UHGV virus genome: UHGV-0130218
DNA from: a virus
Reading direction: 5' to 3' (one strand)
Length of the DNA: 19,889 bases
Made by a program: the position numbers and the translations under genes
Shown: piece by piece, positions 1-19,889 of the stretch
Numbering within the stretch: the stretch's first letter is position 1
How the letters are laid out: each line of letters starts with the position of its first letter
Notes under the pieces: model-generated
Databases searched by the model: none
Told to the model about the DNA's origin: nothing
Seen by the model: only the letters and a program-made list of their open reading frames with translations

Positions 1-9
1 GTTGCCGAT

Positions 10-35
10 CTGAGGTCGGTTAAGTCGCTGCGGGT
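10..35. repeat. Direct repeat copy 1 (partner at 1323-1348)
   Basis: Seen in sequence: 10-35 ctgaggtcggttaagtcgctgcgggt versus 1323-1348 ttgaggttggttatgtcgctgcgggc, with a 24-nt core differing at 2 positions. On the minus strand each copy overlaps a stop codon preceded by codons for ...PAAT. Confidence 0.7.
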
Positions 36-49
36 TTGTCTGCCTGTAG

Positions 50-349
50 CTACTTCGAAGAAAGGGCAAGTTTGCGCACAGTCGTCAGGAAATTGAATGG
101 GGTTGAATCCCACAACTCAGGTGAAAAATCAAATCCATACCGGCTTTTGAACTCCTCATCCAGCCTGTCTCCGTAAAGCACAAGGAAAGAATCGACCTCT
201 TCGGCTAACTCTTTTAACATCCAGTCGGGAGCTGTTTTTTTATAGAGTTCAACAGTGCCTTCAATAGTATCCTCTCCCTCATTTATGAGGTCATGATCCT
301 GATTGAAATAACCCTGAATCAGCTGATCAAGATGATAGAAACTTTGCAT
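50..349 (-). CDS. Putative immunity protein of the adjacent toxin-like ORF
   Basis: 99-aa ORF that starts 12 nt downstream of the toxin-like ORF on the same strand. Small, acidic (D/E-rich), no catalytic motif, as is typical of immunity partners of nuclease toxins. Family not assignable by eye. Confidence 0.45.
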   Translation of the reverse strand: MQSFYHLDQLIQGYFNQDHDLINEGEDTIEGTVELYKKTAPDWMLKELAEEVDSFLVLYGDRLDEEFKSRYGFDFSPELWDSTPFNFLTTVRKLALSSK

Positions 350-361
350 AATCCACCTGTC

Positions 362-1207
362 CTATGGGGTCGGGAATGCTGTAAGGATATAGTAAGGTTT
401 TCCGTTATACTCTTGCAATTCGATAACAATCCTCACTCCACGCATGCTGATGCGCTGTGTGCTGCCTCGCGTGAATCCATACCCAACCTCCTGACCGGCA
501 GAATAATTGATGGTAAGGCGTCCACCAATTTTACCACCTCCGAGTAACGATTTGATATTTGCCCGGTTAAGATAGACCGCCCTCGAAATAACATTTTCAG
601 CAACATTTAAGTCTTTAAACGTTGAAGACATAACAAGTCGCTTATTTTTCTCGAATCGGGCAAGTAACTCACTGTCAGTTTTTCCGACATGATTTGCGAG
701 TGTATGGCCGCCGGGTTTAAGACCCGTAACTGATTCATGCTGGATCAATTTGATGCGACCAGCTTTAATTGCAGCTACACGGACGGCACCAATAGCAGCT
801 GCAAATCCAAGCGGAACGGCTATATCAACTGTCATGCCGATATTGAGGGCGGTGTCTTCATCGGCACCAAGTTCTCTTGCCGCGCTTACAGCAATTTGCC
901 AGGTGGCTGAGCGCGTATCACGACCGGTTATTAGCTGTCTGGCTGCGCTTTGAACAGCGTCAAGACTATGTGCACCAACAACCACACATCCCGCTTTCGT
1001 TAGTCCTGTTGGTTCTGGCGCGATACATAGTGCCGTGGCACCGGCCATTTCTACCGCTCCGAGTAAAACGCCAAGTCCCCCCAACAGTCGGTTACTCAGC
1101 GTTTCCGCCTCTGTAATGCTTTTATCTGAAAGCACCGCCGCCAGCTGTACCGGTGACATAACAACGACCATTCCACCTTCTTCCATAACAGTATCCCATC
1201 CCTCCAT
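362..1207 (-). CDS. Putative polymorphic-toxin-like protein (Gly/Ala-rich pre-toxin segment ending in TG plus C-terminal nuclease-like domain)
   Basis: 281-aa ORF. N-terminal part has a Gly/Ala-rich hydrophobic segment (LLGGLGVLLGAVEMAGATALCIAPEPTGL...AARQLITG) resembling pre-toxin TG domains. C-terminal ~130 aa carries GGHTLANHVGK (His-x4-His-x2-Lys), reminiscent of EndoU/RNase-type toxin domains. No secretion or delivery domain is present, and the upstream frame closes 17 codons before the ATG. Confidence 0.5.
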   Translation of the reverse strand: MEGWDTVMEEGGMVVVMSPVQLAAVLSDKSITEAETLSNRLLGGLGVLLGAVEMAGATALCIAPEPTGLTKAGCVVVGAHSLDAVQSAARQLITGRDTRSATWQIAVSAARELGADEDTALNIGMTVDIAVPLGFAAAIGAVRVAAIKAGRIKLIQHESVTGLKPGGHTLANHVGKTDSELLARFEKNKRLVMSSTFKDLNVAENVISRAVYLNRANIKSLLGGGKIGGRLTINYSAGQEVGYGFTRGSTQRISMRGVRIVIELQEYNGKPYYILTAFPTP

Positions 1208-1322
1208 ATCCTGACTCGATAATAGCCAAAACTTTCTTCGGTTGATAAGAGTAAATTACTGGCTTTTCTTATTTATTTGAACTCATCATATTCAGCTGAG
1301 ATAAAAAGACGGCTGTTGCTGG

Positions 1323-1348
1323 TTGAGGTTGGTTATGTCGCTGCGGGC
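1323..1348. repeat. Direct repeat copy 2 (partner at 10-35)
   Basis: See copy 1. This copy overlaps the stop codon of the 63-aa ORF ending ...DEPAAT. Confidence 0.7.
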
Positions 1349-1524
1349 TCGTCGCATGTCGGCAGCCAGTCGTCGTAGCTTTCTTCTTTCAGTGACGGGT
1401 TGGTCTGTATCTCCTGCTTTATGTTCCGCTTCTCATGATTCAGGCCGTACTCTTTCAGCATCATGGGCAGCCCCTGCCCGAACATTTTCAGGCTGAGCAC
1501 CTTTCTGTATCCGTTAGCCTTCAT
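1333..1524 (-). CDS. Hypothetical 63-aa protein whose 3' end is duplicated downstream of the immunity ORF
   Basis: ORF with ATG start ending ...SYDDWLPTCDEPAAT. The last ~45 nt are related with indels to the sequence just past the immunity ORF stop, which encodes LQADKPAAT-stop in frame. No recognisable domain. Confidence 0.25.
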   Translation of the reverse strand: MKANGYRKVLSLKMFGQGLPMMLKEYGLNHEKRNIKQEIQTNPSLKEESYDDWLPTCDEPAAT

Positions 1525-1675
1525 ATGCGTATTCCGATGATTCCGGTGTTTTCGATCGCGCTTTTCGCGCTTTCCTGCTGCGCATTCGCGCTCTCGAAAT
1601 GAAGGGGGAGAGCGCGCCGCAGTCCGCGGCCATCGACGAGCTGCCGATGCGCTAAGTCGTCAGGGCAGCTTCGAT

Positions 1676-1819
1676 ATGAATCAGGAGCCGGTATTGTCCG
1701 TGACGGGTATGCACCGGCCGCAGATTACTGACGTTGATACGGAGCTGTTACGCAGCCCTGCGAAGAGGATGATGCTTGCCAGAAAGCTGGCTGAAAATGG
1801 CGAGACAAAAGCGGAGGAG
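1676..1819 (+). pseudogene. Short ORF abutting ogr/delta, possibly the C-terminal remnant of a truncated upstream late gene (sid-like position)
   Basis: 47-codon frame (MNQEPVLSVTGMHRPQITDVDTELLRSPAKRMMLARKLAENGETKAEE) ending 5 nt before the ogr/delta ATG. The frame is closed upstream at 1655-1657. The sid assignment is by position only. Confidence 0.2.
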
Positions 1820-1824
1820 TAAGC

Positions 1825-2043
1825 ATGTTTCACTGGCCGTTCTGCAAAACCAGCGCGCATTCCCGCACCAGTCGGTATCTGTCCGATAACGTCAAACAGC
1901 GCTATCACCAGTGCATGAACATAGAGTGCTCGGCCACGTTCCGCACGCTTGAATCCATCGACGGGGTTATTCGTTCACCGGCAACAGAGCCGGTCATCCC
2001 TGCACCCGCACCGGCGGCCACCGTTAACCGTGCCGGTGCGTAA
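1825..2043 (+). CDS. ogr: Ogr/Delta-family zinc-finger late-gene transcription activator (P2/P4 type)
   Basis: 72 aa. MFHWPFCKTSAHSRTSRYLSDNVKQRYHQCMNIECSATF matches the Ogr/Delta signature (P2 Ogr as I recall it: MFHCPLC...RTSRY...RYHQCQN.NCSATF). RBS ggagga lies 8 nt upstream. The first Cys ligand position is W (TGG). Confidence 0.85.
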   Translation: MFHWPFCKTSAHSRTSRYLSDNVKQRYHQCMNIECSATFRTLESIDGVIRSPATEPVIPAPAPAATVNRAGA

Positions 2044-2409
2044 GCACGGCCAGTTATCAGGAGAAACATACGTGACCACACTGACGCTACATAAATTATT
2101 CGGCGCAGGATAATGACATTTTAACGGTCATCGGATTCAGGCCTGACGCGGCTTCGCGCGATGATAGTCGTGAAAAATTCACACCCGCACAGAACCTGAA
2201 TTACACACGCCGCCGTGCAGAACTGGCCGTGCAGTAGTCCGCTTAAAAATCCCCGAAAATCCCGCCATTTTTACTTATAAGAGCCATGCATGCATAGGTG
2301 CATGGTTTTGCATGCGTTTTACCGACACTGAATTCCCCGCCAGCGCCAGCACTGGCGCGCTCTGAGGCCGGTCATGCGCCTGCATTAAAAGCGCCCCCTT
2401 AAGCGGGCA

Positions 2410-2428
2410 GGCGTGGCGGGGAGAGCAT
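2410..2428 (+). other. cos-like 19-mer (P2/P4 cohesive-end-like)
   Basis: GGCGTGGCGGGGAGAGCAT matches 16 of 19 positions of the P2/P4 cohesive-end sequence as I recall it (GGCGAGGCGGGGAAAGCAC). It sits where P4 has cos, between the delta/psu late genes and the int-proximal region. Confidence 0.4.
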
Positions 2429-2505
2429 TGCGCGCCAAAAGGCTTGAAAGGAATTCTTCACGGAGGCAATATTAAGATAATATAAACTTAAGTCAGGACG
2501 ATTGT

Positions 2506-2754
2506 ATGTATGATCAGTCTTTCAATCCGCGCACACTCTCACGATGTTTCAAACCTGAGGATTTCCATAAAAATAGAGCATTAAGTCTAGACAGTGTTCG
2601 AGAAAAGACTATTAACTCGGCTATCGAAAGATATAAGGATGGGTTCTTGGGTTATAATTTACGCTCATCCGTTTTAAGAGGGAAAACAGTATATTGGGCC
2701 GATGAGTTAGCTGATGTATTGGTCTTGAGGAAAATTAAAAAAAAATTTATCTAA
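2506..2754 (+). CDS. Reverse transcriptase, N-terminal (fingers) segment; frame ends inside an A9 tract
   Basis: ATG with RBS agga 8 nt upstream. 82 codons encoding ...GYNLRSSVLRGKTVYWADELADVLVLRKIKKK, consistent with RT motifs 1/2. Stops at 2752-2754, just after the A9 run at 2737-2745. Confidence 0.6.
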   Translation: MYDQSFNPRTLSRCFKPEDFHKNRALSLDSVREKTINSAIERYKDGFLGYNLRSSVLRGKTVYWADELADVLVLRKIKKKFI

Positions 2755-2845
2755 GCTATATCAATTAAGATTACCTTCTCGAACAAAGATTGTTGATACA
2801 TTAAAGGTTTTTTTATCAGAGTGTTCACAGTATAAAATATACAGA

Positions 2846-3769
2846 TTGGATATATTTTCATTTTATGAATCTTTCGATAAAAACTATATATTTAATAAAA
2901 TAGATGGATTGGAGCGGTTAGAGCTTAAAACAAAGCAGGTTCTAAAGGAATTTCTTTATTCATTCTATCTGAATGGTGGGCAAGGAATACCAAGAGGATT
3001 GTCAATCAGTGCATACTTGGCAGAGTTACTAATGTATGATTTCGATAATCAAGTGAAAGATAACCACTCTGTTTTTTATTATGCTAGGTATGTAGATGAT
3101 ATAGTTATTGTCACTAGTGGTTACGAAGATAGTGATGCTTTTATTGAGAATGTAAAATCAAACCTTCCAAATGGATTGCGTTTTAATGAAGGGAAGAAAT
3201 ATTATATTAGCGATTTAATTCCAAAATCTTCCAAAAAAACAAACCGTGCACCCTCCAAAAAATTGTTATCCTTTGAATATTTAGGGTACGATTTTAGCGT
3301 GGGAGATAAAATTGAAGAGTGCAATATAAGAGGATTCTATAGGGTAATTGAAATTGATCTTGCACATGCAAAGGCTAATAAAGTAAAAAGTAGAGTGATT
3401 TATTCGATTGTTGATTTTAATAAAACCAATGATTTTGAGTTGCTATGTGAAAGACTAAAATTCCTGTCCACAAACTTTAGTGTTTTAGATTCAGATAGAG
3501 TATTAAAACGGTTGTCGGGCATTCATTTTAATTATCCTCTTATTGATGCTAAATCTTCTAAGCGCCTTGCTGAACTTGATGTGTTTTTAAGAAAGGCTGT
3601 ATTATCATCTAGTGGTAAGGTTTTCTTTGATTTTCATGCGAACTTAAACCAATGCAAAAAATATCGATTACTTAAGATTAGTTTTGTTAGAGGCCATGAG
3701 AAACGTCATTTTTTTCATTATTCAGCTTCAAAAATGATGAAAATTCAAAGGTGTTGGAAATATGTCTAA
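2846..3769 (+). CDS. Reverse transcriptase, palm/thumb segment (the frame is open from 2729, so it is likely continuous with 2506-2754 after a +1 shift)
   Basis: RT motif A YRLDIFSFYESFDKNYIF, motif B QGIPRGLSISAYLAELLMYDFD, motif C YYARYVDDIVIV, motif D/E LRFNEGKKYYIS. No ATG or GTG precedes these motifs in this frame; the ORF track uses TTG at 2846. AT-rich. Confidence 0.8.
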   Translation: MDIFSFYESFDKNYIFNKIDGLERLELKTKQVLKEFLYSFYLNGGQGIPRGLSISAYLAELLMYDFDNQVKDNHSVFYYARYVDDIVIVTSGYEDSDAFIENVKSNLPNGLRFNEGKKYYISDLIPKSSKKTNRAPSKKLLSFEYLGYDFSVGDKIEECNIRGFYRVIEIDLAHAKANKVKSRVIYSIVDFNKTNDFELLCERLKFLSTNFSVLDSDRVLKRLSGIHFNYPLIDAKSSKRLAELDVFLRKAVLSSSGKVFFDFHANLNQCKKYRLLKISFVRGHEKRHFFHYSASKMMKIQRCWKYV

Positions 3770-5714
3770 AAAAAAGGAAGTAAGAGTTAATAAAAAAGAT
3801 TTTAATAGGGTTTTAGTTACTGAAACCATACCCTATGAAACGCCTATAATAGTGTCCAATGATGGTTTTTATAACAATGTAGTTAAATATACAACGGCCA
3901 ATGATACTGCTAAGGTATTGATTCAAAGAATAATTCTAGGGGAAAAGAAGAAAGGTAGGTATACGATTCCCTATGTTTTTAAAATTAATAAAAATGAGAC
4001 GGAGTTTCGACGTTTAGCCTTTCCACACCCCATATCTCAGATTGAAATGCGGGATTTTTATCTCCATTTTAATCAAATGATGATCAATTTTTGTTCCCGT
4101 AGTGATTTTTCTATTCGGCGACCGGTGAAGGTTGCAAGTACATATTATTATAAGAACTTATTGGAAGACAAGAATTTATATAAGAGAGGGCCTGTTGATA
4201 CCGACAAAAATGAACTATTAACTCGGCATGCTTCTTCATATTTTGGCTATCACGGATATGATCGCCTGTATAAGTTCTTTATGTCTAATGAGTTTATTGA
4301 CCTTGAGCGTAAATATAATACGCTATATACATTAGATGTTTCAAAATGTTTCGACAGTATCTATACTCATTCAATTTCTTGGGCTGCAAAAACCAAGACT
4401 TTCATTAAAGGGATGTTAGCTAATAAATCATTAAACTTTGGTGATGCTTTTGATAAATTAATGCAACGTTGCAACTTTAACGAAACCCATGGTGTAATTA
4501 TCGGTCCAGAAATTAGTCGAATATTCGCTGAGGTTATATTTCAAAAAATAGATTTAAATGTTCAGTTTAAATTAAATAATATCGAGCCATCGATACGTAA
4601 GGGTATCGATTATGATATTCGCCGTTATGTTGATGATGTTTTTATTTTTGCTAAAAATGAAACTAATGCCGAAATTATATATAAGATTTACACTGATAAA
4701 CTGAATGAATATAACATGCATATAAATTTGGGTAAAGTAACAAAAAACACTCGACCTTTTATCACAGCAAAAACGCAAATTATACATCACGTCAATCAAA
4801 GAATGAATTTATTTATTGAATCTTTTCTTGGTTATGATGATGAAATGAAATTAATCGCAAAGCCAATATATAACAATAGGAAGTTAGCTAACAAATTTAT
4901 AGATGAGGTGAAAATAATATGTGCTGAAAATAATGCGGGATATGGTGAGGTTGCTTCTTATATTGTGTCGGCGATTTTTGAAAGAATTAAAAGATTAACT
5001 TCTTCAGTTAATCAAGTCGAAGATAAAGATATATACAATGCAATGTATGTTTTGCTCCATATTTCATTGTTCTTTTTCAGAGTTGCTCCGTCTGTTAGTT
5101 CATCATATAAATTGGCTTCAATACTTATCGTGGCTCTCAGATATTTTAAGGCTAAAGTACCATCATACAGTGAGCTTATAGCATCATATGTTTATTTTGA
5201 AATTGAAGACTTTCTTAAATCTGCTAATACTAGCAAAGTAGCCATAGATAATCTAATTAGTCTTGAGGCATATAATATTATGTATGTTATAGGTGAGCTA
5301 GATCAAGAACGATATTTATCAAAACAGTTGATTGAGAACATTTTTAGTGAAGTTGATTCTTATTTTGATATAGTGTCCTGTCTATATATCGTAAAGGATA
5401 AGAAAGTTTATAATACACTTAAAAATAAAATTATTGATATTATTAACTCCAAGTTAATGTCAAGTGATAGTATTTTGGATTATAGTGAAAAGGCAATGCT
5501 CTTTTTGGATGTTATGTCTTGCCCTTATATTGATTTAAAATGGAAAAAAATATGGTTGAAATCAACTTTAAAAGAATTGCAAGAAGCTACTCCTAACAAT
5601 GAAAAAATAGATAGTTTTATCAGTTATTCTGTAGCGAATCCTTGGTTTGTGGACTGGAGTAATGTCGATCTTTTGAATTTCTTAGAAAAAAAACAATTGA
5701 AAAAAGCCTATTGA
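3762..5714 (+). CDS. Reverse transcriptase with long alpha-helical C-terminal extension (UG/Abi-type, defence-associated RT-like)
   Basis: 650 aa. Motif A YTLDVSKCFDSIYTHSI, motif B HGVIIGPEISRIFAEVIF, motif C RRYVDDVFIFAKN, followed by ~300 aa of predicted helical sequence. Its ATG overlaps the upstream RT stop by 8 nt, indicating translational coupling. AT-rich. Confidence 0.85.
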   Translation: MSKKKEVRVNKKDFNRVLVTETIPYETPIIVSNDGFYNNVVKYTTANDTAKVLIQRIILGEKKKGRYTIPYVFKINKNETEFRRLAFPHPISQIEMRDFYLHFNQMMINFCSRSDFSIRRPVKVASTYYYKNLLEDKNLYKRGPVDTDKNELLTRHASSYFGYHGYDRLYKFFMSNEFIDLERKYNTLYTLDVSKCFDSIYTHSISWAAKTKTFIKGMLANKSLNFGDAFDKLMQRCNFNETHGVIIGPEISRIFAEVIFQKIDLNVQFKLNNIEPSIRKGIDYDIRRYVDDVFIFAKNETNAEIIYKIYTDKLNEYNMHINLGKVTKNTRPFITAKTQIIHHVNQRMNLFIESFLGYDDEMKLIAKPIYNNRKLANKFIDEVKIICAENNAGYGEVASYIVSAIFERIKRLTSSVNQVEDKDIYNAMYVLLHISLFFFRVAPSVSSSYKLASILIVALRYFKAKVPSYSELIASYVYFEIEDFLKSANTSKVAIDNLISLEAYNIMYVIGELDQERYLSKQLIENIFSEVDSYFDIVSCLYIVKDKKVYNTLKNKIIDIINSKLMSSDSILDYSEKAMLFLDVMSCPYIDLKWKKIWLKSTLKELQEATPNNEKIDSFISYSVANPWFVDWSNVDLLNFLEKKQLKKAY

Positions 5715-5880
5715 ATTGCTAATTTGTTGTTGAAGCAACCAATATGCCCTACACGATTTTTCGATATACTAGGGCTGATTACGGTAGGTAAGTTGCATGT
5801 AACCTGGCCTACCTTATGACGCTCAAGAGCAGAAATGCACACACTAAGGGATGAGGTTGCTTCAACCCCTTTTATTTTCT
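5715..5880 (+). ncRNA. Candidate structured non-coding RNA downstream of the RT operon
   Basis: 5729-5740 GTTGAAGCAACC and 5855-5866 GGTTGCTTCAAC are perfect reverse complements (12 bp), enclosing ~115 nt with internal stems such as 5784-5789 GGTAGG / 5808-5813 CCTACC. A T-rich tail follows. No ORF. Confidence 0.35.
5848..5880 (+). terminator. Putative intrinsic terminator for the RT operon
   Basis: Stem GGTTG-CTT-CAACC at 5855-5867 followed by CCTTTTATTTTCT. The int stop codon (5862-5864 on the minus strand) lies in the loop. Confidence 0.4.
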
Positions 5881-7058
5881 ACAAAATTCCCCCACCACAG
5901 CATCAGCTCTACTCTTTGTTGCAAATAGACAGAGCGGTTGTATGCTCTTCGTACCTCATTCTTATCAGAATGAGCTAGTGCTGCTTCAATGACGTCTGGA
6001 TTAAATCCTTCTTCATTAAGCGTCGTGCTAGCTATCGAGCGTAAGCCATGAGCAACTAGCTTCCCATTCCAGCCAACTCTTTTTAGTGCAGCATTAGCCG
6101 TCTGGCTATTCATAGCTTTCTTAGGGTCATTTCTACTTGGAAAAACATGATCACGGTGCTTACTGATGGGTGCCATGATCTCAAGAATATAAAGCGCCTG
6201 AGGAGATAGAGGAATTAAATGTTCACGCTTCGCTTTCATCCTTTCGGCGGGGATTGTCCAGAGTTTTGAGTCGAGATCGATCTCTTCCCACCTGGTACCG
6301 GAGGCTTCAGAAGGGCGTACAAGGGTTAGGAGTTGCCACTCAATTAGACAGCGAGTAGGAACAGACAGATTTGACATAACCAAAGAACGCATCAGACTTG
6401 GTAATTCTTCTGGTCTAAGCGTAGGCATATTTTGCTTTTTAGGCCTCTCAAAAGCCATTCCAACTCCTGAGGTTGGGTTTGCGTCAATCAAGCCGGTATT
6501 TACCGCGTAAATCATAATCTCATTAATACGCTGTACCAGACGACGAACAGTCTCCAGAGCACCACGCGCTTTGATTGGCTCTAATGCTTCAACAATTGTT
6601 CTGGCCTTAATCTCCTGAACAGGTATCGTGCCTATTGCAGGGAAAACGTCCTTGTCTAAAGATCGCCAAATATCTTTTGCATAGTCTTCGGTGACGCTTT
6701 TGCTCTTCATTTTGAACCAGTTGGTGGCCACAGTTGAGAAAATGCTATCCAGCTCTATCTGACGCTTTTCTGATGCATGCTCTTGTTGCTGTTGTGGATC
6801 CATATCTAGCGCGAGCATGGTTAAGTGCTGGTCGCGTATCTGACGAGCTGCTGCGAGTGTAAAGGCAGGGTATGAGCCGAGACTCAAATTTGTGCGGCTG
6901 CTGCTTCCCGGTCGTTGATAACGGAAGCGCCAGAGTTTTTTGCCGGAGGTTTTTACGAGTAAGAACAGGCCATCACCATCATGCAGGGTGAAGTCTTTTT
7001 CGCGGGGTTTTGCTTTGAGGATTTCGTTGTTAGTGAGGGGGCGTGTAATGCGCGCCAT
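5862..7058 (-). CDS. int: P4-type tyrosine integrase
   Basis: 398 aa. N-terminus LTNNEILKAKPREKDFTLHDGDGLFLLVKTSGKKLWRFRYQRPG is typical of P4-family integrase arm-binding domains. The C-terminal catalytic region has HGLRS...LAHSDKNEVRRAYNRSVYL (R, H-x-x-R, Y). RBS aggga upstream. It is adjacent to a tmRNA 3' fragment, as with CP4-57 intA. Confidence 0.9.
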   Translation of the reverse strand: MARITRPLTNNEILKAKPREKDFTLHDGDGLFLLVKTSGKKLWRFRYQRPGSSSRTNLSLGSYPAFTLAAARQIRDQHLTMLALDMDPQQQQEHASEKRQIELDSIFSTVATNWFKMKSKSVTEDYAKDIWRSLDKDVFPAIGTIPVQEIKARTIVEALEPIKARGALETVRRLVQRINEIMIYAVNTGLIDANPTSGVGMAFERPKKQNMPTLRPEELPSLMRSLVMSNLSVPTRCLIEWQLLTLVRPSEASGTRWEEIDLDSKLWTIPAERMKAKREHLIPLSPQALYILEIMAPISKHRDHVFPSRNDPKKAMNSQTANAALKRVGWNGKLVAHGLRSIASTTLNEEGFNPDVIEAALAHSDKNEVRRAYNRSVYLQQRVELMLWWGNFVENKRG

Positions 7059-7079
7059 GTCTGGATCCCTTCCATAATT

Positions 7080-7127
7080 GGTACACGTTTAATGGACCAC
7101 AGTATAGCGTGTACCTAAACGTGTACC
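7080..7127. promoter_or_regulatory. Cluster of three 8-mer repeats (CGTGTACC) upstream of int; candidate integrase/regulator binding sites
   Basis: GGTACACG at 7080-7087 (inverted) and CGTGTACC at 7108-7115 and 7120-7127, between the int start and the att core. Confidence 0.3.
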
Positions 7128-7171
7128 TATTTTCTCTGGATTTAACCGGATGTTCTCGGACAACGCCAGAC

Positions 7172-7210
7172 ACAAAAAAGCCCGCAGGGCTTGCGCCGTG
7201 CGGGCTTTCA
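7172..7210 (-). terminator. Intrinsic terminator downstream of the tmRNA 3' fragment (minus strand)
   Basis: Minus-strand reading: GCCCGCA-(12-nt loop)-TGCGGGC followed by TTTTTTGTG (plus coordinates 7205-7172). Confidence 0.5.
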
Positions 7211-7262
7211 GGACTTCATCGGATGACTCTGGTAATCACCGATGGAACATTTTGGTGGAGCT

Positions 7263-7300
7263 GGCGGGAGTTGAACCCGCATCCGTAACCAGCTATCTCA
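7263..7300 (-). other. ssrA: tmRNA (ssrA) 3'-terminal fragment serving as att core (not a complete gene)
   Basis: Reverse complement of 7263-7290 is GCGGGTTCAACTCCCGCCAGCTCCACCA, which matches the T-arm, acceptor 3' strand and CCA end of enterobacterial tmRNA. Sequence beyond 7300 is AT-rich coding DNA with no tag-peptide region. Confidence 0.7.
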
Positions 7301-7311
7301 TTGAAAAATAA

Positions 7312-8172
7312 TCAAATAAATTTGTTTTTCCATGTCTCGTATCTTTTACGTATCCTTTGAAGTAGTAATGCCGTCCAGCTAAGGCCGTGAGAGAATGTTA
7401 GATTAAAAGTTGCTTCCACTGTATCTCCACGTATTGAGAATCTATTTATCCGATATTCAGTAGAAAAAAACTCTTTTTTTGTTGTTCCAGAGATTTCTTC
7501 ATATTCAATTAATAAAACAGGCCCATCTATTTGAGTTAACATATTTTCATGGAGGCTGATTTTATCCAAGAGGTAGTTAGATAATAGTGTCGGTATTAAT
7601 GTGGGGATGTGAAGATTTACCTCTTCTTTGTTAACGCTCCAAGGGAGAATATAAACAACATCAGAATATTGTTCTTCATGAGAATACCATTTGGATTGAC
7701 CAAAACCTAATAATGAAATGTAAGTGTGACCTTGTTTGTCTAATTGATAACAGTATTCATTAGCCATCATGGCTGCTTTGTAACCTTTGGTGTCAAAGGT
7801 ATGTTCATCGTCTAGTTTTTTTATTTTATTTAACAAAAAATGTTTTTCGTAATTGAATATCCATTGGTATTTGAATTTCAACGCTGGGCCTAGACCAACA
7901 TTTAATATTGGCAGGGTGGGATTGTTGTTTTTTGATATAGCATCAAAAACACCTTTGTTTACTATTTTTGTTTTATCAATTTTTATTTTTACATCTTTAG
8001 TGATTATCTGTACTTTGTTTGATAACTTTCTTTGGATAACAGTTTGCCTTATAGCTAAATAAGCAGCAATTGCTGATAAAGCACTTGCTGTCAAACCACC
8101 ATATCCGAGCCATGCGGGGTCTGCCATATCGAAGTATTCCTGCCTTATAACAAGGCAGGAATTATTTCTCAA
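7312..8172 (-). CDS. Hypothetical membrane-anchored protein; AT-rich moron between the lambdoid int and the att core
   Basis: 286-codon ORF with a TTG start; a more likely ATG start at 8127 gives MADPAWLGYGGLTASALSAIAAYLAI, a predicted N-terminal transmembrane helix. The ~240-aa soluble domain has no motif I recognise. Strongly AT-rich compared with the neighbouring int. Confidence 0.6.
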   Translation of the reverse strand: MRNNSCLVIRQEYFDMADPAWLGYGGLTASALSAIAAYLAIRQTVIQRKLSNKVQIITKDVKIKIDKTKIVNKGVFDAISKNNNPTLPILNVGLGPALKFKYQWIFNYEKHFLLNKIKKLDDEHTFDTKGYKAAMMANEYCYQLDKQGHTYISLLGFGQSKWYSHEEQYSDVVYILPWSVNKEEVNLHIPTLIPTLLSNYLLDKISLHENMLTQIDGPVLLIEYEEISGTTKKEFFSTEYRINRFSIRGDTVEATFNLTFSHGLSWTALLLQRIRKRYETWKNKFI

Positions 8173-9344
8173 TTCTTCACATTGTTCAAGGATGTGATCG
8201 ATGAGTTGTTATCATAATCTTTCAAATAGCGTCCGTAATGACGAAAGAGCATCTCAGGTCCTTTGTGGCCCATCTGCGCAGCCAGCCAAAATAAGTTTAC
8301 ACCGCAGCTTATCATACGTGTGGCGAATGTATGCCTTGTCTGATAAGGATTACGGTACCTGATACCGGCTTTCCGGAGCGTAGGAACCCAGGCTTTTTTC
8401 CTAATGGCGTCCGCGCTGGCCCATGGCTTGTTTGTCTTCGGATCTTCAAAGACACAACCATTCTTCATGAAGCTAAAGGGCTTTTGTTCGTTTAGAGCAA
8501 TCATCGCTTCCTCGGTTAACTCAACCTTGCGTGTTCCTGCCTTCGTTTTCGTACCTTTCGTCACGCCAGAGACGCTGGCGCTCTGTACATGAGCCGTCTT
8601 CTCAACGAAGTCAATGTCCCTCCAGCGTAGTGCGCAAAGTTCCGAACTGCGTAGACCTGTCTGAAGCGCAAATCTGAATAAGTTCTCCCATTGCTTATTA
8701 CCCGCTGATTTTAACAGCGCGCTTACCTCTGCTGGAGATAGTGGATCAACAATATAAGTACTTTCCTCGTCACTTTTTTTGCTTTGATATCGTGAAGCTG
8801 TTACCTGTGACACTGGATTAATTTGTAAAACACCATCAGTTACAGCTTCATCAAGTGAGGAACGAAGAAACGACAACTGGTTACGTATCGTCTTCAATGT
8901 TGTTTTCTGATTCTGAATCCATGTTTTTAATGCTGCTGGCGTTAACTCACTGGCCGGGAAAATGTGAAGTTCAGACAGTGCGCTACGGCATTTTTTATAC
9001 CCGCCAATGGTGGAGGGGGAAAGATTCCTCGTTTCGCAAATCTTCAGGTACTCATCAAGATACATTTTCACTGTTTTCCCGGTCGCAGCATTACCGAAAA
9101 TTTTTAACCTCACCGAACGAGGGAAATATTCAGCATAGATAAATGTTCCACGCTCGATTTTGTTGTGGATTTCGCCGAGCATACGCTCGGCATATTTAAG
9201 GTTTTTGTTGTTCACTTCTAGATTTGAAAGGGGTTCTCTGCATTTCACCCCCTTGTATGTGAACGTAATATTGATGGTTTCACCACTGCTGTGCTTCCTG
9301 ATGGTTACACCACGTGGGAGTTTAGGCGATTCTTTCGTGCCCAT
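8169..9344 (-). CDS. int: Phage tyrosine integrase (lambdoid type)
   Basis: 391 aa. C-terminal catalytic region RNPYQTRHTFATRMISCGVNLFWLAAQMGHKGPEMLFRHYGRYL (R...H-x-x-R...Y). Its start overlaps the xis-like ORF. Confidence 0.9.
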   Translation of the reverse strand: MGTKESPKLPRGVTIRKHSSGETINITFTYKGVKCREPLSNLEVNNKNLKYAERMLGEIHNKIERGTFIYAEYFPRSVRLKIFGNAATGKTVKMYLDEYLKICETRNLSPSTIGGYKKCRSALSELHIFPASELTPAALKTWIQNQKTTLKTIRNQLSFLRSSLDEAVTDGVLQINPVSQVTASRYQSKKSDEESTYIVDPLSPAEVSALLKSAGNKQWENLFRFALQTGLRSSELCALRWRDIDFVEKTAHVQSASVSGVTKGTKTKAGTRKVELTEEAMIALNEQKPFSFMKNGCVFEDPKTNKPWASADAIRKKAWVPTLRKAGIRYRNPYQTRHTFATRMISCGVNLFWLAAQMGHKGPEMLFRHYGRYLKDYDNNSSITSLNNVKN

Positions 9345-9523
9345 TTTGCAACCTCACTAAGATCTATCCATCTCTCCTTAACGCCTTCAACCTTAAGCAC
9401 CTGCACCCCTTCACGCCAAACGCCGCGCTGTACACGCTTATTGATCGCATCTGGGGTTTCGCCAGTCTCTTTGCAATAAGTTGAGATGGGAACACAATCG
9501 AGGCTCAGCATATACTTCTCCAT
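9305..9523 (-). CDS. xis: Excisionase-like small DNA-binding protein
   Basis: 72 aa, basic. Overlaps the int start by 40 nt, the classic xis-int arrangement. Confidence 0.6.
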   Translation of the reverse strand: MEKYMLSLDCVPISTYCKETGETPDAINKRVQRGVWREGVQVLKVEGVKERWIDLSEVAKWARKNRLNSHVV

Positions 9524-9545
9524 TAACTCGGCTGCACCCGAGTAA

Positions 9546-10118
9546 TTAAAACTTGTCGCTGTTGGTAGGGATCAGTTTCTGCCAAATTGCTGACAAATAT
9601 TTTGCCTGGTGTCGCGCATCAGCTAGGGCATTGTGCACATCGCCAATAAAAGGCATGTCACGCTTCGGATCGAAACCGACACTGCGACCAAGCGTAACAA
9701 TAGTGCGCACATCGTGATCGTTCCAAAAGCCCCAAGGGCATATGCGGCCGGCGCGTTCGTAAGCTCCACGCAGAATCACATTGTCAAAGGTGGCACCGTT
9801 ACCCCAGACCTTCATGTATTTTGGATTATCTGCGTGCCGGTGAATGAAATGGCTCAGTTCCGACAGTGCATCAGTGATAGGCAGCGCATCATCAACACAA
9901 ATAGCTGAGCGCGCTTCCGAGCTTTGTTTGAGCCACCAAAGAATAGTATCTCCGTCCGGTACCGCACCCTGATCCATTGCGCTTTCAAGCGAGATGGCCG
10001 TATAGAATTCTTGACCAAGTTCACCTGTATGAGGGTTAAAAAAGACGGCACCAATTGACACGATCGGCGCGTTTGGCTTTTTTCCCATCGATTCGAGGTC
10101 AATCATTAAGTCGTTCAA
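9546..10118 (-). CDS. DnaQ-like (DEDDh) 3'-5' exonuclease
   Basis: 190 aa. N-terminal Exo I motif MIDLESMG, and a C-terminal His/Asp motif HNALADARHQ. Confidence 0.65.
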   Translation of the reverse strand: MNDLMIDLESMGKKPNAPIVSIGAVFFNPHTGELGQEFYTAISLESAMDQGAVPDGDTILWWLKQSSEARSAICVDDALPITDALSELSHFIHRHADNPKYMKVWGNGATFDNVILRGAYERAGRICPWGFWNDHDVRTIVTLGRSVGFDPKRDMPFIGDVHNALADARHQAKYLSAIWQKLIPTNSDKF

Positions 10119-10402
10119 TTGCTTTCTCCATTGTTCTTGGCTTCTGATTCACTGTGGGGGCTGTAGCGCGAGTCGGCGTTGTCGCTAACGTGGCAATAAT
10201 GAGCCCCGTCAGGACGAGTACAAATTGTCCCGCACCTATCACATGCCAATATTGCTTCCAGCTCCGCGATCCGCTCCTCTGCTTTTGACAACTGCTCGAG
10301 AAGTTCTTCTGCTAACGTCACACGCATCACGACTTTCTGACAGTCGTGGCGCTTGGCTCTGGCGATTGTGCCGCGCAGACTCGCATAATTGTTGGGGGTC
10401 AT
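10115..10402 (-). CDS. Hypothetical phage early protein (Cys-containing, coiled-coil)
   Basis: 95-aa ORF overlapping its downstream neighbour by 4 nt, indicating an operon. No assignable domain. Confidence 0.5.
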   Translation of the reverse strand: MTPNNYASLRGTIARAKRHDCQKVVMRVTLAEELLEQLSKAEERIAELEAILACDRCGTICTRPDGAHYCHVSDNADSRYSPHSESEAKNNGESN

Positions 10403-10596
10403 TGGACGGACTCCTGACGAAGATGGTTAATTTCGGCGTCAAGGCTCATTCGCTGGTCCATCGATTCCGTCAAGGCGGCAAATGTAACGTCCAGGCGAGT
10501 GGCTACCTCACGCATCAGAGAAGCTTCTGCTGGTGACAGTTTCTCCGCCGCAGCATGGGCTGCGGCTACCAGTTCTTTTATCTTCATGCGAGGCAT
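10399..10596 (-). CDS. Hypothetical small phage early protein
   Basis: 65-aa ORF in the same operon, overlapping both neighbours. Helical, charged. Confidence 0.45.
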   Translation of the reverse strand: MPRMKIKELVAAAHAAAEKLSPAEASLMREVATRLDVTFAALTESMDQRMSLDAEINHLRQESVQ

Positions 10597-11123
10597 GCGC
10601 GTGATTCCGTAAGCTCATTGAAACGGTTAATGAACAAGCCATATGCTTGGCCTGGACGAAGAGGGACGATCTGGATAATGTCGCTGGCCGGTATACCTTC
10701 AAGACAAGGCCAGAGTGAGCCGTCGTCGATATCCAGATCGCGGCGTTCAGTGGCAAGCATCACCAGATCGGCGTATTTCACTACCGCTGACATATCAGGG
10801 GTGATGCTGAATTTGGCCCGGATCAGCTGTTCTACCCGCTCTTCAATGCGACGATAATCTGGAAGCAATGCCTTTAGGGGGGCAGGTATGTCTTGGCAAT
10901 AGGCTTCAGCTGCATCATGCATCAGGGCTTCAAAGGCAAACTCTGGCGGCACAATTTGGCTGCACAGTACCGAGTGCTGGGCCACGCTGTAAAATTCCGG
11001 CAGATGACCACTGAAGCGGCAGATGTGGGAAAGTGCGGTCGCAATATCCTCGAGCTCTACATCGTCAGCGGTTGAATTAAGGTAATTGAATTTCTTACCT
11101 GAAAGTGTCTGGATATAACTCAT
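10584..11123 (-). CDS. HD-domain phosphohydrolase (YfdR-like prophage protein)
   Basis: 179 aa. HD signature ...SVAQHSVLCS...ALMHDAAEAY. Size and neighbourhood match the CPS-53 yfdP-yfdQ-yfdR arrangement. Confidence 0.75.
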   Translation of the reverse strand: MSYIQTLSGKKFNYLNSTADDVELEDIATALSHICRFSGHLPEFYSVAQHSVLCSQIVPPEFAFEALMHDAAEAYCQDIPAPLKALLPDYRRIEERVEQLIRAKFSITPDMSAVVKYADLVMLATERRDLDIDDGSLWPCLEGIPASDIIQIVPLRPGQAYGLFINRFNELTESRACLA

Positions 11124-11257
11124 CGTCTTTTCTTCTCCATATTTGGCAGCTGCACCTGCGCTAGTTTTGGTTGTACGAATCCCTCGCCTTTGGCGATTAA
11201 TAAAGGGAATTGCGCTTCAATAAATCCCCGCGGCGCCGGGGATTTAATGCAGAGAAA

Positions 11258-12088
11258 TTACGCTTTAAAGTTACCGATAAAGGTTTCTACTGGCTCGCCG
11301 TCGAATTTGCTGATTAGCAGATCTCGGAATTCATTGGCGATCGCTTCTTCCTGCGCTTCCAGCTGAACAATACGCAGAACAAAGCGTGGTTCGTCACCTG
11401 TGAGTAGACTATTGCGAAGGCTGAATGCTCGCTCACCAAGACCTTCATACGGCACGCATTTGAACTCGAACGCTACCGGCATTACATCTTTGCTGCTGGC
11501 CTCAACGCTCTGCATTAGTGATTTTTTCCCGCTGAAATCACCGTCTTCATGATCCTGCTGAGTCGCCTGCTGGATAGTGATGCGACGAACAGCCTGAGCA
11601 GCCTGTGAAATCTGCATGGTATTTCCTTCAGCATCAAAGGCCAGCAGGTAATCACTCCAGTCTTCCAGCCATTCGGCGATCTGCTTTTGCTTCAGTCGGT
11701 CACCGTTAATCGCCAGCAGCGCGCGGAAAGGTGCAGTCTGTTTCAGGGTGATTGCAGCAACGTTATCAGCATGGCCTGGGTTTTCCAGCGTGCCGATATT
11801 GAACACGGAGCGTGCTGTCATATTGTCCGCATCGATAAAGCAGCGAGCCGGCTCTTCGACACTGGCATACCCTTTAGAATAACGGGCGAAATCATTGATG
11901 CTGGTCGTGGTCATGGCGCCACGGAAGCGGAAGCGCTCCAGTGAAAAATTTTCCAGGCTCGCTACCTTTGTATTTTCCGGCAAAATAGCTGTTGGACAGG
12001 CGAGTCCGTTAATATCATTCAGGTGATAGCCGGAGAGAACCAGGTCTTTAACCTGTTTGATGGCGCTGCTGTCTAGTTGCTGAGACAT
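11258..12088 (-). CDS. YfdQ-like prophage protein (DUF2303-type)
   Basis: 276 aa. Called from size and position between the YfdP-like and YfdR-like genes. No catalytic motif recognised. Confidence 0.6.
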   Translation of the reverse strand: MSQQLDSSAIKQVKDLVLSGYHLNDINGLACPTAILPENTKVASLENFSLERFRFRGAMTTTSINDFARYSKGYASVEEPARCFIDADNMTARSVFNIGTLENPGHADNVAAITLKQTAPFRALLAINGDRLKQKQIAEWLEDWSDYLLAFDAEGNTMQISQAAQAVRRITIQQATQQDHEDGDFSGKKSLMQSVEASSKDVMPVAFEFKCVPYEGLGERAFSLRNSLLTGDEPRFVLRIVQLEAQEEAIANEFRDLLISKFDGEPVETFIGNFKA

Positions 12089-12144
12089 AAAAATTCCTTA
12101 TCTGCTAATGATCGAAGTGGTTGCAGTGAATTGGTTGAGGCGGT

Positions 12145-12516
12145 TCACTGAGCCGCTTTAAGCTTTCCGTCAACGCCGCCGTTGATGCCGAACAACTGTC
12201 CCTGATCTTCTTGGAGGATGGTCAGCTTGCCGCCTTTGTTAACCCACATTGGTGTTTCGGTGGTGTCTTCTTCGGAGGCTTTACCGCGCGGGGTAGGGGT
12301 TACGTAGTTCAGCTTGTGCTTGATCTTGACGCGCTTCTCTTCGACGGAGTTACCCATACGCTCAATATCAAAGGTGAGGACTACTTTGCCTTTGGTACCG
12401 TTGTTCAGAACGCCAAGCGCGGTAGTGTTTAAAGCTGCCGCGATCTTGTTCATGAACACGCCGGCATCCAGTTCGCCCAGGAAATCGGGCACTACGGTCA
12501 TGCGGTCATTACTCAT
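12145..12516 (-). CDS. YfdP-like prophage protein
   Basis: 123 aa, first sizeable ORF of the leftward early operon. Assignment is by synteny and size only. Confidence 0.5.
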   Translation of the reverse strand: MSNDRMTVVPDFLGELDAGVFMNKIAAALNTTALGVLNNGTKGKVVLTFDIERMGNSVEEKRVKIKHKLNYVTPTPRGKASEEDTTETPMWVNKGGKLTILQEDQGQLFGINGGVDGKLKAAQ

Positions 12517-13267
12517 GGTTTAACCCTCTGTGAGGCGGCTGCCACCGCCAGTGGAACTTCTCCATACACAACAGAAAAGGGCACCTGCGTAGCAGTGAAG
12601 ATTGCAGCCTCCATTTCTGCGCCCGGGTGGATTGGGGAATGAGCCCGTCGCCCGGTGATGCCCTTGTCTCTTGTGTAAAAAAGGTGCCCACCGATGTGAT
12701 GGGCAAAGACTACTCACAGCAATGATTTTGTTGTGGCGGTGGTGCCTCCACCTGCCGGACCGGCCAGAACCGGCGACGCTACACCTCAAGAAACGTATTC
12801 ATTTCAAATGTTGAAATAAAAACTTGTTGGCCTCGTCACGTGCGCAGAGCCGCATTACCACAACTGGAAGCGCACTCCGCCAGGTAACAAACCGATCCCC
12901 ATCAGTAAGAAGAGGAGTGCGCTTTCATGTTGTGTTGTGTTGGTCGGTGCTGATCTCCGGCTTTCGGGATGGTTTTGCCATTGCCCCGCGCGGGTTAATA
13001 GTCCGCTGCACATCAGCCTGTGCATTCACCACAACGGTGAGGGCACTGTTTATCTGCTTTACCGATTCGCGTCTCACGCAGTCCGATAATCAGCAATGCT
13101 CTCGCCTGTTGTGCCCTTAAAAAGCTGGCTGTCACCCTCAAGGGGAAAGTGAGCAGCCAGAACAGGGATCACTTCTTATTGCTTTGGCCTGCTTTTAACC
13201 ACATCAGGCGCGGTGGTTCTGCTTAACAACCGCGAAAGTAATAGTGGGTACCAATCGCGTGATTTAA

Positions 13268-13319
13268 ATGTACCTTTAGTTACTTTTTCGGTCAAGCGAG
13301 GAATGTACTTTTTGTTACC
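13268..13319. promoter_or_regulatory. OL-like operator region (two copies of the ATGTACYTTTWGTTAC motif)
   Basis: 13268-13283 atgtacctttagttac and 13303-13318 atgtactttttgttac, immediately 3' of the repressor gene. The same motif recurs at 14078-14093 in the cI-cro intergenic region. Confidence 0.45.
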
Positions 13320-13371
13320 ATGAGGGATAAAAAAAATGCCAGATGAGCATCCGGCATTAGAAATGAATAAC

Positions 13372-14031
13372 TTAAATATTCTGGGTTATCTGAACAACTT
13401 TACCGACAATCCGGCAATTTCCATCTATCGGTATAGGTTTGAAGGCAGGATTAAGCGGCATCAGATACGCGAAAGGGCTATCCCAGACGAGTTTTTTCAC
13501 TGTTGCTTCAGCAGAGCCATCAAGTATCGCCACGACTATTTTCCCGTAAAGGTCATCCAGTTGGCCATAGTGTGGTTCAACTATTACGATCGACCCTTCG
13601 GGTATGGATGGTAGACCATGTGGGTTAGTCATCGATTCCCCACGAACAACCAGGCCGAATACTTCATCAGAAACGTTTGCAGTGGTTTGCGTCCATGAAA
13701 TCACATCAGAAAGCCTTGAGCATGCGTAAGTATCAGTCCACGTCCCTGCCTGGACAGCAGAGATAATTGGAACTGCCTTAGGGGGCTTGAGAAAGGGGAT
13801 CACTTTGGTGTCATCCTGCGCTTCATCTCCTTTCCCGTAGAGAATCCATTCAGGCGTGGTTTGCAACGCCATCGCCAGCTGATGGAGGTTCTCACCATCA
13901 GGCTTCGTGTTACCGCTCTCCCATTTAGTAACGGACACGCGGCTAACACCTAGGCGTTTAGCTAGGGTCTGCTGCGTTATATCGAGCTGGACTCGACGGG
14001 ATCTTATTCGGTCTTTCATCTCTGTTTTCAT
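13372..14031 (-). CDS. cI: CI-type phage repressor (HTH plus S24 LexA-like peptidase domain)
   Basis: 219 aa. N-terminal HTH QQTLAKRLGVSRVSVTKWESG. C-terminal GESM (Ser nucleophile) and ATVKKL (Lys) motifs. Divergent from the cro-like gene. Confidence 0.85.
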   Translation of the reverse strand: MKTEMKDRIRSRRVQLDITQQTLAKRLGVSRVSVTKWESGNTKPDGENLHQLAMALQTTPEWILYGKGDEAQDDTKVIPFLKPPKAVPIISAVQAGTWTDTYACSRLSDVISWTQTTANVSDEVFGLVVRGESMTNPHGLPSIPEGSIVIVEPHYGQLDDLYGKIVVAILDGSAEATVKKLVWDSPFAYLMPLNPAFKPIPIDGNCRIVGKVVQITQNI

Positions 14032-14094
14032 GTAACCAATGTTACATTGATTCCTTGTAACTGTTGTTTGCTATTTGATGTACCTTTTGTTACC
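14032..14094. promoter_or_regulatory. OR-like operator region between cI and cro
   Basis: Inverted half-sites TGTAAC-N4-GTTACA at 14031-14046, gtaactgttg at 14055-14064, and atgtaccttttgttac at 14078-14093. RBS aggagg at 14113-14118 precedes cro. Confidence 0.45.
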
Positions 14095-14123
14095 TTTAAG
14101 GCGTGAGTTAACTAGGAGGAGCC

Positions 14124-14312
14124 ATGCGTAAATCACAAGTTATTGAGCACTTTGGCGGAGTATCAAAAACCGCCAGTGTTCTTGGGATCTCCCATCCGGC
14201 TGTTTGCCGATGGGGAGAGGTTATTCCTCAGAAGCAAGCGTTCGTTATCGAACGAATTACTGAAGGCAAGCTTAAGTACGACGCCAGCCTTTATCAGAAG
14301 CCTACAGATTAG
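14124..14312 (+). CDS. cro: Cro-type small HTH repressor
   Basis: 62 aa. VIEHFGGVSKTASVLGISHPAVCRWGEVIPQKQAFVIERITEGKLKY resembles P22-type Cro as I recall it. Divergent from cI, with a strong RBS. Confidence 0.8.
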   Translation: MRKSQVIEHFGGVSKTASVLGISHPAVCRWGEVIPQKQAFVIERITEGKLKYDASLYQKPTD

Positions 14313-14349
14313 GCATCTGGGAAGAAACCACAGATATAAGGGGTTAGCC

Positions 14350-14898
14350 GTGGGTATAGAACCTGAATGGAAAGTAGATAAGCAGCCAGCCTGGCTGGTG
14401 GCCGCAATCAAAAAAACGATAACCGAGCTTCCTGGCGGGTATTCCGAAGCAGCTGAGTGGTTGGGTGTGACCGAGAACGCGCTGTTTAACCGGCTGCGTA
14501 CCGATGGTGATCAGATCTTCCCGCTCGGTTGGGCGATGGTGCTTCAGCGTGCTGGTGGTTCAAACCACATAGCGAACGCTATTGCACGTCACTCGAACGG
14601 TGTGTTTGTGCCATTGGCTGATGTTGAAAAGATTGAGAACGGCGATATCAACCAGCGTCTCATGGAGTCAGTTGAGTGGATCGGCAGGCATTCGCAATAC
14701 GTTCGTAAAGCTACCGCTGACGGCGTTATTGATGCTCAGGAACGCGCCCAGATCGAAGAGAACAGCTATCAGGTGATGGCTAAGTGGCAGGAACATTTGA
14801 CGCTGCTTTTCCGTGTGTTTTGCGCGCCGGAAAAGAGTGACGCCCGCGAGTGTGCAGCTCCGGGCGTCGTGGCAGACAAATCTTGTATGGAGAAGTAA
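14350..14898 (+). CDS. CII-like / YdaT-like regulatory protein (start probably GTG at 14350, not the longer 14143 frame)
   Basis: The long ORF-track frame from 14143 would overlap cro. GTG at 14350 is preceded by aagggg 8 nt upstream. Position after cro and size (~183 aa) fit CII-like regulators of lambdoid prophages. Family call is tentative. Confidence 0.5.
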   Translation: MGIEPEWKVDKQPAWLVAAIKKTITELPGGYSEAAEWLGVTENALFNRLRTDGDQIFPLGWAMVLQRAGGSNHIANAIARHSNGVFVPLADVEKIENGDINQRLMESVEWIGRHSQYVRKATADGVIDAQERAQIEENSYQVMAKWQEHLTLLFRVFCAPEKSDARECAAPGVVADKSCMEK

Positions 14899-15070
14899 TC
14901 CGCATGACCAGTTTAACGGCTTTTAACCGTTTACCGCAACTCAGGATGATCCCGGTACCGGGCGCTCCGTTGTTTCGGTATGAACGCAGAATAGCAAACC
15001 GCTGGGTGCCATGTAACCACAGTCGGGCGGTCGCAATTGTGGGGGTTTACTACAGGAAGGCGAAACGCTT

Positions 15071-15250
15071 ATGCGCGAAGTTAACCGAAGGTTCAAAGAC
15101 CACAGAGGGATCCCCGTTCGGGTTATCCGGTGGGAGCCAGAGACTCAACGAGTTATCTACCTGCGGGATGGTTATAACCACGAATGTTTCAGCCCGCTCG
15201 AACAATTTAAGCGCAAGTTTACAGAGTTAAAGGACGACCATGAGCACTAA
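15071..15250 (+). CDS. Small conserved phage protein (59 aa), below the ORF-track size cutoff
   Basis: ATG at 15071 with GAAGG upstream. Encodes MREVNRRFKDHRGIPVRVIRWEPETQRVIYLRDGYNHECFSPLEQFKRKFTELKDDHEH, a balanced protein-like composition. It overlaps the next gene start and lies fully inside the low-complexity 14850-15230 frame. Confidence 0.4.
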   Translation: MREVNRRFKDHRGIPVRVIRWEPETQRVIYLRDGYNHECFSPLEQFKRKFTELKDDHEH

Positions 15251-16103
15251 ATTAACGGGTTACGTTTGGGACGCTTGTGCCGCTTCTGGCATGAAGCTGT
15301 CCAGCGTTGCCATCATGGCGCGTCTGGCAGACTTCAGCAGTGATGAAGGGGTTAGCTGGCCTTCCATCGCTACCATTGCGCGCCAGATTGGTGCCGGTGA
15401 GAGCACGGTTCGCACAGCCATATCTCAACTGGAAAAAGACGGGTGGTTAACCCGTCAGCAGCGCCGTAAAGGCAACCGCAATGCATCGAACGTTTACCAG
15501 CTTAATGTTGCGAAATTACAGGCTGCTGCCTTTTCTCACCTGTCAGATTCTGACGCATCAAAATCTGATGCCTCAAAAACCGACGCGTCAAAATCTGAGG
15601 CATCAAAAAACGATGAAAAAGGCGGTTTTCACCCGTCAGAATCTGGGGGGGATCCGTCAGTAAATACAACTACTGATCCATCAGATAAAAAACATTCTTG
15701 TCCGGTTGCTGCGCAACCCGACCCTGTGGTGGTTATCACCGATCAGGCGAAGCAGGTTTTATCACATCTGAACAAGACCACTGGTTCACGGTATCAGGTC
15801 TGCAAATCGTCCTTGGAAAACATCCGGGCTCGCCTGGCTGACGGGTTTACGCCCGATGAGCTGCTGTTGGTGGTGGATTACAGCGTCGAGAAGTGGGGCG
15901 AGGATCTGAAAATGGCCGAATACCTGCGCCCAACAACGTTGTTTTTGCCATCTAAATTCCCAGGTTACCTGCAATCCGCAAATAAGTGGAACGCAGCAGG
16001 ACGCCCAGAACGACAGTACTGGGGCTCAATTCGTAAGCATGATCCGATGAAATTTGGTGGGCCAGATAAAGCCATCCCAGCTGGCTTCAGGGGAGCGAAA
16101 TGA
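15240..16103 (+). CDS. Replication initiator (lambda O-like; N-terminal winged-HTH, C-terminal phage replication-protein domain) with internal repeats
   Basis: 287 aa. N-terminal HTH-like segment VSWPSIATIARQIGAGESTVRTAISQLEKDGWL. Central (S/T)DASK pentapeptide repeats encoded by 15-bp tandem repeats. Position after cro/cII as for lambda O. Confidence 0.65.
   Translation: MSTKLTGYVWDACAASGMKLSSVAIMARLADFSSDEGVSWPSIATIARQIGAGESTVRTAISQLEKDGWLTRQQRRKGNRNASNVYQLNVAKLQAAAFSHLSDSDASKSDASKTDASKSEASKNDEKGGFHPSESGGDPSVNTTTDPSDKKHSCPVAAQPDPVVVITDQAKQVLSHLNKTTGSRYQVCKSSLENIRARLADGFTPDELLLVVDYSVEKWGEDLKMAEYLRPTTLFLPSKFPGYLQSANKWNAAGRPERQYWGSIRKHDPMKFGGPDKAIPAGFRGAK
15549..15608 (+). repeat. Four tandem 15-bp repeats inside the O-like gene; candidate origin iterons
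   Basis: tctgacgcatcaaaa / tctgatgcctcaaaa / accgacgcgtcaaaa / tctgaggcatcaaaa, in frame (coding SDASK-like repeats). Analogous to the lambda ori iterons, which lie within O. Confidence 0.5.
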
Positions 16104-16999
16104 TGAGCATGAATGCTGATAACAAATATTGCCGCGCGCTGGCTGAACTTCGCTCAAAGCCAGCGCATGAATTGAAAGAGGTTGGCGATCAGTGGCGCAC
16201 TCCGGATTTGTTGTTTTGGGGCATCAATTCGATATTTGGGCCGATGGTTCTGGATCTGTTTGCAGACGATAGCAATGCTAAATGCCCTGCATGGTATACC
16301 GCCGAAGATAACGCGCTGACGCAGGATTGGTCAGTGCGTCTGGCAGAACTCGGTGGCGCCGCGTTTGCAAATCCGCCTTATAGCCGTTCTCAGTACCATG
16401 AAAAGCAGGCCATCACTGGCATGACCCACATCATGAATCACACAATGGCGATGCGTGATAAAGGTGGTCGTTACATATACCTCGTGAAGTCAGCCACAAG
16501 TGAAACATGGTGGCCGGAGGATGCCGATCACATCATGTTTATTCGTGGTCGTATTGGGTTCGATCTTCCTGTTTGGTTTGTTCCCGCTGACGAGAAGCAG
16601 CAACCCACCAGCGCATTTTTTGCCGGGGCAATCGCTGTCTTTGACAAAACCTGGCGTGGTGAAAGCTTCAGCTATATCAATCGCACCGAACTGGAAGAAA
16701 AAGGGCGAGCAGCATTGTCATTGGCTCAATTCGCCGCGGCAAAAATGGCCCTTCCGTCCGTGCCGGAAAAAGCAATGCCTACTGCCATTGCAACGCCTGA
16801 TGCAGAGTCGCGCATCTGGCCGCTGGAGGTTGGTCTGGTATTCAATCAGCTCGAGGGGGCGGATTCTCTGGAGGTGAACCAACAGAACAAGTTGAAGGCC
16901 AACATCAACCAACTCTGGCTGGAGCGTGTGCCTACCAGCGAAATAATTAGCGTGGCTGGTGGTCTGATTAGCAGCATGCAGGGGGCCGTCAATGCGTGA
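16100..16999 (+). CDS. Phage N6-adenine DNA methyltransferase (Dam-type)
   Basis: 299 aa. N-terminal WRTPDLLFWGINSIFGPMVLDLFADDSNAKCPAWYT and catalytic motif FANPPYS. Overlaps the upstream gene by 4 nt and the downstream gene by 8 nt. Confidence 0.7.
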   Translation: MMSMNADNKYCRALAELRSKPAHELKEVGDQWRTPDLLFWGINSIFGPMVLDLFADDSNAKCPAWYTAEDNALTQDWSVRLAELGGAAFANPPYSRSQYHEKQAITGMTHIMNHTMAMRDKGGRYIYLVKSATSETWWPEDADHIMFIRGRIGFDLPVWFVPADEKQQPTSAFFAGAIAVFDKTWRGESFSYINRTELEEKGRAALSLAQFAAAKMALPSVPEKAMPTAIATPDAESRIWPLEVGLVFNQLEGADSLEVNQQNKLKANINQLWLERVPTSEIISVAGGLISSMQGAVNA

Positions 17000-18929
17000 A
17001 ATCATCGTTGATAACTTTGCCGGTGGTGGCGGCGCGAGTACCGGCATTGAACTGGCCATCGGGCGTAGCGTGGATATCGCTATCAACCACGACGAAAACG
17101 CTATTGCGATGCATAAGACGAATCACCCTGACACGCTGCATTATTGCGAGTCGGTGTTTGACGTTGACCCAAGCGCAGCCACCAGCGGTAAACCTGTCGG
17201 TCTGGCCTGGTTTAGCCCTGACTGCCGCCACTTTTCCAAAGCTAAGGGCGCTAAGCCGGTTAAGAAAGAGATTCGCGGGCTGGCGTGGATTGTTCTGCGC
17301 TGGGCGCTGGCAGTACGTCCCCGCGTCATGATGCTGGAGAACGTCGAAGAATTTAAGACATGGGGCCCGCTGCTGGATGAAGAATTACGCCCGGATCCTG
17401 AGCGTGCTGGTGAAACATTCGAGGCATTTGTCGGCATGCTGTCGACTGGTATCGCGGCGAATCACCCAGCACTGGCTGAGGTTTGCGAATTTCTTGCCAT
17501 TGAGCCGCACGGCCAGCAGGCGCAACAGCTGATCGCTGGGCTTGGCTATGAGGTCGATTATCGTGAGCTGCGCGCTTGTGATTACGGCGCGCCGACGATC
17601 AGAAAGCGTTTCTTCATGGTCATGCGCTGTGACGGCCGCAAGATTCATTGGCCTGAAGCGACTCATGGGGATCCAAAATCACTGGAAGTACAAAGCGGCA
17701 AGCTGGCGCCATGGCGTACCGCGGCGGAGTGCATTGACTGGAATATCCCGGCCCGGTCCATCTTCGACCGCAAAAAGCCGCTGGCGGAAAATACGCTCAA
17801 ACGTATCGCGCGCGGCATCCAGCGCTTTGTTATCGAAAGCGCATCGCCTTTCATCGTGAAGTGTAACCACACCACGACGAAAGGAGGTTATGACTGTTTC
17901 CGCGGGCAATCGTTGTTAGAGCCATTGCAGACCATCACTAAAAAGCATGGCTACGCGCTGGCGGTACCGCATCTTACTAAATTCCGCACCGGGGCCACCG
18001 GGCAGCCAGTGACCGAGCCGGTACCAACTGTCACCGCTGGTACGTCGGCTCGCCCGGGCGGTAATGGGCATGCGCTTGGCGTAGTTGAGGCCGCGCTGAC
18101 ACCGTTCCTGGCGGGCAATGGCGGCAGTGAGTACCAGGCAAAGCCGCGCCCGCTGGATAAACCCGCTCATACAATCCTCAAGCAGTCCCGCGCGTGTGTG
18201 GTTGCTCCTGTCATCGCCCGCCAGTTTGGTGCCAGTGTTGGGCACAGGGCAGACGAGCCTAGCGCAACGATTACTGCTGGCGGTGGCGGTAAATCGCAGC
18301 TGGTAACCCCAACACTGATCCAGATGGGATACGGCGAACGCCCAGGGCAAGAACCGCGTGTTCTTCAACTGAATAACCCGCTCGGCACGGTCACTGCTGG
18401 TGGTAATAAGTTTGCGGCGGTGAGCGCGTTCCTGGCGAAGCACTATGGTGGGAATTACTCGGGGCCGGGTGTTGGTATGGATGAGCCTGCCCACTCAGTC
18501 ACTACCGTTGATCATCACGCGGTAGTTGCGTCGCACCTGGTGAAGCTGCGCGGAACCTGCCGCGACGGTCAGACCATGGATACACCTATGCCGACGATTA
18601 CCGCTGGTGGCCAGCACGTTGGCGAGGTCCGGACATTCCTCGAAACCTACTGCGGTGAAAGCGAGGATGAATGGCTGGTGACGATCGAAGGAGTTAAGTA
18701 CCAGATCATCGATATCGGAATGCGCATGCTGCAACCGCATGAGCTTTATAAGGCGCAGGGCTTCCCTGACGGCTACGTTATCGATCAGGACTATCGCGGC
18801 AATCGTTACGCCAAAGACAAGCAGGTAGCGCGCTGCGGTAACGCAGTACCGCCGCCGTTCGCTCGTGCGCTGGTAGAGGCAAATCTTCCTGAATTATGTG
18901 CAAATCAAAAGGCGGGTGCAGCCGCCTGA
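16992..18929 (+). CDS. C5-cytosine DNA methyltransferase with an expanded repeat-containing variable region
   Basis: 645 aa. Motif I FAGGGG, motif IV region FSPDCRHFS, motif VI MLENV, C-terminal ARCGNAVPPPFA. The central region holds about seven ~36-aa modules, each with a P-x-x-T-(I/V)-T core. Confidence 0.85.
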   Translation: MREIIVDNFAGGGGASTGIELAIGRSVDIAINHDENAIAMHKTNHPDTLHYCESVFDVDPSAATSGKPVGLAWFSPDCRHFSKAKGAKPVKKEIRGLAWIVLRWALAVRPRVMMLENVEEFKTWGPLLDEELRPDPERAGETFEAFVGMLSTGIAANHPALAEVCEFLAIEPHGQQAQQLIAGLGYEVDYRELRACDYGAPTIRKRFFMVMRCDGRKIHWPEATHGDPKSLEVQSGKLAPWRTAAECIDWNIPARSIFDRKKPLAENTLKRIARGIQRFVIESASPFIVKCNHTTTKGGYDCFRGQSLLEPLQTITKKHGYALAVPHLTKFRTGATGQPVTEPVPTVTAGTSARPGGNGHALGVVEAALTPFLAGNGGSEYQAKPRPLDKPAHTILKQSRACVVAPVIARQFGASVGHRADEPSATITAGGGGKSQLVTPTLIQMGYGERPGQEPRVLQLNNPLGTVTAGGNKFAAVSAFLAKHYGGNYSGPGVGMDEPAHSVTTVDHHAVVASHLVKLRGTCRDGQTMDTPMPTITAGGQHVGEVRTFLETYCGESEDEWLVTIEGVKYQIIDIGMRMLQPHELYKAQGFPDGYVIDQDYRGNRYAKDKQVARCGNAVPPPFARALVEANLPELCANQKAGAAA

Positions 18930-18943
18930 TATGGAGAAATAGC

Positions 18944-19636
18944 ATGAATCAGTTAACCGCAAAGGGTGTTGTGACAATGTCCAGCCGTGAAATTGCCAAG
19001 CTGGTGCAGAGCAAACATGGTGATGTGAAGCGCTCAGCTGAGCGCCTTGCTTCTGCTGGTATTTTAACCGCGCCGTTGGCGCACACCCCCTACACACACC
19101 CGCAAAATGGGCAAACCTACGAGGAGTATTGGTTCAACAAACGTGATTCTCTGGTGATCGTCGCCAGGTTGTCGCCAGAATTTACCGCCGCTGTTGTCGA
19201 TCGCTGGCAAGAGCTGGAGAACAGCCAGGCCGTAAGTGTCCCGCAAACATTGCCGGAGGCATTACGTCTCGCCGCGGATCTGGCCGAGCAGAAAGAACAA
19301 CTCAGCCAGCAGTTAGCCGCTGCCGCGCCGAAAGTTGAGTTTGTCGATCGGTATTGTACTGCTAAAGGCTCAATGTCTTTCCGCCAGGTGGCAAAGCTGT
19401 TGCAGGCCAAAGAGACCGATTTCCGCTTGTTCCTCATTGAGAGCGGCATTTTGTACCGGCTCAGTGGAGTGCTGACACCGCGGCACCAGCACATTGCTGC
19501 CGGGCGGTTTGAAGTGAAAACTGGCACTACGAGCGAAACAAACTACGCCTTTAGCCAGGCACGTTTTACACCCAAAGGCATCGAGTGGATCGGCGGCCTG
19601 TGGACGGCACACATCGCTAAGGGGCATGCCGCGTGA
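18944..19636 (+). CDS. Phage antirepressor-like protein (Rha/Ant N-terminal plus KilA-C-like C-terminal domain)
   Basis: ATG at 18944 preceded by ggaga; the upstream TTG extension would overlap the methyltransferase gene. N-terminal SSREIAKLVQSKHGDVKRSAERL resembles Rha/Ant. C-terminal VDRYCTAKGSMSFRQVAKLL...FRLFLIESGILYR resembles the KilA-C/ANT domain. Confidence 0.65.
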   Translation: MNQLTAKGVVTMSSREIAKLVQSKHGDVKRSAERLASAGILTAPLAHTPYTHPQNGQTYEEYWFNKRDSLVIVARLSPEFTAAVVDRWQELENSQAVSVPQTLPEALRLAADLAEQKEQLSQQLAAAAPKVEFVDRYCTAKGSMSFRQVAKLLQAKETDFRLFLIESGILYRLSGVLTPRHQHIAAGRFEVKTGTTSETNYAFSQARFTPKGIEWIGGLWTAHIAKGHAA

Positions 19637-19889
19637 GAGGACTGTTTACAGCCGAGACTGTTCCGCGCCTTGGGCTTGTGCTGTTAAAGCCGGGTAGCGA
19701 ACTGATGTCTTTGTTTCAACAGGGGCGTGTGCTGGTGGAGCCTCAGCCAAAAAGTATGGCTGGGCTTCCGTCGGGGCTCGTCCCTGATGCCAGGCAGCCG
19801 CTGGCAGAAGATAAGTCGCTCGAGGAATTCTTCACCGACGAGAGAGTAATCCGTGCAGCAGGCGGTTTGACCGCGTGGGAACCCTGGTT
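19633..19889 (+). CDS. Hypothetical protein, 5' partial ORF running off the window end
   Basis: Open frame from GTG at 19633 (overlapping the upstream stop as GTGA) to the end of the window without a stop. No recognisable domain. Confidence 0.3.
   Translation, partial: MRGLFTAETVPRLGLVLLKPGSELMSLFQQGRVLVEPQPKSMAGLPSGLVPDARQPLAEDKSLEEFFTDERVIRAAGGLTAWEPW

Follow-up and report, generated by a model that had tools for sequence, protein, structure and literature searches.

The question raised by this locus is what two overlapping DNA methyltransferase genes do for the phage that carries them, and what kinds of enzyme they encode. The window analysed here is the whole 19,889-nt stretch of viral DNA, in which the genes are ORF1 (16100..16999, + strand; 299 aa, or 298 aa if the second ATG is used) and ORF2 (16992..18929, + strand; 645 aa). 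On balance, ORF1 and ORF2 are probably orphan N6-adenine and C5-cytosine methyltransferases of a lambdoid prophage from an Enterobacter-type host, expressed upon induction and protecting progeny DNA. Stated in this way the finding is ordinary, being one more orphan pair of a well-known class; the pair is already annotated and common in Enterobacter-type prophages, and its genes are annotated in hundreds of Enterobacter genomes. The domain architecture of both proteins, described below, was absent from the original prediction.

The methyltransferase pair and its operon

ORF1 matches the Pfam family PF05869 'Dam' (E 2.3e-44; 151.5 bits against a curated cut-off of 28.1) across aa 23-203 (16166..16708, + strand). 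The FANPPYS motif on which the adenine methyltransferase call had been based is present in the context AAFANPPYS, with NPPY at 16370-16381 (aa 91-94), WRTP at 16193-16204 and LDLFAD at 16250-16267 (aa 51-56), all on the + strand; N91, P92, P93, and Y94 are invariant in a four-sequence alignment, and the acidic cofactor-binding motif LDLFAD aligns with LDAAAS of phage T1 Dam. The score above the cut-off, together with the catalytic and acidic motifs, places ORF1 in PF05869. As ORF1 matches this family only, a beta-class (PF01555) identity of the M.EcoGII type was rejected. The description 'Dam-type' is correct as the name of the Pfam family and does not extend further: ORF1 is 27% identical to T1 Dam over 151 aa, and shows no significant similarity to P1 Dmt, including its alpha-class Dam half. 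T1 Dam is specific for GATC, which cannot be transferred to ORF1 because of the low identity between the two. A search for solved structures related to ORF1 found none. Homologues at 95-100% identity in Enterobacter spp. are labelled 'phage N-6-adenine-methyltransferase'.

ORF2 belongs to the PF00145 C5-methyltransferases by model match (E 2.1e-20), by motifs in canonical order (I DNFAGGGG, IV SPDCRHFS, VI ENV, VIII TIRKR, IX QGFPDGY, X GNAVPP), and by the fold of its catalytic domain, which is predicted with pLDDT >90 at aa 1-290 and 570-640. The catalytic model matches solved C5 methyltransferases (E 3e-11 to 1e-7), with 3g7u, DNMT1/MET1, M.HaeIII, and M.HhaI as the best Foldseek matches. 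In motif IV (17214..17237, + strand) the catalytic Cys78 is preceded by Asp, not Pro, and this SPDC variant is the family norm (142 of 145 representatives); since Asp-Cys replaces the canonical Pro-Cys, ordinary C5 chemistry is an assumption for ORF2. The related family comprises >2,500 clusters (50% identity, E <= 1e-30), and we know of no target sequence for any C5 enzyme of this type.

Strong family matches and long reading frames indicate that neither ORF is a chance occurrence, and both the ORF boundaries and the 8-nt overlap claimed between them were borne out. The overlap (ATGCGTGA; 16992..16999, + strand) places the ORF2 start within the final ORF1 codons, and AGGGGG lies 8-9 nt 5' of that start. 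Across 79 related viral loci, counted as those with intact upstream sequence, the junction with the C5 gene is a 4-nt overlap (34 loci), an 8-nt overlap (23), a gap of 1-2 nt (19), or a 13-nt overlap (three).

The immunity region upstream of the rightward operon is defined by a gene for a CI-type repressor with HTH and S24 peptidase domains (13372..14031, - strand; Pfam Peptidase_S24, E 3e-22; HTH_3, E 3.4e-15). The first gene of the operon is cro-like (14124..14312, + strand; PF14549 P22_Cro in the gene call for the same contig), immediately preceded by a palindromic operator-like sequence, ATGTAACcaatGTTACAT. It is followed by CII, an O-like replication initiator with HTH_36 and Phg_2220_C domain matches (15240..16103, + strand), ORF1, ORF2, and an antirepressor with Rha and KilAC domains (18944..19636, + strand); gene junctions overlap, with the stop of the replication gene overlapping the start of ORF1 (ATGATGA). 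This gene order, the overlapping junctions, and the lack of any recognisable terminator-like site on the + strand from cro to ORF2 fit the proposed location in an early-right operon. The description of the pair as tightly coupled, prophage-borne DNA methyltransferase genes is supported. A simple promoter scan found neither a consensus sigma-70 site for PR nor an internal + strand promoter-like site within the operon. Just past the window edge, the same contig encodes a third methyltransferase (PF01555, 354 aa), between Q and the holin and ahead of the lysis genes, which the original prediction did not include.

The ORF2 repeat array and the ORF1 tail domain

The large size of ORF2 is due to a seven-unit tandem array (17910..18689, + strand; aa 307-566) between motifs VIII and IX, which the original prediction overlooked. 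Each unit is 32-49 aa and consists of a PxxT[IV]T head and a predicted beta-hairpin, and both heads and hairpins are alike between units. A unit HMM matches all seven units (E 1e-8 to 4e-5), and profile matches between units reach E 7e-8; the structure of the array was modelled at low confidence (pLDDT 40-65). Among 150 representatives the number of units per protein ranges from 1 to 12 and correlates with protein length (r = 0.70). Close homologues of ORF2 differ by whole-unit, in-register gains, losses, and hybrids, and unit types combine variably across its relatives. Types C and E, the two units nearest motif IX, are conserved family-wide, and the remaining units vary.

With tandem modules of recognition-domain size between motifs VIII and IX, ORF2 has the arrangement of a multi-TRD enzyme. 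By analogy with the multispecific enzymes of Bacillus phages, we tentatively suggest that the array, at the position of the target recognition domain, may widen or multiply the methylated sequences. We also give considerable, if less than even, weight to the array being one enlarged DNA-binding domain, or including inactive 'pseudo' units, with a single or relaxed short target. This would be consistent with the similarity of heads and hairpins between units, and the conserved C/E core pair might suffice for recognition while the other units vary. It would also accommodate the absence of a significant match between the unit profile and characterised recognition domains: the unit HMM scored about 0 bits on those of SPR, rho11s, and H2, and the unit profile matched no solved C5 methyltransferase in the PDB, so homology of the modules to characterised recognition domains could not be demonstrated. 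By BLAST, a single 24-aa stretch of the array matched the Bacillus enzymes, in their final unit (E 0.003 with three sequences searched). Against a single specificity, the frame-preserving unit deletions and hybrids in many natural variants are as expected of separable modules, the unit types keep type-specific conserved sequences among representatives at <=50% identity, and their heads follow the general pattern, xPxxT[LIV]T, that the repeated recognition domains of SPR, rho11s, and H2 also show. Exchangeable units in the recognition region could underlie a broad evasion of restriction among temperate phages that infect Enterobacteriaceae, Pseudomonas, and others, and the family could yield programmable 5mC tools.

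ORF1 is likewise more than was predicted, being a two-part protein in which a linker joins the methyltransferase to a partner tail. The final ~60 aa form a separate domain (SRIWPLEV...NKLKANINQLWLE...; 16808..16996, + strand; aa 237-299), with a mosaic boundary at query nt 706. This tail, for which no Pfam or PDB relative was found, accounts for all of the similarity between ORF1 and two other proteins, one of MT-A70 type (E 7e-15) and one of PF01555 type (E 4e-11); it occurs either as a free-standing ORF of ~85 aa or as a fusion with adenine methyltransferases from three families unrelated to one another (PF05869, PF01555, and MT-A70). In all 79 related loci the tail lies immediately 5' of the C5 gene; an adenine methyltransferase is paired with the C5 gene in 36 of them, and the free tail alone, lacking the adenine domain, is present in another count of 36/79. 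Conversely, the C5 gene follows the tail in 65 of 73 tail-bearing loci. The tail is found without the C5 gene in the other eight, and also in a prophage of E. coli Nissle 1917, so its function need not depend on the C5 enzyme.

In this clade the C5 enzyme is almost always accompanied by the tail, which is inferred to work together with it and could act as a docking, DNA-binding, or expression-coupling module. A more far-reaching and rather unlikely proposal is that the functional unit is the ~60-85 aa tail as a required partner of the C5 enzyme (for docking, DNA loading, or coupled expression), repeatedly welded onto three adenine methyltransferase families to give a non-covalent two-base methylation complex, with the 1-12-unit array serving as a recognition-cassette system, a much larger Gram-negative counterpart of the Bacillus multispecific enzymes. 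Because the family-less tail is strictly linked to the C5 gene, the hypothesis of an accessory subunit is directly testable.

Role of the pair and rival explanations

ORF1 and ORF2 would be co-transcribed with the replication gene in the rightward operon, under repressor control, with translation coupled via overlapping stop and start codons. Given this control and coupling, the enzymes should appear only upon induction or infection, during phage DNA replication; progeny DNA would then be methylated before packaging, allowing it to survive restriction in the next host. Orphan methyltransferases of phages protect exported DNA and are silent in lysogens, and those of Bacillus phages have tandem recognition domains (PMC12707154, PMC5778455, PMC8936443). 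An anti-restriction role for ORF1 and ORF2, as originally proposed, is a reasonable inference by analogy with the Bacillus phage and M.EcoGII-type enzymes (PMC12707154, PMC5778455). The combination of an adenine methyltransferase with this type of C5 enzyme recurs in Citrobacter phage phiNP, E. coli phages Flotzy and Eeyore, and Pseudomonas phage F116; phiNP, Flotzy, and Eeyore are isolated phages with the same arrangement. Such enzymes influence the host range of phages that infect clinical Enterobacter and Klebsiella, and bear on how 5mC signals are read in nanopore methylomes of induced cultures.

The main alternative, which we regard as unlikely, is that the enzymes act not against restriction but in DNA transactions of the phage itself, such as replication control, recognition of packaging sites, evasion of mismatch repair, or the timing of gene expression. 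ORF1 and ORF2 directly follow the replication initiator and are translationally coupled to it, and the dmt gene of P1 is likewise in a repressor-controlled operon. In phage P1, the model case, GATC methylation by its own Dmt is needed for pac cleavage in dam- hosts; this packaging role, and the view that orphan methyltransferases may in many cases be regulators of viral cycles, are both covered in a review (PMC12707154). However, near-identical operons can do without the C5 gene (the Nissle prophage and the tail-bearing loci that lack it), the adenine domain is replaceable or absent where the tail stands free, and the whole-unit turnover of the array resembles the outcome of external diversifying pressure rather than fixed housekeeping. 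A third methyltransferase ahead of the lysis genes also fits a protective arsenal.

Far less probable is that the two genes supply the modification side of a defence system, of the restriction-modification or a related kind, whose nuclease is encoded elsewhere in the prophage. In agreement with the claim that no cognate endonuclease lies nearby, a search of the window and of a further 10 kb of the same contig identified no restriction endonuclease gene, and the antirepressor gene that follows ORF2 does not encode an endonuclease. The candidate nuclease is a DUF968/HNH-like gene two genes downstream of the pair, which is assigned to phrog_96 'HNH endonuclease' and matches HNHc_6 weakly (E 0.0024); in phiNP, a gene annotated as 'antitermination protein Q' (355 aa), of the position and size of DUF968, directly follows the C5 gene. 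However, DUF968 is a generic lambdoid gene, here at its usual place upstream of Q; it occurs in 167 phage records, including Stx2, mEp460, and ST64B types, none of which appears in the set of records with the C5 gene, and in only 24 of the 50 related loci with full flanks. PADLOC assigned only methyltransferase models to ORF1 and ORF2, and a nuclease expressed from the same induced operon would not police DNA entering a lysogen. A Type II restriction-modification system was accordingly rejected, with no adjacent cognate endonuclease in the window or its 10-kb flank and no specific association of DUF968. It is also very improbable, if somewhat less so, that the genes act as an epigenetic moron, being active in the lysogen and remodelling the methylome of the host. 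The original prediction raised this only as a general possibility, and a subpopulation of spontaneously induced cells would contribute some signal. A change in the lysogen methylome is nevertheless doubtful because the genes lie 3' of cro, in an operon expected to be shut off by the neighbouring CI-type repressor, and no promoter-like site was found that could serve them from within; comparable prophage methyltransferases are reported to be silent in lysogens (PMC5778455).

Comparison with known systems

P1 Dmt and the ORF1/ORF2 pair each provide adenine and cytosine methyltransferases from one phage in a single repressor-controlled expression unit. P1 Dmt is a single 754-aa polypeptide with the C5 half followed by the alpha-class Dam half, whereas here there are two proteins with the adenine enzyme first; ORF2 resembles P1 Dmt only at the motif level (motif IX). 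With two ORFs, no similarity for ORF1, and this motif IX likeness for ORF2, a bifunctional enzyme of the P1 Dmt type was rejected. T1 Dam shares with ORF1 the WxTP, D-x-x-A, and NPPYS motifs, and lacks the extra ~95 aa (linker and tail) of ORF1. M.EcoGII (beta class) and Hia5/Hin1523 (alpha class) are orphan, prophage-borne, and lysogen-silent enzymes thought to protect exported DNA (PMC5778455, PMC3299994), although they belong to families other than that of ORF1; the PF01555 enzyme beyond the window is like M.EcoGII in size and position. The putative DNA methyltransferase of prophage CP-933R (PDB 3g7u) is the best solved match to the catalytic domain of ORF2 in both sequence and fold; unlike ORF2, it is 376 aa long, has the canonical PPCQ, and has no repeat array.

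The Bacillus SPbeta-group enzymes M.SPRI, M.Rho11sI, and M.H2I are, like ORF2, orphan C5 enzymes of temperate phages. ORF2 differs from them in having seven units of 32-49 aa, compared with about three or four modules, in its motif IV (SPDC, versus SPCQ in SPR), and in belonging to a family with Gram-negative hosts and a partner tail gene. Both groups have short tandem modules with xPxxT[LIV]T heads between motifs VIII and IX, the number of modules varies among relatives in each, and the last Bacillus unit (EPAFTVNTIDRHGVA) resembles unit 6 of ORF2 (EPAHSVTTVDHHAVVA).

The methyltransferase gene pair and its prophage setting

ORF1 (16100-16999, + strand, 299 aa) and ORF2 (16992-18929, + strand, 645 aa) are long ORFs that overlap by 8 nt (ATGCGTGA), with AGGGGG shortly 5′ of the ORF2 start. 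ORF1 contains the motif AAFANPPYS and matches the Pfam family PF05869 (“Dam”; 151 bits, aa 23-203), and ORF2 matches PF00145 and encodes the C5 methyltransferase motifs in canonical order: I (DNFAGGGG), IV (SPDCRHFS), VI (ENV), VIII (TIRKR), IX (QGFPDGY), and X (GNAVPP). The ORF2 catalytic domain was modelled with pLDDT >90 (AlphaFold, diverse alignment of 136 sequences), and the first Foldseek matches to this model are C5 methyltransferases (3g7u, DNMT1/MET1, M.HaeIII, and M.HhaI). Coordinates, family matches, motifs and structural matches thus confirm the original prediction of adjacent adenine and cytosine methyltransferase genes with an 8-nt overlap, and the span it had given for the pair is correct. 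As a phage module the pair is ordinary and of a kind already annotated; genomes of the Enterobacter cloacae complex contain annotated close homologues of both proteins, and Citrobacter phage phiNP and E. coli phages Flotzy and Eeyore likewise have the gene order rep-Dam-C5 with the 8-nt overlap.

The genes lie in a prophage layout that includes an integrase (8169-9344, - strand) followed by the early-left genes, a CI-type repressor (13372-14031, - strand), and then, on the plus strand, Cro, a CII-like protein, an O-like replication initiator (15240-16103), ORF1, ORF2, and an antirepressor. The stop of the replication initiator overlaps the ORF1 start, and no terminator-like site was found on the plus strand from cro to ORF2. 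The repressor-cro interval (14040-14100) contains operator-like GTAAC/GTTAC half-site repeats (e.g., ATGTAACcaatGTTACAT); a simple promoter scan detected no consensus sigma-70 site in this interval. A 156-kb metagenome contig that continues beyond the window encodes an identical ORF2 protein; there, the pair is followed by Ant, DUF968, Q, two small ORFs, a PF01555 methyltransferase (354 aa), holins, and terminase. This third prophage methyltransferase (L006:15841-16905 in the contig record) is ~5.9 kb past ORF2, outside the window, between Q and the holins; it has a weak internal helix-turn-helix (HTH) match and is 81% identical to the enzyme at the same place in Stx2c phages.

The absence of a cognate endonuclease nearby, also part of the original prediction, held for the window, in which no endonuclease families were detected. 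The sole nuclease-like gene nearby is DUF968/YdfU, two genes 3′ of the pair, which falls in phrog_96 (“HNH endonuclease”) with a weak HNHc_6 match. DUF968 occurs in 167 phage records, some of them of the Stx2, mEp460, and ST64B types, which fall outside the set of records with an ORF2-type C5 gene, and is present in only 24 of the 50 related loci with full flanks; for these reasons we treat it as a generic gene upstream of Q and not as a cognate restriction enzyme.

The gene order suggests that the rightward operon would be transcribed upon induction or infection, and the overlapping stops and starts are consistent with coupled translation from the initiator through ORF1 to ORF2. Based on family membership, the two enzymes would methylate adenine and cytosine in replicating phage DNA, and the PF01555 enzyme of the late operon may contribute as a third. 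By analogy with other phages, virion DNA would thereby be guarded against methylation-sensitive restriction in new hosts (PMC12707154, PMC5778455). Phage self-protection, as originally proposed for the pair, is plausible but unproven. It had also been suggested that the genes could alter the host methylome in a lysogen; this is unlikely because both methyltransferase genes should be silent in that state.

Elsewhere in the window, a DRT type 3 defence system (2506-5714, + strand) lies in a low-GC (~31%) stretch. Drt3b is intact (3762-5714; E 1.7e-223), and Drt3a is apparently split between different frames (2506-2754, profile positions 1-80; 2846-3769, positions 114-416), a state that a frameshift, a misassembly, or pseudogene formation could explain. 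Two different tyrosine integrases in tandem (5862-7058 and 8169-9344, both - strand), one with Arm-DNA-bind_3 and the other with Arm-DNA-bind_2, suggest that DRT3 is a small defence island inserted beside the prophage; no tRNA gene was found in the window. In the lower-GC stretch between the integrases, a 286-aa ORF (7312-8172, - strand) has phrog_7259 (unknown function) as its sole match, with none in Pfam, PADLOC, or the PDB; a role in lysogenic conversion or defence is possible. A 281-aa ORF (362-1207, - strand) has a C-terminal bacterial CdiA-CT RNase A toxin domain (E 3.7e-33), and the 99-aa ORF 3′ of it (50-349, - strand), which is without a family match, could be its immunity gene.

A tail domain linked to C5 methyltransferase genes

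The interest of the locus lies in two features, neither of them visible to the original prediction. The first is a tail whose linkage to the C5 gene is nearly obligate and spans three families of adenine methyltransferase; the second is the cassette-like array of repeats in the C5 enzymes, which form a very large and uncharacterised family. Matches in E. coli phages and genomes start at query nt 706 (ORF1 aa 236) and continue through ORF2 at 95% identity; this boundary indicates that the last ~60 aa of ORF1 were inherited with ORF2 and not with the Dam domain. ORF1 is a fusion of a Dam domain and this tail, which has the motif vWPxEV..F.Q....L...LqnKL+..INrLwLe..P..eII..A..L..M. Two other proteins likewise encoded 5′ of a C5 gene, one MT-A70-type (E 7e-15) and one PF01555-type (E 4e-11), share only the tail with ORF1. 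A tail profile search recovered 848 proteins, the top matches being mostly free-standing “hypothetical proteins” of 85-86 aa; such free-standing ORFs occur in Enterobacter, Citrobacter, Klebsiella, Salmonella, and E. coli. No relative of the tail profile was found in the PDB or Pfam.

We surveyed 80 viral contigs encoding ORF2 relatives (66-100% identity), 79 of them with intact upstream sequence. Each of these 79 has the tail directly 5′ of the C5 gene, as part of a larger protein in 43 loci and as a free-standing ORF in 36. The junction between tail and C5 gene is a 4-nt overlap in 34 loci, an 8-nt overlap in 23, a gap of 1-2 nt in 19, and a 13-nt overlap in three. A BLAST-based count in which 48 of the 79 loci seemed unpaired was misleading, having missed the free-standing tail ORFs, and is superseded by the profile search. 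In the reverse survey, the C5 gene came next after the tail in 65 of 73 tail-bearing loci; in the other eight, and in a prophage of E. coli Nissle 1917, the tail is followed directly by RusA or Ant, which rules out an absolute rule that the tail occurs only with a C5 enzyme. The C5 enzyme of Pectobacterium phage ZF40 begins MSIWPTEV... and matches the tail profile weakly (i-E 0.008), a hint that the tail may here be fused directly to the N-terminus of the C5 enzyme. We infer that the tail works together with the C5 enzyme.

Escherichia phage Flotzy encodes a protein (L001:3861-5195) labelled “phosphoadenosine phosphosulfate reductase”, a label seemingly inherited from phrog_33262. A PAPS reductase fusion is ruled out, as the protein has no such domain: Pfam finds Dam only, and the protein consists of the PF05869 methyltransferase, a 145-aa insert, and the tail. 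Pseudomonas phage F116 (L095, 1360-5077) encodes an adenine methyltransferase, an eight-unit C5 methyltransferase, and a second adenine methyltransferase, the three genes having 4-nt overlaps and no detectable tail; adenine-cytosine pairing thus reaches distant phages, where it is organised differently.

The repeat array of the C5 methyltransferase

ORF2 is large because seven tandem units, each 32-49 aa long and beginning PxxT[IV]T, fill the interval between motifs VIII and IX (aa 307-566); four of them continue as TAGG. Profile comparison between units gave E-values down to 7e-8 and distinguished two subtypes. Close homologues (78-99% identity) have lengths of 605, 609, 626, 644, 659, 680, and 690-698 aa, and these differences correspond to whole units and in-register hybrid units. 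DNA-level repeats within the array are weak (69-79% over 18-26 nt), and the array is therefore old and not a recent duplication. AlphaFold gave a pLDDT of 42.8 with 60 close homologues; with the 136 diverse sequences only the catalytic domain was resolved, and the array had pLDDT 40-65 with a predicted beta-hairpin per unit.

An exhaustive search recovered 8,617 relatives of ORF2 (2,589 with E <= 1e-30). Among the 150 best representatives, the unit HMM identified 1-12 units per protein (mode 7), and unit number correlated with protein length (r = 0.70). Unit types combine variably, with a conserved pair adjoining motif IX. Some relatives (P0251, P0306, P0328, P0375, P0387, and others) contain an intein (Hint with or without LAGLIDADG) exactly at the motif IV catalytic cysteine (...WFSPD/CFPAGT...VVHN/CKHFS). 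No published description of the array or the tail of the ORF2 family was found in a literature search that left some key older papers outside its reach.

Comparison with known phage methyltransferases

PF05869 is a phage family separate from E. coli Dam, and ORF1 shares 27% identity with T1 Dam across 151 aa. On family assignment, ORF1 would be a PF05869 adenine methyltransferase that is “Dam-type” in family name only, from which its target cannot be inferred. The promiscuous adenine methyltransferases M.EcoGII and Hia5 belong to the beta and alpha classes, respectively, and not to PF05869, which rules out ORF1 as a non-specific enzyme of either kind. The PF01555 enzyme of the late operon matches M.EcoGII in described size and position, a likeness by description only. 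P1 Dmt, in which the C5 domain precedes an alpha-class Dam domain, is ruled out as a homologue of the pair for want of significant similarity, including between its Dam half and ORF1.

For ORF2, the unit profile had no significant match in the PDB, nor did the unit HMM match the Bacillus phage enzymes SPR, rho11s, and H2 significantly. The tandem recognition domains of these enzymes have the head pattern sPT[LI]TT, the same as in the ORF2 units, and their last unit (EPAFTVNTIDRHGVA) resembles ORF2 unit 6 (46% identity over 24 aa; E 0.003 in a search of three sequences only). That ORF2 is multispecific is possible and, on balance, somewhat doubtful; in architecture it resembles an enzyme with multiple target-recognition domains, the likeness of its modules to those of the Bacillus phage enzymes being one of head pattern and of a single 24-aa stretch.

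Follow-up and report, generated by a model that had tools for sequence, protein, structure and literature searches.

A prophage C5 DNA methyltransferase with seven tandem putative target-recognition modules and a family-wide Asp-Cys catalytic motif

Introduction

The target-recognition domains of C5 DNA methyltransferases lie between the conserved motifs VIII and IX. Well-known enzymes such as M.HaeIII and M.HhaI are about 330 aa long, have the canonical Pro-Cys dipeptide in the catalytic motif and methylate one target; M.HaeIII carries one NEPAFTVQASG element ahead of motif IX, and M.HhaI one IAITLSAYGGG element. To our knowledge, multispecific methyltransferases have remained a textbook curiosity known from a handful of Bacillus phages, whose enzymes have two to four recognition domains. 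In these phage enzymes individual specificities have been mapped to individual cassettes, and pseudo-domains are known as well. The Bacillus enzymes M.SPRI, M.Phi3TI/M.SPBetaI, M.Rho11sI and M.H2I are 439-503 aa long and combine 2-4 cassettes with a Pro-Cys catalytic motif (GFPCPTFS, GSPCQSFS), and the SPR methyltransferase is described in the title of a cited study as having triple specificity.

A second group of phage enzymes has been described under the term ‘relaxed specificity’. When JCM7686_0772 and JCM7686_2655 of P. aminophilus were tested in E. coli, the sites of 16 of 28 enzymes were protected, in every case only partially; these included AGCT, GGCC, CCWGG, CCSGG, CCNGG, CCGG, GCGC, GCGCGC, ACGT, CTCGAG and CAGCTG among others, while CGCG, ACGCGT, GGNNCC, CCWWGG, CCATGG and CCGCTC were left without protection (PMC3925955). 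By ‘relaxed specificity’ the authors meant one enzyme and not several discrete specificities (PMC3925955). Paracoccus phage Pyei1_p05 is reported to be about 69% identical to these two enzymes (PMC6536676), and relaxed specificity has also been reported for ARM81mr_p29 and ARM81ld_p31 of Aeromonas, in a later paper according to which enzymes of this kind modify a cytosine in a CC motif (PMC5537653). Another relative, Phi2LM21_p23 of Sinorhizobium, was inactive in E. coli. Neither tandem modules nor an Asp-Cys motif is mentioned in the papers considered here (PMC3925955, PMC6536676, PMC5537653), and the literature searched on the SPDC motif, on phi105 and on multispecific enzymes of Gram-negative phages yielded nothing on the modules.

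Here, we analyse a methyltransferase gene in a window of 19,889 nucleotides, the whole stretch of DNA under study, from the virus genome UHGV-0130218, and compare it with both groups.

Results

Gene and genomic context

The gene encodes a protein of 645 aa (Table 1) that matches PF00145 in three stretches with 73.9 bits (Pfam cut-off 22); with the narrower NCBIfam model TIGR00675 it scores 52.5 bits, under the cut-off of 100.65. Together with motifs I, IV (including its Cys), VI, VIII, IX and X and the core fold, the PF00145 match bears out the identification as a C5 methyltransferase given in a preliminary description of this DNA. Its first 8 nt overlap the upstream Dam-type gene and its last 34 nt the antirepressor gene that follows, and the stop/start overlap with the Dam-type gene probably couples the translation of these two genes.

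The position of the gene, adjoining the Dam-type gene and following the replication gene, is that of the early-right operon of a lambdoid-type prophage. No endonuclease gene was found between 14000 and 19889, making the C5 gene an orphan; it is thus an orphan gene of a temperate phage, close to the replication module. Genes annotated as ‘DNA methyltransferase’ in the Escherichia phages Flotzy and Eeyore share 97% DNA identity with it, and the same level of identity was found in 12 of 5,426 E. coli genomes. As the Dam-type and C5 genes adjoin at 16100-18929, we also considered Dmt of P1, and no P1 record occurs among the matches listed (60 of the 112 phage matches to the catalytic half at E <= 1e-30). 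Three of these 112 matches are to Escherichia phages.

Table 1. Features of the methyltransferase locus (window coordinates; aa, residues of the 645-aa protein)
Feature	Position	Residues	Strand	Remarks
Replication gene	15240-16103			precedes the Dam-type gene, then the C5 gene
Phage N6-adenine methyltransferase gene (Dam type)	16100..16999		+	PF05869 151.5 bits; TIGR01712 206.7 bits
C5 DNA methyltransferase gene	16992..18929	645 aa	+	from the ORF list; PF00145
Motif I FAGGGG, AdoMet-binding loop	17016..17033	aa 9-14	+	invariant in the family alignments (61 and 138 sequences)
Motif IV FSPDCRHFS	17211..17237	aa 74-82	+	S75, P76, D77 and C78 invariant in the family alignments
Motif VI ENV	17337..17345	aa 116-118	+	invariant in the family alignments
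Motif VIII TIRKRFF	17595..17615	aa 202-208	+	R204 and R206 (R-x-R) invariant; matches PTIRTRYF of 3g7u
Module 1, type D	17892..17987	aa 301-332	+	EPLQTITKK
Module 2, type G	17988..18131	aa 333-380	+	EPVPTVTAGTSARPGGNGH; long loop
Module 3, type K	18132..18227	aa 381-412	+	KPAHTILKQSRAC
Module 4, type H	18228..18347	aa 413-452	+	EPSATITAGGGGKS
Module 5, type E	18348..18455	aa 453-488	+	NPLGTVTAGGNKF
Module 6, type A	18456..18554	aa 489-521	+	EPAHSVTTVDHHAVVA
Module 7, type B	18555..18662	aa 522-557	+	TPMPTITAGGQHVGEVRTFL
Type-F module remnant, then motif IX	18663..18779	motif IX aa 577-595	+	strands WLVTIEGVKYQIIDIG; motif IX MRMLQPHELYKAQGFPDGY
Motif X ARCGNAVPPP	18828..18857	aa 613-622	+	G616, N617 and V619 invariant

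Catalytic core

Motifs I, VI, VIII, IX and X follow each other in canonical order, and each of them, motif IX included, is invariant in the family alignments. In motif IV, Asp77 directly precedes the catalytic Cys78 at the place where Pro is usual, so the protein has no Pro-Cys dipeptide. In a HMMER alignment SPDC falls without gaps on GPPC of 3g7u, a solved methyltransferase, which shows that Asp substitutes for the Pro of the dipeptide and is not inserted between Pro and Cys. The preliminary description had singled out P-D-C as an unusual feature of this protein. The Asp in front of Cys78 is real, but it is not peculiar to the gene: the roughly 400 relatives inspected all have SPDC, which is a hallmark of the family. 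In actinophage relatives the motif reads SPEC, with Glu where the others have Asp. Eight relatives carry inteins inserted exactly between SPD and Cys, so that the Cys is the intein +1 residue; inteins usually occupy functionally essential sites. FSPDCRHFS (aa 74-82) and ARCGNAVP (aa 613-620) lie outside 17907-18611 and within the same ORF.

In an AlphaFold2 model based on a 138-sequence alignment, pLDDT exceeds 90 over the greater part of aa 1-250 and 580-630, although it dips in places within these ranges. Foldseek placed 3g7u, DNMT1, MET1, HhaI and HaeIII at the top of the matches to the core (E 1e-9 to 6e-7), and the confidently predicted core is, in this model, folded like a C5-methyltransferase. 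The small-domain and module region was not modelled with confidence: pLDDT is below 50 at aa 287-559 and climbs past 75 only near aa 570. When the three-module relative P0262 (502 aa) was modelled from an alignment of 66 sequences, pLDDT was below 50 at aa 305-402.

Seven tandem modules

The protein contains seven P-x-x-[TS]-[IV]-[TL] motifs at aa 311-537, with Pro at 311, 343, 391, 423, 463, 499 and 532 and a spacing of 32-48 aa (mean 36.8). They are exactly the seven motifs quoted in the preliminary description, which had proposed about seven tandem modules of ~36 aa at 17907-18611 (aa 306-540). Shuffling the protein 20,000 times gave 0.07 motifs on average and never more than 3. When an HMM was built from six modules and used to score the seventh, the left-out module beat all 2,000 shuffles in five cases and all but one of the 2,000 in the remaining two.

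Placed and typed by a module HMM together with clustering, the modules span aa 301-557, between motifs VIII and IX, and share the consensus [DE]-x-P-x-x-T-[IV]-T, followed by a variable loop of 5-13 aa, a hydrophobic strand a-x-V-x-x-x-L and K/R-x-x-G. Module 1 belongs to type D, the commonest first module in family architectures; type K, represented by module 3, is nearly restricted to the enterobacterial clade; and the motif of module 6 is similar to EPAFTVNTIDRHGVAI of the SPbeta enzyme. After module 7 follows the remnant of a terminal type-F module, which has lost the P-x-H-T-x-T-T-K-D-R loop of the family consensus PLHTxTTKDRFGLVTVxGxxYQIVDIGMRML.

At the DNA level, repeat identity (69-78%) is limited to the stretch of about 26 nt that encodes P-x-x-T-I-T-A-G-G, and Tandem Repeats Finder detected no array of module length. 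The repeats are therefore old at the DNA level, and recent duplication of modules was rejected as their origin.

Modularity across the family

The family comprises 2,589 clusters at 50% identity (E <= 1e-30), distributed over phages and prophages of Proteobacteria, Firmicutes and Actinobacteria. In 388 relatives we found between 1 and 12 modules per protein, drawn from about 12 sequence types and arranged, for example, as DGKHEAB, DGKHAB, DGKHEAJB, DCEAHBF or DGECHABF. The first module (mostly D) and the last (B, F) recur, whereas those in the middle differ in presence, copy number and order. Both the tandem modules and SPDC are thus family traits, neither being peculiar to this gene.

Homologues 85-96% identical to the 645-aa protein have lost or gained single modules exactly in register. 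Module K is gone as one clean unit in P0026, as is module E in P0036 and P0069, and some homologues have one extra module immediately behind module 6, which is of type J in P0002 and P0017 and a second A in P0043. Single modules can therefore be added or removed without destroying the protein. Sequence identity is 45-62% in the modules and 57-67% in the core, and this closeness indicates that the modules are under selection and are not spacer; moreover, the loop sequence of each module type is kept from Firmicutes to Proteobacteria. The location between motifs VIII and IX and the in-register gains and losses support the earlier suggestion of a duplicated target-recognition scaffold.

Comparison with characterised enzymes

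Full-length profile alignment of the family with M.SPBetaI of SPbeta (hhalign) gave a probability of 94.7 and E = 6e-8. In it, module B falls on SPTLTTMGGGH...EVRAVL and module F on EPAFTVNTIDRHGV, the two cassettes with a T-[LIV] motif in the SPbeta enzyme. In SPR (three cassettes), phi3T/SPbeta, rho11s and H2, each variable-region cassette contains one T-[LIV]-[TS] motif. The likeness to multispecific phage methyltransferases noted in the preliminary description gains support from these alignments, and also from the protection of many unrelated restriction sites that others found for family members. Pairwise BLASTP of the cassette region against the Bacillus enzymes gave E about 0.01. A generic module HMM scored no higher than shuffles on the recognition regions of HhaI, HaeIII and SPbeta taken alone, and a 35-position module profile found only chance matches (E >= 0.7) among PDB sequences. 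The proposed correspondence between the modules and known target-recognition domains is based on the full-length profile alignment and a short motif.

The 645-aa protein and the Bacillus enzymes are alike in being phage-borne orphans with one C5 core and tandem cassettes between motifs VIII and IX, and the cassette region is plastic in both families. They differ in that the 645-aa protein has Asp-Cys and seven modules (1-12 in its family), and similarity is weak beyond the core motifs. With M.HhaI and M.HaeIII it shares the core fold and the motif order, and has seven putative recognition elements in place of one. M.BatI, encoded by a B. anthracis prophage and targeting GCDGC, was rejected as a characterised relative, being short and having AGYPCQ.

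The relaxed-specificity enzymes are about 550-700 aa long, belong to the same family, have SPDC and 5-7 modules, and likewise come from temperate phages in which the gene lies near replication genes; their module sets and numbers are other than those of the 645-aa protein. Pyei1_p05, with SPDC and 7 modules, shares 43% identity with the 645-aa protein; ARM81mr_p29 and ARM81ld_p31 have SPDC and 5 modules each, with 46% and 41% identity, and the three match it over the whole length (E 0 to 1e-156). The P. aminophilus locus was represented by 43 Rhodobacterales homologues as proxies, and the N-terminus MTYQPHLP encoded by the JCM7686_0772 primer matches that of the family. Partial block of many m5C-sensitive enzymes has thus been demonstrated by others for relatives 41-46% identical to the 645-aa protein or for close homologues of these.

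Discussion

We lean, if only slightly, towards the reading that the gene encodes an orphan, prophage-borne anti-restriction C5 methyltransferase whose variable region consists of seven autonomous, interchangeable target-recognition cassettes of about 36 aa. By analogy with the relatives tested so far, which shield DNA against many restriction enzymes, the 645-aa protein is probably an anti-restriction enzyme with several targets; we infer that it is active and that, as a multispecific enzyme, it has a separate target for each module. The core is one standard AdoMet-dependent C5 domain built from motifs I-VIII and X, with Cys78 as the nucleophile and the Glu of ENV and the Arg pair of R-x-R as further catalytic residues. 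Every cassette has a P-x-x-T-[IV]-T element of its own and, after it, a loop characteristic of its type, and the cassettes may dock singly and in turn beside the catalytic site, presenting the loop to the DNA major groove, so that several unrelated short sequences would be methylated. With the CI/Cro switch and the replication gene upstream of it and the Dam-type gene at its side, the gene would presumably stay off in the lysogen and be switched on when the prophage is induced. The phage progeny would then carry DNA already methylated against many of the type II restriction systems met in later hosts.

The main alternative is a single enzyme of genuinely degenerate specificity in which only the last module or modules, next to motif IX, read the target, while the others are structural repeats or decayed pseudo-cassettes forming an extended DNA-binding arm or spacer; the low sequence discrimination would then come from a loose fit. 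We consider this explanation unlikely, yet deserving of serious attention. The recurrence of the first and last module types around a variable middle is what it would lead one to expect, pseudo-domains are known from the Bacillus enzymes, where our alignment has MGEGHRE in rho11s against MGGGHRE in H2 and SPbeta, and the module region is predicted by AlphaFold2 at low confidence. It is also the interpretation of the experimenters themselves, who saw partial protection at all affected sites and spoke of relaxed substrate specificity (PMC3925955), and the cytosine in a CC motif proposed later points the same way (PMC5537653). However, the protected sites AGCT, ACGT, CTCGAG, GCGC and CCGG have no dinucleotide context in common, whereas CCATGG, CCWWGG, CCGCTC, GGNNCC and CGCG, all of which contain CC or GC, were unprotected; in our judgement, no single degenerate motif explains the protection pattern of JCM7686_0772 and JCM7686_2655. 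Spacers or decaying pseudo-domains would also not be expected to keep their loops per type across phyla, or an identity near that of the core, and the one loop lost in the 645-aa protein is that of terminal module F, next to motif IX.

A further possibility is that the Asp-Cys protein is inactive, acts on another substrate such as RNA, or transfers another group, which we regard as very improbable. The Pro that Asp replaces is among the most strongly conserved residues in the superfamily, the TIGR00675 score is below threshold, and one relative, that of Sinorhizobium, was inactive in E. coli. There is a precedent in Pmt1 of S. pombe, a member of the Dnmt2 family with Pro-Ser-Cys that was long thought inactive on DNA and that likewise combines a C5-methyltransferase fold with a disturbed Pro-Cys dipeptide. 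Unlike the 645-aa protein, Pmt1 is a small tRNA methyltransferase without tandem modules; the Asp or Glu, for its part, is conserved as the hallmark of a large family of phage proteins that do modify DNA. Relatives bearing SPDC block m5C-sensitive restriction enzymes in vivo, all remaining catalytic residues are invariant, and in eight relatives inteins target the catalytic Cys. The invariance of motif IV across about 400 inspected sequences further argues for selection rather than decay. That the repeat is merely a compositional effect in a linker rich in Gly, Thr and Pro has practically no probability left: despite the short extent of the DNA repeat and the absence of a module-length array, a chance origin is refuted by seven motifs against 0.07 expected and a maximum of three in the shuffles, by the recovery of every module by the leave-one-out HMM and by the same modules in hundreds of relatives.

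Returning to the reading of an enzyme with interchangeable cassettes, the replacement of a conserved Pro by Asp might lower its activity, and the invariant Asp/Glu-Cys-x-His form of motif IV might reflect a catalytic loop adapted to work with such cassettes. More generally, the ‘relaxed specificity’ of the family may be combinatorial multispecificity, with a short target of its own for each of the roughly 12 module types, and with cassettes shuffled, duplicated and deleted to match the restriction systems of hosts. We hold this generalisation to be a strong candidate that falls just short of probable. If it is true, a readable table of cassettes against targets would follow, and with it a natural toolkit for methyltransferases with chosen sets of targets.

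The conserved Asp-Cys indicates that the ‘invariant’ Pro-Cys dipeptide of C5 methyltransferases is not obligatory. The family would extend the multispecific design of the Bacillus type much further, to between 1 and 12 modules, and its natural single-module variants offer ready-made material for assigning targets to modules, which could in turn be used in methyltransferase engineering. Should every module prove to have a separate target, a single small gene would defeat many restriction systems simultaneously, which would matter for phage therapy, for the range of hosts open to a phage and for how prophages spread among Enterobacteriaceae.

Results

Tandem modules in the C5 methyltransferase

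The window protein scores 73.9 bits (cut-off 22) with the Pfam C-5 cytosine DNA methylase model (PF00145), and between motifs VIII and IX it carries seven copies of P-x-x-[TS]-[IV]-[TL] (aa 311, 343, 391, 423, 463, 499 and 532). When the protein was shuffled (n=20,000), the motif count had a mean of 0.07 and a maximum of 3. The preliminary description had noted tandem modules in a C5 methyltransferase and named seven P-x-x-T peptides; all of these fall exactly on the seven positions, and leave-one-out HMMs recovered every module, confirming the observation.

The module consensus in the alignment runs [DE]-x-P-x-x-T-[IV]-T, then a loop that varies between 5 and 13 aa, then a hydrophobic strand and finally K/R-x-x-G, and the modules, lettered by sequence type, follow the order D-G-K-H-E-A-B. 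DNA-level repeat similarity is 69-78%, only across the 26 nt encoding the motif, and the repeat is ancient. A P-x-H-T-x-T-T-K-D-R loop right before motif IX is kept by the Bacillus enzymes and most of the family, whereas the enterobacterial clade that includes the window protein has lost this loop of the terminal F module and retained the strands. In some close homologues (P0017, P0043, P0030), module B is instead interrupted by an additional 17 aa, HFAVDGYDEQRAQQALE.

AlphaFold2 (138-sequence alignment) modelled the core confidently, with pLDDT < 50 for aa 287-559, and for a three-module relative, modelled from a separate 66-sequence alignment, the picture was the same: a confident core and low-confidence modules. 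Foldseek confirmed the C5-methyltransferase core. On the refuting alternative named in the preliminary description, a single standard target-recognition domain free of repeats, the low-scoring module region yields no confident model either way; the low pLDDT would fit a flexible cassette string ordered only on DNA, with which it is compatible rather than being evidence for it.

Features of the C5 methyltransferase and of the surrounding window
Feature	Position	Strand	Details
C5 methyltransferase gene	16992-18929	+	single ORF, 645 aa, contains whole finding
Motif I	aa 9-14		FAGGGG
Motif IV	aa 74-82		FSPDCRHFS
Motif VI	aa 116-118		ENV
Motif VIII	aa 202-208		TIRKRFF
Motif IX	aa 577-595		MRMLQPHELYKAQGFPDGY
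Motif X	aa 613-622		ARCGNAVPPP
Lost loop of terminal F module	18663-18719 (aa 558-576)		clade-wide in enterobacterial relatives
ORF with CdiA-CT domain	362-1207	-	C-terminal domain
First RVT_1 gene	2846-3769	+	307 aa
Second RVT_1 gene	3762-5714	+	650 aa
Integrase 1	5862-7058	-	tyrosine type
Integrase 2	8169-9344	-	tyrosine type
CI-like repressor	13372-14031	-
Replication gene	15240-16103
Dam-type methyltransferase	16100-16999
Rha/KilAC antirepressor	18896-19636

An Asp-Cys version of motif IV

In an ungapped HMMER alignment, SPDC lies opposite GPPC of 3g7u, a prophage methyltransferase of solved structure, so that Asp takes the position of Pro in the Pro-Cys dipeptide. The P-D-C motif reported in the preliminary description is present, but it is not peculiar to this gene: SPDC occurs in all 120 of the 120 closest database proteins and in almost every one of the 150 top-scoring cluster representatives (50% identity), and S75-P76-D77-C78 is invariant in both family alignments (61 and 138 sequences). 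SPEC takes its place in two actinophage proteins that are more remotely related, gp67 of Gordonia phage Herod and gp54 of Mycobacterium phage Phayonce. Inteins are usually located at essential sites. Eight representatives, all outside the window (P0131, P0186, P0197, P0208, P0214, P0222, P0255, P0267), carry an intein of ~340-360 aa (start CFPAGT, end VVHN|C) exactly between SPD and Cys, and the catalytic Cys of the methyltransferase is therefore the intein +1 nucleophile.

Family size and module shuffling

An exhaustive HMMER search (E <= 1e-30) returned 2,589 clusters at 50% identity, with named members from Enterobacteriaceae, Burkholderia, Bordetella, Paenibacillus, Brevibacillus and others. 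The 347 matching phage genome records include Bacillus phage phi105 and phages of Pseudomonas, Vibrio, Aeromonas, Ralstonia, Myxococcus, Gordonia and Mycobacterium. In phi105 (KY197768.1, 1465-2850) the family member is an unannotated open stretch of 462 codons, with SPDC, three modules and 50% identity to the window protein. Counterpart genes in Escherichia phages Flotzy and Eeyore share 97% DNA identity with the C5 methyltransferase gene, which is present in 12 of 5,426 complete E. coli genomes.

A module HMM applied to 388 relatives counted between 1 and 12 modules in each, with 7-8 the commonest number, and clustering of 2,049 distinct modules gave ~12 types, which are distinguished by the loop that follows T-x-T. 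Architectures include DGKHEAAB, DGKHAB, DGKHEAJB, DCEAHBF, DCEHABF, DGECHABF and many others; the ends recur (first module mostly D, last B or F), and the middle modules differ in presence, number and order. Between the window protein and homologues that share 85-96% identity with it, the differences are exact, in-register single-module indels: K is missing from P0026 and E from P0036 and P0069, J is additional in P0002 and P0017, and A in P0043. Same-type modules are 45-62% identical where the cores are 57-67% identical, and thus the modules are under selection.

Genomic context

The window contains a lambdoid-type prophage early region, comprising the two integrases, the CI-like repressor, the replication gene, the Dam-type and C5 methyltransferases and the Rha/KilAC antirepressor. 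No endonuclease gene lies adjacent to the C5 methyltransferase gene in the window, making the enzyme an orphan. The gene is probably expressed only after induction, to judge from its place downstream of the switch under repressor control and from analogous phage methyltransferases described in a review. It shares 8 nt with the Dam gene (16992-16999) and 34 nt with the antirepressor gene (18896-18929), and these overlaps suggest translational coupling in one operon.

In Eeyore (7674-9008) a PAPS-reductase-like annotation replaces Dam upstream of the C5 gene, likewise in Flotzy, and these otherwise 97% identical phages have a 'queuine tRNA-ribosyltransferase' (DpdA-like) gene in the early-left operon; these annotations hint that a second system of DNA modification, possibly 7-deazaguanine, is present. 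The two tyrosine integrases, ~1 kb apart, have differing arm-binding domains, suggesting two tandem integrated elements, an RT/toxin island and a prophage. The two adjacent, overlapping genes, which both match the reverse-transcriptase (RT) domain RVT_1, look like a two-RT defence system of the DRT type, and upstream of them lies the ORF with a bacterial CdiA-CT RNase A toxin domain (PF18431, E = 4e-33).

Discussion

Assays of family members already exist, and Bacillus phages provide a known precedent for the tandem-cassette principle. In the methyltransferases of SPbeta/phi3T, SPR, rho11s and H2, taken from phage records, the aligned variable region consists of cassettes with one x-x-T-[LIV]-[TS] motif apiece: three in SPR (SPTITT, SHTLSA, AFTVNT), two in phi3T/SPbeta (SPTLTT, AFTVNT) and four each in rho11s and H2. 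The Trautner group is said to have listed targets for the enzymes other than SPR, and inactive pseudo-domains reportedly exist in Bacillus phage enzymes. The title of one paper credits the SPR enzyme with 'triple sequence specificity'. With hhalign, the family profile matched the SPbeta enzyme (probability 94.7, E = 6e-8), pairing module B with SPTLTTMGGGH...EVRAVL and module F plus motif IX with EPAFTVNTIDRHGVAIGEYPKYKIRKLSPLE, in support of the earlier reading of the repeats as tandem recognition units, as in multispecific phage methyltransferases. The module profile alone gave no significant score against the Bacillus phage enzymes, so the link rests on full-length profile alignment, position and the short motif; nor did it match the PDB significantly. 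In the literature consulted on these enzymes we found no earlier description of cassette scale and shuffling of this kind (up to 12, ~12 types), or of the family-wide Asp/Glu-Cys motif.

Two Paracoccus aminophilus prophage enzymes, JCM7686_0772 and _2655, gave partial protection when expressed in E. coli (PMC3925955, Additional file 8), against AluI (AGCT), BsuRI (GGCC), EcoRII (CCWGG), NciI (CCSGG), Bme1390I (CCNGG), HpaII/MspI (CCGG), Hin6I (GCGC), PauI (GCGCGC), TaiI (ACGT), XhoI (CTCGAG), PvuII, CaiI, BglI, EcoO109I and HpyF10VI; CGCG, TCGCGA, GATC, GGNNCC, CCWWGG, CTAG, CATG, GANTC, CCGCTC, ACGCGT and CCATGG were unprotected. The published JCM7686_0772 primer encodes MTYQPHLP, the family N-terminus, and 42 of 43 Rhodobacterales homologues have SPDC, with 3-11 modules. 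Paracoccus phage Pyei1_p05, published as ~69% identical to the P. aminophilus enzymes (PMC6536676), has 673 aa, SPDC, 7 modules and 43% identity to the window protein; Aeromonas phage ARM81mr_p29 (565 aa, 46%) and ARM81ld_p31 (554 aa, 41%), published as relaxed in specificity (PMC5537653), each have SPDC and 5 modules. Thus, some members of the Asp-Cys family are active m5C methyltransferases on DNA.

The authors termed the P. aminophilus activity 'relaxed substrate specificity' (PMC3925955), and the main rival explanation is one enzyme of genuinely degenerate specificity, with the additional modules structural or decayed. We consider this possible but rather unlikely. In our reading the protected sites share no common degenerate context (AGCT, ACGT, CTCGAG, GCGC and CCGG are protected; CGCG, CCATGG and CCGCTC are not), and we infer, beyond the published authors' conclusion, that several discrete specificities are a better match to the pattern than a single loose specificity. 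The most likely mechanism, to which we give slightly better than even chances, is that seven autonomous recognition cassettes would serve a single catalytic core by turns. Such alternation would lead to methylation of several unrelated short sequences as well as broad protection against restriction.
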